From a virus (Duplodnaviria; Caudoviricetes): a stretch of DNA of 51,305 nt. The notes beneath the pieces are model-generated. The model was not told where the DNA came from and did not search any database. It was given only the letters and a program-made list of their open reading frames with translations. Positions 1-51,305 of the stretch are shown one piece after another. A program made the position numbers and the translations under genes. How positions within the stretch are numbered: the first letter of the stretch is position 1; each line of letters begins with the position of its first letter. Location of the stretch: positions 1-51,305 of the IMG/VR virus record IMGVR_UViG_3300032274_000005. One strand, given 5' to 3'.

Positions 1-97
1 ACCACGACCCCGGCCACCGGCCCCACCGTGGATGTCAACGAAGGCACCTCGACCTCGACCACGACCACGACCCCGGCCACCGGCCCCACCGTGGATG
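1..97. repeat. Terminal direct repeat (identical to 51209-51305); indicates a circular or circularly permuted complete genome
   Basis: Exact 97-bp identity between the two window ends; the ORF starting at 50750 continues in frame into 1..252. Confidence 0.9.
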
Positions 98-140
98 TCA
101 ACGAAGGCACCTCGACCTCGACCACGACCACGACCCCGGC
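1..140 (+). repeat. 63-bp tandem repeat encoding TTTPATGPTVDVNEGTSTSTT in the scaffold gene
   Basis: Two full 63-bp units plus a partial unit at 1-140; the same unit is at the window end. Confidence 0.9.
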
Positions 141-252
141 TCCGACCCTGGAGAACTACCAGCGGGCACGGGCCAAGGCAGGGGGCCGACTCCAGGGGGA
201 TGCCCTGAAAGCCCAGATGGAGAAGCTGCGTGCTGCCGGTGTGATTCAGTAG
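1..252 (+). CDS. C-terminal part of the capsid scaffolding protein (gene starts at 50750 and wraps)
   Basis: Same frame as the 50750 ORF across the overlap; lies directly upstream of the major capsid gene; basic helical C-terminus. Confidence 0.7.
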   Translation, partial: TTTPATGPTVDVNEGTSTSTTTTTPATGPTVDVNEGTSTSTTTTTPAPTLENYQRARAKAGGRLQGDALKAQMEKLRAAGVIQ

Positions 253-259
253 ACGTTTC

Positions 260-294
260 ACCGTGTTGCAACGCGCGTTGCAACACGGTAGAAT
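260..294 (+). promoter_or_regulatory. sigma70-type promoter TTGCAA-N17-TAGAAT overlapped by a perfect 30-bp palindrome (putative operator) upstream of the capsid gene
   Basis: ACCGTGTTGCAACGCGCGTTGCAACACGGT at 260-289 is its own reverse complement; -35 at 266-271, -10 at 289-294. Confidence 0.65.
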
Positions 295-406
295 GAAACT
301 GTCAAGTCAGCCCATCGGGAGCCCCACCGGCATCGGGGTACGGTCACCTCACCGGAACGAGGGAACGGGCACAACGCAACACCCCTTCCCTACACGGTGA
401 CTCCCG

Positions 407-1330
407 ATGGCAAACGAGATCACAACCTCCCTTCTGGGGACCAACGGCGGACTTGTCGCCTCGGTTCTCTCTGACCTGATGCTTCAGCAGGTGTATGACG
501 CAACGGCCCTCAGCGGCCTCGGCATGTTCATCCCGTGGACCCCCCAGGGCTCCGCAACGATGGACGTGACCCAGGACGCGATCCCCGGCCCGTTCACGGC
601 TGCAACGTCTGAGACGGACGGCAGCAACATCACCAACAGCGCGTACACCACTGCTGAGTTCTCGTTGGCCCCGTCGCTGTACTCGCGCAAGTACGAGATC
701 ACGGACCTCGTGCCCATCGCAGGCGGCAAGGTCGACATTGAGCGCATGGCTCAGAAGTTGGTGCAGGGCTTTGCTCTGACCAACACGGACCTCATCTGTG
801 GCCTCTTCGGTGGTGTCACGGCTGAGGTTGGGACCACCACCGTGGACCTCAACGTTGACACCATGTACGCGGCCCAGTACCAGCTCAACAACTCGGCTTC
901 GAGCGGCACCTACTACTGTGTGCTCTACCCTGAGCAGATGAACAACCTCCGGCACAGCATGCGTACCGAGCCCGGTGCCATGCAGTTCGACAAGATGACC
1001 GCTGAGATGCTGGCGACCCGAGGCCCCGGCTTCCAGGGCACGTGGAACGGCATCGAGTTCTACCAGAGTGACAGCGTGGCAACGGCCAACAGCGGCGCCG
1101 ACTCTGCCGGTGCCATGTTCACCCGTGGTGCGTTCGCCTGGACCGCAGCCGACCCCCGGATCGTCCAGGGCCACATCAATTCCGGTGACGTGATCTTCGC
1201 CAACCCGCTCGTGCTGCTGGAGCTGGACCGCGACAAGACCAACCGGCGCTCTGCCCTGGCTGCCCAGTCCTACCTGAGCTGGGTCATGGCTGAAGATGCC
1301 CGCGCCGTGAAGATCATCAGCGACCGCTGA
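407..1330 (+). CDS. Major capsid protein (HK97 fold)
   Basis: 307 aa; follows portal and scaffold; MANE start, 'YYCVLYPEQ..L' and 'G.WNGIEFYQS' capsid-like segments, C-terminal 'AVKIISD'. Confidence 0.8.
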   Translation: MANEITTSLLGTNGGLVASVLSDLMLQQVYDATALSGLGMFIPWTPQGSATMDVTQDAIPGPFTAATSETDGSNITNSAYTTAEFSLAPSLYSRKYEITDLVPIAGGKVDIERMAQKLVQGFALTNTDLICGLFGGVTAEVGTTTVDLNVDTMYAAQYQLNNSASSGTYYCVLYPEQMNNLRHSMRTEPGAMQFDKMTAEMLATRGPGFQGTWNGIEFYQSDSVATANSGADSAGAMFTRGAFAWTAADPRIVQGHINSGDVIFANPLVLLELDRDKTNRRSALAAQSYLSWVMAEDARAVKIISDR

Positions 1331-1379
1331 TCCTTCCCGGCCCTCATCCCCCTCACCCCTGCTGTCATTCGGAGGCAAC

Positions 1380-2141
1380 TTGCCAGCACAGAACATGATC
1401 ACCGTATCGGGAGCCCGACGCCGCGTGGAGTCACAGGTCAGAGAAGACCTGCTGCCCATCACGCCCAAGTCGAAGCCGACCCCGCCGTACTTCTTCGCAC
1501 ACTACCCGAACGGGTGGACCTTCATGGAGGGTCACGGCTTCGTGCCCACCCTGTGCAAGTACCCGGCCATCCCCGGCGTCAACGGGGCCACCCTCGACTC
1601 TTCTGGGAGGGTCAACCTCTCCAGGGTCAAGCAGGCTGTGGCATCGGGTGGGGGGACCGTGATCGATGCTCGTGACCCTCGACTCATCCGAGAGGGTGAG
1701 ACTGAGGAGGATGCCGAGTTCTTCGACTACGTGCGGTTCTACCCGATGGTAGGGGGTGCTCGGTTCTACATCGAACCGGGACAGGTGCCCACCATCACGG
1801 CTCGTGGCACGGTGATCTGGAACTCGAAAGAGGCCCACGCCGTCAACATCGAGTTCCGCAAGCACCTCGCTGCAAGCGGCATCATCCGGCCGATCCACAA
1901 CGTGGAGTACCTGCGCCTGGAGGATGAGGCACAGTCTCGGGTCGACCGGGCACGAGAGACAGCAGGCAACCGGCCTGAGCTGGCGTTCAAGGTCGAGGCC
2001 GCTGAGAAGCAGCTTGAGGCCATCCGAGCCGAGTGGGCACGGCTGACTGAGGCAGACGCCACGGCAGCCTCTACCACGGGCAGCGCAAAGCCCAGCCGCC
2101 GTCGCACCCTCAAGCCGAGCCGGGGGAAGCCCGATGCCTGA
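1380..2141 (+). CDS. Hypothetical protein in the head module
   Basis: 253-aa ORF with GGAGG RBS, directly after the capsid gene. Confidence 0.65.
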   Translation: MPAQNMITVSGARRRVESQVREDLLPITPKSKPTPPYFFAHYPNGWTFMEGHGFVPTLCKYPAIPGVNGATLDSSGRVNLSRVKQAVASGGGTVIDARDPRLIREGETEEDAEFFDYVRFYPMVGGARFYIEPGQVPTITARGTVIWNSKEAHAVNIEFRKHLAASGIIRPIHNVEYLRLEDEAQSRVDRARETAGNRPELAFKVEAAEKQLEAIRAEWARLTEADATAASTTGSAKPSRRRTLKPSRGKPDA

Positions 2142-2292
2142 GCCGAAGATCACTGCCACCGAAACCAAGGGCGCCCGTGCTGCCATCGACCGCATGACCA
2201 AGAGTCTTGTGGACAATGGACAGGACCACAAACGCGCCCGCCAAATCGCCCGAGAGCAGGCCATCAAGGCCGACCGGCGCAACAACCGATAG
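2134..2292 (+). CDS. Small basic hypothetical protein (52 aa, MPEPKITATETKGARAAIDRMTKSL...)
   Basis: ORF below the track cutoff that fills the gap between neighbouring genes. Confidence 0.55.
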   Translation: MPEPKITATETKGARAAIDRMTKSLVDNGQDHKRARQIAREQAIKADRRNNR

Positions 2293-2301
2293 GATCACAT
2301 C

Positions 2302-2649
2302 ATGGCCTTCTCTGGCAAAGCGGCCGAAGTTGTCGCACGAGCAATGCAGCACAAGGGGGCGTTTGCCTCTCTCACCCTCACCGGGGCCTACACCCTGGAG
2401 ATCTTGGACGGCCAGCGCTTCCGCATTGACCCCGGTGGTGGTTCCCGAGATGTCACCCTCTCGGCTGACTGGCAGGTGGACGGGATGTGCATTGAGATCG
2501 TCAACGCCGCCGATGCCGCTGAAGACCTCGTGATCAAAGATCCCGCTGCCTCTACCATTGTGACCATCTCTCAGAACGAGAAGGCGACCGTTGCCTACAA
2601 CGGTAGCGCCTGGGTCCACATGGGCATCATCACGATCGCGCTGTCCTGA
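2302..2649 (+). CDS. Virion structural protein (possible head decoration/fibre)
   Basis: 115 aa, beta-rich, 'RDVTL...IEIVNAAD...LVIKD...YNGSAWV' pattern; position in the head module. Confidence 0.5.
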   Translation: MAFSGKAAEVVARAMQHKGAFASLTLTGAYTLEILDGQRFRIDPGGGSRDVTLSADWQVDGMCIEIVNAADAAEDLVIKDPAASTIVTISQNEKATVAYNGSAWVHMGIITIALS

Positions 2650-3395
2650 TGAGCAGCGTTACGCCCTACTCCGTGCGCTGGCAGGGTCCGTCTGTGATCC
2701 CGCACAGTAGGGCGTGGGATGTGTCTGTGGAGGTGGAACACGGTAATGCCTCGCCTACCATCTCCGCAGGCACGTTCACTTTGTACACCCCGGATGGGAC
2801 GGCCCGTGTTGACGCGGAAGCCGCCACCATCTCCGGGGGCACCCTCTCGTATTCTCTGGCTGACTCTGTGCTGGCTGGCACAGACGTTGGCCCCCGGTGG
2901 CTGGTCAAGTTCGAGGCCACCATCGGGGGCTCCATTTTGCCCTTCTACAACGATGTTGTGGTGTGTCTTGCACCCCTCTACCCACCCGTTGGAGTCTCAG
3001 ACCTCCTCAGCGCCTATTCCAAGCTGGGTGATCTTCAGAGCACAGCGTCAGACCTTCAGACACACATCACGGATGCGTGGACGGCCCTCACACAACGCCT
3101 GTACTCGGATGCCGTTCCATTCTGGAAGATGCGCACACCGGGGGCGCTCCGTCCGTGGCTGATGGCCAAGGCCCTTGAGGGTGCCCTTGACGATCTCGCC
3201 TTGCTGCTCGGGGAAGACTCCCACTACGCAGCCGAGGCCCGGCGCCATGAGGCAGCCCTGGACCGTCACTACAAGTCGCTCCGATCCCTCATGGATGAGA
3301 CGGAGAACAACACGCCGTCCTCCACCCACGAGGCCGCATCCCCCACCGTCACCCTGTCCTCTTCACCTCGCCACCGCAGCAGGTGGAGACGATGA
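2649..3395 (+). CDS. Head-tail adaptor/connector with an N-terminal beta (Ig-like) domain
   Basis: Synteny; beta-rich N-half, helical C-half; TGATG coupling. Confidence 0.5.
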   Translation: MSSVTPYSVRWQGPSVIPHSRAWDVSVEVEHGNASPTISAGTFTLYTPDGTARVDAEAATISGGTLSYSLADSVLAGTDVGPRWLVKFEATIGGSILPFYNDVVVCLAPLYPPVGVSDLLSAYSKLGDLQSTASDLQTHITDAWTALTQRLYSDAVPFWKMRTPGALRPWLMAKALEGALDDLALLLGEDSHYAAEARRHEAALDRHYKSLRSLMDETENNTPSSTHEAASPTVTLSSSPRHRSRWRR

Positions 3396-3838
3396 CTCAG
3401 GGGCCAGTGGTCACACCGGTTGCCGGGTACACGGCGCTTGTGACCGCGCTGACAGCGCAGGGACTGACAAAGGCCACCTCCCACATGGGGGTGTCTCATC
3501 AGGGCTCCCCCAAGCTCAACCGCTCGTTTGCCGTCATGCCGATAGCAGGTGCTCTTGACGGGCCGGGCAGACGCAACGCAGGCCCACCGGGGCCACAGTA
3601 CAAGGCTCGGTATCGGGTCGAGCTGGGCCACACCCTCAAGCCGAAGGACGCGCAGGAAGACGCATACGTGACCGCCCTGACGGACACCCACCGGGCTCTG
3701 GCCGGGGTCACGGACGCGTTCAGCAACGCCTTTGATGTGTCCGACGTGCAGCACACCAAAGAGGCCAGCGGGCAATACCTCGTGACCACGTTCACGGTGG
3801 TTGTCTCGTTCCGCCTCGACCTCTCGGGGCCAGCGTGA
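3392..3838 (+). CDS. Putative tail terminator/completion protein
   Basis: About 148 aa, synteny, C-terminal alternating beta strand; ATGA overlap. Confidence 0.45.
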   Translation: MTQGPVVTPVAGYTALVTALTAQGLTKATSHMGVSHQGSPKLNRSFAVMPIAGALDGPGRRNAGPPGPQYKARYRVELGHTLKPKDAQEDAYVTALTDTHRALAGVTDAFSNAFDVSDVQHTKEASGQYLVTTFTVVVSFRLDLSGPA

Positions 3839-4257
3839 TTGATGCATTTGTCAGACTGGAATCTGTGGAGCGTCACCTCGTTCGGGTGACGGGCTCTGTA
3901 CGTGCCCTGCTGGCTGATGAGCGCCTGCTTCTGATTGAGGCCGCATCCCGAGCCGAGGGCATGATCCGCGACAACTGGCCTGTACGGACGGGCCTGAGCC
4001 GAGACAGTTGGGTTGTGTACGTTGAGGGCATCGGCCTCCGATTCGTCAACGACGTGGAGTATGCGCAGTACGTGCATTTCTCGGGTGAGGTCCACCTCGC
4101 ATGGTCCGAGGCGTTCAGCCTTGTGGATGAGTTCATCGTCGAGCCCCTCGTTCGTGCCCTCATGGCCCGCATCAGCAGCAACCACGCAGCCACGCAGCCC
4201 ACCGGCCTGGGTCGGCTCGGACGCTCCCCCGGCTCCATCTGGGGGGTGATCCAGTGA
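3835..4257 (+). CDS. HK97 gp10-like tail completion protein (copy 1)
   Basis: WPVRTGLSRDSW and NDVEYAQYVH motifs. Confidence 0.7.
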   Translation: MIDAFVRLESVERHLVRVTGSVRALLADERLLLIEAASRAEGMIRDNWPVRTGLSRDSWVVYVEGIGLRFVNDVEYAQYVHFSGEVHLAWSEAFSLVDEFIVEPLVRALMARISSNHAATQPTGLGRLGRSPGSIWGVIQ

Positions 4258-4616
4258 GCGTCAAGATTGAAGGGCTGGCGAAGTTCCGTCGCCGCATCCG
4301 TGGTGGGGTCAAGGTCGTCACGACGAAGCGCAGGCAGGCAGAGGGCCGGGCCGTCCGAGACTTTGCAAAGAAGATCAGCCCGGTCAAGACAGGGGCTTTC
4401 AAGAAAGGGTGGAGATTCACCACCACCGCAAAGGATGCCCCCCTTGTGGTCTTCAACAACGTCGAGTACGCCCGGTGGGTTCACCCCAAGCAAGACCCTC
4501 GGTTGATTCAGGAACGGGTGAGGGCCTACGCTGAGGAGCGTGCTCCGCAGTTTGCTGCGGACATTGCATCTCTGACCTCAAGCTACATCGCCCGATTCCG
4601 CTCCACCTCCGAATAA
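4254..4616 (+). CDS. HK97 gp10-like tail completion protein (copy 2)
   Basis: SPVKTGAFKKGW and NNVEYARWVH motifs; N-terminal 'MSVKIEGL'. Confidence 0.7.
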   Translation: MSVKIEGLAKFRRRIRGGVKVVTTKRRQAEGRAVRDFAKKISPVKTGAFKKGWRFTTTAKDAPLVVFNNVEYARWVHPKQDPRLIQERVRAYAEERAPQFAADIASLTSSYIARFRSTSE

Positions 4617-4625
4617 GGATCGATC

Positions 4626-5156
4626 ATGTCTACCTTCTCATTCTCATGGGGGATGCGGCTCAAGGCAACTGAGCTGCTGACAGCAACCTCAGCGTTCCGT
4701 GGTCCGGTGGACCTGACCATCCCTGAGTTGGCCGACTTCGCTGCGGACATCACCGACAACGGCACCAACCGGCTCAAGATCGCCGTTGACCGGCAGTCCG
4801 GCGTGGGTGCCAGCAACTCTCAGGACTACGATCTCATTGGGTCGCTCACCGACCTTGAGAGCACCACCCTCAACTTTGACTTGGTGTACTTCATCGGCCT
4901 CTACAACCTGAGCGCCACCTACGGCATCAGCATCGGCCCCAAGGCAAGCACCACGTGGGGTGTGGCCTCGTCTAACCAGGGCTTCTGGCTGGACGCCTCG
5001 GATCGGTCCTACGTGCCCCCGTCGTCGTTCCTGACGCTCTACAGTGCCAGTGGTGTGCCCGCCTCCGCAGGCTCGGACACATTCCAGGTCATCACGGACT
5101 CTGGCTCATCTGCCAACTCGTGGCACATCGTCATCGTTGGCCGCGACAACGCCTGA
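4626..5156 (+). CDS. Virion structural protein
   Basis: 176 aa, S/T/G-rich beta protein in the tail module. Confidence 0.55.
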   Translation: MSTFSFSWGMRLKATELLTATSAFRGPVDLTIPELADFAADITDNGTNRLKIAVDRQSGVGASNSQDYDLIGSLTDLESTTLNFDLVYFIGLYNLSATYGISIGPKASTTWGVASSNQGFWLDASDRSYVPPSSFLTLYSASGVPASAGSDTFQVITDSGSSANSWHIVIVGRDNA

Positions 5157-5186
5157 CCCTCACCCCCTACCTGAGAGGCCGCTGAC

Positions 5187-5744
5187 ATGGCTAACCCCTC
5201 CTACACGCCCAAGACGGGGCGTGACATCACCAACACCAACGGCTCTCTGTTGTTCTTCGACAACAGCGGCCCGGCCGGTGCCAACACCTTTCAGGCACGG
5301 GCCTACACCAACAGTGACCTGAGCGCGAACCTCGGGGCCAAGGCTGAGGCGATCCGTACCATCCTGCGTGGCAAGCAGATTTCCCGACGCAAGGGCAACA
5401 ACCCGCAGATCGAGATCACCTTCACCATCCCCCTGTTCCAGTTCACCAACGGCTCACAGGATGTGCTCTTGGACGTTCTTGACGGGACGGGCAACATCAA
5501 CGGCTCGTGGACGAAGCACACCTCCTCTTGTGAGGAGTGGAACACGGGCCTCCAGATCATCAAAGATGGTGTCACCCAAGGCGACAGTGACAACCACAAG
5601 ATCGTTCTGCCCGCAATGGTCTACGAATGGACCTGGGCCGAGAACGACAACGCTGAGGATGTGATCAGCGTCACGGCCACGTGTGAGGACTGGCACACCT
5701 TCGACACCGATACCGCCAACTTCGGCAAGTTCGGCCCGGCCTGA
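5187..5744 (+). CDS. Major tail (tube) protein
   Basis: 185 aa, directly upstream of chaperone and tape measure; 'EITFTI' and 'ISVTAT' strands. Confidence 0.6.
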   Translation: MANPSYTPKTGRDITNTNGSLLFFDNSGPAGANTFQARAYTNSDLSANLGAKAEAIRTILRGKQISRRKGNNPQIEITFTIPLFQFTNGSQDVLLDVLDGTGNINGSWTKHTSSCEEWNTGLQIIKDGVTQGDSDNHKIVLPAMVYEWTWAENDNAEDVISVTATCEDWHTFDTDTANFGKFGPA

Positions 5745-5783
5745 GCCCGGCCACCCTACCCCACCCCATGAACAGAGGCAGTC

Positions 5784-6221
5784 ATGGACCCGATCACCTT
5801 TACCCGCACCGATGGCTCCACCTTCTCTCTCACCCCACGGATGCCACGGTCCTACGCCGTCCGCAACGACCTGCTCTCAGCCTACAACGATGCCAGCACC
5901 CGTGGTGATGCTGCCAGGGTCAACCGCGTCCTGGCTGCCACCATCGGGGTCTGCGTGCAGGGTCGGTGCCCGCCCTCTGAGGAGGGTGTGGACGCTGCCC
6001 CGGTCATGCCCTCGTACGACATGCTCAACGCTGAGGTGATGCGGTACGGGGGCCGCGTCATTGAGACTCTGATGGGTGAGTGGGATGTGGTGCCCACGGC
6101 TGAGATGTACCGGACTGCGATCCGGTGGACAGTGGCCCTCTCAGAGTCGATGCCCCGCCTCAAGATCGTTGAGGAGGTCACAAATTTTACCTCAGCGAAC
6201 GAGGGTCTTGGGACTTCCTGA
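5784..6221 (+). CDS. Tail assembly chaperone (gpG-like)
   Basis: Between tail tube and tape measure; slippery heptamer near the 3' end. Confidence 0.7.
   Translation: MDPITFTRTDGSTFSLTPRMPRSYAVRNDLLSAYNDASTRGDAARVNRVLAATIGVCVQGRCPPSEEGVDAAPVMPSYDMLNAEVMRYGGRVIETLMGEWDVVPTAEMYRTAIRWTVALSESMPRLKIVEEVTNFTSANEGLGTS
6182..6188 (+). other. Programmed -1 ribosomal frameshift site A AAT TTT
   Basis: X XXY YYZ heptamer in the correct phase (ACA AAT TTT); the -1 frame is open to 6475. Confidence 0.75.
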
Positions 6222-6475
6222 TCCGAGACTGTGAGGCCCCACCCTCTCATGGGAGCATGGCAGACATGAGCCGTGACGAGGTTGAGCACATCATCGGACA
6301 CAGGAAGGCAGCCGTTCGCCGGGCTCGCAGTGGTGGCAGGGACACCAACCCCAATGCCACCGAGAATCTAAAGCCGAAGATGCCCGGCGCCAGCAAGGCA
6401 CAGATGCGTGCAGCCCTTCGGCGTAAGATGCAAGCCCAGGCGCCCACCTCACCCCACTTCACAAGGCCCGCCTGA
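6182..6475 (+). CDS. Tail assembly chaperone frameshift extension (gpT-like)
   Basis: -1 frame YLSERGSWDFLIRD...MADMSRDEVEHIIGH... ends at the tape-measure start. Confidence 0.7.
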   Translation, partial: KFYLSERGSWDFLIRDCEAPPSHGSMADMSRDEVEHIIGHRKAAVRRARSGGRDTNPNATENLKPKMPGASKAQMRAALRRKMQAQAPTSPHFTRPA

Positions 6476-8289
6476 TGCCCGAGTCCGATCCGATTGTCCT
6501 CCGGTGGGAGCAAGAGGGCCTGCCCCTCCTGCTGCGTGTCCTTGACCGTCTTGACAAGCACCTTGAGAAGATCGAGGACAGCACCGACGACGTTGACAAG
6601 TCAACGAAGAAGCTGACGAAGACTCAGAAGGGTCTTGCAACGCAGGTGCGCAAGAACAGCCGAGTGCTCACCGCCTTCGGTGATGCCCTCTCAGGGGCAG
6701 ACAGGAACACGGGTCGGTTTGTCCGCTCATCGGGCCGGATGATTGGGGCCTTTGCTCGCGTTGCCAGCGTGGGGGGTGGGGCCGGTGTCGCTGTGGCAGG
6801 AGTGGGCCTCGCTGCGGCTGCTGGCATTGGTGGTGTGACTGCATTCGGATCGGCTGTGCTGGATTCGGCACGGAATGCACACGAGCTGGCTGAGGAACTG
6901 AAGCCGTTCACAGATCAGGGCTTCTTTGACACCCTCTCGGATGGTGCTCAGGATGCCCGAGCGCTCAACGATGCCTTTGACGCTGCTACCGTGTCATTCA
7001 AGGGCGCCGGGCTGGCCCTGGCAAATGAGTTTGCCCCCGAGATGGAATCAGGGATCGTGCTGGCCACAGCCATCGGCCTTGCCATTGCTGACAGTGCAGA
7101 CGAGTTCAGAGACTTCACCGTCCGCATCATCGACAATGTGAACGCGGTCAAGACCTGGGTGAAAGAGAACCCGCTTGTACGGGCCGGCCTGATTGCCGTG
7201 ACCGGTGGTTTCTCCGAGGTGGCGATCGCTGCTGCCGACTTCACCACGGACTTGGACGACGGTGGGCACGTCCTTCGAGACTACATCAAAGAGGCCCGCG
7301 ATCTCATTGATGCCCAGAGTGGGGTCAACGCATCCCTGCGCACTGGCTCTGCCGAACTCCAGACGTACTCGGACATCCTGAGCCAGTTCTCAGACGAGGA
7401 CCGGATCGCAACGATTGCTCTCAATGCGCAGTCTGACACGCTCGACTCTCTCTCAATGGCGTTCCGCCGGAACACACTTGAGATTGATGCCCAGGTCCAA
7501 GCCCTTGAGGCTCTTGGGGTCAAGTACGAGGACAACGCCGCAGTACAGGCCCAGGTCCAGCAGGCCATTGATGAGGTCCAGCAGCGGGGGACACGAAACG
7601 TCCTCGCGTTGGTCAATGAAGAGAATCAGGCACGCATCGATGGTGTCCGCGCCTATGCAGCCGAAGTGGAAGCCGTTTACGGGTCGCTTGACGCTTACTT
7701 TGAGGCCCAGACGGCTGCCATCGTCGGTGGTGTCACACAGACCCTTGACGGTATCGCCTCTCTCTCTGGCACCTTCTCAAGCGTTCTCAGCGAGGACTCA
7801 GCCAAGGCCGCTGTTGCCCTCTTCAGGACACAGCAGGCAGCCGGCATTGCATCTGCCACCATCTCGGGGTTCGTGGCTGCCCAGAAGGCTCTTGCAGAAC
7901 TTGGGCCGATCGCAGGCCCGATTGCTGCTGTGGGCATCGGCGCCACCACAGCCGCCAACGTCGCTGCCATTGCAGCACAGCCACCCCCCAAGGTCGAGAC
8001 GGTCAACCACACGGGGGCCATGCCCGTTGCCCCCGGTGCTGGCCGGGCACCGGGGGAGCGGATTGCATCAATCCAGAACTCCGAGGCCGTCATCAACACG
8101 CAGGGCACCACGGCCCTACTCAAGGCCATCAACAGTGGCCTGATGGGTGGAGGCGGCGGGGTGGCCCGTGCCGTCGTTGGTCGTGGCTCCATCGATCGCG
8201 ACTTCTCCCGACGTGGCCCACAGTCTGCCACGTCCCGCGCACTGACACGCCAACGCAGGCGCGCATCCAAGGGCAACCCGAGGTACTGA
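6475..8289 (+). CDS. Tape measure protein
   Basis: 604 aa, Ala/Gly-rich and helical, with hydrophobic stretches; follows the frameshifted chaperone. Confidence 0.8.
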   Translation: MPESDPIVLRWEQEGLPLLLRVLDRLDKHLEKIEDSTDDVDKSTKKLTKTQKGLATQVRKNSRVLTAFGDALSGADRNTGRFVRSSGRMIGAFARVASVGGGAGVAVAGVGLAAAAGIGGVTAFGSAVLDSARNAHELAEELKPFTDQGFFDTLSDGAQDARALNDAFDAATVSFKGAGLALANEFAPEMESGIVLATAIGLAIADSADEFRDFTVRIIDNVNAVKTWVKENPLVRAGLIAVTGGFSEVAIAAADFTTDLDDGGHVLRDYIKEARDLIDAQSGVNASLRTGSAELQTYSDILSQFSDEDRIATIALNAQSDTLDSLSMAFRRNTLEIDAQVQALEALGVKYEDNAAVQAQVQQAIDEVQQRGTRNVLALVNEENQARIDGVRAYAAEVEAVYGSLDAYFEAQTAAIVGGVTQTLDGIASLSGTFSSVLSEDSAKAAVALFRTQQAAGIASATISGFVAAQKALAELGPIAGPIAAVGIGATTAANVAAIAAQPPPKVETVNHTGAMPVAPGAGRAPGERIASIQNSEAVINTQGTTALLKAINSGLMGGGGGVARAVVGRGSIDRDFSRRGPQSATSRALTRQRRRASKGNPRY

Positions 8290-8290
8290 C

Positions 8291-11200
8291 ATGGGATCTG
8301 ATCTTGCACCCGATTACCTCCGAGGCATCGGCAAACCCCTTGACCTGACCACCTCCCACATCGGTGATGAGGTGGCGTCTTTGTACTCGGGGTCATTCAC
8401 GCAGGCATCCCCGGTGGTGGGTGGTGTGACGTACATGGACGACACCACGTCACTCCGCATCCGTGCCTCTGGCCTCCAGACGGATGGGACCACCCTGAGT
8501 GTTCGCACCAACCGAGCGGCCCCCCATCCGGGCCGGTTCGTGTGGAAGCCCTCCAGCACCACCGTGTCAGGTGTGGACTGGAGAGGCCGTGACATTGCCC
8601 AGGTCACCGGCTGGCAGGCTGTGGCCTCTGACCTTGGGGCATACAATCAGGTGATGCTGCCCCACGCCGCAGCCCTCCCTGATGGGTCTGTGGTCGTGGC
8701 CTTGCAGACCCAGGACGGTGGCGCCGGGGTGTTTCAAGTCGAGGTCACCACCTACACCCCCAAGGGCTCACACGATGCCTCTGGGGACTCGTTCGCGTCC
8801 CTGACCACCCTGTACGATCAGGTCACCTCAACCTCTGAGAACCTGCACCCGTGCTGCGCTGTGGACCCCCGAACGGGGTGGGTGTACGTGGCCCATTGGG
8901 TGCCCAACAACACGATCAATCTGGCCAACATCCGTATCCACCGGTCCACCGACTCCGGGGCCACATGGACCACCCACAGCACAGCAGCCCTCACAGACGA
9001 GGTGGACATCTCAAGTTCCCTCGGATCTGGCAACGACGGGTATGACCTGGGCCGGCTGCGCATGGCCATCAGCCCCAATGGGCAGGCCCTCATTGTGGGT
9101 GCGCTTGTCAGGCACGACACGTCCGCAGCCTCTCGATTCCAGAACGCCCTCGTGCAATACGCCTCATCCGATGGGCTGGCCTCGTTCACGCAGGTTGATC
9201 TCGACGTGCTCACTGTCTCGCAGTTTGTGAGCGCTGTGGCCGTCGCATGGGACCACGACGTGATGTACTACGATGGGGCCTTCTGCGTGGCCGGTCCCGT
9301 CCGAGTCAACGGCACCAACGACAAGATCGCATTCATCCGTCTGCCCCATGCCTACGCCTCCGTCATCCCCCGTCTCGGCGCCAACGCCTCCACGGACCTC
9401 GTGGACCTCGGGGCCACTGATGTGGTGTTTGACGCTGCTGTCACCCTGGCAACGGCCCACGACCTCAACCAGTCTGCCACCTGGGCTGATGAGGATGGCG
9501 TGCTCTACATGGCAGCGACGGCCCGATCGGGCACGACGTACCCAGGGCACACCTTCCTCCTCAACAGCATTGACGGGGGTACGTCTTGGTACTGGACCGG
9601 TGACGGGGACTGGAGAGAGGCATCAGCCGGGGCCAATCAGGAGGTGGAGGGAACCATTCTCGATACCGGGGACGCGACCACCTACCACCTTGAGTTGGCC
9701 GGATGCTCTACCCGTGGCCGTCAGCTCCTCTTCACCAACTACACAGACACAGCCGCATCCACAGACGACTTTGTGTCTATGGTGACCCTGGGTGGGTACA
9801 CGACGGTTGAGGCACCCAACCGCCGAGACAACCCACAGGTGTACCAGTCGGACCCGTGGGACGAGGTGTACCTGCCCCTTGAGGACCTGGGCAACCTCAG
9901 CAGCATCACCAAGGCCACGACGGGTACGGCCTCCGTCTCACAGTTGGTCACCGGCCTCCAGCACTCGACCACCACCGGCACCCTGTCCTATACCAGCGCG
10001 ATCACAGCCACCCCATCCAACGGGGTCGTGGTCCTCTTTGACTACACCCCCACCACGGGGGGATCGGTGACCTCGGCACAGCGGGGGGCCATCGTTGAGA
10101 TCGGGGACGGCTCAAGTTCGTACAACGTAGAGATCCGCATGGATGACACCCGGTTCAGGGTGTACGACAACGTAGCCGCAGCCACCGTGGGCACGTCTGA
10201 CAGCAAGGACGCAGGCACGCGGACACAGATTCTCATCGCCGTGGCAAACGGCAAATGCTCGTGCTGGGAGCGTGACGGGGACACGTCCGAGGACCGGGCA
10301 TGGACGGAGGTGGTGAGCGGGGCCTCACTGACTGAAGAGACATCATCCCCGGCCTCGTCATCGTCGATCAAGTGGGGCCACCTCACCACGGGTACGATTG
10401 TCACGACGTGGGGCGTGGTCGCATACGTGGGCAACACCTCGTACACCAAGGCAATGGCAGCCGGGCCGACGTACCCCGATGACCTGCACGGCCGAGAGTA
10501 CCCGCCCCGATCCCGTACCGTCTCCATCACCGATGGCCTCCGACTGTCCACGCTGGATGGCTCCCCGTCCGAGGGTGAGGAGTACGCGATCGTCGCTGAT
10601 GCGGAGTTCCACCTCAACAACGTCGTTCATGCCTACAGTCCATCACCCCGAGTCGTGTGGCGGTCACAGGCAGACAACGTACAGCAGACCATCCCGATCC
10701 AGCTCAACATTGAGGAGTCAGATCCAGCCACAGCCCGTGACGGTCGGCTGGAGTCAGACCTGATCTATGTGCTGCTCAGGAACGTCAACTTCTCTCAGTT
10801 CAGCATCGACTACTACCAACTCAGCGGAGGGTGGTCCTCGTTCGCCTCGTTTGACACAGCCCTCAAGGTCGGTGGGGCGCAGCTCCGAAACGGCTTGATC
10901 GAACTCAACACCTCAGACACCAACACCGAAACCACCACGGTCCACGTGTTCGCAGACGAGTACGCCGGATGCAACGTCATCTACGGTGTGGGCAGCCCGG
11001 CGTACTACCAGATCACCACCCACACAGCAGGTGTGCTGGACAACGTGAGTGACCACCTCACCCCCCGGTTCCGGGTGCGTGGGGATGCGGGCTCGGCAAC
11101 GATCCAGACGGGCACGACCCTCCAGATCATCCCCCGTGATGTGCTTGTGGTGATCAACACGGCTGGCATCGACTATAAAGCCCTCCGGCTCAACATCACA

Positions 11201-11788
11201 GCCCAGCACACCTATGAGGACTACTATCGGATGGGTGCCCTTGAGGTGGGCAGCGTGCTCCCCTTCGGCATTGACCCCGATTGGGGTCGGCGCCTGGAGG
11301 GTGTCCAGGGCACGATCACGGATGACGCACCGGACGGCACGAGGCGGTCAACAGACCTCGCACCCGGCCACCGACGTGTGCAGATCGGGTGGCCCTATGG
11401 GATGGAGCAGAGCGGCCTGTTTGGGCTCACACCTGACCCTGACCACAGCACAGCGTCAAGCGTGTCGGGCAATGGTCCCGTGTCTGCCTACTACGATGTG
11501 CCGTACTCGCTGAAGTATCTCAGCATGGCCCACGGCACGGGTAAACCGATCGTCTACATCCCGAGCATTAAGCGGTCAACGGCTGCCGTCTCTGGCACAG
11601 TCACCCCGGCCACGCAGGGTGAAGAGGCCATGTGCTTTGTGCGCCGGGCCGACTTCATTCATGGATACATTGACTCCCCGGTGGAGATTGAATCCCGGTT
11701 GGGTGAGGAGAACCGAGGGTATGAGAGTGGCACCCCCAAGGGTGAGCAGGTGCTCCTGACCACATGGAACATTCGGGAGATCGTCTGA
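8291..11788 (+). CDS. Large tail-tip/distal-tail protein with Asp-box (BNR) beta-propeller
   Basis: 1165 aa; Asp-boxes STDSGATW, SSDGLASF, SIDGGTSW; follows tape measure. Confidence 0.65.
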   Translation: MGSDLAPDYLRGIGKPLDLTTSHIGDEVASLYSGSFTQASPVVGGVTYMDDTTSLRIRASGLQTDGTTLSVRTNRAAPHPGRFVWKPSSTTVSGVDWRGRDIAQVTGWQAVASDLGAYNQVMLPHAAALPDGSVVVALQTQDGGAGVFQVEVTTYTPKGSHDASGDSFASLTTLYDQVTSTSENLHPCCAVDPRTGWVYVAHWVPNNTINLANIRIHRSTDSGATWTTHSTAALTDEVDISSSLGSGNDGYDLGRLRMAISPNGQALIVGALVRHDTSAASRFQNALVQYASSDGLASFTQVDLDVLTVSQFVSAVAVAWDHDVMYYDGAFCVAGPVRVNGTNDKIAFIRLPHAYASVIPRLGANASTDLVDLGATDVVFDAAVTLATAHDLNQSATWADEDGVLYMAATARSGTTYPGHTFLLNSIDGGTSWYWTGDGDWREASAGANQEVEGTILDTGDATTYHLELAGCSTRGRQLLFTNYTDTAASTDDFVSMVTLGGYTTVEAPNRRDNPQVYQSDPWDEVYLPLEDLGNLSSITKATTGTASVSQLVTGLQHSTTTGTLSYTSAITATPSNGVVVLFDYTPTTGGSVTSAQRGAIVEIGDGSSSYNVEIRMDDTRFRVYDNVAAATVGTSDSKDAGTRTQILIAVANGKCSCWERDGDTSEDRAWTEVVSGASLTEETSSPASSSSIKWGHLTTGTIVTTWGVVAYVGNTSYTKAMAAGPTYPDDLHGREYPPRSRTVSITDGLRLSTLDGSPSEGEEYAIVADAEFHLNNVVHAYSPSPRVVWRSQADNVQQTIPIQLNIEESDPATARDGRLESDLIYVLLRNVNFSQFSIDYYQLSGGWSSFASFDTALKVGGAQLRNGLIELNTSDTNTETTTVHVFADEYAGCNVIYGVGSPAYYQITTHTAGVLDNVSDHLTPRFRVRGDAGSATIQTGTTLQIIPRDVLVVINTAGIDYKALRLNITAQHTYEDYYRMGALEVGSVLPFGIDPDWGRRLEGVQGTITDDAPDGTRRSTDLAPGHRRVQIGWPYGMEQSGLFGLTPDPDHSTASSVSGNGPVSAYYDVPYSLKYLSMAHGTGKPIVYIPSIKRSTAAVSGTVTPATQGEEAMCFVRRADFIHGYIDSPVEIESRLGEENRGYESGTPKGEQVLLTTWNIREIV

Positions 11789-13482
11789 TGCACACCCTTA
11801 CGCCCACCCGTGATGAGTGTGCCAGGGCCGTGGATCGGGTCTACCTGCTGGACCTGACCATCGACAAGACGTACAGACTCAGCACCCGGCCCATCACCAT
11901 CACGGACACAGATGGTGTGGTCAGGCAGTACACAGGGGGCATCCTAAACGAGCCTGCCCCCGTCACGTCCACCAACCGTGATGGGGTGTCTGACGAGTCC
12001 CCACGGGCTCCGATGGAGATATCAATCCAGGGTGTGGACGTGGCCACCCTGATTGGTGGCAAGGTCAGACTGCAAGAGGCCCGTGGCTCACTGTGGGAGG
12101 TCTTCGTCGACAGCAACGGGGATGCGATCCAGTCGTGGCGCCGCCGGATCGCCCACATCGTGGACGGCATTGTCAAGAGCCCACAGTACGACTCGGCTGA
12201 CTCCGCTGTGTCAGTCATGCAGTTCACCCTTGAGGGGAAGCCCTTTGATGCGGCCGGGGCCTTTCTCAGCGAAGACGCGATCATTGATCTGGACTCGTGG
12301 CCCGACTCTGAAGACCTCGGCTCAGAGGGCTCCCCGTACCCGAGGGTCGTGGGCTTCCCCGGCTCGTTCGTTCGGAGTGATGGGGACAGTGGCACCACCT
12401 CGGGGAGCCCGGCCTACCCGGTCACCGACCACGCAGGCCACCCTGAAGAGTTCCTGATCTGTGATGGGTGGTGTGGGGCCACACAGGTGAGCGTTGCCGC
12501 TGTGGGTGTGGGCACGTCCGCCTTCACCCTCTCAGGGGGCACGCTCTACCCAACCAGGGACGGCCGGGGACGGCTTGTCACAGTCATCAATGCTCACTCA
12601 GAGTCCACCGCATGGCAGGAGGCAGCAGAGCACTATGTCATCTGGGACAAAGACCACGGTGGGGGCACCCTCAACCCGTTCGGCCTCGGCTGGCTGGAGG
12701 GTCTTGGGGACGTGTGCCTCTACCTGCTGCAACAGTCCCCGGCTGCCTACAACCTCTCAGCGTGGATGGCCGAACGTGCGCAGCTCAACCGATACAAAGT
12801 CTCCACGTTTTGGAACGATCAAGAGGAGACGATTCGAGAGGTCTTAGAAGGGCTGCTTGAGGACTTCCCTGAGGTGGGTGTCCGCAGGGATGCCAACGGG
12901 CTCCGACCGGTCCTGAGACGTGCGGACTACGCTGACAGCGAGGCAGCCGGGTACATCTACGCTCGGACCACACGGAACGGCAAGACGAAGCGCTGCCCAG
13001 ACTTCCACCCGCTGGAGGATAGCAAGTGGACGGATGCGCGTGACGATGACGAGCTGGTCAACAAGATCACCGTCAAGTTTGCCCGACGTGTTCGCACCGA
13101 CCGATACCGGCGCAAGATCACCGTGTCCGGCACCACTGCCTCACTCGGGGAGACACAGACGGCCAGCCAGTACAGCCGGGACGCACTCACACGGGCAGGT
13201 GAGGACAGGACAGCCACACGAGAGGCGCTGAACGTATACGATGACGTGACAGCCGGTCTGGTTGCCCTTGAGGGTGTCCGGTACACTGGATTCAACTACC
13301 GCACCCGGCAGTATTTCGCGGCCTATCGGTGGGGCTGGCTGGAGGTCAATGAGGTGTACCTGCTCACCGATGACGTGTATGTGGATGTTCAGGTCGAGGT
13401 CATCAGCAAGGAGCCCACGCTCGGCGGGTACGTGGTCACGCTGGCCTTGGATGATGACCCGGTGAGGCTGGCTGCAAAGTAA
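11788..13482 (+). CDS. Tail hub/baseplate protein
   Basis: About 564 aa; TGATG-coupled; 'LVNKITVKFA' and terminal OB-like strands typical of tail hub proteins. Confidence 0.6.
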   Translation: MHTLTPTRDECARAVDRVYLLDLTIDKTYRLSTRPITITDTDGVVRQYTGGILNEPAPVTSTNRDGVSDESPRAPMEISIQGVDVATLIGGKVRLQEARGSLWEVFVDSNGDAIQSWRRRIAHIVDGIVKSPQYDSADSAVSVMQFTLEGKPFDAAGAFLSEDAIIDLDSWPDSEDLGSEGSPYPRVVGFPGSFVRSDGDSGTTSGSPAYPVTDHAGHPEEFLICDGWCGATQVSVAAVGVGTSAFTLSGGTLYPTRDGRGRLVTVINAHSESTAWQEAAEHYVIWDKDHGGGTLNPFGLGWLEGLGDVCLYLLQQSPAAYNLSAWMAERAQLNRYKVSTFWNDQEETIREVLEGLLEDFPEVGVRRDANGLRPVLRRADYADSEAAGYIYARTTRNGKTKRCPDFHPLEDSKWTDARDDDELVNKITVKFARRVRTDRYRRKITVSGTTASLGETQTASQYSRDALTRAGEDRTATREALNVYDDVTAGLVALEGVRYTGFNYRTRQYFAAYRWGWLEVNEVYLLTDDVYVDVQVEVISKEPTLGGYVVTLALDDDPVRLAAK

Positions 13483-13509
13483 AACGCCCCACCGTTACGG
13501 GTGAGGCGT
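13477..13509 (-). terminator. Intrinsic terminator on the minus strand
   Basis: Minus strand ACGCCTCACC-loop-GGTGGGGCGT followed by TTTACTTT. Confidence 0.6.
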
Positions 13510-13882
13510 GGGCCGGTCGGACATAGCCGAGCGCGGGGGGTGCTCTCTTGTAACACCTCAAGCGGAAACCCCCACCCGGTGAGGGGTGAGGGCTCTTGGC
13601 CCCGAGGTCATCTCTGAGGGGTTCTCAGATCAGGTCCACGGGGCACAGGTACGTAGTAATATCTGTATACCACGATCGGCCCAACGGACGTGGTATACCT
13701 TGAGCGTAGGCTGTTGCTGGCCTGCCCCATCAATCCAAGAACGAACAGCAGGCCGGGTGAACGATCCCCGGCCTGCACTCGTTCGGGGATGGCCCTAAAG
13801 AGGACGGCCACAGAGACAACCCCTGTGACCGATCGGCTTGACGCGTCACCCCCGCTCAGTGCAAACGGAAATCACAACCGAT
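13480..13882 (-). ncRNA. Putative ~400-nt structured non-coding RNA (family not recognised)
   Basis: No credible ORF; extended -10 TGcTATGAT at 13888-13896 (minus); terminator at the 3' end; multiple long stems and 5'/3' end pairing. Confidence 0.45.
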
Positions 13883-13887
13883 GTCCC

Positions 13888-13932
13888 ATCATAGCAAAGT
13901 CAAGCCCTTGACGCGGCAAGACGTGATATTAT
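13888..13932. promoter_or_regulatory. Divergent extended -10 promoters with a central GTCAAG-cc-CTTGAC inverted repeat
   Basis: TGcTATGAT (minus, 13888-13896), TGaTATTAT (plus, 13924-13932), inverted repeat at 13899-13912. Confidence 0.5.
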
Positions 13933-13958
13933 CGGTCTAAACCTACGAGGGACGGCAA

Positions 13959-14252
13959 ATGGCAGTATCCAAGACGGTCACCGAGCCCACCGAGGGGAGC
14001 GCCGGCACCCTTACAGCCACGGCCTCAGCCAACAGCATCACGGTGAGCAACTGCCGGTTTCTGTTTGCCTACATCGATGACGCCACCAACGACGGCACCT
14101 TCGGCCGGGACTCCGCAGATCAGGCCCCCCTGCCCAAGCAGACATGGGTTGAGGTGTGGCGCCGGACGGACATGGGCAGTGAGGGCACCATCACCATGTT
14201 CTTTGCCAGCACATCCGGCACCCCCACCCTGTACTTTCGAGCTGCGCAGTGA
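13959..14252 (+). CDS. Small beta-rich virion-type protein
   Basis: 97 aa, GAGGG RBS, T/S/A-rich. Confidence 0.55.
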   Translation: MAVSKTVTEPTEGSAGTLTATASANSITVSNCRFLFAYIDDATNDGTFGRDSADQAPLPKQTWVEVWRRTDMGSEGTITMFFASTSGTPTLYFRAAQ

Positions 14253-14977
14253 ATGGCATGTACGGCATGGCTGGACAGTCATCGGCGGGGGGAGGGGTAG
14301 ACCTCTCGGCCGTCCCCTTGGATGCCATTGACGCAACCACCGGCTGGACTGCTGCCGACCCTGACTCCATCGTGTCATCCCTGACCATCACCGATGGCGT
14401 CCACAAGGCCACGATGGCAGCCGTCGCAGGCGGCAACGATGACTACTCGCTGGTCAGTGGATCGGCGTTCGATGCCCAGCGGGCCTACATCAACCTCAAC
14501 GATGCCTCTGGCGCCCGCATCACGACGGAGGATGACTGTATCGTCTACCTCCGCCTCTCGTATGAGACGCCCGACACGGCGTTTGATCAGCAGGTGTCAT
14601 TGCTCGTCTGTGAGGCCCCGGCCTCCCAGGTGGCTGCCGATGTCAACGGCGTGGGTGTCCAGATCCAGAGGCAGTCAGGGACCACCCGATGGGCCATCGT
14701 CAACAACACCTCTGCCACCATCGACACCTCGGGGTCAAACAAGTACGTCACGTCGGTGATCTTCATTAAGGGAGGCGCGTTTGCCGATCTCGCTGCCATC
14801 ACCGTGGACGCATCTGAGAACGGCGTGGGCACCCCGAGCCGAGCAGTCACCACCCCCACAGCATCCACCAACCTCTCTCTGATGTTGAGCGTGGGCGTGC
14901 ATGGCACGGCTGCTGTGTCCTCGGGTGCTGATTGCCAGTTTAAGGCGTGGTACAAGGTCGTAAAATTCACCGTCTGA
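14249..14977 (+). CDS. Putative virion/receptor-binding protein
   Basis: 242 aa, beta-sandwich-like composition; GTGA overlap. Confidence 0.5.
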   Translation: MNGMYGMAGQSSAGGGVDLSAVPLDAIDATTGWTAADPDSIVSSLTITDGVHKATMAAVAGGNDDYSLVSGSAFDAQRAYINLNDASGARITTEDDCIVYLRLSYETPDTAFDQQVSLLVCEAPASQVAADVNGVGVQIQRQSGTTRWAIVNNTSATIDTSGSNKYVTSVIFIKGGAFADLAAITVDASENGVGTPSRAVTTPTASTNLSLMLSVGVHGTAAVSSGADCQFKAWYKVVKFTV

Positions 14978-14985
14978 GGTCACCT

Positions 14986-15618
14986 GTGAAAGAGCATCTG
15001 TTTATCGCGAGCGTCGACCACGCAGGCAGACCCAGCAAGGGGTTTGAGGATCGGGGGGCTGCGTTCGATCTCGACTTTGACGGCATCCCCGATGTGTCTG
15101 AGGTCAGGGTCAACCGGTACGTGTCTACCCGCATGGATGAGCACTTCCTCAACCATGCGGGTGAGGTGGACTTCGTGACCATGACCGATGGTGAGTACAG
15201 TGAGCGCCACAAGCGGGCCAACCGGTATGGGGCTGATGCCTACCTCGCATTGCACGTCAACAGCCACCGACGCACCGACATCAACCAGGGCTTGTTCTTT
15301 TACGACCACCGGACCTCACCGGGCAACGGTGATGCCCTTGCCAAGGCTCTTGCGGACGAGTGGCGGAAAGAGGCTGCCAAGCTCGGGGTGGCCGGGTTCG
15401 ATGTCCGAGCCCTCCCCACGACCCTCCCGACGTGGCGGAACCCCCACTACACGATCAAGGGGCTCAAGCGGCCCGTTGGCATCTGCTGTGAGCCCTGGTT
15501 TCTCAGCAACCCTGAGCACGTCGAGTTGTTCGCCACACAGGCCGGGTACGAAGCCCTCGCAACCGCCCTGTGTCGTGGCCTGCTCTCGTGGGCACGTGGA
15601 CGCCGACAGGTAGCCTGA
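14986..15618 (+). CDS. Endolysin, N-acetylmuramoyl-L-alanine amidase (Amidase_3)
   Basis: Zn ligands VDHAG, SE..VN, LALHVNS and catalytic CEPWFLSN; 'RANRYGAD'; GTG start after GAGGT. Confidence 0.8.
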   Translation: MKEHLFIASVDHAGRPSKGFEDRGAAFDLDFDGIPDVSEVRVNRYVSTRMDEHFLNHAGEVDFVTMTDGEYSERHKRANRYGADAYLALHVNSHRRTDINQGLFFYDHRTSPGNGDALAKALADEWRKEAAKLGVAGFDVRALPTTLPTWRNPHYTIKGLKRPVGICCEPWFLSNPEHVELFATQAGYEALATALCRGLLSWARGRRQVA

Positions 15619-15677
15619 TCCACCACGACCCTCCCAAACCCCCACCGACCCAGCCAGATCCACCCGAGGCAGACCCG

Positions 15678-16385
15678 ATGACATTCAACAAGAGCAAGGC
15701 CCTCGACCTGTGGGACCACCACAAGGCATCCATTCTTCCCACCATCTCTGATGGTGTCCTCAAGGCCATCCCCGCCGCTCAGATCGTTGAGCTTGTGCTC
15801 AAGGAGCTGATGGAGGCCCTGATCAAAGAGTCTCCCCGTGCCTGGGCATGGATGCTCCAGCGTGTGGCCCGTGCCTCTGCTCGCCTGGATGAGCGGCTGA
15901 CATGGAACGGCGTTCGTGAGGGTCGGTTCAAGGACTGGCTTGAGGACAATGACGACCTCTACACCCACCTTATCGGGGGCCTTGCTGCTCTCTCGGAGGC
16001 GGTTGAGCTGGAGATCGACGCGGAAACCGGAGCCCAGATCCTCAGTCTGTTTGACTCCCCGGTCAAGCTGGGTCGGGCTCTTGACTTCCGCGCTGTGGAG
16101 CGCCCGCAGAGCACCGACCTCGTGACCACGGATGGCGTGTCCAAAGACGACCTGATTGCCAGCCTTGCCAATGAGAAAGCCGAGCTTGCCAGCCGGGTTG
16201 ACTCTCTCACCGAAGAAGTCTCCACGCTGCGTGCCCTCATCCAATCCGGCGCCGCTGATGCCGTACTCACCCCGGCACCCAAGCCGGTCATCCCCTCCGA
16301 GCCCGTTCCCACGGTGACTGCTCCCCCGGCCGGTGGGGTCACCCGTCGCCGCGCTGGCACCTCCCGACCCGTGGGCAGCCGATGA
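15678..16385 (+). CDS. Hypothetical protein with coiled coil and Pro-rich tail
   Basis: ATG after GAGG; about 235 aa. Confidence 0.6.
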   Translation: MTFNKSKALDLWDHHKASILPTISDGVLKAIPAAQIVELVLKELMEALIKESPRAWAWMLQRVARASARLDERLTWNGVREGRFKDWLEDNDDLYTHLIGGLAALSEAVELEIDAETGAQILSLFDSPVKLGRALDFRAVERPQSTDLVTTDGVSKDDLIASLANEKAELASRVDSLTEEVSTLRALIQSGAADAVLTPAPKPVIPSEPVPTVTAPPAGGVTRRRAGTSRPVGSR

Positions 16386-17002
16386 CCATCCTCCTGCTCT
16401 TGCTGCTGAGTGCAGCCCGTGCCGAGCCCGAACCGGTGGACTGCTCTGCGATCCCGCTGCCGGTGGAGTGCGTGGAGGGTGCCACGGTCACAGTCGATCC
16501 GTCGCTGCTGGAGGGTGGTGCCGATCCCCTCGTCCACCCTGACATCGACCCCGAGCCCACCCCTGCCGGTGAAGGTCGACGCCTCTACCATCCGGGCGTC
16601 GACCTCATGTACGCCCTGATGTGGTGGGCCAATGCCGGTGAGAGGATGGCAGCCACTACCATAGGGATCGCTGGCATCGTGGGCAGCATCCTCAGCGTTC
16701 CCCTCAACTGGCTGGCCGTTCACGTCGGCCTCCGTCTCCGTCGCCTGCGTGGTCGAGAAGAGGACCACGAGCCTGTCAAGGTCACGGCTCGGGAGGCATC
16801 AGAGGGCAGCGCTCAGGTTGCACTGCTGCGTGAATCGGTCACGAGACTCAAGGCGAAAGAGGAGAAGTTGGAGCAGGCGAACAACCTGCTCAAGTCGCAG
16901 CTTCACATCCTCCGAGGCCACCACATCGACTCTCTCACCGAGAATCAGGCAGCCCGTGCCGCAGCCCTCAAGGCGGCTGGTCACTCGGTAGACCTGCTGT
17001 GA
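16382..17002 (+). CDS. Single-pass membrane protein (signal peptide, TM, coiled coil) in the lysis operon
   Basis: MTILLLLLLSAARA signal; TM IGIAGIVGSILSVPLNWLAVHVGL; RLRRLRGR; coiled coil. Confidence 0.6.
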   Translation: MTILLLLLLSAARAEPEPVDCSAIPLPVECVEGATVTVDPSLLEGGADPLVHPDIDPEPTPAGEGRRLYHPGVDLMYALMWWANAGERMAATTIGIAGIVGSILSVPLNWLAVHVGLRLRRLRGREEDHEPVKVTAREASEGSAQVALLRESVTRLKAKEEKLEQANNLLKSQLHILRGHHIDSLTENQAARAAALKAAGHSVDLL

Positions 17003-17499
17003 CTGTCTCAGATGAGACACGTGGGGTTCTGGAGGGGTACGCCCAACGCAAGAGCCTGGAAGACCTTGAGGCTGCTGTGTTCGGCGCCACCCACGCCCCC
17101 TACTACAGCCACAACGGCACCACGAGGGGTGACACCCCGGCCGCTACCATCCCCCTGTTTCGTCGGGTGCTCACCCAACGTCTGAGGATGGAGCGTGTTG
17201 AGTGGGGGCCTGCTGCTGCCCTGCGTGGCCTTGCTCGCCAGCCGTGGCGGGCTCTCAGCCCCCGAGAGGCAGAGATGGTGGAGCAGGGTGAGGCTGTGAG
17301 GCTGCCGGGCTCTGAGAGCCTGCTACCGGTTGAGCCTCCCCCGGTGGAGCACCCTCTCATGCCCAGGCGTAAAAAGGCCCGGTATGCCGGGGGTGAGGTC
17401 GCTGTGTCCAAGCTGATGCAGGCGTACCTGGGGACGGCCCGCATCCTCCGTATGCTCAGGACCGGGCACAAGACCCAGGCCGGTCGGTTACGGTCATAG
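16999..17499 (+). CDS. Hypothetical protein
   Basis: 166-aa coupled ORF, last gene of the operon. Confidence 0.55.
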   Translation: MTVSDETRGVLEGYAQRKSLEDLEAAVFGATHAPYYSHNGTTRGDTPAATIPLFRRVLTQRLRMERVEWGPAAALRGLARQPWRALSPREAEMVEQGEAVRLPGSESLLPVEPPPVEHPLMPRRKKARYAGGEVAVSKLMQAYLGTARILRMLRTGHKTQAGRLRS

Positions 17500-17525
17500 A
17501 GCCAACGTGGATGGGCTGCTCCCGA

Positions 17526-17551
17526 CCCTCACCCCTCACCGGGTGGGGGTT
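17526..17551 (+). terminator. Hairpin/terminator at the convergence of two operons; inverted copy of 13567-13592
   Basis: CCCTCACCC-CTCACC-GGGTGGGGG-TT. Confidence 0.5.
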
Positions 17552-17750
17552 CCTCGTTCGTGGGCCGGCCCGTCTTGATCAGGTCCAACAGAGGGCCTGT
17601 GATGGTGGCCCGGTAGATGAACCGGATCTCACCGTCTGAGAAGCCGATGACGTGGCAGTCTCGACCCTTCCCGAGTTGCCCAGTCAGAGCAGGACGGCCC
17701 TTGAGGGTGTGCCCGTGTGTGCTCGCGTATTTGATGAGCTTTGCCAGCAT
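17529..17750 (-). CDS. Hypothetical protein (73 aa)
   Basis: ATG coupled to the upstream gene (TGATG), GGAGG RBS. Confidence 0.5.
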   Translation of the reverse strand: MLAKLIKYASTHGHTLKGRPALTGQLGKGRDCHVIGFSDGEIRFIYRATITGPLLDLIKTGRPTNEEPPPGEG

Positions 17751-18067
17751 CAGCCCTGCCCTCCTTGCACTCGTATCAGGGCTGACAGAGCCTCTCTGAT
17801 GCAATCAGCGCGCCATCCCGAGCGGTCGGGAAGGTTCGACAGACTCTGCGTGTATCGTTCGATCTCCGCATGAAGCCGCTGCTCAAGCGTTGGCTCTTTT
17901 GGGGGCGGGGTGGGCATCTGAGGGTGGGCCGTTTGCCCTGCCCGTTCCGCGTCTGCGAAATATTCCCAGACTGAAACACGCCACACCCCGTCAACGAACC
18001 GGCCCAGGTATCGCCCTTGAACCTTTACAATGAACCCGTACCCTGTCCTGATTATGTCCATGCTCAC
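17750..18067 (-). CDS. Hypothetical protein
   Basis: Coupled ORF in the leftward operon. Confidence 0.5.
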   Translation of the reverse strand: MSMDIIRTGYGFIVKVQGRYLGRFVDGVWRVSVWEYFADAERAGQTAHPQMPTPPPKEPTLEQRLHAEIERYTQSLSNLPDRSGWRADCIREALSALIRVQGGQG

Positions 18068-18588
18068 GTCGGACCCCCCTTCGTCGCAGTCGTCGCCACG
18101 ACCTCGGCAGGCTCGTCACCATCAGCGACCGGACTAGCGCCGGGTGCTGTCGTCGCAGTCGTCGCTGCCAGCCACTCCAGATAGAGCAGCAGGGCCTCAA
18201 CGGGATCGGGGTGTTCAAACATCGGCGTGTCTTCCGGCCCGGCAACGTCCCGGCCGCTCGGTTTGTCTTCATAAACGCACCACCAACGAGTACGGCCCTC
18301 CACCTCGTCAGTCCAGCCCATTGACTCCACCCACACCCTCTCCACCCCCGCGGCCTGCGCCACCAGCAGCGGCACTCCAGCACGGGTCAGAGGGTCGCGA
18401 AGGTCGATGATCTCCGTCTCCAGCCAGCCAAGCGGGGCGCCAACCTCCCAGCGCCCCCGCGGCTTGCCGTGGACCACGTCGTAGCCGGGAGCCCAGCGCG
18501 CCAGCACCGAGCCACCAGCGGGCTCTACACGCAGCGCTCGCACCGCAGCAGTCAGCCTGCGGCTCTGGTCGAGTCGGTCAACGGTCAT
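18064..18588 (-). CDS. Hypothetical protein, 'WxPG...DxxDPxT...EAL' family (distant paralog of 35550 and 45590)
   Basis: RWAPG, IIDLRDPLTRAG, VEALL motifs. Confidence 0.55.
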   Translation of the reverse strand: MTVDRLDQSRRLTAAVRALRVEPAGGSVLARWAPGYDVVHGKPRGRWEVGAPLGWLETEIIDLRDPLTRAGVPLLVAQAAGVERVWVESMGWTDEVEGRTRWWCVYEDKPSGRDVAGPEDTPMFEHPDPVEALLLYLEWLAATTATTAPGASPVADGDEPAEVVATTATKGGPT

Positions 18589-18839
18589 TGTGGTGTCACT
18601 CGATAGTAAGATTCGTTGTGTTGGTCGGTTTCGATCTCACAGTCCCAGCCGAACCCACCGAGGAACGTAACCACGGCACTTGGTCTGGACTTGATCAGGC
18701 TCGTGGGTATGAAGATCAGCTCAGAGGCGCCGAAGGATTCGGTGATTCGATCACGCAGGGTTTCCACGTCCTCATCGCTGAGGGTGGCCCTGACATCCTC
18801 TCGGAGCGCGTCAGGCGTTGGGAAGTCGATATCATTCAT
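18585..18839 (-). CDS. Hypothetical acidic protein
   Basis: ATG after GGAGA; coupled ORF. Confidence 0.5.
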   Translation of the reverse strand: MNDIDFPTPDALREDVRATLSDEDVETLRDRITESFGASELIFIPTSLIKSRPSAVVTFLGGFGWDCEIETDQHNESYYRVTPQ

Positions 18840-18849
18840 GTCATCTCCG

Positions 18850-19329
18850 TTATCCGAATGGGTTTTTACTCTTCTGGGCCAGATACCGGATTCGCTCACC
18901 GATACCCACAGCCTCCGCTATCTCAAGCATCTGAGCATCGTGGTCCGAGTCCATGAAGCTACGTTCCGACAGCCAGTGCCTAAACGGCTCCGGTATGTCC
19001 AGTGCCAGAACGATCCACTTCCACTGTGGGATGACAGTCTGATAGTCATCCGTGTCGATGACCACGCCCTCAATCTTGTCAAACCGACCACACTGGCAGC
19101 CCAGATGCTCCGGGTTATCAGCCAGCGCGCGGGCACAGTCTTGGATGCTCTTACCCTGCCCGGATGCGGCCTCCTCAAGGCGATCCATCACCGAGAACCG
19201 ATCACCGATCGTATGATTGTAGTGGTAAGCATCTATGAGGCTCCCCATGCGGCACAGGTGGGGGTGTACCTCAAGGATCGCATCTTCAATGGCTGAGAAC
19301 GCCTCCTCTGAGAATCGTTGACGGATCAT
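18850..19329 (-). CDS. Hypothetical protein
   Basis: ATGA-coupled ORF, about 159 aa. Confidence 0.55.
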   Translation of the reverse strand: MIRQRFSEEAFSAIEDAILEVHPHLCRMGSLIDAYHYNHTIGDRFSVMDRLEEAASGQGKSIQDCARALADNPEHLGCQCGRFDKIEGVVIDTDDYQTVIPQWKWIVLALDIPEPFRHWLSERSFMDSDHDAQMLEIAEAVGIGERIRYLAQKSKNPFG

Positions 19330-19685
19330 CGTTCCCCCGGTCGTGGCACGGGCCAGCAGAGGCCGTTTGTTTTGGCATAGTGCATGACGCTCTGTAGACA
19401 CCCCTTCTCTGACCGTGACCCCACCTGCGTGGCTATCTCTGCCCAGGGAAGCTGTGTGGTGAGGGCCAGCTCATACCCACGCTCCCCGATCTTGCCGTAT
19501 GCCTCACCGTTGGCAGCACAACCCAGGGGCCACTCAAGGCCATTCCGCCGGGCATACCTCCGAGCCTCCCACAGGGCATTGTTGGACCGCAGAACAGATT
19601 GCACCCACGCCCATGAGCCATCGGGCCTGTTGTCTCGGTAGAGCTGGTACGCCCGCTGCCCTATCGTGATGTAGGTGTCAGCCAT
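19326..19685 (-). CDS. Protein with two HTH-like 'NGLxWP' repeats (paralog of 33869-35356)
   Basis: GQRAYQL..W..ARRYARRNGLEWP and GERGYEL..WAEIA..HYAKTNGLCWP. Confidence 0.65.
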   Translation of the reverse strand: MADTYITIGQRAYQLYRDNRPDGSWAWVQSVLRSNNALWEARRYARRNGLEWPLGCAANGEAYGKIGERGYELALTTQLPWAEIATQVGSRSEKGCLQSVMHYAKTNGLCWPVPRPGER

Positions 19686-20044
19686 CAGAGGCCCAGGCCC
19701 ATGAGCAGCGAGACACCATAGGCGATTGCGCACAGCATGACGTACATGGTTGCGGCGGTCATGCGATCACTAAAGATGTCCCGATCTGGGGTCTTCCAAT
19801 CGTCCGGCCTTTCTCGTTGCCGGGCATGGTGTGCCTTCAACTCTCCGGGAGCCCGCACCCGAAGACTGATCACCCACAGCCCGGCAGCATGTGCCAGAGA
19901 CAACGCAGGCGCCCCGAGGGGCACAATGAACAGAGCCCACAACAGCAAGATGGAGCCAACCGAAGCGGTGACGGTGGCGGCCCACGAGAGCCATAGCAGC
20001 CATCCGGCCATTGGTGGGCGTTCGTCGGTTGACTCTTCAGTCAT
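19685..20044 (-). CDS. Membrane protein (about 3 TM)
   Basis: Three hydrophobic segments. Confidence 0.55.
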   Translation of the reverse strand: MTEESTDERPPMAGWLLWLSWAATVTASVGSILLLWALFIVPLGAPALSLAHAAGLWVISLRVRAPGELKAHHARQRERPDDWKTPDRDIFSDRMTAATMYVMLCAIAYGVSLLMGLGL

Positions 20045-20047
20045 TGG

Positions 20048-20248
20048 TCACCCCTGCTTGGTGGCTCTCAGTGCCGCAACAATCCTGACTGCTTCGGATA
20101 CAGCGCATCCCTGGTAGCAGGGCATAAACCGCTCCGAGCCGCACTCTGGGCATCCACCATCTCGGCGGGGGATCGCGTGATTGAGCACGCGAATAGTCTG
20201 ATTCAACAGACTGTGTGTGATCTGATGCGTTTTCGGTCGTCTACCCAT
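20048..20248 (-). CDS. Small Cys-rich protein
   Basis: CPECG...C..GC motif. Confidence 0.45.
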   Translation of the reverse strand: MGRRPKTHQITHSLLNQTIRVLNHAIPRRDGGCPECGSERFMPCYQGCAVSEAVRIVAALRATKQG

Positions 20249-20495
20249 TCTCCACCTCCGTTGCTGCCAGCACGATTGACGCGGCCTCAGCCATCACCTT
20301 GATCTGATCCGAGGTCAACAGGTGCCACCCGTTGCGTGTGTCACTCCGGTACGTGTCCACAGCCCCCACGAGGGTGGGACGGCTGAGGCCCACGATCCGC
20401 CACGAGTCCAGCAGGGCCTCAGTCTGTGCCCGCGCCTGATCCCGCTCAAGGGTGAGGCGCCGGATCGTGTCCTGTGGTGATTCGTTGATTTTCAC
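20241..20495 (-). CDS. Hypothetical protein
   Basis: Coupled ORF in the operon. Confidence 0.5.
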   Translation of the reverse strand: MKINESPQDTIRRLTLERDQARAQTEALLDSWRIVGLSRPTLVGAVDTYRSDTRNGWHLLTSDQIKVMAEAASIVLAATEVENG

Positions 20496-20497
20496 GT

Positions 20498-20782
20498 CTA
20501 CTCCCCTCCGCTCGTGTCTTCGTCATCTTTTAAGGGGTACGCTGTATAGACGGGCTCCGCTTCTGCGTAGATGGAGAACTTGATCTTCTCACCGGTCGTG
20601 GGCTCAACAAAGACCACGTAATAGCCGTGCCCACGAAGCACGCTCAGGTCACTGTATCGGGTATCGTAGTCCTCTACGATTTCCTCTGCCGCGTCCGATG
20701 TGGCCTCACCCTTCCAACCTTCCTCAAGCAACTCAGACCACCGGCTGCCCTTCTGGTACAGGTACACGTCGTACTCTTTCAT
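20498..20782 (-). CDS. Hypothetical acidic protein
   Basis: ATG after AGGAG. Confidence 0.55.
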   Translation of the reverse strand: MKEYDVYLYQKGSRWSELLEEGWKGEATSDAAEEIVEDYDTRYSDLSVLRGHGYYVVFVEPTTGEKIKFSIYAEAEPVYTAYPLKDDEDTSGGE

Positions 20783-20784
20783 GT

Positions 20785-21471
20785 CTACTCCTGAGCCCAC
20801 AGGGCTTCTGCGTTGTTGAGGTATTCGAGTGCCTTGTGTGTCCTCGGCACCTTGGCTGGCTTGCCGTCTCGGGTGAACCTGAGCGCCTGAATTTCAGCCC
20901 GGCGCCACACGAGCCCACGCCCGTACCGGATCAGATCCTCAAGGGCACCCTCAATCCGTGTGCAGTCATAGGCAGCAACCCACACCTGCTGATCCAGCTC
21001 ACTCCAGTGATACCAGTCCGGCCGGATGTCTCGGACATCCAAGCCCATCCACAGGCAGGCCAGCCACAGCACCCGGCTGATTCCCCGCAGCTCTCGGTTG
21101 ATGACGCTCTCGGCGCTCTTGTCTGAGCCGAAGCGATCCACCGCCGCAATCGACCCATTCCATCCATCGGTGATGATGTGCTCGACTGCCGGGGTGAAGT
21201 CCGAGAGGTATGACCACACCGACCGCTCAGGCCCCCTGGGCTCGGGGAGCCCGATGGCCCCCGTGGGACTGACGAAGTGCCCGACCCAGTTGGGATGGAC
21301 CCCGTACACCCCTGCGAGAAACCGGGCCTTGTATCCACGCAGCATGTGGACAGCGCCGGGCCTGCGTTCGTTGCCGGTGAGGATCTGAGCCTCAAGCAGC
21401 TCGGCAGACCGGATGGCTGTGCCAGCGTCGGCGTATGCACGCCTGCGCAGCGTGTACTGAGGAGAGGTCAC
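20785..21471 (-). CDS. Hypothetical protein
   Basis: 228-aa ORF, GTGA-coupled. Confidence 0.6.
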   Translation of the reverse strand: MTSPQYTLRRRAYADAGTAIRSAELLEAQILTGNERRPGAVHMLRGYKARFLAGVYGVHPNWVGHFVSPTGAIGLPEPRGPERSVWSYLSDFTPAVEHIITDGWNGSIAAVDRFGSDKSAESVINRELRGISRVLWLACLWMGLDVRDIRPDWYHWSELDQQVWVAAYDCTRIEGALEDLIRYGRGLVWRRAEIQALRFTRDGKPAKVPRTHKALEYLNNAEALWAQE

Positions 21472-21713
21472 GCCTGCTCCTCAGAGGTGATCTCAATGGT
21501 CCACGCACCATCACGGTACGTGTCAAGCACCCCAGCCTCGAAGCCAGGGCACACAGAATCAGGGTCGGCAGCGTAGGGCAGGCCCTCAGCCTCGGGGGCC
21601 TCTCGCATGGCCTCTGCATACTCGGGGTGGGTGCTGAGGTCGACCTCAGCCGAAGGCCACCCAGCCGGGTTTGTTCCGGCCTGATGTGTTGTGCCCGTCT
21701 GATGTGTGTTCAT
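21468..21713 (-). CDS. Hypothetical acidic protein, first gene of the leftward operon
   Basis: AGGAGGG RBS downstream of the promoter at 21737-21765. Confidence 0.55.
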   Translation of the reverse strand: MNTHQTGTTHQAGTNPAGWPSAEVDLSTHPEYAEAMREAPEAEGLPYAADPDSVCPGFEAGVLDTYRDGAWTIEITSEEQA

Positions 21714-21720
21714 CGGTCAA

Positions 21721-21765
21721 CCCTCCTGACACAGTACATATATGGCACCTTCTGTGTAGCGTCCA
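21721..21765 (-). promoter_or_regulatory. Leftward promoter TGGACG-N17-TATATG with conserved TACTGTGTCAGGAGGG
   Basis: Member of the repeated promoter family (see findings). Confidence 0.6.
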
Positions 21766-21837
21766 CAAATGGCCCGAACAAATATCAACGGACCACGGTG
21801 ATCAGGGCACGTCCCGCATTTAGCACGGGCCATATCT

Positions 21838-21871
21838 TGACCGTATGCCACGGCTCCGATACACTGTGTCC
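21838..21871 (+). promoter_or_regulatory. Rightward promoter TTGACC-N17-TACACT, probably giving a leaderless mRNA
   Basis: ATG lies 6 nt after the -10; no Shine-Dalgarno. Confidence 0.55.
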
Positions 21872-22066
21872 ATGATGACAATCACACAGCAACTCACCGC
21901 CATCCTGAGCACTCAGGGGAAGCGGTGGGCCGATCTCTATGAAGGGATGCCTTCCACCACAGTCAAGCGACTACGGAAGGGAGCGCCCGTAAACACGGCC
22001 ACGCTACAGGGGGTGGCTGACACCCTCGGGCAGCCCGTGACCGTGACGTTCTACCCTCGGTTTTGA
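21872..22066 (+). CDS. Cro/XRE-like HTH regulator
   Basis: 64 aa; 'GMPSTTVKRLRKG..VNTATLQGVADTLG' XRE pattern; at the divergent switch. Confidence 0.65.
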   Translation: MMTITQQLTAILSTQGKRWADLYEGMPSTTVKRLRKGAPVNTATLQGVADTLGQPVTVTFYPRF

Positions 22067-22167
22067 TTGCAGGGGTGGGGGCACATGAATCACTCACGTC
22101 ACGGGGAAGCCCCCACCTCTGCTCTTTCTCTCCCCGGTGGCCTACTCTCTGCCACCATTCCCCCACG

Positions 22168-22210
22168 GGGCCTGTGGAGGGTATCCCCTGCCCTCCACAG
22201 GCCCACTTTC
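22168..22210 (+). terminator. 14-bp perfect hairpin (terminator/attenuator) after the Cro-like gene
   Basis: GGGCCTGTGGAGGG-N9-CCCTCCACAGGCCC then ACTTTC. Confidence 0.5.
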
Positions 22211-22227
22211 CTACACACACGGGGGCC

Positions 22228-22485
22228 ATGATGGATCTGCCAATCAGTGACGAGGACAGCCTCTTAGAGTGGCACCTCAAGGATCTGGCCATCCAAGAGG
22301 TGGCTGAGGCCCACGCTCAGTGGGTGGCTCGTTACTACCGACATGAGGCCATCCGGTGGAACAACCGGCGCATAGATGCGGCCGTGGGGGCTGCGCTGCG
22401 TGTCCTCGGGTCGATGGCTGAGGGTGCGTCCGAGCTGCGCACCGAGAACAGCACGCAACACAATCTGACGATGGAGGCGGAATGA
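22228..22485 (+). CDS. Hypothetical protein
   Basis: Coupled to the downstream ORF chain. Confidence 0.5.
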   Translation: MMDLPISDEDSLLEWHLKDLAIQEVAEAHAQWVARYYRHEAIRWNNRRIDAAVGAALRVLGSMAEGASELRTENSTQHNLTMEAE

Positions 22486-22706
22486 CCGGATGGACGAAGA
22501 AGGAGGGGACTATGGGCATGTGGACCCGGAAGACGGGCAGTCACACACTGTGCGTGGATATCGTGCTTGCTCACAGGTTCAAGGTCGTGGCCTTTGATGA
22601 CAGTCGGTGTGAGGTGTGGATCGGGCGCGCTCGCTCACTGATGGCAGGCATAGAGATGGCTGATCAGTGGGCAGCGGCCCAGGCAGCCCCCACGGGGGTG
22701 GAGTGA
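22482..22706 (+). CDS. Hypothetical protein
   Basis: GGAGG RBS, ATGA overlap. Confidence 0.55.
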   Translation: MTGWTKKEGTMGMWTRKTGSHTLCVDIVLAHRFKVVAFDDSRCEVWIGRARSLMAGIEMADQWAAAQAAPTGVE

Positions 22707-22957
22707 TGGAGCCCGATTGGAAGGCCATTGCCCTCTATTTGGCAGACTGCCACGCAGCCACGGCTGATGGTGAGGGGATGCTTTCACGAACGTCCAAGGG
22801 GTCACGGAAGCGATTCCGCGACATCTGCCTGATTGCACAGCACATGATCACCGGGGAGAACACCGGGGTCACCCCGCGACGGCTGGACACGTCTGACCGG
22901 TATCAAGCCCGCGTCATCGGCCGTCTCGCCAGCGCAGCAGAGGCATTGGATGAGTAG
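22706..22957 (+). CDS. Hypothetical protein
   Basis: TGATG coupling. Confidence 0.55.
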   Translation: MEPDWKAIALYLADCHAATADGEGMLSRTSKGSRKRFRDICLIAQHMITGENTGVTPRRLDTSDRYQARVIGRLASAAEALDE

Positions 22958-23198
22958 GCCCACACGCAGCCCTCAGACACCCGGAGTCAACTGGGCTCTG
23001 TTTGGTGCCCGGTGGTGTCGGTACACCCTGACTACCCGCCGATCCGTTCGCAGGCTCGGACCCAACCGGTGGCTGTGGATCGTCCGCCGAGCCCCCTCCA
23101 GGCCCAACAGCAAGGGGGAGATCCTGTTTCGGGGTGAGTGCCGGACGCGAGACGCGGCAATGGCTGAGGCCGACATGAGAGGGGTGACGCTGGTATGA
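22950..23198 (+). CDS. Hypothetical basic protein
   Basis: Coupled ORF. Confidence 0.45.
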   Translation: MSRPTRSPQTPGVNWALFGARWCRYTLTTRRSVRRLGPNRWLWIVRRAPSRPNSKGEILFRGECRTRDAAMAEADMRGVTLV

Positions 23199-23836
23199 AA
23201 CGAGGCAAATGGGGCAAGCAGTGGGAGGCCATCATCACGTCTCAGAACGTGATCTATGAGCGCACCGATCAAGCCTATGTCTACAAACAACACCCCGAGG
23301 TGCTTGTAACCAAGCAGGTGGGGGCATCGTTCCAAGGTCGATGGTCAGGCAAGGGCCAGCCCGACTACGCGGGGCTCTTTGATGGCCTCTTCTTCGGGAT
23401 GGAGGCCAAGAGCACGCAGAGCGGCAAGCTCACATGGGCAGCTCTCCGAGGCCATCAGGCGTACCAACTGGATCAGATCGTCAGGCATCACGGGGTAGCC
23501 TTCGTGGCTGTGCTTGACGCACCCAACCACATGGGCCTCTTGATCCCGTGGGCTCGCATCCGACAGGCATGGTTTGCAGATCGGGTCCATTGGGAGGGTG
23601 AGCGCGTCAAGCCGGCAGCGTCTCGGACACGGGCGCCGAACGGCTCGGCGTCCATGTCGGTCCAAGACCTCCGAGCCCGTGCCATCTGGACACACTACGC
23701 AGCCCCACAGGTGGGGTGGGACTACCTGCCCGCGCTCAGGGGCTATGCCAACTCGGTGGAGGCGTCCGCAGACCACCGGCTCACCGTGGACAACCCGGCA
23801 CCGTTCTACGTGCCTGAGCAGAGGAGAGACAGGTGA
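23195..23836 (+). CDS. recU: Holliday junction resolvase, RecU family
   Basis: G..WE..I...N..Y, PDYAG..DG.FFGMEAKST and HQ..QL...GVAF PD-(D/E)xK motifs. Confidence 0.8.
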   Translation: MKRGKWGKQWEAIITSQNVIYERTDQAYVYKQHPEVLVTKQVGASFQGRWSGKGQPDYAGLFDGLFFGMEAKSTQSGKLTWAALRGHQAYQLDQIVRHHGVAFVAVLDAPNHMGLLIPWARIRQAWFADRVHWEGERVKPAASRTRAPNGSASMSVQDLRARAIWTHYAAPQVGWDYLPALRGYANSVEASADHRLTVDNPAPFYVPEQRRDR

Positions 23837-24330
23837 CCCCATTCAAAAGGGACCGACTGTGGCGGGCTCTGAGGCACCATGACGCTGGGTTTGTGGCCAA
23901 GATCCTCAGCGACTACCCCAATGCGCTCTTGCTGGGCTGCGTGATGGCTGTTGCCTCGTATCCAACGGCGCCGAACATCACGGCGTCTCGACTGGCCTAC
24001 GTTGCCTCCACCCTCAGCCCAGAGGACCACCCCGGCACCCTGCGTGCCCTCCACAGTCAGGGCACGTCACACTATGCCCTCAACAACTACCGCACCACGC
24101 TGGCATCACAGGCCCTCCCCTATGCTCGGGGTGAGCTGGCTGTCTCGGATGCCCGGCTCCACTATCTGGCCCAGGTGGCTGGCCTCCGTCCTGACCTGGG
24201 CCTGCGCTCTGACCGCCTCGACCCCGAGGTGGTGAGCACGGAAGCCATCGGGACGCTCACAGGGGAGGCGGACGTGTCACAGTGGCTCCGAGGCCGCTAC
24301 CGCCTGGACTGGCAGGCTGCGCAGCCCTGA
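23833..24330 (+). CDS. Hypothetical protein
   Basis: GTGA-coupled 165-aa ORF. Confidence 0.55.
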   Translation: MTPFKRDRLWRALRHHDAGFVAKILSDYPNALLLGCVMAVASYPTAPNITASRLAYVASTLSPEDHPGTLRALHSQGTSHYALNNYRTTLASQALPYARGELAVSDARLHYLAQVAGLRPDLGLRSDRLDPEVVSTEAIGTLTGEADVSQWLRGRYRLDWQAAQP

Positions 24331-24352
24331 CAGGCTCACAGCCCACAAACAG

Positions 24353-24384
24353 AAGAGGCCAGCCCCATCCGGCTGGCCTCTTTG
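24353..24384. terminator. Bidirectional intrinsic terminator
   Basis: AAGAGGCCAGCC-N6-GGCTGGCCTCTT between convergent genes. Confidence 0.6.
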
Positions 24385-24394
24385 CTGTGGTGCC

Positions 24395-24575
24395 TCAGAA
24401 CAATGACTGAGGCGTAAACGCCTGCCTGCCACGACCCTCAAGGAACGCCCCCCACTGATCAGCCATAGCAGCAGCCACCCCGGCGTAGGTGAGGCTCCTG
24501 AGCTTGGCTCTGTCCTCAGAGGGGGGCAGTTTGTGGATGCGCTGCTCTCGGCCCTCCACAATGTGTGTGGGGTTG
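24395..24575 (-). pseudogene. C-terminal remnant of a phage DNA cytosine methyltransferase-like gene
   Basis: PTHIVEGREQRIHKLPPSEDRAKLRSLTYAGVAAAMADQWG matches the C-terminus of the short phage C5-MTase family; the N-terminal ACE/PPC/ENP motifs are absent. Confidence 0.65.
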
Positions 24576-24606
24576 TGGCCGGGTACGTCCCGGCCGGGTT
24601 GCTCTC

Positions 24607-24903
24607 TCAGTGCCGGCACTGCCACGTGTCAGAGGGCAGGCCATCATCCTCCAGCGTGGCCCACACCTCACCGTTGGAGTCAATCCACGCATCCTCACCG
24701 TCAAGATTCGCCACGGTGAGGATGTCCCAGAATGACGAGGCCACGATCATGGAGCCATCCTCGAAGACATAGACCGTGGTGTCTCCCTTCACGTACCGGT
24801 AGTCGGCCGCCTCCACGAGGGTGGCAAACTCCACCCCCTCAGCCGTCTCCCAGTTCCCTCCGTCTTCCCCGAGTGCCTTGCTGATGTCCTGTGCAATCGT
24901 CAT
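24607..24903 (-). CDS. Hypothetical acidic protein
   Basis: GGAGG RBS; downstream of the promoter at 25042-25070. Confidence 0.6.
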   Translation of the reverse strand: MTIAQDISKALGEDGGNWETAEGVEFATLVEAADYRYVKGDTTVYVFEDGSMIVASSFWDILTVANLDGEDAWIDSNGEVWATLEDDGLPSDTWQCRH

Positions 24904-25024
24904 TCTCTACGTCCTCCGGTGATTTCCCTACGCTCACAGCCAACCACTGACTTCGTGTGAGTTTCGTTCTGACCGGCTTTTACGTGTTTTTTTGGGGCCG
25001 GGCAGCGGTGCCGAGTGGGTTCAT

Positions 25025-25070
25025 CCCCTCCCGACACAATACATATAAGGGGGTCAGGATATGGCGTCAA
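25025..25070 (-). promoter_or_regulatory. Leftward promoter TTGACG-N17-TATATG with TATTGTGTCGGGAGGG
   Basis: Repeated promoter family. Confidence 0.65.
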
Positions 25071-25086
25071 TAGAAAGATGGAGAAT

Positions 25087-25137
25087 AAATATGTCCTTAT
25101 CTACTTGCCTCACCAACGAGGGTGACATATATGTACT
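25087..25137 (+). repeat. 51-bp direct repeat copy 1 (contains promoter TTGCCT-N17-TATATG)
   Basis: 47/51 identical to 26438-26488. Confidence 0.85.
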
Positions 25138-25174
25138 CAGGAGGGGATGGGCCCACACACAAGGGAGCTGGTAA

Positions 25175-25849
25175 ATGGAATGGGATACCATCCTGTACTG
25201 TGGCTGGACATCCACCCGCAGGAACGCCAACGACATCCAACGCCGTGGGTGGCGTTTCTTGGTGTCCCCCGCGTATGAAAGATTTGTGGCGCCACCCTAT
25301 CCAGAGTTCCCAAATGGGGAAAAGTCTCTGTATATGCTGGACAACGGGGCATGGACCTCCTTTAAGAAGGGCCTGCCATTCGATGGGGACGCCTTTAGGC
25401 GCTCGGTTGATCGGTGGGGGGACCGGGCTGATTGGGTCATCCTGCCCGACATCGTGGCTGGTGGTGTCAGCAGCATGGACCTAAGCCTCTCGTATGTTGA
25501 CGAGCTGCGGTATCTTCCCACGCTGCTTCCCGTCCAAGACGGCATGACGCCTGAGTTCGTGGCCGCATCTCTGCCTAAGTCCGTGGGAGGAATCTTTGTC
25601 GGCGGGTCCACTGAATGGAAGCTTAAAACCATCCCTACATGGTGCGACTTCGCACGAAAGCGCAACCTGTGGTGTCACGTCGGGAGAGTCAACACCCTCA
25701 ACAGAATCAAATTGTGCGTCAACAGTGGCGCTGACAGCATTGATGGCACATCAGCCACCATCTATTCAGTCAAGAACCCGGTGCTCGCAGCAGGGCTGAA
25801 TACCAAACAGGCACAACTCTTTTACGTGCCGCCTCGGAGTGACATATGA
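25175..25849 (+). CDS. TGT-fold / DpdA-like guanine transglycosylase
   Basis: LDNGA, LPDIV, PVQDG, FVGGSTEWK, HVGRVN and DSIDGTS motifs (both TGT catalytic Asp positions); adjacent to queC. Confidence 0.65.
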   Translation: MEWDTILYCGWTSTRRNANDIQRRGWRFLVSPAYERFVAPPYPEFPNGEKSLYMLDNGAWTSFKKGLPFDGDAFRRSVDRWGDRADWVILPDIVAGGVSSMDLSLSYVDELRYLPTLLPVQDGMTPEFVAASLPKSVGGIFVGGSTEWKLKTIPTWCDFARKRNLWCHVGRVNTLNRIKLCVNSGADSIDGTSATIYSVKNPVLAAGLNTKQAQLFYVPPRSDI

Positions 25850-26424
25850 GCAGCCGATCCGTTCTGATCCTTCTCAGTGGGGGCTATGACTCCCTGTTCA
25901 TGCTCAACATGAGCAAGGCCGATGGGCACGCCACGGCGTGCCTGTTCATCGACTACGGCCAGCAAGCGGCCCAGCAAGAGCAGCAGGCAGCGGAACGGGC
26001 CTGTGCCGATCACGGTGTGGCGCTCTACTCCGCATCCATCACGCTGGCAGAATCTTCTATCACGCCTATGAACGGCCCCTCTGGGGCTGGCCCCCGTGTG
26101 GTGCCCGGCAGAAATCTGGCCCTCATCGGGCTGGCTGTCAACCACGCAGCCTCAGAGGGCTACAAAGAGGTGTGGATCGGGGCAACGGCTGATGATGTTC
26201 ACGACTACGCAGACTGCCGAAGTGGATTCATCATGGGGGCTGATGCCGCAGCTCGTGCCTATGGTGTTCAGGTTTGCGCCCCCCTGATTCGTCGCCGTCG
26301 CTCGGATCTGGTTGAGATGGTGAAGCGGAGCGGGTGGGTTATGTCCGCAGCATTCTCTTGCTATTCCCCCGATGAGAACGGGAAACCATGCGGGGATTGC
26401 AACTCGTGTGCGCAGCCCGCATAA
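25846..26424 (+). CDS. queC: QueC-family 7-cyano-7-deazaguanine synthase
   Basis: SGGYDS PP-loop, DYGQ, VPGRNL, DYADCR and SCY...PCGDCNSC Zn site. Confidence 0.88.
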   Translation: MSSRSVLILLSGGYDSLFMLNMSKADGHATACLFIDYGQQAAQQEQQAAERACADHGVALYSASITLAESSITPMNGPSGAGPRVVPGRNLALIGLAVNHAASEGYKEVWIGATADDVHDYADCRSGFIMGADAAARAYGVQVCAPLIRRRRSDLVEMVKRSGWVMSAAFSCYSPDENGKPCGDCNSCAQPA

Positions 26425-26437
26425 GCTGTGCATGGAC

Positions 26438-26488
26438 AAATATGTCCTTATCTACTTGCCTCACCCGTGATGGTGACATATATGTACT
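26438..26488 (+). repeat. 51-bp direct repeat copy 2 (promoter TTGCCT-N17-TATATG)
   Basis: 47/51 identical to 25087-25137. Confidence 0.85.
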
Positions 26489-26527
26489 GTGTCGGGAGGG
26501 AACAACCCCACCCACAAGGGAGACGGA

Positions 26528-26911
26528 ATGGCAAAGCTCATCGACATCACCGCCCGCTACCCCGGCCGCTGCCACTGCGGGACTCGCATTGCAGCGGGTG
26601 CCCGTATCAAGTACGACCCGAACACCAAGAGCGTGTTCGGGTGCCGGGGCTGCCTCCCCCGGCGTGTTGCCACTGTCTCCCACGGTCGGTGGATTGTCAG
26701 CCTCTTCAAGGCTCCCCGTGGGGGCATCGTCAAGGCCAACGCCACTTACAGCAGCTCTGCTGAGTGTGGTGGCTCGGTGAGCTTCAATGTCACCTCAGAC
26801 GGTATCAAGGCCGCTGGCTTTCGTGGTGAGGCCGTCCACATGAGCCGTGACGCTGAGATGTGCGTGGCTGAGGTGGTGGGCATGTATGAGTGCCACAACA
26901 CGGCTGCGTGA
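26528..26911 (+). CDS. Small Zn-ribbon-containing early protein
   Basis: ARYPGRCHCG..I..G..I.Y...CRGC pattern; GGAG RBS. Confidence 0.6.
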   Translation: MAKLIDITARYPGRCHCGTRIAAGARIKYDPNTKSVFGCRGCLPRRVATVSHGRWIVSLFKAPRGGIVKANATYSSSAECGGSVSFNVTSDGIKAAGFRGEAVHMSRDAEMCVAEVVGMYECHNTAA

Positions 26912-26982
26912 CCCCCCCACGAGGGCCTCATGGCCCCTTCTGCTTTTGATTCTACTCTACCCATCTCAACCCAGGAGACAGC

Positions 26983-27243
26983 GTGTCAGCAGACGGCGCC
27001 CGCATCACACGGGCAATTACAATCATAAAGGCCCTCCTGACTGCCCCCGAGGCGGTCACAGTGTCCCAACTCTCTGAGGAGTCGGGCATCTCGAAGCGGC
27101 AAATCTCCCGAGACATTGCCGCGATCAACAAAGGGGGGCTGGTTGAGATCACCGGGCTGGTTGGCCCCGGTGGAGGCGTCTACATCGGAGACGAGTCAAG
27201 GCAGGCCCTTGTTGGCCTGTGTCACCCAGCACTTGAGGAGTGA
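26983..27243 (+). CDS. Stand-alone winged-HTH of the YafY/PafB/WYL-regulator type (no WYL domain)
   Basis: R...II..L....VTVSQLSEE.GIS.RQI.RDI..I...G......GPGGG; AGGAG RBS. Confidence 0.7.
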   Translation: MSADGARITRAITIIKALLTAPEAVTVSQLSEESGISKRQISRDIAAINKGGLVEITGLVGPGGGVYIGDESRQALVGLCHPALEE

Positions 27244-27321
27244 TTCACAACTCTCGACAACGCCTAAAACCAAGAGCCCGGCGCCATCCACCGACGCCGG
27301 GCCACATGACTGGAGTATCGC

Positions 27322-27585
27322 ATGACCGACAATAGCACGCCCCCCGTGGTCATCCACGGCGTTCATCACCTCAAGTCCCCCCACGATTGGAGGGCTGTGC
27401 CTGACATCATCAGCGACCACAGCGCGGCCCTTGAGGGCCACAGCAGCGTGACTGTCTACACGGTCAACCTGCCCGAGCCCCACACCCTGCGCATCACCAC
27501 CCATCGTGGCAAGCGGGATCTGATCCTGCGTATCGAGCGCACCCCTGGACTGGCCTACACCCACGGTGGGGAGGTGGTGAAGTGA
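27322..27585 (+). CDS. Hypothetical protein
   Basis: GGAG RBS. Confidence 0.5.
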   Translation: MTDNSTPPVVIHGVHHLKSPHDWRAVPDIISDHSAALEGHSSVTVYTVNLPEPHTLRITTHRGKRDLILRIERTPGLAYTHGGEVVK

Positions 27586-28013
27586 GAAACATCACCCTCA
27601 CCGAGTGGAGCGCTGTCCTTGTGGAGATGGAGGCATTGGTCAAGAGCGCGTACCCGTGGCTCGTGGTTGACCGCACGAACCAAGAACTTTCGGTCAAGTC
27701 GGGCTACAACACGATGGTTGTTGGCCTGGAAGGCGTGCCCGGTAACATTCGGGCCATGTCCCCAGAGGTGCGATCTGGCTCGTGGAGCAGCCTGAGCGGA
27801 GCGCCAGAAGACCTGTTGGCCGGGCTGGATATCCAGCGAGATACCGTTCTGGCCCTGCTCAAGACCCGCGCCCACATGAGCCGAGTCCTCAACTGGCCTC
27901 AGTACGTGTGGCTCGCTGACTGCCCGTGTGACTACTGTAGCGGGACCGGTGGCAGACACAACGATTGCAAGACCTGCAACGGCACAGGCACACGTGCAGA
28001 GGTGGTGGAGTGA
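27582..28013 (+). CDS. Hypothetical protein with C-terminal DnaJ-type Zn finger
   Basis: CDYCSGTG and CKTCNGTG. Confidence 0.6.
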   Translation: MRNITLTEWSAVLVEMEALVKSAYPWLVVDRTNQELSVKSGYNTMVVGLEGVPGNIRAMSPEVRSGSWSSLSGAPEDLLAGLDIQRDTVLALLKTRAHMSRVLNWPQYVWLADCPCDYCSGTGGRHNDCKTCNGTGTRAEVVE

Positions 28014-28201
28014 TTGACCCCACCACAGCCCACCTCATGGTCCCCCTCGGCCTGCTCTCGCTGGCCTTCCCCGTGCTCGCCTTCTCCCCGGTGGGTGACA
28101 CCCCGTCTCTGATGCTGGGCGTGGGCCTCTCCATTGCCGCTGCTGCGTGGGTTGTCTCGCAGTGGCTCTCTGCCCTCTTCTGTGAGGTTCCCGGTGCTTG
28201 A
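28010..28201 (+). CDS. Small 2-TM membrane protein
   Basis: Two hydrophobic segments; GTGA coupling. Confidence 0.5.
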   Translation: MIDPTTAHLMVPLGLLSLAFPVLAFSPVGDTPSLMLGVGLSIAAAAWVVSQWLSALFCEVPGA

Positions 28202-28469
28202 CACCCTCAAGAGTTCGGCGCCGTGGTTCCCGTCCATCATGGCCTACACGTCATGCCTGTCCACCGGCAGCTCAGAGATCCCACGCCCGTGGCCTGTGGA
28301 AGCCGCAGCAATGGACATCTATCTCCACTGCCTCCGAGGGAAGCCCCTCCACCCTGGCTTCTTTGCGCAGCGGTGGGGCGTCAGTGAGTCAGAGGCAATC
28401 AAGCGCATGAAATCCGGCGTAACGGTCTACAACGCCATGAGGCGACAGCAACAGCAGGAGTCCCGATGA
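28194..28469 (+). CDS. Hypothetical protein, possible HTH
   Basis: 'FFAQRWGVSESEA' motif. Confidence 0.45.
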   Translation: MLDTLKSSAPWFPSIMAYTSCLSTGSSEIPRPWPVEAAAMDIYLHCLRGKPLHPGFFAQRWGVSESEAIKRMKSGVTVYNAMRRQQQQESR

Positions 28470-29083
28470 ACATCGAAGAAGCCATCATCACGCACTTTTT
28501 CAACAAGCACACGTTCACTGTCTCGTATCTGAATGAGAAGGCTGGCACAGCCATCACCGATGACGACATGGACGCGCTCTGTAGGCCCGAGCGGGTCGAT
28601 GCCCGCTTTGGGCTCTACTGCGAGCAGTGTGCATGGGTCGGGTGGTGGTCCAAGGGTGCTCATTTGTTCCGCACCGTTGACGGTGAAGAGGGGCAGTATT
28701 GCCCCCGCTGTGAGAAGTGGGTGGCCGCTGAGCGGTGGGAAGCTGGGCCGATGCACTACCGCATGACTGATGTGTGGAAAGCCGAGCACGAGGCCACGCT
28801 TGAGGCTGCGCGTCAGGCTCGGATTGATGCGCTGTGGGAGAGATTCCCCCGAGGCTACACCCTCGAACTCAGCCCTTGCGAGGACTCCATTTACTCGTTC
28901 TCTCTGGGTGTGGTCGAGCCCATCTTTGAGGGCAATCCGTGGTATTGGCGCGCAGGCCCGTTTAATGACTTCGGATCTGGCTCGGCTGACTCACTGGCAG
29001 AGGCCCAGGCAGCCGCCATTGAGGCCGCGCTGGATTTGTTCGGGGCCTGGAGTCGCAAGCTCCGGGGATCGGTTGAGGGTTGA
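28466..29083 (+). CDS. Hypothetical protein with CxxC pairs
   Basis: YCEQC and YCPRCE; AGGAG RBS. Confidence 0.6.
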   Translation: MNIEEAIITHFFNKHTFTVSYLNEKAGTAITDDDMDALCRPERVDARFGLYCEQCAWVGWWSKGAHLFRTVDGEEGQYCPRCEKWVAAERWEAGPMHYRMTDVWKAEHEATLEAARQARIDALWERFPRGYTLELSPCEDSIYSFSLGVVEPIFEGNPWYWRAGPFNDFGSGSADSLAEAQAAAIEAALDLFGAWSRKLRGSVEG

Positions 29084-29868
29084 CGATGAGCCCTGACAAC
29101 TACCTCAACGGCCCCATTGACCAGCCGTGGCCCTCAGTCTCCCTGTGGCAGCGTTGGCGCCGCAAGGCCCTTCACGATGCTCAAGACCCGAGCGCAACCA
29201 CCCACGCATGGTTGGTCCCTGAGAAGGCAAAGTGTAGCCACTACTACACCGTGTCGATGAGCACGATCCAGCACTCAGCCTGTGGCCGATCTCGCATCGA
29301 CAAAGCCAAGGAAGCCAACCTCTTGATCTCGGCATCCTTTCCCACACGCCGCAACCGTTGCACCTTCTGCCTGGATCGGGTCGGGCCAGATGCGGAGGCT
29401 TACGAGCCCGGTGAACTGACGCCACCGACACCGTTGGTGGACCTGCTCACAAGCCCCGTCCGCGAGAGGCGAGATCAGGGCCGAGAGATGCTGATCTCGC
29501 TGGGTGATGAGGTGGGCGTCCCTTACCTGAGCCCCTACCTGCTGACTGTGTGCGCATACATCTTGGTGGACAGGTGGGACGCTGAGAGTCACCTCTTGGT
29601 GGAGGGTGCCCCCGGCGGGTGGGGTCGGCTGGCCGCACAGGTGATGTGGAGAGAGTACGGCACTGCCAGCGATCGATTTAATCACAATCGCGGGGTTCTC
29701 ATGCGCCGGGCTTGGCTTGGTGGTCACCGCAAAGGTGGATACCGCAGCGCCGCCGGATATCTCGACGCATCAGCGATCTCCATCAGCTCTGGGGATCAGG
29801 TCCGCGTGCTCCTCTCAGAGGAACTGCGTGACTCACTCGTCTTCGTCAAGGGCCCGACATTGCCGTGA
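29080..29868 (+). CDS. Hypothetical protein
   Basis: 262-aa coupled ORF; H..SACG..RC..C motif. Confidence 0.55.
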   Translation: MTMSPDNYLNGPIDQPWPSVSLWQRWRRKALHDAQDPSATTHAWLVPEKAKCSHYYTVSMSTIQHSACGRSRIDKAKEANLLISASFPTRRNRCTFCLDRVGPDAEAYEPGELTPPTPLVDLLTSPVRERRDQGREMLISLGDEVGVPYLSPYLLTVCAYILVDRWDAESHLLVEGAPGGWGRLAAQVMWREYGTASDRFNHNRGVLMRRAWLGGHRKGGYRSAAGYLDASAISISSGDQVRVLLSEELRDSLVFVKGPTLP

Positions 29869-29977
29869 CCTTTGCACGGATGCACAGCCCCACCGGGCAC
29901 CTGTGCAAAACCGCAAACCCAGCCCACCGATCAGCCCATCCTGATATAGTAGTGGGGCCGCGCCGGTCTGGGGAGAT

Positions 29978-30355
29978 TTGGCGCGGCCCCACATCACATC
30001 GAGGAATCAAGTGCAAGATAACACGTCTGCGCACACCACGGAAGCGTGCGCCAAAGAGTCACAGAGCCCCACCTTTGAGCGGCTCAAGCAAATCCTTGAC
30101 AGCGCTGACGCTACCGCCCACCCAAGAGCGCTGATGATGGCCTCGGGGCTGACGCGATCGGTCTGTGTCGCTGTTGAGGTAATCATCATCGGGCGTCGCC
30201 TCGGAACGCTCTACGAGCTGCTTCCCGCAGCGGTGGAGGGTTCTGTTTTGGATCAGTTTCAAGACGAGGTCGATCAGGCGGTCTCCAGTCTTGCTTACGC
30301 TTGGGAGGCCCTTGAAGCGGAGTGCCTCAAGTTCGATCGGGGGTTGTCCCGATGA
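29978..30355 (+). CDS. Hypothetical protein (start uncertain)
   Basis: Helical ORF coupled to the next gene. Confidence 0.4.
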   Translation: MARPHITSRNQVQDNTSAHTTEACAKESQSPTFERLKQILDSADATAHPRALMMASGLTRSVCVAVEVIIIGRRLGTLYELLPAAVEGSVLDQFQDEVDQAVSSLAYAWEALEAECLKFDRGLSR

Positions 30356-30606
30356 TGGCCCTCTCACTCTTCTTGCTCGCCTGCGCACAGTCCCCAGTGC
30401 CCGTATCAGGAGCCATCTACTGCGTGGATGGAGCACTCGCTGTGGTGTCTGATGGACGCTGTGTGCACTTTGGGCTCAAGGCGCCGGGCGTCAGCGCTCC
30501 CCCGACCTGTACGTCGTACAGCAAATGGAATCGGGCCGATGTCCAGGCCATGCCCCCTGCAACCGAGTTCGATGCTCTCGGTGATCCGTGTGGGGCATCC
30601 CGATGA
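30352..30606 (+). CDS. Small Cys-rich secreted protein, possible lipoprotein
   Basis: MMALSLFLLAC lipobox-like N-terminus. Confidence 0.4.
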   Translation: MMALSLFLLACAQSPVPVSGAIYCVDGALAVVSDGRCVHFGLKAPGVSAPPTCTSYSKWNRADVQAMPPATEFDALGDPCGASR

Positions 30607-31898
30607 CCGACTACCTGACCTCACCCGAGAGGTATTGGCAGCGGTCACGATCAATCATGTCGTCTCGGTTGCCGACGATGGAGCGGTTTGTACTGCTGGC
30701 GATCTCTGACCACCTTGGCAGCAAACAGAACTGCTGGCCCTCGGCGGATCGGCTGGCCCTGCGAACGGGTGCCAACCGCCGGACTGTGCTCCGAGCACTG
30801 AAGAGGCTTGAGGATCGTGGGGTGATCAAGGTCACTCGATCGACAGGTCGAGCAAATCGATACCGGATCGACTGGGAAGCCGTCCACCCGTTCTCATGGC
30901 TGGTTGAGATCAGCAGCGACACCAGAACAGACAACCAGTGTCACAGAGTCACTGGTGACACAGAGTCACTGGTGTCAGAGAGTCACTGGTGTCACAGAGT
31001 CACTGGGGGGGTGTCACAGAGTCACTGGGGGGGTGTCACAGAGTCACCCGAAGCGTGTCAAGAAGCGGGTCAAGGAAACGGATCAATTAAAGCCCCCCTA
31101 AGCCCCCCCAAGGGGGCAACGGCTGATCAGCAATCGGAGACTGTGGAGATCCCTGTGGGTTCTGTGGAGAACCCCACCGATCCCCCTGAGCCCATCCCGA
31201 TGCCTGAAGACGACTCGAAGCAGTCCCGAGCCCCGAGCCTCTTTGAGTCCCCCGAGATGACCCCCACCAAGCCCCCCACGCTGGCTGAGGTCTGGGCAGA
31301 CCTTGAGGTGATGCGGGTGACGCACCTCAACAGCCGTCCCCCCCGCACCGATGGCAAGCCACACCGACGTGTCGGCCCTCGGAAGATCGGAGGCCACAGA
31401 CGCAACCTGTCAGCCCGGCTGGCCGATCACGGTCCCGAGAATGTCAAGGCGGTGGCTCATTGGCTGTGGCACAGCCCGAACACCTGGGCTGTGGGCCTCC
31501 GAGAGAACCCGGCGTGGCAATATGCCAGCGTGCTCCGGTCGGGCAACTTTGAGCGCATCCTCAGCATTGTGGAGCAGGGTGAGCCAGAGGCGCCGACCCA
31601 GGCCACCAAGACAGTGGGTGGTGTTGATGCTGCGTGGGGTCGGCTTGAGAAGGCCCTCAAGGTCCACCGGGCACGCCCACCCTACGGCGTTGACGGGTGG
31701 AGGTTCAGCGACAATGACAAGATCGAATCAGCGTACAAGGCCGGCATGAAGGCCGCTGCCGAGCGCAAAGACACCAACGCCGCATGGCAAGCACTCTGGG
31801 ACACTGCCCACGCAGCCGAGCATGTGCGCAAGTGGCAGCGGGTGAGATTCCAGAAAGCGTATCGAGCAACCATCATGGCCCAGAGGCAGGCAGCATGA
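30603..31898 (+). CDS. Replication initiator (lambda O-like, N-terminal HTH_36 wHTH)
   Basis: 'CWPSADRLA..TG..RRTV.RALK.LE..G.I...RS.G..N.Y'; internal iterons; followed by dnaB. Confidence 0.8.
   Translation: MTDYLTSPERYWQRSRSIMSSRLPTMERFVLLAISDHLGSKQNCWPSADRLALRTGANRRTVLRALKRLEDRGVIKVTRSTGRANRYRIDWEAVHPFSWLVEISSDTRTDNQCHRVTGDTESLVSESHWCHRVTGGVSQSHWGGVTESPEACQEAGQGNGSIKAPLSPPKGATADQQSETVEIPVGSVENPTDPPEPIPMPEDDSKQSRAPSLFESPEMTPTKPPTLAEVWADLEVMRVTHLNSRPPRTDGKPHRRVGPRKIGGHRRNLSARLADHGPENVKAVAHWLWHSPNTWAVGLRENPAWQYASVLRSGNFERILSIVEQGEPEAPTQATKTVGGVDAAWGRLEKALKVHRARPPYGVDGWRFSDNDKIESAYKAGMKAAAERKDTNAAWQALWDTAHAAEHVRKWQRVRFQKAYRATIMAQRQAA
30938..31049 (+). repeat. Replication origin iterons: six 17-bp GTGTCACAGAGTCACTG units
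   Basis: Units start at 30938, 30955, 30972, 30989, 31011 and 31033; short AT-rich patch follows. Confidence 0.8.
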
Positions 31899-33397
31899 TC
31901 ATCCACGACCGCAACGAAGACATCCACGACATTGAGGCATCTCTGCTGGGTCGGATGTGCAACCCGATGGAGTTTTTCAACACGTGGAGCGCGTGTGACG
32001 AGTTGGGCCTCTCGGGGGATGCGTTCGCCCACGACTGCCACCGGCACTTCTTCCACGAGATGGACCGACTCCGCTACAGCCTCGGCAAGCCCCGGCCTGG
32101 ACATCAGCCGATTCAGACCCCCACCGAGATCGTGATCCTTGAATGGCTCATCAGCCGTGGCACAGCCGAGCTGTGTGGTGGCCTCCAGTATGTCTCTGCC
32201 CTCAACCTGAGAGACTGTGGAGCGGTCAAGCACACGATCCGCCGCATCCGTGACCACGCAGCACGACGTGAAGCCGCAGCAGTCCTCAAGGCCGCCCAGG
32301 CAGCCATCTGGGACGGCCAACAGACCGTGGATGATCTGGTCGTGGGCACGGTGGCATCCCTCAACAGCATCTCAGCCTCAGCCACCCACGCAGAGGTCAA
32401 GAACGGCTCCACCATCGCAGGCGCCATGCTCTACAGCACCAACAACCCCACGCGAAAGCAGCGGGTATCGTCGGGCATCCCTGAGCTTGACGACGTGCTC
32501 TCCGGTGGGATGCGACCCCGGCGCCTGTACCTTGTGGCCGGTCGACCCAGCCACGGCAAGACGGCCCTGGCACTTCACCTACTCGTGGCCGGGGTTCAGC
32601 AGGGCCATGCGGCCTTCTTCCTGAGCCTGGAGATGAAAGCCACCTATACGGAAGACCTTGACGACGGGGACACCGGGGAGATTGTGGAGGAAGAACGAGC
32701 GGCCGATCTCACTACCCGGTTGTTCGCTATGGTGTCGGGTGTCCCGGTCGATGCCATCACGGCCATGCAAGATCCAGAGGTGGCATACCCATACGGCCGG
32801 CACGAGGAAGACGACCGACGCCTCATCAACGCAGCGGCATACGAGATCGCGCAGTGGCCTCTTGAGATCGACGATGAGCCCGGCCTGACCTGGGCTGAGG
32901 CTGAGGCCCGCATCCGACGTGCCAAGGCCAGAAACCCGGCCCTCAAGATCGTGGCCCTCGACTATATCGGTCTGGTACGGCCGAAGCGCGGGCAGGACTT
33001 TAAAGCCATGCTCGAAGAGGCAGCGGTCGGAATGTCCGACCTCGCCAACGAACTCGGGGTGGTCTTCCTGTGCCTCTGCCAGCTCAACCGAGCCTGTGAG
33101 GAGCGGGGAGACAAGCGGCCGGTAGCCTCAGACCTCCGATACAGCGGCAAGTTGGAGCAGGCAGCGGCCTCCATCCTCTTTGTCCAGCGCCCGTGCAAGT
33201 ACGAGGCGTGGGAGAGGCACAACACGGCGTTCTGGGTCGCTGAGGGTAAAGGCCGGTTCACCGAGAAGTCCAGCACCGTGATTGAGTTTGACGGCCCCAC
33301 ACAGCGCATCTACGGCCCCTCCATCCCCGATCCGGTCAAGGCCGAGGCAGACACCGGCAACAGGGGTGGGGGGCACGCCACGGGCTCAGACTGGTGA
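31895..33397 (+). CDS. dnaB: Replicative DNA helicase, DnaB family
   Basis: GRPSHGKT, SLEM, LDYI, QLNR and DLRYSG.LEQ motifs. Confidence 0.9.
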   Translation: MIIHDRNEDIHDIEASLLGRMCNPMEFFNTWSACDELGLSGDAFAHDCHRHFFHEMDRLRYSLGKPRPGHQPIQTPTEIVILEWLISRGTAELCGGLQYVSALNLRDCGAVKHTIRRIRDHAARREAAAVLKAAQAAIWDGQQTVDDLVVGTVASLNSISASATHAEVKNGSTIAGAMLYSTNNPTRKQRVSSGIPELDDVLSGGMRPRRLYLVAGRPSHGKTALALHLLVAGVQQGHAAFFLSLEMKATYTEDLDDGDTGEIVEEERAADLTTRLFAMVSGVPVDAITAMQDPEVAYPYGRHEEDDRRLINAAAYEIAQWPLEIDDEPGLTWAEAEARIRRAKARNPALKIVALDYIGLVRPKRGQDFKAMLEEAAVGMSDLANELGVVFLCLCQLNRACEERGDKRPVASDLRYSGKLEQAAASILFVQRPCKYEAWERHNTAFWVAEGKGRFTEKSSTVIEFDGPTQRIYGPSIPDPVKAEADTGNRGGGHATGSDW

Positions 33398-33750
33398 GCC
33401 ACACGCCGGGCCCAGACTGCGCCTCGTGTGACCTGTGGGTGAGCCCTCGCAAGGGGTGCCGGGCCACAGCAGTGGAGAGGCCCCCACCACCCTCGGAGGT
33501 GGACCCTACCCCGTGGACCTCCCCATACTCTGGGCGCGTCTCACAGATGGTCTATATGCCCTGGATACGGTTCATGCTGGCACCTACCCTGCCTGACATG
33601 CGAAACCCTCCAGAATGGACCCCAGAGGGCCAGCGCGACACCCTCATGGCTGCCGGCCACAGGGCTGAGGATGCCCGTGCCTATCTGGCAGGGGATGAGG
33701 ATGGTGGCTGCCGGTCATTTCAGCCACTTAGACGATTCACCACGCCGTAG
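33394..33750 (+). CDS. Hypothetical protein
   Basis: GTGA-coupled ORF. Confidence 0.5.
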   Translation: MSHTPGPDCASCDLWVSPRKGCRATAVERPPPPSEVDPTPWTSPYSGRVSQMVYMPWIRFMLAPTLPDMRNPPEWTPEGQRDTLMAAGHRAEDARAYLAGDEDGGCRSFQPLRRFTTP

Positions 33751-33774
33751 CCGTGTAAGTGCCTGGAATCACAC

Positions 33775-33800
33775 AAGGGGACCATAAACGGTCCCTTTTC
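33775..33800 (+). terminator. Intrinsic terminator
   Basis: AAGGGGACC-loop-GGTCCCTTTT. Confidence 0.55.
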
Positions 33801-33802
33801 TC

Positions 33803-33842
33803 TTGACGCCCGTGTGTCGGGTGCGCTACCTGTATTGTGTCA
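33803..33842 (+). promoter_or_regulatory. Promoter TTGACG-N18-TACCTG with TATTGTGTC
   Basis: Variant of the repeated promoter family. Confidence 0.5.
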
Positions 33843-33868
33843 GCAACGACACACGAGAGGCAACAACG

Positions 33869-35356
33869 ATGACACGTCACCGACATGAGCCGGGGCTCTG
33901 CTACGAGTTGTTTAAGGCAGGCAAGGAATGGGTAGATATCGCGAAGAACTATGGGATCTCATCTCCGGATCGCGCACTGGAGATGGCACGGAACCACGCC
34001 TCTGCTGCACGCAAGCCCTGGCCCCCGGAGGGTCGGCCCGGCATGAGCCAGCAGGAACGCGCACGGAAGGCTTACGAGGACCGTCGATCCGGCGCCTCGT
34101 GGCAGAAGATCCAGGCCGATCTCGGCGGGCTGGAGAAGACGACCACCCGTCGCCTTGCGCGGGACCACGCACGAGCCAACGGCCTGCCGTGGCCCATCCT
34201 CAAGGACCGGAGAACCCTCCAGGCTCGGCGCAAGGAAGCGTATGAGCTGGCAGTTGAGGGGTTCGACTGGGCCGATATCGCGGCCCACATCTCGGTGATT
34301 CGGAAGACCACTGCAAGAGGGTACGCGCGGGACCACGCACAATCCAACGGCCTGCCGTGGCCCATTGATGACGTGAAGACGGCAGATGTGGAGCCGCAGC
34401 CGCAGCCGCAGCCCGAAACAGCCGATGCGCAGCCAACCGAATCGGGGCCAGATGAGATGATGATGAACCGAAACCGCCGATGCTATGAAGCCCGGCAGGA
34501 TGGCACTTACTGGGCGAAGATCGCAGAAGCAGAGGGCATGGGATCGGCTGGCGCCGCCTGCTCTGCGGCAAAGACCCATGCAGGTATCCACGGTCTGCCG
34601 TGGCCCATCGTCGTGCCAAGTGACCCCAAGCCCCCCACAGGGCAGGTTCTCTACGAGGCACGGCTCAAGAGCCGGCACACCGCATGGTATCGGATCGCCT
34701 CTGAAAAGCAGATGGACGTGTCTCAGGCAGTCAAGACGGCCGGTGAGTGGGCTGTCAGTCATGGGAAGTCGTGGCCCATCGTGTTTGGTCCTGATGGGGA
34801 GGTCGTGGAGCACCTTGGCCGGGACGCTTACAATGAGCGCGTCAAGACGGGCAACAAGTGGCGTGTCATTGCCAAGCAGCTCGGCGCGAATGGGTCCAAG
34901 CAGGCATCAACGGCGGCCAAGTCATACGCCTCAGCCTACGGCATGGAGTGGCCTGCCCCTGTGCCTGCCACACCCGACAAGCCCCCGGCACGCGCTCCAG
35001 AGGCACTGTCACCCCGGCCCATCGTTGTGCCGGCAGCCCCGGCCCCCGAGCCCACCCCGGCACCCACGCCTGAGCCCACCACAGCCGGCGCCCCCGATGC
35101 CTCCCCTCTGCACTCTCGGGTTGGTGCGCTGGCCTCACAGCTCCTCGTGCTCGCCTCATGTCTCAGCGAAGAGGCAGCCGAGCGGGCACAGGCAAAGCCC
35201 CCCGAGCCCCCGCCGATCCCCAAGTGGGCCACCCTTATCGACACCCCCGAGAACCGGCGCATGGTTCAGGCCGTCACGTTCGCAGTCAGCGCAGGCAAGG
35301 TCACCCCGGCTGAGTTGTTCGGGCTGTGCCACGCAGCCTTTTCACAGGACTCCTGA
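33869..35356 (+). CDS. Protein with six tandem HTH-like repeats ending in (N/H)GLPWP
   Basis: Six units of YE-x5-G-x2-W-x2-IA...A-x2-(H/Y)A-x2-(N/H)G(L/K/M)xWP; Pro-rich linker; GAGAGG RBS. Confidence 0.75.
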   Translation: MTRHRHEPGLCYELFKAGKEWVDIAKNYGISSPDRALEMARNHASAARKPWPPEGRPGMSQQERARKAYEDRRSGASWQKIQADLGGLEKTTTRRLARDHARANGLPWPILKDRRTLQARRKEAYELAVEGFDWADIAAHISVIRKTTARGYARDHAQSNGLPWPIDDVKTADVEPQPQPQPETADAQPTESGPDEMMMNRNRRCYEARQDGTYWAKIAEAEGMGSAGAACSAAKTHAGIHGLPWPIVVPSDPKPPTGQVLYEARLKSRHTAWYRIASEKQMDVSQAVKTAGEWAVSHGKSWPIVFGPDGEVVEHLGRDAYNERVKTGNKWRVIAKQLGANGSKQASTAAKSYASAYGMEWPAPVPATPDKPPARAPEALSPRPIVVPAAPAPEPTPAPTPEPTTAGAPDASPLHSRVGALASQLLVLASCLSEEAAERAQAKPPEPPPIPKWATLIDTPENRRMVQAVTFAVSAGKVTPAELFGLCHAAFSQDS

Positions 35357-35553
35357 TGCTACATCGAAACCTCGTGAGGCTCCGCACCAACGCGGGCCTC
35401 ACCCAGCAAGAGCTTTCCGACGCGGCCGGTGTGAGCCGGTCCACGGTGGCCCGCATTGAGAGCAACCGACAGTCACCGGGGGTTGAGACGCTTACCCGGC
35501 TGGCCGATGCCCTCGGGGTGACCCTCGACCACCTCACCGGGGGTGTGGAGTGA
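35356..35553 (+). CDS. XRE-family HTH regulator
   Basis: LR...GLTQQELSDAAGVSRSTVARIE...PGVETL.RLADALGV. Confidence 0.9.
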   Translation: MLHRNLVRLRTNAGLTQQELSDAAGVSRSTVARIESNRQSPGVETLTRLADALGVTLDHLTGGVE

Positions 35554-36002
35554 GCATGACCGAATCAGAGGCCAAGCAGCTCGGCAACCGGTTCCTGAAC
35601 CACCCCTCATGGCGCTGGCTGCCTGGAATGGTGGACGTGGCAGGGTGGCGGGTTGCCTCCACCGGAAACTACCCACTCCCCTACCTGATGACCTGCACGT
35701 CTGATGCACTTGACCCAGATGGTTTCCCGCAAGAGATCGGTGACACCATCCTCAACATGGGGGCAACCTTCCCCCCGGATGTGACGGATCGGGCAACCAT
35801 CCTCTTGATCATGGATGTGGTCCGCATGGCGTGGGACGTGAGTGTCCGTGACGTGTGGGTGTACCCGGTCACGGATCGTGGCTGGATCTGTGCCGTCTGC
35901 ACAGGTGGAGGCCGCAACCCGCGCCGACGAAACTTTGAACATCAGCAGTTGGCCGGGGCCTTGCTGGCAGCCCTTGACGCACGCATGAAGGAGCAGACAT
36001 GA
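35550..36002 (+). CDS. Hypothetical protein, 'WxWxPGM...PDxxDxAT' family
   Basis: WRWLPGM, PPDVTDRAT, VVRMAW, ALLAALDA. Confidence 0.6.
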   Translation: MSMTESEAKQLGNRFLNHPSWRWLPGMVDVAGWRVASTGNYPLPYLMTCTSDALDPDGFPQEIGDTILNMGATFPPDVTDRATILLIMDVVRMAWDVSVRDVWVYPVTDRGWICAVCTGGGRNPRRRNFEHQQLAGALLAALDARMKEQT

Positions 36003-36754
36003 CCGAAGAACAAGCCCGTACCCGGCTCCTCAGCCATCTCTCAGACCTCGGGGACATGAGCCAGGAGGATCAAGCCAGCATGGCAGCCATCTACATGGTG
36101 GTCCGTGACCGGATGGCCCACGGCCTCGGCACCATCAGTGCCATTGCCGCAGCCTCAGCAGCCACTTTGGACGCACGAGACAACCCCGAACCCATCACAC
36201 CCACGGCGCCGAGTACCCTCAAGGTCTTTAGGGTCGACAGTGAGGGGGATGTGATCGGCATCATTGATGGCGCCCGCTGGCCCGCATCCGTGCCGCTGCC
36301 TGTCCTCGTCAACGAATGTGGCCACAGCGCCTATTTGTACCGACCCCACCTCATCTTGCAGGCCACGCAGCCCGAGACGTGGGAGAGACGGGCACGCCTC
36401 TTTGCCTGTGACTGTGCTGAGAGGGCACTGGATCGGGCAGCCAAGGTGGACCCCCGGAGCCGAGAAGCCGTCTCAGTGGCCCGTAGATACGCCCACGGAC
36501 GCGCATCAGATGAGGAACTGAGGGCTGCTTATGAGGCCGCTTGGGTTGCTGCCGATGCCGCTGCTTATGTCGTCAATCGTTCCGCTGCTGCTCATGCCGC
36601 CGCTCATGCCTCCTCTGCTGTGGTTGAGGCCGCTGGTGATGCCGCCGCCGCTGCCGTTGATGCCTCTGTCAAGCACTCATGGCAGCACGAACGGCTGATG
36701 CTCTACGCCTCTGGCACCATCGGCAACACCTACGGTGACTGGGAGCAGACATGA
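35999..36754 (+). CDS. Protein with Imm5-like Ala-rich helical domain
   Basis: RLFACDCAERAL...DPRSREAV.VARRYA.G.A..EEL.AA. Confidence 0.6.
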   Translation: MTEEQARTRLLSHLSDLGDMSQEDQASMAAIYMVVRDRMAHGLGTISAIAAASAATLDARDNPEPITPTAPSTLKVFRVDSEGDVIGIIDGARWPASVPLPVLVNECGHSAYLYRPHLILQATQPETWERRARLFACDCAERALDRAAKVDPRSREAVSVARRYAHGRASDEELRAAYEAAWVAADAAAYVVNRSAAAHAAAHASSAVVEAAGDAAAAAVDASVKHSWQHERLMLYASGTIGNTYGDWEQT

Positions 36755-37101
36755 GCCCCTTTCTCTCCGACCCCCCACCCACCACTCTCCCCGAGCCCTG
36801 GGCCTACACGCTGGCAGCCCCGTTCGTGGACACCGAAGACCCCGAGCGGGTGACCCTGTGGTGTCTCAAAGAGGGTGAGGGCTGGTTCGCGGTGGTGGAC
36901 CACACGGTCATTCGGCCCCTCAATGAGCTGGAGACTCAGCAGGCCGACATCCAGGCAGGCCGACGCCAGCCCATCACAGTCAACGTGGCCGATCTCGATC
37001 TTGAGCCATTCATCATGGGTGAGGCCGACGACGACACCCCCGAGCCCCCCACCCCCGGCAACGTCCTTCGGTTTGCCGACCTCGTGAAGAGGATGGGTTG
37101 A
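36751..37101 (+). CDS. Hypothetical protein
   Basis: ATGA coupling. Confidence 0.5.
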   Translation: MSPFLSDPPPTTLPEPWAYTLAAPFVDTEDPERVTLWCLKEGEGWFAVVDHTVIRPLNELETQQADIQAGRRQPITVNVADLDLEPFIMGEADDDTPEPPTPGNVLRFADLVKRMG

Positions 37102-37772
37102 TGCAAACGACATTCTTGACCGGTGCTCAGAAGCCCCTGCCCGATGACGGCAGCCGCATCACCGGAGATGCCTACTACACCCCTGACAACGTGGCCCGTG
37201 CCTGTGTCAGCGTGATCCGTCACACTCCCTTCTGGAGACGGCTGCCCACATGGGGCACGAGCACCGTGTTCTGGGAGCCCCATGTGGGTGGCGGAGCGTG
37301 GACACGGGCTTTGCTTGACCTGACCAATGCAACCGTGATCGCCTCGGACGTGGACATGGGGGCCGATGGCCTCCACCCACAGGAATACCCAGGCCAGCGC
37401 CGGGCCTTGGCTGAGGCTCGTGGTGGGGTGGACTTCGCCACCTTCCGAGAGTGGGACAACCGAGCCCGGTGGATCATCGGGAACCCACCCTATGACCGTG
37501 CCCGCCTCCACACAGAACGTGCCCTTAACGCCACGAGGCAGCATGTGGTGTTCCTGCTTCGGCTGGCCTTCGTCGAATCCCTCAAGCGGGTGGACTTCTG
37601 GCAGCGCTACCCGGCACGTCATGTGTGGATGCTGGCCTCTCGACCCAGCTTCACAGCAGGTGGAGGCACCGACAGTGCAGCCTATGGGCTCTTTTGGTGG
37701 GACATCCACCATCGTGGGCCGATGACCTGCACGCCGTGCTGGGATTGGAAGTCAGAGGCGGTCAAGCCGTGA
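37101..37772 (+). CDS. Orphan DNA N6-adenine methyltransferase
   Basis: D.YYTP, WEPHVGGG (motif I), IIGNPPY (motif IV), LLRL.F.E, TDSAAY. Confidence 0.8.
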   Translation: MQTTFLTGAQKPLPDDGSRITGDAYYTPDNVARACVSVIRHTPFWRRLPTWGTSTVFWEPHVGGGAWTRALLDLTNATVIASDVDMGADGLHPQEYPGQRRALAEARGGVDFATFREWDNRARWIIGNPPYDRARLHTERALNATRQHVVFLLRLAFVESLKRVDFWQRYPARHVWMLASRPSFTAGGGTDSAAYGLFWWDIHHRGPMTCTPCWDWKSEAVKP

Positions 37773-37821
37773 CCACCCTCAACACCCACCACGGGCATCC
37801 ACCCTGGGCACGGGGGCCACG

Positions 37822-38301
37822 ATGTTGAGCAAGCTCAGGGCAGTGGCAGCCCCTCGGGTTGGTGACATCATCAACGGTTGTGGGGTCATTGCCGTCACCC
37901 ACTCCAAAGTGTTGGCTGTCCCGATAAAACGAGATGTGGCCTTCACTCTTCTGGAGAATGCCGGCCTTCCTGTAAGCCACACCGAGACATACACGCTCAG
38001 AGCATGGCGAGCCCACCACTGGCCGTGCCTGCTGCCAGAGGGGTTGAGGCCGTCTGAGGATCAGGGGTTAGCCATCGCCGCTTACGTCATCGTCGGGTGG
38101 CAAGTCACTCAGTCGATATGCCGGACCTATCTGGTCGTGGGGGGCGTGTTCCTTGTGGGGCGTGGGGCTCTCTCATGCTTGCTGGAGGCAGGGCAGGCAG
38201 GAACCTCCACTGCTCTTGTCGGCTTGTTGGTGCTCATGCCGATCCTCAATGCCCTGTGGGCCATCACCAACCATCCAACCATCTCGGACACGCACCCATG
38301 A
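37822..38301 (+). CDS. Membrane protein
   Basis: C-terminal hydrophobic segments. Confidence 0.45.
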   Translation: MLSKLRAVAAPRVGDIINGCGVIAVTHSKVLAVPIKRDVAFTLLENAGLPVSHTETYTLRAWRAHHWPCLLPEGLRPSEDQGLAIAAYVIVGWQVTQSICRTYLVVGGVFLVGRGALSCLLEAGQAGTSTALVGLLVLMPILNALWAITNHPTISDTHP

Positions 38302-38639
38302 GGCACCTCACCCGAGGCATCCGGCACCGACTCTGGAGGGGAGCAGGCGGCCTCTACCGAGCACACGTCACGGTTGCGTGGTTCTGGCTGTGGGTGTCCA
38401 TGCTCGTGAGCGCTGTGTGGGTGCTCATGGGGGAGCCAGAGGCCGACACCGACACACCCATCCGTGACCTGTACGTGATCGCAGACGACGTGTCAGACCT
38501 CATCCGAATCCACTACAGCGGCCGCGCATGGTCCTGCACTCCCAGCCAGCCCACCACCCCCGGTGATGATGGCTCGATAGCCCCCACGGGCAGACGCTCG
38601 GCAATCCAACCCAGTGAGCCCAACACAGACGAGGACTGA
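38298..38639 (+). CDS. Single-TM membrane protein
   Basis: VTVAWFWLWVSMLVSAVWVLMG; ATGA coupling. Confidence 0.5.
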   Translation: MRHLTRGIRHRLWRGAGGLYRAHVTVAWFWLWVSMLVSAVWVLMGEPEADTDTPIRDLYVIADDVSDLIRIHYSGRAWSCTPSQPTTPGDDGSIAPTGRRSAIQPSEPNTDED

Positions 38640-38695
38640 GCGCCCCACAGGCATAAACTCAGCCCCGTCCCCCATCGGCTCCCGTCTTTTGCACG

Positions 38696-38725
38696 CCTCA
38701 ACATGCCGTGCATGGTATGTTGAGG
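38696..38725 (+). promoter_or_regulatory. 30-bp imperfect palindrome overlapping extended -10 (TGgTATGTT); probable autoregulatory operator
   Basis: CCTCAACATGCC-GTGCAT-GGTATGTTGAGG directly before the XRE gene ATG. Confidence 0.55.
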
Positions 38726-38727
38726 AC

Positions 38728-38928
38728 ATGACAGGCAAGCGCATCAGAGACAAGCGGGAATCACGGGGCCTCACCCGGTCGGCTTTGTCTGACCTTTCAG
38801 GCGTCCCCGAGTCCACGATCTCTAAGATCGAACTCGGGACCACCCGCAACCCCACCATGTCTACCCTGTCCAAGCTCGCAAGGGCTCTGGGCTGCCGGGT
38901 GGATGACCTGTGTACGGAGGCCGCATGA
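38728..38928 (+). CDS. XRE-family HTH regulator
   Basis: IRDKRESRGLT...LS..SGVPESTISKIE.G..NPT..TL.KLA.ALG. Confidence 0.9.
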   Translation: MTGKRIRDKRESRGLTRSALSDLSGVPESTISKIELGTTRNPTMSTLSKLARALGCRVDDLCTEAA

Positions 38929-39857
38929 GCACCATGATCAACCGTGGCCGACGTACCTTCTCACCCCAAGACCTTGCAGCCCGTGAACGCAAGCGCCTAC
39001 GCAACGAGAGCATCCGGGCCACCCACCGACGCCACGAGTGGGCCTGTCCCAACTGCGGACACCGACAGATCACCGAGTACCCCATTGACCCCTGGGAAGA
39101 TCTGGGCCACTTTCAGGCCCGCTGTGAGATGGGAGCAGACCCCGGCGACTTCTTCGTCTGTGGTCTGCTGAGTCGGATCTCACTGACCTCTGAGCACGCC
39201 CCACAGTGGGTGGCCTGGACTGAGGCCCGATGGGCTTACGACCGGGCAGCAGAGGAGTATCAGCGGTCCCTTGACGGCTTCTATGCGGACGTGGGCACGT
39301 GGGATCGGCCCACCACCCCACCCCCACGGTGGGCCACAGTCAAGCCCCCGTGTTCGGAGTTTGACGCACTACGCGGGCTGTTTGATGTCCGTCTACTGGA
39401 GGCCAGAACGATGGCATCACCCCCGGCATACGCACGTTTCAACCTGCCCTCGGGCCACGTCCACGCACGGATCATCACCTCGTATCAGGAGGACGGGCAC
39501 CACAAAGCCGAGCTGGACATTCCGCAGCCTCTCCACGAGGGCTTGAGGGATGAGCTGCTGCGCATCGTGGCAGACCCGGACGAGCGCCGGGCCTTCGTCG
39601 AAGACGGCGCCAACATCGTCTACATTGCCGTCTGGGGTCCAGAGCCGTGGTGCTGGACTGAGGCCAAGCACGCCCCCGAGCCCTCCACCCCCGATGATGA
39701 GCCCACCGAAGACCTCCCGATGGTGGAGGTGGAGATCATTGAGGTGGACGAGGCAGACCACGCCCCACCGGATGACTCTGAGCTCATCCGAGTGGATGAG
39801 GCCCTGTCCTCGTGGGCCATCCGTCACGGTGTCACCCTGCCAGGGGATGAGGAGTGA
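38925..39857 (+). CDS. Hypothetical protein with Zn-ribbon and acidic tail
   Basis: WACPNCGH; GGAGG RBS. Confidence 0.6.
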   Translation: MSTMINRGRRTFSPQDLAARERKRLRNESIRATHRRHEWACPNCGHRQITEYPIDPWEDLGHFQARCEMGADPGDFFVCGLLSRISLTSEHAPQWVAWTEARWAYDRAAEEYQRSLDGFYADVGTWDRPTTPPPRWATVKPPCSEFDALRGLFDVRLLEARTMASPPAYARFNLPSGHVHARIITSYQEDGHHKAELDIPQPLHEGLRDELLRIVADPDERRAFVEDGANIVYIAVWGPEPWCWTEAKHAPEPSTPDDEPTEDLPMVEVEIIEVDEADHAPPDDSELIRVDEALSSWAIRHGVTLPGDEE

Positions 39858-39883
39858 CAGCCATAGCCACCGGACCACAGTGA

Positions 39884-40252
39884 GTGCCCACCCCCACCCC
39901 ACTGGATCGCCTCACAGCAGAGGCACGGGCCGTCCTGGGCTGGCTCTCACACCACGCCCAGATCATCCACAGACGCAATCAGGCCCGGCTGCGCTGGCTG
40001 ATGTCTCCGGCCGGGCTGGCGTGGCTGGATGCGTGCCACCTCTCCCGACGTGGGGACCGATACCTGATGTGCTTGATCGCCATCGCACTCTCCAGCCGTG
40101 GGGAGGGCCCACAGTCCGTGACCTTCCGAGGGGTCATGTGGTGCCTCGTGCTGTCCTGGGCAGCCCTCGACCTCCTCACCTACGGCCTACCTGACTGGAT
40201 GCTGGGCAGACGCCCACGCAAGAGACGACCACCAACCAAGAGGCAACAATGA
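39884..40252 (+). CDS. Hypothetical protein
   Basis: ORF coupled to the next gene. Confidence 0.4.
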   Translation: MPTPTPLDRLTAEARAVLGWLSHHAQIIHRRNQARLRWLMSPAGLAWLDACHLSRRGDRYLMCLIAIALSSRGEGPQSVTFRGVMWCLVLSWAALDLLTYGLPDWMLGRRPRKRRPPTKRQQ

Positions 40253-40497
40253 ACGAGCCAGCCGAGTATGTCAGTCCCCTTTTCCTCACCACGGCCCACA
40301 TCATCCTCAAGGGGCAGGTGATCAAGATCACCACCACCACCGCAGAACTCCCCGGTGAGGCCCCCGAGCACCCCGAAGGGTTTGCCTACTTTGTGGATCG
40401 GGACGAGTACGGCCGCTTTCGTTCCAGTGTTATCATTCCTGATAGGTCCAACATCATCGGTATTCGGGTCTTCAATCGGATCTGCAACGATGCCTGA
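40249..40497 (+). CDS. Hypothetical protein
   Basis: GAGG RBS, ATGA overlap. Confidence 0.5.
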   Translation: MNEPAEYVSPLFLTTAHIILKGQVIKITTTTAELPGEAPEHPEGFAYFVDRDEYGRFRSSVIIPDRSNIIGIRVFNRICNDA

Positions 40498-40744
40498 GCA
40501 CACCCCCGGCTTCCTCAAGAGCTTCGGTGTCTCTCTGACGCTGGCCGCTGTGGTCTTGCTCATCTGGGCAGGTGTGGCCCACCTCCAGGCCCACGCACCC
40601 ACACGGACCCCCACACGGACCCCCACACGCCCACCGGCAGCCTTTGACGAGGGTGACCACCCCACCTACCCACCCACAGACACCGGGGACACAGCAGAGC
40701 CCACCACGGGCAGATGTGCAGCACCCCCCTGTGAGGTTGCGTGA
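40490..40744 (+). CDS. Small membrane protein with PTRT repeats
   Basis: TM segment followed by 12-bp CCCACACGGACC repeats. Confidence 0.45.
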   Translation: MPEHTPGFLKSFGVSLTLAAVVLLIWAGVAHLQAHAPTRTPTRTPTRPPAAFDEGDHPTYPPTDTGDTAEPTTGRCAAPPCEVA

Positions 40745-40835
40745 TGAAGAATGACACCATTTCGCGCAAGGTATCCCCGGCGTTCAAGCAGCCTTTCAGG
40801 CGGAAGACCCCCAGGATTTCGCGTAAGGAGCAGCG

Positions 40836-41387
40836 ATGAACAACACCTACATGGTTTTTGATGTCGAGAGCGTCGGCCTGCACGGCGAGGGCTGGCAGGT
40901 CGGTTGGGTGGTCATACGCCTTGACACGGGCGAAACCCGACAGACGGGGCTGCTGACATGCCACCCGAACCGGGCGGAAGCGTTTGGCTCAAAGCAGCAG
41001 CAGGCCACCGATCGCCGCTGGGTGGCTGAACACTGCCATGTTGGTGACCAGCGATTCACTCACAGCAGCCCTGCGGATCTGCGGCGTGACTTCTGGGCCG
41101 CATGGCAGGACTGGAAGGAGCGCGGCGCCACGCTCGCGGCTGATGTCTGCTGGCCGGTCGAGGCCAACTTTTTGACGGCCTGTATCCATGAGCACGGCGA
41201 CCCCTGGAGCGGCCCTTACCCGCTCATCGATATCGCCAGTGTCCGGCTGGCTGTCGGCCTTGACCCGTTGGCGACCGTTGAGCGACAGCCCGCAGAGATG
41301 CCAGCACACAACGCCCTGGCCGATGCTCGGCAGTCTGCGCGGCTTCTTGTGGAAGCCCTCCGCTTGACCTCGCGGGGGGGCGCGTGA
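40836..41387 (+). CDS. DEDDh 3'-5' exonuclease
   Basis: VFDVES (Exo I), E..FL, HNALADA (Exo III); AAGGAG RBS. Confidence 0.75.
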   Translation: MNNTYMVFDVESVGLHGEGWQVGWVVIRLDTGETRQTGLLTCHPNRAEAFGSKQQQATDRRWVAEHCHVGDQRFTHSSPADLRRDFWAAWQDWKERGATLAADVCWPVEANFLTACIHEHGDPWSGPYPLIDIASVRLAVGLDPLATVERQPAEMPAHNALADARQSARLLVEALRLTSRGGA

Positions 41388-41833
41388 TGGAGGCGTTCAT
41401 CCTCCTCACCCTGGCTATGGTCTTCGTCGGCATGGTCATCGGTGTGGTCTGTGAGGGTGCCAGCGACGGCGCCAGCCTCCACGATCTCTACACCCCACCT
41501 CCCCTGCCACCCGGCACAGTGCTGGTCAACACCTCGGCCGTTCGCTGTCCCTGTAGAGCCACCACAGCCGACCCCGGCACCATCATTGCCACGGTGCTGA
41601 ATTACACGCCTGCTGACTACATCCCTGATGGTGAATGGCCAATCCACGGGCACACACCCGTCTCCATTCACGCAATGCCGGGCACGCTGCACAGGTGCTC
41701 TGACATTGACGCACCCGACCCCCACCGTGGCCGGTACTTCATTGATCCCGATCGGCAGCACATGGACTGGAGACGCCCCACCCCCGGTGAGTGGCTGACA
41801 ATGATGGAGGCAACCAATGCAGAAGCACTCTGA
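41384..41833 (+). CDS. Membrane-anchored hypothetical protein
   Basis: N-terminal TM helix. Confidence 0.5.
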   Translation: MMEAFILLTLAMVFVGMVIGVVCEGASDGASLHDLYTPPPLPPGTVLVNTSAVRCPCRATTADPGTIIATVLNYTPADYIPDGEWPIHGHTPVSIHAMPGTLHRCSDIDAPDPHRGRYFIDPDRQHMDWRRPTPGEWLTMMEATNAEAL

Positions 41834-41856
41834 GCCCGACCACACAGGGTGGCCCC

Positions 41857-42297
41857 ATGACCATTCAGTGTGAGATCACGATCACCGGCACGATGGATAT
41901 CTGTCGTCAAGTGGCCATCCTGAGTCTTGGACATCTGGCCATTGAGAAGCCCTCAAGGGATCGCATCCCCGATCACGTGCCCGCCACCCTTGAGGCATAC
42001 AAGCAGGCCCTCATCACAGCAGCCACGAACCACCCCAAGTGGGCAGCCCTGTTTGTCTGGGGGGATCAAGCACGCATCAACCAAGCCCTTGAAATGGGCC
42101 GCTGTCTCTTTGACGGCATCACCCTGGAGGCCCTTGAGTGGTTCGTTGGGTATTTCACCGATTACAGACGCTCTTGTGGGCTGAGACCGAACGTGGCCAC
42201 GGCTACCCATCTCATGGGCCACTACCTCAACTCTGACCCTCGGCCCCTCTCAGACGATGCCCACGCCTCCCGATTCAAGAGGTGGGGGCAGGCATGA
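41857..42297 (+). CDS. Hypothetical protein
   Basis: ORF coupled to the next gene. Confidence 0.5.
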   Translation: MTIQCEITITGTMDICRQVAILSLGHLAIEKPSRDRIPDHVPATLEAYKQALITAATNHPKWAALFVWGDQARINQALEMGRCLFDGITLEALEWFVGYFTDYRRSCGLRPNVATATHLMGHYLNSDPRPLSDDAHASRFKRWGQA

Positions 42298-42575
42298 CCT
42301 GCCAGAAGTCCACCTACACATCCAAGAGGCTGGCCCGAATCGCCCTCCGCACCATCAGCAAGCTCAAGGCAGGCATGAGGGTATACAAGTGCCCCCATTG
42401 CTCTGGCTGGCACCTCACGTCCTCTCAGAAGGCCGTCCCCCCATCACAGTCCAGGCACAAGCCCAGAATCACCATCAACGGCACACGCAGCAGACACTCC
42501 GCACGCACACGTGAAGAGGCGGAGGCACTGGCTCGGATGCTCAGGGCACGCCATCACCCACCCTCAGAGGAGTAG
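42294..42575 (+). CDS. Small Zn-binding phage protein (YxCxxCxGWHLT)
   Basis: C.K..Y.SK..A...RVYKCPHCSGWHLT. Confidence 0.65.
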   Translation: MTCQKSTYTSKRLARIALRTISKLKAGMRVYKCPHCSGWHLTSSQKAVPPSQSRHKPRITINGTRSRHSARTREEAEALARMLRARHHPPSEE

Positions 42576-42626
42576 TCGGGCACGCACAAAACGATATGCC
42601 CGACTACTTCGGATTCATCAGCCGAC

Positions 42627-42691
42627 ACCTAACCGCACATTATAAAGTGCGTGGCCTTGCACCTAACGCACCATTCGTATAAAGTGCGTGT
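42627..42691 (+). promoter_or_regulatory. Promoter TTGCAC-N17-TAAAGT with duplicated CGCAC...TATAAAGTGCG boxes; leaderless start
   Basis: TATAAAGTGCGTG occurs twice; near-palindrome CGCACATTATAAAGTGCG. Confidence 0.5.
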
Positions 42692-43327
42692 ATGCCAAGG
42701 CCCGCACAATACCCGTGGGACCGGATCTTTGACGAGATTCGGGACGGGATGAGCAAGGATGATGTCTGTGCCAAGTACGGCATGAGCAAGGCCGTCCTGA
42801 GAAACAAGCTACGCAAGGCCAGCGGCATCCCCCCGAAGCCCAGGCCACCCAAGCCGAAGCCCTCACCGGTCCTGTCTCTTGCCGAGCACCCTGCTCTGAC
42901 CATGCAAGAGAGGGCACGGCTGGCCAAGTACGACAAGGCCGACGCCAGAGTACAGGCCAACCAAGCCAGCACCCGCAAGGCCATTGATGCCAGCGGGGTG
43001 GACCGGAGACGGCTTCAGAAGGTGATCCGGCTTGCCATCCGAAACCTTGAGGTGTCCACAGACAATGAGGATGCGGACAAAGCCCTCAAGTGGTCACGGA
43101 TGCTCACCAACACGGCTGAGAAGCTGGGCCACGTCTTGCAGTCTGAAGACCAGCTCGCACCACCGGACAACCAGCCCTCAGCCGAGACTGCGGAGGGCCG
43201 GGAGGTGATCGCCACGATGCTTAGTCAGAACCGGGGCCTGCTGGCTCAACTCCTGGCAGGGGTGGATGAGGATGCGTTCACCTACGCCGTAAACGAGGCC
43301 AACCGCCTCAGAGGGAAGACAGGATGA
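42692..43327 (+). CDS. Probable terminase small subunit (N-terminal HTH)
   Basis: HTH 'GMSKDDVCAKYGMSKAVLR', helical core; first gene after a dedicated promoter upstream of terL. Confidence 0.45.
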   Translation: MPRPAQYPWDRIFDEIRDGMSKDDVCAKYGMSKAVLRNKLRKASGIPPKPRPPKPKPSPVLSLAEHPALTMQERARLAKYDKADARVQANQASTRKAIDASGVDRRRLQKVIRLAIRNLEVSTDNEDADKALKWSRMLTNTAEKLGHVLQSEDQLAPPDNQPSAETAEGREVIATMLSQNRGLLAQLLAGVDEDAFTYAVNEANRLRGKTG

Positions 43328-43704
43328 TTCAGACGTGGATCGTTGACACAAGCGTGGCCGTTCTCGGGCCTACCCTTGCCATCGGGATGGGGATCTTCTT
43401 GGCGCTTGTGGCCTGCTTTGTGTTTGTCACGGGGTGCATCTTCGGTGTACCCGAGATCCCTGGGTGGTTTAAGTGGCTCAGGAACCGGTCCCCATTCCGG
43501 TGGGTTGAGCCCTTCCCCGGTGACTCGTACATCATGGACGGTCGCCGGGTTGACCTCGTGGCCTGTGACTCCGATGGGGTCACCGTGGCTGCAAACGGGG
43601 CACAGATCACCGTGTCCCGCCGCTACTTCCACCACCGGGCACGCAGGGCTGAGGATGTCCCTGTGGCTCTCTCTGAGATGAGGGGCACCCGTGACGCTGG
43701 CTGA
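43324..43704 (+). CDS. Membrane protein
   Basis: N-terminal TM helix. Confidence 0.5.
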   Translation: MIQTWIVDTSVAVLGPTLAIGMGIFLALVACFVFVTGCIFGVPEIPGWFKWLRNRSPFRWVEPFPGDSYIMDGRRVDLVACDSDGVTVAANGAQITVSRRYFHHRARRAEDVPVALSEMRGTRDAG

Positions 43705-44098
43705 ACTGTTCTCACCGTTGCCGAAGGATCATCAGTTGATGATCAACACCACCGTGTTCCGCAATTACGCACCCGGCGCGGTCGTGGTCCAGTATCAGGG
43801 TATCGACGACTGGTTCGGGTGGCGGTGGCCCTTCCAGCCACTCTGGAAGGCGATCTGCTACCGACCCCTAAATCTAAAGGTGGTCAAGGCCGACCGCAGG
43901 AAATACCTCCGCTATGCCGCAGAATCGGACCTTGAGCAGGGGGCGCTTGTCAGACGCTTTGGGGCGTGGCGGAGACACTGGCGCCCGCTCACCTCGGTAG
44001 AGGCGCTGGCTGTGCTGGCGTTCAACGATGAGCGTGCAGAAATGCCATACACGATGCCACCGGCACTACAGAAGACCGGGTACTCCCCACAGCGCTGA
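43691..44098 (+). CDS. Hypothetical protein
   Basis: GAGGGG RBS. Confidence 0.5.
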   Translation: MTLAELFSPLPKDHQLMINTTVFRNYAPGAVVVQYQGIDDWFGWRWPFQPLWKAICYRPLNLKVVKADRRKYLRYAAESDLEQGALVRRFGAWRRHWRPLTSVEALAVLAFNDERAEMPYTMPPALQKTGYSPQR

Positions 44099-44162
44099 TG
44101 TATTCGAGGCCAGAACAGCCGGGCACAGATGATGTGCAGAACCGACACACATGAGAGGCACC

Positions 44163-44255
44163 ATGATCACGAGAATCCGCAAGAAGCCCATTGAAGTCGA
44201 GGCCGCAGGCGTACAGGTCACCGTGTCCATGCAACTGACGACGGAGACACTGTGA
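44163..44255 (+). pseudogene. Truncated 'RKKPxxVEA' family gene (30 aa)
   Basis: MITRIRKKPIEVEAA.. with GAGAGG RBS, cut off just before the 44302 gene; intact paralog at 46804. Confidence 0.5.
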
Positions 44256-44301
44256 TCGTTCGGGGGATATGATGGATTTGCCGATCTAATCTGGGGGCCT
44301 C

Positions 44302-45414
44302 GTGGCAGTTCTAAACGTCATTTCGACCACAACCACACCTCTTGCTGCCTCAGCCACCTACACGGGTGAGACTGCTGAGGTGGGGGGCTACACCTCAGTC
44401 CGTGCGGACGTGGCCACTGATCAAGATGGCGCAGTCTATCTTGAGTTCAGCCAAGACGGGGCAGCGTGGGACGTTGCCTTGCCGGTCAAGGTCAGGGCAA
44501 ACAAGGCAAAGAGTGTGGCCGCCCGTGTTCAGGGCCGATTCTGCCGTGTCCATTACGTCAACAATGCAAGCACTCAGACAACCTTTCGGTTGAGCTGTCG
44601 GCTGACTCTTGAGACGCATCTACCGACAGGGGATGACTTCTCGGCCGTTCAGGCGGATTTAGTCCCTGGATGGATCGCCGTCACCATCATCGGTGACAAC
44701 GAGAGTGTGTCAACGACTGAGGGAACCGTCTGGGAGGCCCCCACGATCGGAGGCGACAACCGGGTCACGTTCCCCGAGGCAGCATCTGTTGCTGTGGCGT
44801 CCACAGATGCTGCGGACACGTCCGCCGGCACAGGTGCGCGCACATTCTTGATCACGGGCCTGGACGCATCAAACAATGTCCAGACCCCAATCGTGACCAT
44901 GAACGGCACAACAGAGGTGAACCTTCCTGGCACATGGAATGCCATCAATGGTGTGGTCATGCTCTCAGCCGGCTCCGGGGGGATCAATGCCGGGAACGTC
45001 TGGGTTGGCGCACAGGGCACCTTCACAAGCGGCAAGCCCTCCACAGGCAACCAGTACAACGTGGTCAGGGCAGCAGCGGGGGGCGTCAGTGAGACGGCAG
45101 CGTACCGCGTCCCTGCGAACTGCACGCTTTACCAGCGCCACGTTTACTTGGATGGTGAGGGCAATAAGGACATTGAGTTTAAATTCAATGGACAAACCAC
45201 TCTTGGTGGCCCTGTGTTGGTGCTGTATCGGGCCACCATTTCGGGGAACCTGAACGACTTCAACGCCGATCTCGCAGTCCCTGGCGCTGAGGCTGGCACC
45301 ACTATTGAGATGACTGCTGAGACAGCATCAGGGGTTGATAAGGCCCGGCTGTTTATGTTTGCTCGGCTGCGCACCCACTACACCCACGACACCATCCCCG
45401 CTCTACTCCCATAG
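44302..45414 (+). CDS. Virion-type beta-rich protein (two domains) lying outside the morphogenesis block
   Basis: TTTPLAASATYTG N-domain; 'ASTDAADTSAGTGART..ITGLD' motif; T/G/A-rich. Confidence 0.6.
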   Translation: MAVLNVISTTTTPLAASATYTGETAEVGGYTSVRADVATDQDGAVYLEFSQDGAAWDVALPVKVRANKAKSVAARVQGRFCRVHYVNNASTQTTFRLSCRLTLETHLPTGDDFSAVQADLVPGWIAVTIIGDNESVSTTEGTVWEAPTIGGDNRVTFPEAASVAVASTDAADTSAGTGARTFLITGLDASNNVQTPIVTMNGTTEVNLPGTWNAINGVVMLSAGSGGINAGNVWVGAQGTFTSGKPSTGNQYNVVRAAAGGVSETAAYRVPANCTLYQRHVYLDGEGNKDIEFKFNGQTTLGGPVLVLYRATISGNLNDFNADLAVPGAEAGTTIEMTAETASGVDKARLFMFARLRTHYTHDTIPALLP

Positions 45415-45422
45415 GAGCCCAA

Positions 45423-45590
45423 ATGACCCTCATCAGTGTGTTCTCAATGATGCTTCTGGCCCTCGGACTCGACCACCGGCCCCACCTCTGGCACTTCAAC
45501 CCCGATCCGGTCAATGCCTACGGTGAGCCGTGGGAGTGTGTGGTGGGTGGGGAGCGTCGGGCCACCCCTCCGTATGTCTGGGGGTCGTGA
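45423..45590 (+). CDS. Small hypothetical protein with hydrophobic N-terminus (55 aa)
   Basis: AGGAG RBS; TGATG-coupled to the next gene. Confidence 0.45.
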   Translation: MTLISVFSMMLLALGLDHRPHLWHFNPDPVNAYGEPWECVVGGERRATPPYVWGS

Positions 45591-46054
45591 TGACGCCAGA
45601 GGACATTGAGGCAGCCCGGCGGCTGATGGAGTGGCCGGGGTTCAAGTGGGCCGAGGGCATGAAGTGGATCAACCCAGACCTCTACCCGCCTGATGAGTTC
45701 GGCGCGGACGCCACCCAAGAGGGCGTCATCCTCTCGTGTGGCTACTACCGCAGTGACACCGTGGTGGACTACTACGCGTGGGTGAAGGAGGGTGAAGTGC
45801 CCGCCGGGGCTCTCCCAGACATCACCCACCCGGCCACGCAGGGTATCCTACAGAGATGGCTCATCGAAGCGTGGCCTTCAGAGTATGACCTGACCCTTGG
45901 GTGGTCGAGCGTTGATGGTGGTCGGCGTTTTGGCCTTGATATCTGGGTCGACTGCATTGACGGGCACGTTGGGTTTGCTGTTGACGATCAGCCGGCCGAT
46001 GCGCTTGGTCGGACGCTGGTGACTGCGCTCCTCGCTGCCCCGGAGAAGGCATGA
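45590..46054 (+). CDS. Hypothetical protein, 'WxxGM...PDxxxPAT' family (paralog of 35550)
   Basis: FKWAEGM, LPDITHPATQGIL, IEAW, LVTALLAA. Confidence 0.6.
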   Translation: MTPEDIEAARRLMEWPGFKWAEGMKWINPDLYPPDEFGADATQEGVILSCGYYRSDTVVDYYAWVKEGEVPAGALPDITHPATQGILQRWLIEAWPSEYDLTLGWSSVDGGRRFGLDIWVDCIDGHVGFAVDDQPADALGRTLVTALLAAPEKA

Positions 46055-46185
46055 TCCCCACCGTGGCTGCTCTGCTGGCTGCTGGCGTCGGCCTGCTCGC
46101 ATACCAGCAGTGGAGGGCAGGCAGGGAGAGCGCGGAGAAGCGGCGCCGCTTCCTGGAGCTGCTCAAGATGGCTCCGGGGGACTGA
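46051..46185 (+). CDS. Small membrane-anchored protein (44 aa)
   Basis: MIPTVAALLAAGVGLLAYQQW; coupled at both ends. Confidence 0.45.
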   Translation: MIPTVAALLAAGVGLLAYQQWRAGRESAEKRRRFLELLKMAPGD

Positions 46186-46526
46186 TGAACGTGATGACCA
46201 ATGGCGTCCACCCCATCCCGTACAAGCACCTCGATCCCGGCGTGCGTGATCTGGTCGCAGCCCTCAACGCGCACGGGTTCCGCACCACTGACAGCGGCGA
46301 CGGGGTGAGCAAGCCGCCGTCCGGCCGTGTGTTCGACTTCCCGCACGTCTTCATGGTCGTGGCGTCCGCGCGGCTCGTCGCTGAAGCTGACCGCCTTCAC
46401 AGGCTTCGTGGTGCGCTCGGCTGCGAGGGCTGGACTGTGGAGGCCACCTATCGCCCAGGCGAGCCGGCCATCCTCGGATTGCTTGACCTTCGCCGTGATG
46501 GGCAGTCGACCCAGGAGAAGGCATGA
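46185..46526 (+). CDS. Hypothetical protein ('LDxxxxxLVxALNxxGxxTxxS' family)
   Basis: LDPGVRDLVAALNAHGFRTTDSGDG. Confidence 0.55.
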   Translation: MNVMTNGVHPIPYKHLDPGVRDLVAALNAHGFRTTDSGDGVSKPPSGRVFDFPHVFMVVASARLVAEADRLHRLRGALGCEGWTVEATYRPGEPAILGLLDLRRDGQSTQEKA

Positions 46527-46807
46527 GCGCCGACGACACGGGCTTCACCCTCTTTGAACTCCCCCCACCCACAGCACCGCGTGACGGCCCGTCTGATGAG
46601 ATGCTGTCCTTGCTCGACGAGCTGACGGAGAAGATCAAGGCTGGCGAGATCGACGCGATCGCGGTGGCGTTCACCTCTGGTGGTGCGTGCTCGACGGCCT
46701 ACCAGCTGGAGCAGGGCGCGCGCGTCAGCAGCCTCCACTACGCCGCAACGATGCTGCAAACCCGCGTCTACAACCACGGGATGAACCTGGACCCGGAGGA
46801 CGTATGA
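46523..46807 (+). CDS. Hypothetical protein
   Basis: AGGAG RBS, ATGA coupling. Confidence 0.55.
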   Translation: MSADDTGFTLFELPPPTAPRDGPSDEMLSLLDELTEKIKAGEIDAIAVAFTSGGACSTAYQLEQGARVSSLHYAATMLQTRVYNHGMNLDPEDV

Positions 46808-47280
46808 CCCCCATCACAGCCCATCGGCGCCCCACCGAAGTTCAGGCCATGCAGCACGACGGCACGAGGGCCACAGCACGAGCCCTTGAGGCTTGGCTGG
46901 AGTCGGCTGACATTGTGTCCGTGGCCCGTCTCACAGCAGTGGCCTCTTGCACGCAAGAGCAGGCCCGATCGGTGGAGGCTTGGATGGAGTCGGGTGGGGG
47001 AAGCACCGATGCTCTGGAGTGGGAGGTTGACGCCTTCCTGGATGACTCCCCGGCGGACGCGATCACCATCATCAGCAAGGGGCTGTGGGTGGTCAACGAG
47101 GACGGAGAGATCAGCGTCATGGGGGACGATGTGTTCCGGGACACGTTCGCAGTGAAGCGTGTGGGCACGTGTCGGTGTGAGCAAAACCGAGAGCTGGCAG
47201 AGCACATCCTGAGCCGGCAGCAGGCCGGGGACTTGCCGCACATTGGCCCGCCTCCCACACGCTGCCCGGTCCATCCGTGA
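46804..47280 (+). CDS. Phage protein of the 'RKKP.EV.A.Q...G.WVV...GE...D.F..TF' family
   Basis: RRPTEVQAMQHDG and GLWVVNEDGEISVMGDDVFRDTF. Confidence 0.55.
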   Translation: MTPITAHRRPTEVQAMQHDGTRATARALEAWLESADIVSVARLTAVASCTQEQARSVEAWMESGGGSTDALEWEVDAFLDDSPADAITIISKGLWVVNEDGEISVMGDDVFRDTFAVKRVGTCRCEQNRELAEHILSRQQAGDLPHIGPPPTRCPVHP

Positions 47281-48728
47281 ACCTCATCAGCCTCCTCACC
47301 CCCGCTGTCTCCAACCCGCTGGCCCGGTACACCCGAGAGCCACCCGGCCACGGGGGCATGTCACCCCCACAGTACGAGTTCCACACCTCACAGGCCCGCA
47401 AGCGCTTCTGCCTGTGGGCCAACAGCATGGGGAAGACGTGGGCCGGGGGCATTGAAGCGTGGTGGCATCTCACCGATACCCACCCGTACCGAGATGTCCA
47501 CCCACACCGAGACGCCTCACAGCTCACAGGCGAGGGCTGGCTGCTGGCTGATGACCTGAGCCAGGGGTGGAAGTCGGTGTGTAAGGCCATGAGGGCAATG
47601 GAGCCCCCCGGCGTTCTCCACGAGGACTGCCATTATGACCCGGAGCGTGGATACCGGTGGTGTGGCCGTCCGGTGCTGCTGCTCAAGAGTGGTCGGCGCA
47701 TGGTGGGTAAGGGTGGCTCTCAGACGAAAAAGGCAATGGAGGGTGACAAGATCGATTGGCTGTGGGTGGATGAGCCTCCCAAGCGCAGCCACTGGAATGG
47801 TTGTGTCAGCCGCGTCAACCGGACCTATGGCCCCATCTGGGTCACCATGACGGCTGTGGCTGTCTCCGCATCCGAGGGTATCGGCTGGCTGCGTGACAAG
47901 GTGGACGGTGACCCTGAGAAGGGCACGCCTCCCCAGGAGGGTCGGTTCCCTGACCACGAGGACGGCTGGCATCTGCTGCAACGTGGCCTCAGCCGCGACT
48001 CAGCCCCCCACCTCACACGCAAGCAGATCGACGCACTGATCAACGGCTGTGACCCGTGGGAGAAAGCGCAGCGTGTCCATGCCAAGTGGCGTGGGGCTGT
48101 GTCCGGTCGGTGGGTGCCGTCGTTCTCCACAGACAACATCTTCTCTGACTCGCAGTTCAGCGTCGATGATATCCAGGGCATCGGCCTCGGGGCTGACTAC
48201 GGGGAGAAGCCGGGCCACACCGTGTGGTATCTCGTGCTCTACATGAACGATGGGGTGCTCAACGTCATCAGTGAGTTTGCACCCCAAGAGGCCATGTCCG
48301 AGGCTGAGGAGGTCCGCGCAGTCAAGGCCCACCTCTTTGACCCTCTCGGCCTCTCCCTGGCAGCCGTGACGCACGCACGAGGGGACAGCAACAGCAGCGG
48401 TCACCGTGGGGCTGCCGTGACCCTCAATGGCCTCCTGAACCGCCACTTCGCTCGGCTGATGCCCAACGGCCGACCACCCTTTGAGCTTCGCCCCCCGTAC
48501 AAAGGGCCGGGCTCCGTTCGGGCGCGAGCACGCATGATCAACTCAGCGTGTGCTGAGGGTCGGTTCCGGGTCCACGAGTCATGCCACAGGCTGATTGACA
48601 CGCTCACACGGTGGATGGGTCTAAACGATAACCTCAAGCACGCATTTGACGCTGTGGGTTATATTGCCGACGTGTGGCTATCACCCGGTCGTGGTGACAC
48701 TGCCCGACACCTCATCATCCGTAGGTAG
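47277..48728 (+). CDS. terL: Terminase large subunit
   Basis: Q-motif PPQYEF, Walker A ANSMGKT, Walker B WVDEP, nuclease GADYG and HAFDAVGY. Confidence 0.88.
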   Translation: MNLISLLTPAVSNPLARYTREPPGHGGMSPPQYEFHTSQARKRFCLWANSMGKTWAGGIEAWWHLTDTHPYRDVHPHRDASQLTGEGWLLADDLSQGWKSVCKAMRAMEPPGVLHEDCHYDPERGYRWCGRPVLLLKSGRRMVGKGGSQTKKAMEGDKIDWLWVDEPPKRSHWNGCVSRVNRTYGPIWVTMTAVAVSASEGIGWLRDKVDGDPEKGTPPQEGRFPDHEDGWHLLQRGLSRDSAPHLTRKQIDALINGCDPWEKAQRVHAKWRGAVSGRWVPSFSTDNIFSDSQFSVDDIQGIGLGADYGEKPGHTVWYLVLYMNDGVLNVISEFAPQEAMSEAEEVRAVKAHLFDPLGLSLAAVTHARGDSNSSGHRGAAVTLNGLLNRHFARLMPNGRPPFELRPPYKGPGSVRARARMINSACAEGRFRVHESCHRLIDTLTRWMGLNDNLKHAFDAVGYIADVWLSPGRGDTARHLIIRR

Positions 48729-48731
48729 ACA

Positions 48732-50399
48732 ATGACAGCCCCACCCCCATCCGTGAAGCCCAAAGACGAGGAAGATGAGGCCCGAGTCCATGAGCAGGGC
48801 CTCCGGTGGCGTATCCTCAAGGGTCGGCACCGGCCCGATGTGGAGGAGTCCATCCAAGCCACGATGGCTGCCGAGGTGGCGTCTGACCTTGTGTGGAATG
48901 TGGACCTGTCAGCCAACCCGCTCAAGTCCATCTTCACGCAGCTCAACACGGCATACATCGACCCCCCCGAGGCCCACCCGGCAGAGGAGCAGGACGCGGA
49001 CGTATCCGCAGTGGTCACCCCGTACCTGTGGCCGCTGATGAAGATCCGTGCCCTCTACCAGATGGGCATCCGAGAGGCCGTGGTCCGCCTGGACTGGCCC
49101 ACGGCAGCAGCCATCAAAGAGGGGGAGCCCGCTGAGGCTCAGTATCGAGTGGTCCCCCCGCACTGCATCCACGCAGCCCGACCCCACCGCAGACGCCCGG
49201 ATCAGTTCGGGTACGTCGAAGAGGTTCGAGAGAGGACCATCACAGACCCCGCCTCGGGGGAGCCCGTCAAGGTCTGGGCATACGACGTGTGGGACATCAA
49301 CAGTGAGCCCGCCTCGTTCCGTATTGAGATGGTGGGCAGCGACGGCGAACGCAAAGACATCACGGCGCAGGCATTGGGGCTGCTCGACTCTGAGACGGAG
49401 GCCGGGACGTACCCCTACCTCGACTCTGACAACCGACCCATCATGCCCTACGTGCTGGCCCACGCTGAAGTGCAGAGCCACCTGTGGGACTGGTCAGAGG
49501 GCACAGAGATCGTGGACGGCACCCTGAAGATGGCATCGGGTGTGACGTGGTGGTGGGATGGCTTCCACAGCTCGTCAAACCCTCAGCGTGTGGGCATTGA
49601 CCTCGTGTTCGGTGGCGCCCGCACAGAGACGATCGGCAAGATCAGCAGCACCGAAGTCATCCCAACCACGCACAAGACCATCCTGCAAGCCTCCAGCAGT
49701 GGCCCGCCGGGCACTGGCAAGATCGCCCACTTCCCGCCGGGCATGGACCCCAAGAGCGGCCTGGAGTCCCTGCGCTCCTATGAGGAACGGCTGGCTATGT
49801 TCGCCGGCATCTCCCCGGCTGACATGCAGACCACCGGGTCTGCCCAGAGTGGCATTGCCATTCAGGTGAGCCGGGACGGCCAGAGGGCAGCCCAGAAGCG
49901 CTACGAGCCCGCCTATCGGATGGCTGATCAGTGGATTCTCGCCACAGCATCCCGCATGGCAAACGCACACATCCCCGGCCTGTCCCTGCCAGAAGATCCC
50001 CGAGGGTGGAGCATTGACTATCGGATGCTCGGAGAGTCCATCACCGAACGCAAGACGAAAGCGGAGACGGTAGCCCTTGAGCAGTCCAACGGCACCATTG
50101 GGCTGGTTGCCAGCGTCCGCAAGATGAACCCGGCCCTTGAGTCTGACGAAGAGGCCATCCGGTATCTTGAGGGTCAAGCGCAGGTGGATGCGGAGGCACA
50201 GGCCCGGCTGGCTCAGATCCAGGGTGAGACAGGCCCAGACACCGACAGCATTGGCGCCGAGGCTGCTACCATCTACGGTGTAATTGAGGCGGCTGTGGCT
50301 CAGGCCCGACCCCTCACCCCAGATGAGATGAACGACCTGCTTGAGAGTGCAGCCGAGATTGCTGGACTGTCAGCACCCACGCAGCAAGACGAGGACTGA
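48732..50399 (+). CDS. Portal protein
   Basis: 555 aa directly after terL; 'AQSGIAI' portal motif. Confidence 0.78.
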   Translation: MTAPPPSVKPKDEEDEARVHEQGLRWRILKGRHRPDVEESIQATMAAEVASDLVWNVDLSANPLKSIFTQLNTAYIDPPEAHPAEEQDADVSAVVTPYLWPLMKIRALYQMGIREAVVRLDWPTAAAIKEGEPAEAQYRVVPPHCIHAARPHRRRPDQFGYVEEVRERTITDPASGEPVKVWAYDVWDINSEPASFRIEMVGSDGERKDITAQALGLLDSETEAGTYPYLDSDNRPIMPYVLAHAEVQSHLWDWSEGTEIVDGTLKMASGVTWWWDGFHSSSNPQRVGIDLVFGGARTETIGKISSTEVIPTTHKTILQASSSGPPGTGKIAHFPPGMDPKSGLESLRSYEERLAMFAGISPADMQTTGSAQSGIAIQVSRDGQRAAQKRYEPAYRMADQWILATASRMANAHIPGLSLPEDPRGWSIDYRMLGESITERKTKAETVALEQSNGTIGLVASVRKMNPALESDEEAIRYLEGQAQVDAEAQARLAQIQGETGPDTDSIGAEAATIYGVIEAAVAQARPLTPDEMNDLLESAAEIAGLSAPTQQDED

Positions 50400-50403
50400 C
50401 AGC

Positions 50404-50733
50404 GTGGCCGACACCTACACCCCACCGGCATCCGTCGCCAGAGCAGCGCGCAGGGCTCTTGAGATCCGTGCAGCCCAGGCACCGTCAAACCGTGCTGGGA
50501 CACGGGTGGGGCTGAGTCGGGCCAACCAGCTTGCCAAGCGCCAGCCGGTGAGCCTGGAGACAGTCAAGCGCATGGCTGCGTTCTTTGCTCGGCATGAGAA
50601 GAGTCCGGGCGCCAAAGAGGCACGCAAGAACCCCACGAGCAAGGCAGCCCAGGCATGGGGCCTGTGGGGTGGCAACGCAGGACGGGCATGGGCCAACCGG
50701 ACCCTGAGAGCCCACAAGAGATCAACCCGCTGA
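50404..50733 (+). CDS. Conserved phage head-associated protein ('GT.VG..RANQL...VKRM..FF.RH...AW.LWGG..G..WA')
   Basis: Motif recognisable from phage head-morphogenesis regions. Confidence 0.7.
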   Translation: MADTYTPPASVARAARRALEIRAAQAPSNRAGTRVGLSRANQLAKRQPVSLETVKRMAAFFARHEKSPGAKEARKNPTSKAAQAWGLWGGNAGRAWANRTLRAHKRSTR

Positions 50734-50749
50734 TAGGAGGCAAATCAGC

Positions 50750-51305
50750 ATGAGCACCGAAGACAACAGCAGCGCACCCGAGCCCATCACCCGGTCCAGC
50801 GGGGGCACCGATGCCCTGAGTGTGGCACGGCTTGAGCGTCAGATCGAAAACCTCAAGGCCCAGGTCAAGGGCATCAGTGGGGAGCGCAACACGTGGAAGG
50901 CCAAGGCTCAGGCAGCGGCCGAGGCCGCTGGCAATGTCTCGACGTTGACGGCACGCGCTGAGACGGCTGAGGCCACCGTGCAGAAGCTCCGGTCGGAGTT
51001 CTCGGCAAAGCTGGCCCTGGCAGACGCGGGCATTAGCAGCACCCGTGCCCGGCGTGCCATCCTCCGAGAGTACGACGAGGAGCATCGGGACGTTGCACCG
51101 GATGCCCGGCCGTCCATCGGTGACTTCCTTGGCACCCTCCGAGAAGACCCCTTCTTTGCACAGATGCTCCCCGGCACTGGCTCTGAGGCCACGGCACAGC
51201 CGACCACGACCACGACCCCGGCCACCGGCCCCACCGTGGATGTCAACGAAGGCACCTCGACCTCGACCACGACCACGACCCCGGCCACCGGCCCCACCGT
51301 GGATG
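50750..51305 (+). CDS. Capsid scaffolding protein, N-terminal part (continues at position 1; about 236 aa in total)
   Basis: AGGAGG RBS, coiled coil, position between portal and capsid; no stop before the window end. Confidence 0.7.
   Translation, partial: MSTEDNSSAPEPITRSSGGTDALSVARLERQIENLKAQVKGISGERNTWKAKAQAAAEAAGNVSTLTARAETAEATVQKLRSEFSAKLALADAGISSTRARRAILREYDEEHRDVAPDARPSIGDFLGTLREDPFFAQMLPGTGSEATAQPTTTTTPATGPTVDVNEGTSTSTTTTTPATGPTVD
51209..51305. repeat. Terminal direct repeat (identical to 1-97)
   Basis: Exact match to the window start. Confidence 0.9.

What the first reader, a model, noticed from the sequence alone, without database searches (positions are those of the whole stretch)
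13480..13896. Candidate ~400-nt structured phage ncRNA with its own promoter and terminator
Seen: the largest intergenic gap has no credible ORF. It has a minus-strand extended -10 (TGcTATGAT, 13888-13896) and a minus-strand intrinsic terminator (13477-13509). It also has perfect 10-bp stems (13665-74/13689-98; 13748-57/13767-76, extended by GAACGA/TCGTTC), further hairpins (13569-92, ~13599-13644, ~13790-13827) and long-range end pairing (13529-42 with 13847-57). Several mismatches become G-U pairs on the minus strand. It lacks tmRNA, RNase P, SRP and tRNA hallmarks. Inference: an undescribed large phage RNA (scaffold, decoy/anti-defence or regulator), conceptually like other large ornate phage RNAs.
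Basis: partly seen in the sequence, partly recalled or inferred. Interest (0 to 1): 0.75.

Follow-up and report, generated by a model that had tools for sequence, protein, structure and literature searches.

The report
Leftward non-coding RNA cassette in phage
A 416-base, gene-free insert between the tail and lysis genes of an uncultured phage looks like a backward-facing unit with its own promoter and terminators that makes hairpin-rich small RNAs, but it is not shown to be one large ornate RNA.

Summary
Window 13483-13958 has no coding signal and folds far better than shuffles (z -5.1 minus strand, -4.75 plus). Thirty other 420-nt windows of this genome average z -0.26.

Three lines point to the minus strand:
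- The three terminator-type hairpins are 2.6-8.3 kcal/mol more stable there, with 6 G·U pairs against 0.
- The 24-nt core of hairpin 13567-13592 recurs exactly in 5 other viral contigs and 1 Streptomyces contig, always just after a gene in the sense direction. In the gap it points left.
- Two of the genome's three TGNTAWNAT motifs lie back to back at 13888-13896(-) and 13924-13932(+).

Distant relatives have only 7-74 nt at this junction, so about 13483-13898 is a lineage-specific insert.

One natural variant (run X4) keeps hairpin 13599-13644 through two double-sided compensatory changes. It also lacks 13483-13566, which holds one arm of the proposed long-range closing helix.

Best reading, about 0.55: a reverse-oriented "non-coding moron" giving nested RNAs of roughly 85, 320 and 405 nt. 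It has no Rfam family and no homologue beyond the variant, and no RNA data were available. The single ornate 400-nt RNA is not supported. Another first-stage note on this same window flagged the 26-nt repeat; nothing was found on other DNA.

The parts
13888..13896 (-). Predicted leftward promoter: extended -10 TGCTATGAT. The inferred start is near 13881.
   Evidence: one of only 3 TGNTAWNAT matches on both strands of the 51-kb genome; the looser TGNTANNNT occurs 11 times against 23.2 +/- 4.4 in shuffles, so it is depleted. It is unchanged in the X4 variant. The start site is inferred, not shown.
13924..13932 (+). Predicted rightward promoter (extended -10 TGATATTAT) of the 97-aa gene operon. 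This is the ancestral neighbour, not part of the insert.
   Evidence: it aligns with the CAAGAC..TG..TAT core that follows the tail-gene stop codon in distant relatives (invariant TG and TAT columns in 8 of 8 rows).
13899..13922 (.). Overlapping palindromes between the two divergent -10 boxes (GTCAAG-CC-CTTGAC and CTTGACGCGGCAAG). Possible operator.
   Evidence: I20, I4, D5; motif found only here and at 13837-13848. No change in X4 between 13885 and 13989. Function is inferred.
13832..13881 (-). Predicted 5' leader of the leftward RNA. It contains the palindrome TGACGCGTCA (13839-13848).
   Evidence: D5. The X4 change 13844 C>T breaks the palindrome.
13805..13831 (-). Terminator-type hairpin T1 (12 pairs, 2 G·U), followed by TCCTCTTT.
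   Evidence: -17.6 kcal/mol on the minus strand against -9.3 on the plus strand. No change in X4.
13733..13790 (-). Large hairpin with the perfect 10-bp stem 13748-57/13767-76 and the outer GAACGA/TCGTTC stem.
   Evidence: I11, I13.: -37.7 (minus) and -37.2 (plus), so it is strand-neutral. No change in X4.
13665..13698 (-). Hairpin with a perfect 10-bp stem GTATACCACG/CGTGGTATAC.
   Evidence: I12; strand-neutral. The only X4 change, 13677, lies in the loop region.
13645..13664 (-). Variable unpaired linker.
   Evidence: 6 substitutions in X4 (13645-13660). It is unpaired in the minus-strand folds.
13599..13644 (-). Hairpin kept by compensatory change. The apical CTGAG..CTCAG stem-loop is conserved and the lower stem is rewritten.
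   Evidence: 13603/13640 goes C-G to T-A and 13606/13637 goes G-C to T-A. The middle of the stem is rebuilt. The variant hairpin is more stable than the reference on both strands (-28.5 against -25.2 minus; -31.4 against -27.9 plus).
13564..13595 (-). Terminator-type hairpin T2. Its 26-nt core 13567-13592 is identical to 17526-17551 on the plus strand.
   Evidence: 2 matches, 0 expected.: -20.8 on the minus strand against -15.3 on the plus; the 24-nt core is exact in 6 outside loci, always in sense just 3' of a gene. In X4 the deletion puts TTTTACTTT directly behind it (one search read).
13483..13566 (-). 84-nt module present in the window and absent from the X4 variant. It holds terminator T3 and one arm of the proposed closing helix.
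   Evidence: table 5: one contig of 1350 nt (depth 14.7) skips 13483-13566. Contigs of runs X3, X9 and X10 carry the long form. It is flanked by a 26-nt direct repeat, 73% alike (D1).
13484..13509 (-). Terminator T3 (10 pairs, 1 G·U), followed by TTTTAC. It abuts the stop codon of the tail gene.
   Evidence: -17.7 on the minus strand against -15.1 on the plus.
17526..17551 (+). Twin of hairpin T2. Here it is in sense orientation, 27 nt after the end of the rightward lysis-side operon (stop at 17499).
   Evidence: -20.4 on the plus strand against -16.6 on the minus.

Best explanation
Window ~13483-13898 is a lineage-specific insert that works as an independent, leftward, non-coding transcription unit. 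It is a 'non-coding moron' set between the tail-gene stop codon and the ancestral promoter of the next operon.

Proposed mechanism:
1. Host RNA polymerase starts at an extended -10 promoter (13896-13888). This promoter lies back to back with the rightward promoter of the 97-aa gene operon.
2. Polymerase transcribes a string of local hairpins.
3. It stops at up to three intrinsic terminators: 13831-13805, 13592-13567 and 13509-13484.
4. The products share a 5' end and are roughly 85, 320 and, in this variant, 405 nt long.

The conserved core 13599-13795 is the likely working part. I infer that the RNA acts in one of two ways. It may act in trans on host or phage targets. Or, being fully complementary to any late-operon read-through transcript, it may act as a cis-antisense RNA that uncouples tail-gene and lysis-side expression.

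Shown here: the absence of coding signal, the excess structure, the leftward orientation of the terminators, the insert boundaries and the structure-preserving variation.
Inferred: that the promoter fires, the transcript ends, and any function of the RNA.
For: 1. Non-coding. The gap has no GC3 periodicity, while the flanking genes have GC3 0.75-0.81. 0 of 8 gap ORFs are called proteins in the collection. In the X4 variant the 70-aa plus-strand ORF loses its stop, and nearly all its changes alter the residue. The 73-aa ORF has 3 of 4 changes non-synonymous.

2. Structure. z -5.12, with 0 of 100 shuffles as good. This is lower than all 30 background windows.

3. Strand.
- T3, T2 and T1 score -17.7/-15.1, -20.8/-15.3 and -17.6/-9.3 kcal/mol (minus/plus), with 6 G·U pairs on the minus strand and 0 on the plus.
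- The scan tool finds 4 terminator-like rows in 12500-15000 against 1.1 +/- 1.1 expected. Three of them are on the minus strand in the gap and represent 2 distinct hairpins.
- Two of the 5 hairpins with 10 or more pairs plus a T tail in the whole genome lie in the gap.
- The 24-nt core of T2 is exact in 5 IMG/VR contigs and 1 Streptomyces contig. In 6 of 6 it sits just after a gene in sense with a T-rich tail. These are about 2 independent contexts, because 5 of the 6 share the same gene pair, dNMP kinase then repressor c. The phage's own copy at 17526 follows the rightward operon in sense.

4. Promoter. 2 of the 3 TGNTAWNAT matches in the genome are the divergent pair at 13888-96(-) and 13924-32(+). 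The looser motif is depleted genome-wide, 11 against 23.2 +/- 4.4.

5. Insert. The six relatives' loci that show the downstream gene (27-33% protein identity) have 7-74 nt between the same two genes. In three more loci the next start is visible about 55-80 nt downstream. These short gaps align with window 13899-13961.

6. Selection on structure.
- In X4, the pairs 13603/13640 and 13606/13637 change on both sides and stay paired.
- There are no changes in the four strong stems.
- The X4 sequence folds to -160.5 on the minus strand. 0 of 250 random variants with the same 19 substitutions and 2 indels reach that (mean -142.4, sd 6.3). On the plus strand 3.2% of 250 do.
- 13796 and 13802 turn a U-A and a C-G pair into G·U pairs on the minus strand. 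They would be A·C mismatches on the plus strand (reference fold read).
Against: - No transcript data. No RNA run is listed for this DNA, so neither the promoter nor the 3' ends are shown.
- The host is unknown. The sigma-70 scan with both hexamers finds no promoter here, and there is no good -35 box.
- The tail of T2 in the window's form (TTTCCGCTT) failed the scan tool's T-run rule.
- If T1 is efficient, little RNA would reach the conserved core.
- The three central hairpins are perfect Watson-Crick palindromes, equally stable on both strands. They could act as DNA sites or in a plus-strand RNA, and the two compensatory pairs are strand-neutral.
- The gap diverges faster than the flanks. X4 has 21 substitutions and 2 indels in 392 nt, against 5 in 483 and 5 in 283 in the coding flanks.
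- The comparative evidence is one assembled contig from one run. The 16 changes in 13603-13660 may be a single recombination patch rather than independent events.
- No homologue was found in 401 sampled Actinomycetota genomes, in GenBank phages or in IMG/VR by hairpin patterns.
Confidence: 0.55

Rival explanations
1. Insulator plus operator region with no working RNA. The leftward terminators only stop antisense transcription from reaching the structural genes. That transcription could be read-through of the leftward operon at 21.7-17.5 kb, or come from spurious promoters in the lysis region. The palindromes are protein-binding sites that control the rightward promoter at 13924-13932.
For: - The twin hairpin at 17526-17551 is weaker in the leftward direction (-16.6 against -20.4). 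Leftward read-through of the 21.7-17.5 kb operon into the lysis region is therefore conceivable.
- The central hairpins are perfect, strand-neutral DNA palindromes.
- The palindromes lie between the divergent -10 boxes.
- Antisense-oriented terminators are reported in other phages: 9% of mapped terminators in six Pseudomonas phages (PMC10914365, passages read).
- Another minus-oriented 12-pair hairpin lies between plus-strand genes at 27275-27303.
Against: - Stopping antisense transcription needs a terminator, not about 400 nt with three further hairpins, one of which is kept by compensatory change.
- An extended -10 box points into the unit at its upstream edge.
- The distant relatives manage without any such block.
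Confidence: 0.2
2. A plus-strand mRNA element. The hairpins belong to the late polycistronic transcript, as a 3' stabiliser or terminator of the tail operon, or as processing sites between the tail and lysis-side messages.
For: - All flanking genes are on the plus strand.
- The plus strand also folds far better than shuffles, z -4.75.
- The compensatory pairs are strand-neutral.
- The X4 variant keeps plus-strand stability better than 96.8% of 250 random variants.
Against: - On the plus strand the three terminator-type hairpins carry A·C mismatches instead of G·U pairs and lose 2.6-8.3 kcal/mol.
- On the plus strand their T runs become A runs placed before the stem.
- The shared 24-nt hairpin is used in the opposite orientation wherever its gene context is clear, 6 of 6 outside loci plus 17526.
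- The changes at 13796 and 13802 would break plus-strand pairs.
Confidence: 0.1
3. A decaying remnant of inserted DNA (a mobile element or recombination scar) with no present function.
For: - The block is absent from distant relatives.
- It is flanked by a 10-nt direct repeat, 9 of 10 alike, at 13474-83 and 13894-903 (D9).
- It varies by an 84-nt indel and evolves faster than the flanks.
- It has no homologue anywhere searched.
Against: - The variation preserves structure: 0 of 250 random variants are as stable on the minus strand, and two pairs changed on both sides.
- The 135 nt at 13661-13795 carry a single change.
- I saw no terminal inverted repeats just inside the direct repeats when reading the two ends, and none of the 20 inverted pairs joins those ends.
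- No transposase, integrase or reverse transcriptase was found.
Confidence: 0.08
4. A small protein: the 39-aa minus-strand ORF 13849-13730 (GTG start) is the real product of the leftward unit.
For: - All 3 X4 changes inside it (13844, 13802, 13796) fall on third codon positions and are synonymous.
- Its GC3 is 0.72.
- It lies downstream of the predicted leftward promoter.
Against: - Three of three in one of six frames is weak support after multiple testing, and two of the three changes are equally explained as G·U-preserving.
- GC1 and GC2 are atypical: 0.54 and 0.62, against about 0.6 and 0.5 in the genes.
- There is no well-spaced ribosome-binding site (sequence read).
- The ORF runs through terminator T1.
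- It is not a called protein.
- It has 0 hits among 1.84 billion representatives, although a 39-residue query has little power.
Confidence: 0.04

Closest known systems
Non-coding RNAs from the ~500-bp ORF-free region downstream of Pleft in Cluster A mycobacteriophages (L5, D29, StarStuff). Source: PMC5712189; I read passages and section 11.
   Same: Both are actinophage-type regions of about 400-500 bp without a credible ORF. Each is transcribed, or here predicted to be transcribed, from one promoter to a terminator region. Each gives, or here is predicted to give, nested species of about 100-500 nt with a common 5' end. Sequence diverges faster than in the neighbouring genes, and the function is unknown.
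   Different: There the RNAs were shown by RNA-seq and Northern blots, are very abundant and are toxic to the host. They lie at the genome's right end, ahead of the early genes and in the same direction. Here nothing is shown at the RNA level, and the unit lies between tail and lysis-side genes, opposite to both. There is no sequence similarity to any GenBank phage record. This is a working analogy, not membership.
Morons: independent promoter-to-terminator units inserted between phage genes. Source: PMC3594210, abstract seen in a search listing only.
   Same: The block is inserted between two genes that are adjacent in relatives. It has its own predicted promoter and terminators, and its orientation is independent of the flanking operon.
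   Different: Classical morons carry a protein gene and are mostly described in temperate phages. This cargo is non-coding, and I found no integrase of either family.
Phage-encoded antisense or intergenic RNAs and antisense-oriented terminators mapped by ONT-cappable-seq in Pseudomonas phages. Source: PMC10914365, passages read.
   Same: Both involve transcription units or terminators opposite to the coding strand of a phage whose genes mostly lie on one strand.
   Different: Those were mapped experimentally, mostly overlap genes, and come from unrelated phages and hosts.
Large ornate RNAs of Rfam (GOLLD, ROOL, HEARO, OLE and the like; names recalled, not returned by any search).
   Different: No Rfam family reaches its gathering score. 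The proposed closing helix is dispensable in a natural variant. The architecture is a chain of local hairpins and terminators rather than a multi-junction fold.

Membership tests
Any Rfam 15 family (including large phage-associated RNAs, RNase P, SRP, tmRNA, riboswitches, group I/II introns) | Covariance-model score at or above the family's gathering score | tested here: not met
   0 matches in the whole window; only Guanidine-II (16.7 against 32 bits), sX13 (15 against 50) and sR20 (12.7 against 44), with E 0.68-9.8.
tRNA / tmRNA | Cloverleaf or tag-peptide architecture found by ARAGORN | tested here: not met
   0 genes in the window.
Intrinsic (factor-independent) terminator | G+C-rich stem, short loop, T-rich tail on the transcribed strand | tested here: met
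   13831-13805 and 13509-13484 on the minus strand. T2 (13592-13567) fails the tool's T-run rule in this form but is identical to a hairpin used in sense after genes elsewhere. Termination itself was not assayed.
Moron (independent inserted transcription unit) | Inserted between genes that are adjacent in relatives | tested here: met
   relatives have 7-74 nt at this junction, and that stretch aligns with window 13899-13961.
Moron (independent inserted transcription unit) | Own promoter and own terminator | tested here: inconclusive
   The terminators are met. The promoter is only a motif match. The two-hexamer scan finds none, and no activity data exist.
Moron (independent inserted transcription unit) | Carries a protein-coding cargo gene | tested here: not met
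   no coding signal, ORFs not conserved or not called, and no relatives of the 39-aa ORF.
Cluster A mycobacteriophage Pleft non-coding RNA | Sequence similarity to, and position in, L5/D29-type genomes | tested here: not met
   blastn (distant mode) of 13400-14000 against 50,697 phage records gave no match. The position and orientation also differ.
Retron msr-msd RNA | Adjacent reverse transcriptase gene | tested here: not met
   no RVT_1 match in the 51-kb record.
TnpB/IscB guide (omega) RNA | Adjacent TnpB or IscB gene | tested here: not met
   only a 12.8-bit zinc-ribbon match below the cut-off, at 42303-42404, about 28 kb away.
Group I intron | Interrupts a gene; conserved catalytic core | tested here: not met
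   The tail gene ends with the same C-terminus as its relatives (invariant D563-K572). The next gene starts with its own ribosome-binding site. There is no Rfam intron match.
attP site | Phage integrase in the genome | tested here: not met
   neither a tyrosine (PF00589) nor a serine (PF00239) recombinase match.
MITE or other small mobile element | Terminal inverted repeats plus target-site duplication | tested here: inconclusive
   A 10-nt direct repeat, 9 of 10 alike, flanks the block (D9). I saw no terminal inverted repeats when reading the two ends, and no pair joins them. No other copy exists in the genome apart from the 26-nt hairpin.

The most novel reading that the evidence does not exclude
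The insert is a horizontally acquired, reverse-oriented RNA cassette. Its structured core (13599-13795) is a trans-acting host-takeover, decoy or anti-defence RNA of a family not yet described. It would be the functional counterpart of the toxic Pleft RNAs of mycobacteriophages, and modular, with terminator modules gained and lost as in the X4 variant.
Probability: 0.15. Interest if true: 0.65.

Novelty: new member of a known kind. Interest (0 to 1): 0.4.

Why it matters
Phage non-coding RNAs are known, but few have been characterised and almost none outside model hosts. Here sequence evidence alone fixes the strand, the borders and the modular build of a candidate RNA unit in a phage with almost no annotated genes. 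The evidence consists of terminator orientation, a terminator shared with unrelated phages, promoter-motif depletion, comparison with relatives and one natural variant.

If the RNA is made, it would be a clean example of a moron whose cargo is RNA rather than protein. The same orientation and variant tests could be applied to other 'empty' gaps in metagenomic phage genomes. If it is only an insulator or a scar, the finding is ordinary.

Tried and rejected
Homologues
- blastn of 13400-14000 against GenBank phages: no match.
- tblastn of the 572-aa neighbour against the same collection: no match.
- The search for related loci in IMG/VR with the 572-aa and 242-aa neighbours and with alignment A1: no relative.
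- The search for related loci in genome contigs with A1: none.
- The search for related loci in metagenome contigs with A1: 10 loci, all only 27-33% identical and without the insert.
- Five closer relatives of the tail protein exist (P0002-P0006, 77-34% identity). P0004 and P0005 fit the scan patterns but were not returned.

Hairpin patterns in IMG/VR
- GTATACCACG..CGTGGTATAC: 0 hits.
- T1 pattern: 0 hits.
- T3 pattern: 0 hits.
- GCAGGCCGGG..CCCGGCCTGC: 16 loci, but with no flank similarity to the gap. I rejected them as generic G+C-rich hairpins.

Other searches
- DNA search of 401 Actinomycetota genomes: only the 24-nt hairpin in G001.
- Expression: no RNA holder is listed for this DNA. This says nothing either way.
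- Runs X3, X9 and X10 cover only parts of the stretch, with no differences, so they add no comparative information beyond carrying the long form.
- Targets: 13-mer matches between the gap and the rest of the genome give only the 26-nt hairpin and three overlapping chance-level words (null mean 1.1). No antisense target was found within the phage.
- Replication origin: no GC-skew turn at 13-14 kb.
- The phage is nearly unannotatable. 0 PHROG hits for 8 of 9 neighbours and few Pfam hits. The terminase is 23-24% identical to Arthrobacter and Pseudomonas phage terminases. The host stays unknown. The shared terminator and a sub-threshold Rv2743c-family hit only hint at an actinomycete.
- Earlier notes of this scan: only notes on this same window.
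- No supplementary files of papers were opened. Tables S3-S5 of PMC10914365 may list antisense terminators relevant to the insulator rival.


Full report
SETTING

The window is a complete 51,305-bp viral record with direct terminal repeats. Its G+C content is 62%. DNA runs labelled microbial-mat and estuary metagenomes hold it. Almost nothing in it is annotatable.
- 8 of 9 neighbouring proteins have no PHROG match.
- Pfam recognises an Amidase_3 lysin at 14947-15618, a sub-threshold Rv2743c-family protein, a DnaB-type helicase and a large terminase.
- The terminase is 23-24% identical to those of Arthrobacter and Pseudomonas phages.
- No integrase of either family is present.

Genes around the finding all lie on the plus strand. 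A 1165-aa and a 572-aa protein end at 13482. These are probably tail proteins, judged only by size and position. Then come a 97-aa gene (13959-14252), a 242-aa gene, the amidase and three more genes ending at 17499. A leftward block runs from about 21.7 kb down to about 17.5 kb.

THE OBSERVATION

The gap 13483-13958 lacks the GC3 periodicity of the flanking genes. None of 8 ORFs in it is a called protein in the 15-billion-protein collection, whereas the 97-aa neighbour is. Rfam gives nothing at gathering score, and in the gap only three matches with E between 0.68 and 9.8. ARAGORN finds nothing.

Folding energy is far beyond chance on both strands.
- Minus strand: -204 kcal/mol, z -5.12.
- Plus strand: -189.8 kcal/mol, z -4.75.
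- 0 of 100 shuffles are as good on either strand.
- Thirty other 420-nt windows of the same genome, folded on the minus strand, give mean z -0.26, sd 1.23 and minimum -3.91. My own shuffles give the gap -6.1.

WHICH STRAND

Three of the hairpins are of terminator type, and they are strongly asymmetric.

| Hairpin | Minus strand (kcal/mol) | Plus strand (kcal/mol) | G·U pairs on minus |
|---|---|---|---|
| 13484-13509 | -17.7 | -15.1 | 1 |
| 13564-13595 | -20.8 | -15.3 | 3 |
| 13805-13831 | -17.6 | -9.3 | 2 |

None of the three has a G·U pair on the plus strand. The first and third are followed by T-rich tails on the minus strand, and the scan tool flags them.

The 26-nt core of the middle hairpin is identical to 17526-17551 on the plus strand. 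That copy starts 27 nt after the stop codon that ends the rightward operon.

The 24-nt core also occurs exactly in five other IMG/VR contigs and in one Streptomyces polyasparticus contig. These share nothing else with the window. In all 6 the hairpin lies just 3' of a gene, in that gene's sense direction, followed by a T-rich tail. Five of the six share one context, a dNMP kinase gene followed by a 'Streptomyces phage repressor protein c' gene. The independent contexts are therefore about two, plus the window's own copy at 17.5 kb. In every case the orientation that gives a U·G wobble, not an A·C mismatch, is the transcribed one. In the gap that orientation points left.

The three central hairpins (13599-13644, 13665-13698, 13733-13790) are equally stable on both strands and say nothing about strand.

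PROMOTER

TGCTATGAT (13896-13888, minus strand) and TGATATTAT (13924-13932, plus strand) are two of only three matches to TGNTAWNAT on both strands of the genome. They lie back to back with 27 nt between them, in a stretch of overlapping palindromes.

The looser extended -10 pattern TGNTANNNT is depleted in the genome: 11 matches against 23.2 +/- 4.4, and all 100 shuffles have at least 11. That is what one expects if the host polymerase reads the motif and the phage avoids stray copies.

These are motif arguments only. The two-hexamer sigma-70 scan finds no promoter here, and the host is unknown.

THE BLOCK IS AN INSERT

Ten metagenome loci encode 27-33% identical relatives of the 572-aa protein. 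In the six loci where the next gene is visible, the spacer is 7-74 nt. In three more the next start is visible about 55-80 nt downstream.

These short spacers align with window 13899-13961. They share a CAAGAC..TG..TAT core, with the TG and TAT columns invariant in 8 of 8 rows, and a GAGG-type ribosome-binding site. The rightward promoter is therefore ancestral. About 13483-13898 has been added in this lineage: exactly the leftward -10 box, the hairpins and the terminators. A 10-nt direct repeat, 9 of 10 alike, lies at 13474-83 and 13894-903 (D9). I found no terminal inverted repeats.

A NATURAL VARIANT

Contigs of run X4, from a different study, cover 13000-14241 in one 1350-nt record of depth 14.7. 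Three things stand out.

1. It lacks 13483-13566. The deletion places hairpin T2 directly against the tail-gene stop, so that TTTTACTTT now follows it. Contigs of X3, X9 and X10 carry the long form.

2. Changes are unevenly spread.

| Region | Length | Changes in X4 |
|---|---|---|
| 13603-13660 | 58 nt | 16 substitutions, 2 indels |
| 13661-13795 | 135 nt | 1 substitution |
| 13885-13989 | 105 nt | none |
| Coding flank 13000-13482 | 483 nt | 5 |
| Coding flank 13959-14241 | 283 nt | 5 |

3. The changes preserve structure. In hairpin 13599-13644 the pairs 13603/13640 (C-G to T-A) and 13606/13637 (G-C to T-A) change on both sides. The middle of the stem is rebuilt and the apical stem-loop is untouched. 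The variant hairpin is more stable than the reference on both strands.

The other changes fit the same picture.
- Six substitutions fall in a linker that is unpaired in the minus-strand fold.
- None falls in the four strong stems.
- 13796 and 13802 convert a U-A and a C-G pair of a small 5-bp hairpin into G·U pairs on the minus strand. They would be A·C mismatches on the plus strand (one search read).

Folded whole (13567-13896), the variant reaches -160.5 kcal/mol on the minus strand. None of 250 random variants with the same 19 substitutions and 2 indels does as well (mean -142.4, sd 6.3). On the plus strand 3.2% of 250 do.

Caveats on the variant:
- It is one assembled contig.
- The dense patch may be a single recombination event.
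- Compensatory Watson-Crick changes do not tell the strand.

CODING RIVALS

In X4 the 70-aa plus-strand ORF loses its stop, and nearly all its changes alter the residue. The 73-aa ORF has 3 of 4 non-synonymous changes. The 67-aa minus-strand ORF is heavily altered.

Only the 39-aa minus-strand ORF 13849-13730 has 3 of 3 synonymous changes. That is one of six frames, and two of the changes are also explained by G·U preservation. Its base composition by codon position is atypical. It is not a called protein, and it has no relative among 1.84 billion representatives, although a 39-residue query has low power.

WHAT IT MOST LIKELY IS

The best-supported reading is a leftward, promoter-to-terminator, non-coding unit inserted between the tail-gene stop and the ancestral promoter of the next operon. 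With a start near 13881 (inferred), the three terminators would give RNAs of about 85, 320 and 405 nt with a common 5' end. The X4 form would lack the longest.

The best-conserved and covarying part, 13599-13795, lies beyond the first terminator. That implies leaky termination at T1, if this part works as minus-strand RNA.

The function is not shown. I favour one of two roles. The first is a trans-acting regulatory or host-directed RNA. The second rests on the RNA being complementary to any late-operon read-through across the gap: a cis-antisense RNA that separates tail-gene from lysis-side expression. No antisense target elsewhere in the phage was found.

The single 'ornate' 400-nt fold is not supported. 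Its closing helix is dispensable, and the architecture is a chain of local hairpins.

The rivals are given with their evidence in the Rival explanations section: an insulator plus operator region, a plus-strand mRNA element, an inert insertion scar, and a 39-aa peptide.

COMPARISON WITH WHAT IS KNOWN

The closest working analogue is the ~500-bp ORF-free region downstream of Pleft in Cluster A mycobacteriophages. It yields a ~500-nt primary transcript and 100-400-nt species with a common 5' end. These are abundant, stable, toxic to the host and of unknown function (PMC5712189; passages and section 11 read). There is no sequence similarity, and the position and orientation differ, so this is an analogy and not membership.

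The build matches the definition of a moron, except that the cargo is not a protein gene (PMC3594210; abstract seen in a search listing). Antisense-oriented terminators and antisense RNAs are documented in Pseudomonas phages (PMC10914365; passages read).

Retron, TnpB-guide, group I intron, attP and Rfam memberships were tested and not met.

VERDICT

The feature is real, is more than chance, and its strand and borders are now fixed by several independent lines of sequence evidence. As an RNA it remains a prediction without expression data, and with comparative support from one variant only. It is a new, orphan member of a known kind (phage intergenic non-coding RNA unit, or moron), not a new kind of system. 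Interest 0.4.

Noticed in passing
window 13569-13592 (-), 17526-17551 (+); L013-L018: A 24-nt terminator hairpin is shared exactly with unrelated viral contigs and a Streptomyces polyasparticus contig. In 5 of the 6 outside loci it lies between a dNMP kinase gene and a 'Streptomyces phage repressor protein c' gene. This hints at an actinomycete host, or at horizontal spread of terminator modules between phages.
   Followed up: partly
window 13474-13483 and 13894-13903: A 10-nt direct repeat (GCAAAGT[A/C]AA, 9 of 10 alike) flanks the inserted block. It resembles a target-site duplication or a microhomology scar. I saw no terminal inverted repeats.
   Followed up: partly
whole window: The extended -10 pattern TGNTANNNT is depleted: 11 matches against 23.2 +/- 4.4 in shuffles. 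This is as if stray promoters were selected against. Several of the 11 lie just upstream of genes (13924, 29942, 38713).
   Followed up: no
window 13599-13660: In the X4 variant this 58-nt patch is about 30% diverged, while the flanks differ by 1-2%. That suggests recombination with a more distant carrier of the same hairpin.
   Followed up: partly
window 27275-27303 (-): Another 12-pair hairpin with a T-rich tail on the minus strand lies between two plus-strand genes (26983-27243 and 27322-27585).
   Followed up: no
window 24353-24382: A 12-pair hairpin lies between convergent genes (23833-24330 on the plus strand, 24395-24625 on the minus strand). It is probably a two-way terminator. The 420-nt window starting at 24300 had the second-lowest fold z-score in the genome (-3.91).
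   Followed up: no
L003, L004, L007, L008, L010 (spacer after the 550-aa gene): Marine relatives share a conserved spacer of about 70 nt (ACTGTTT..TGTCAAGAC..TGGGGTATGGT..GAGGGG..ATG). It looks like a promoter plus ribosome-binding site for the next gene.
   Followed up: partly
window 16382-17002 (+): The 206-aa protein downstream of the amidase has a just-sub-threshold match to the Rv2743c family (27.0 against 27.7 bits). This is another weak pointer to Actinobacteria.
   Followed up: no
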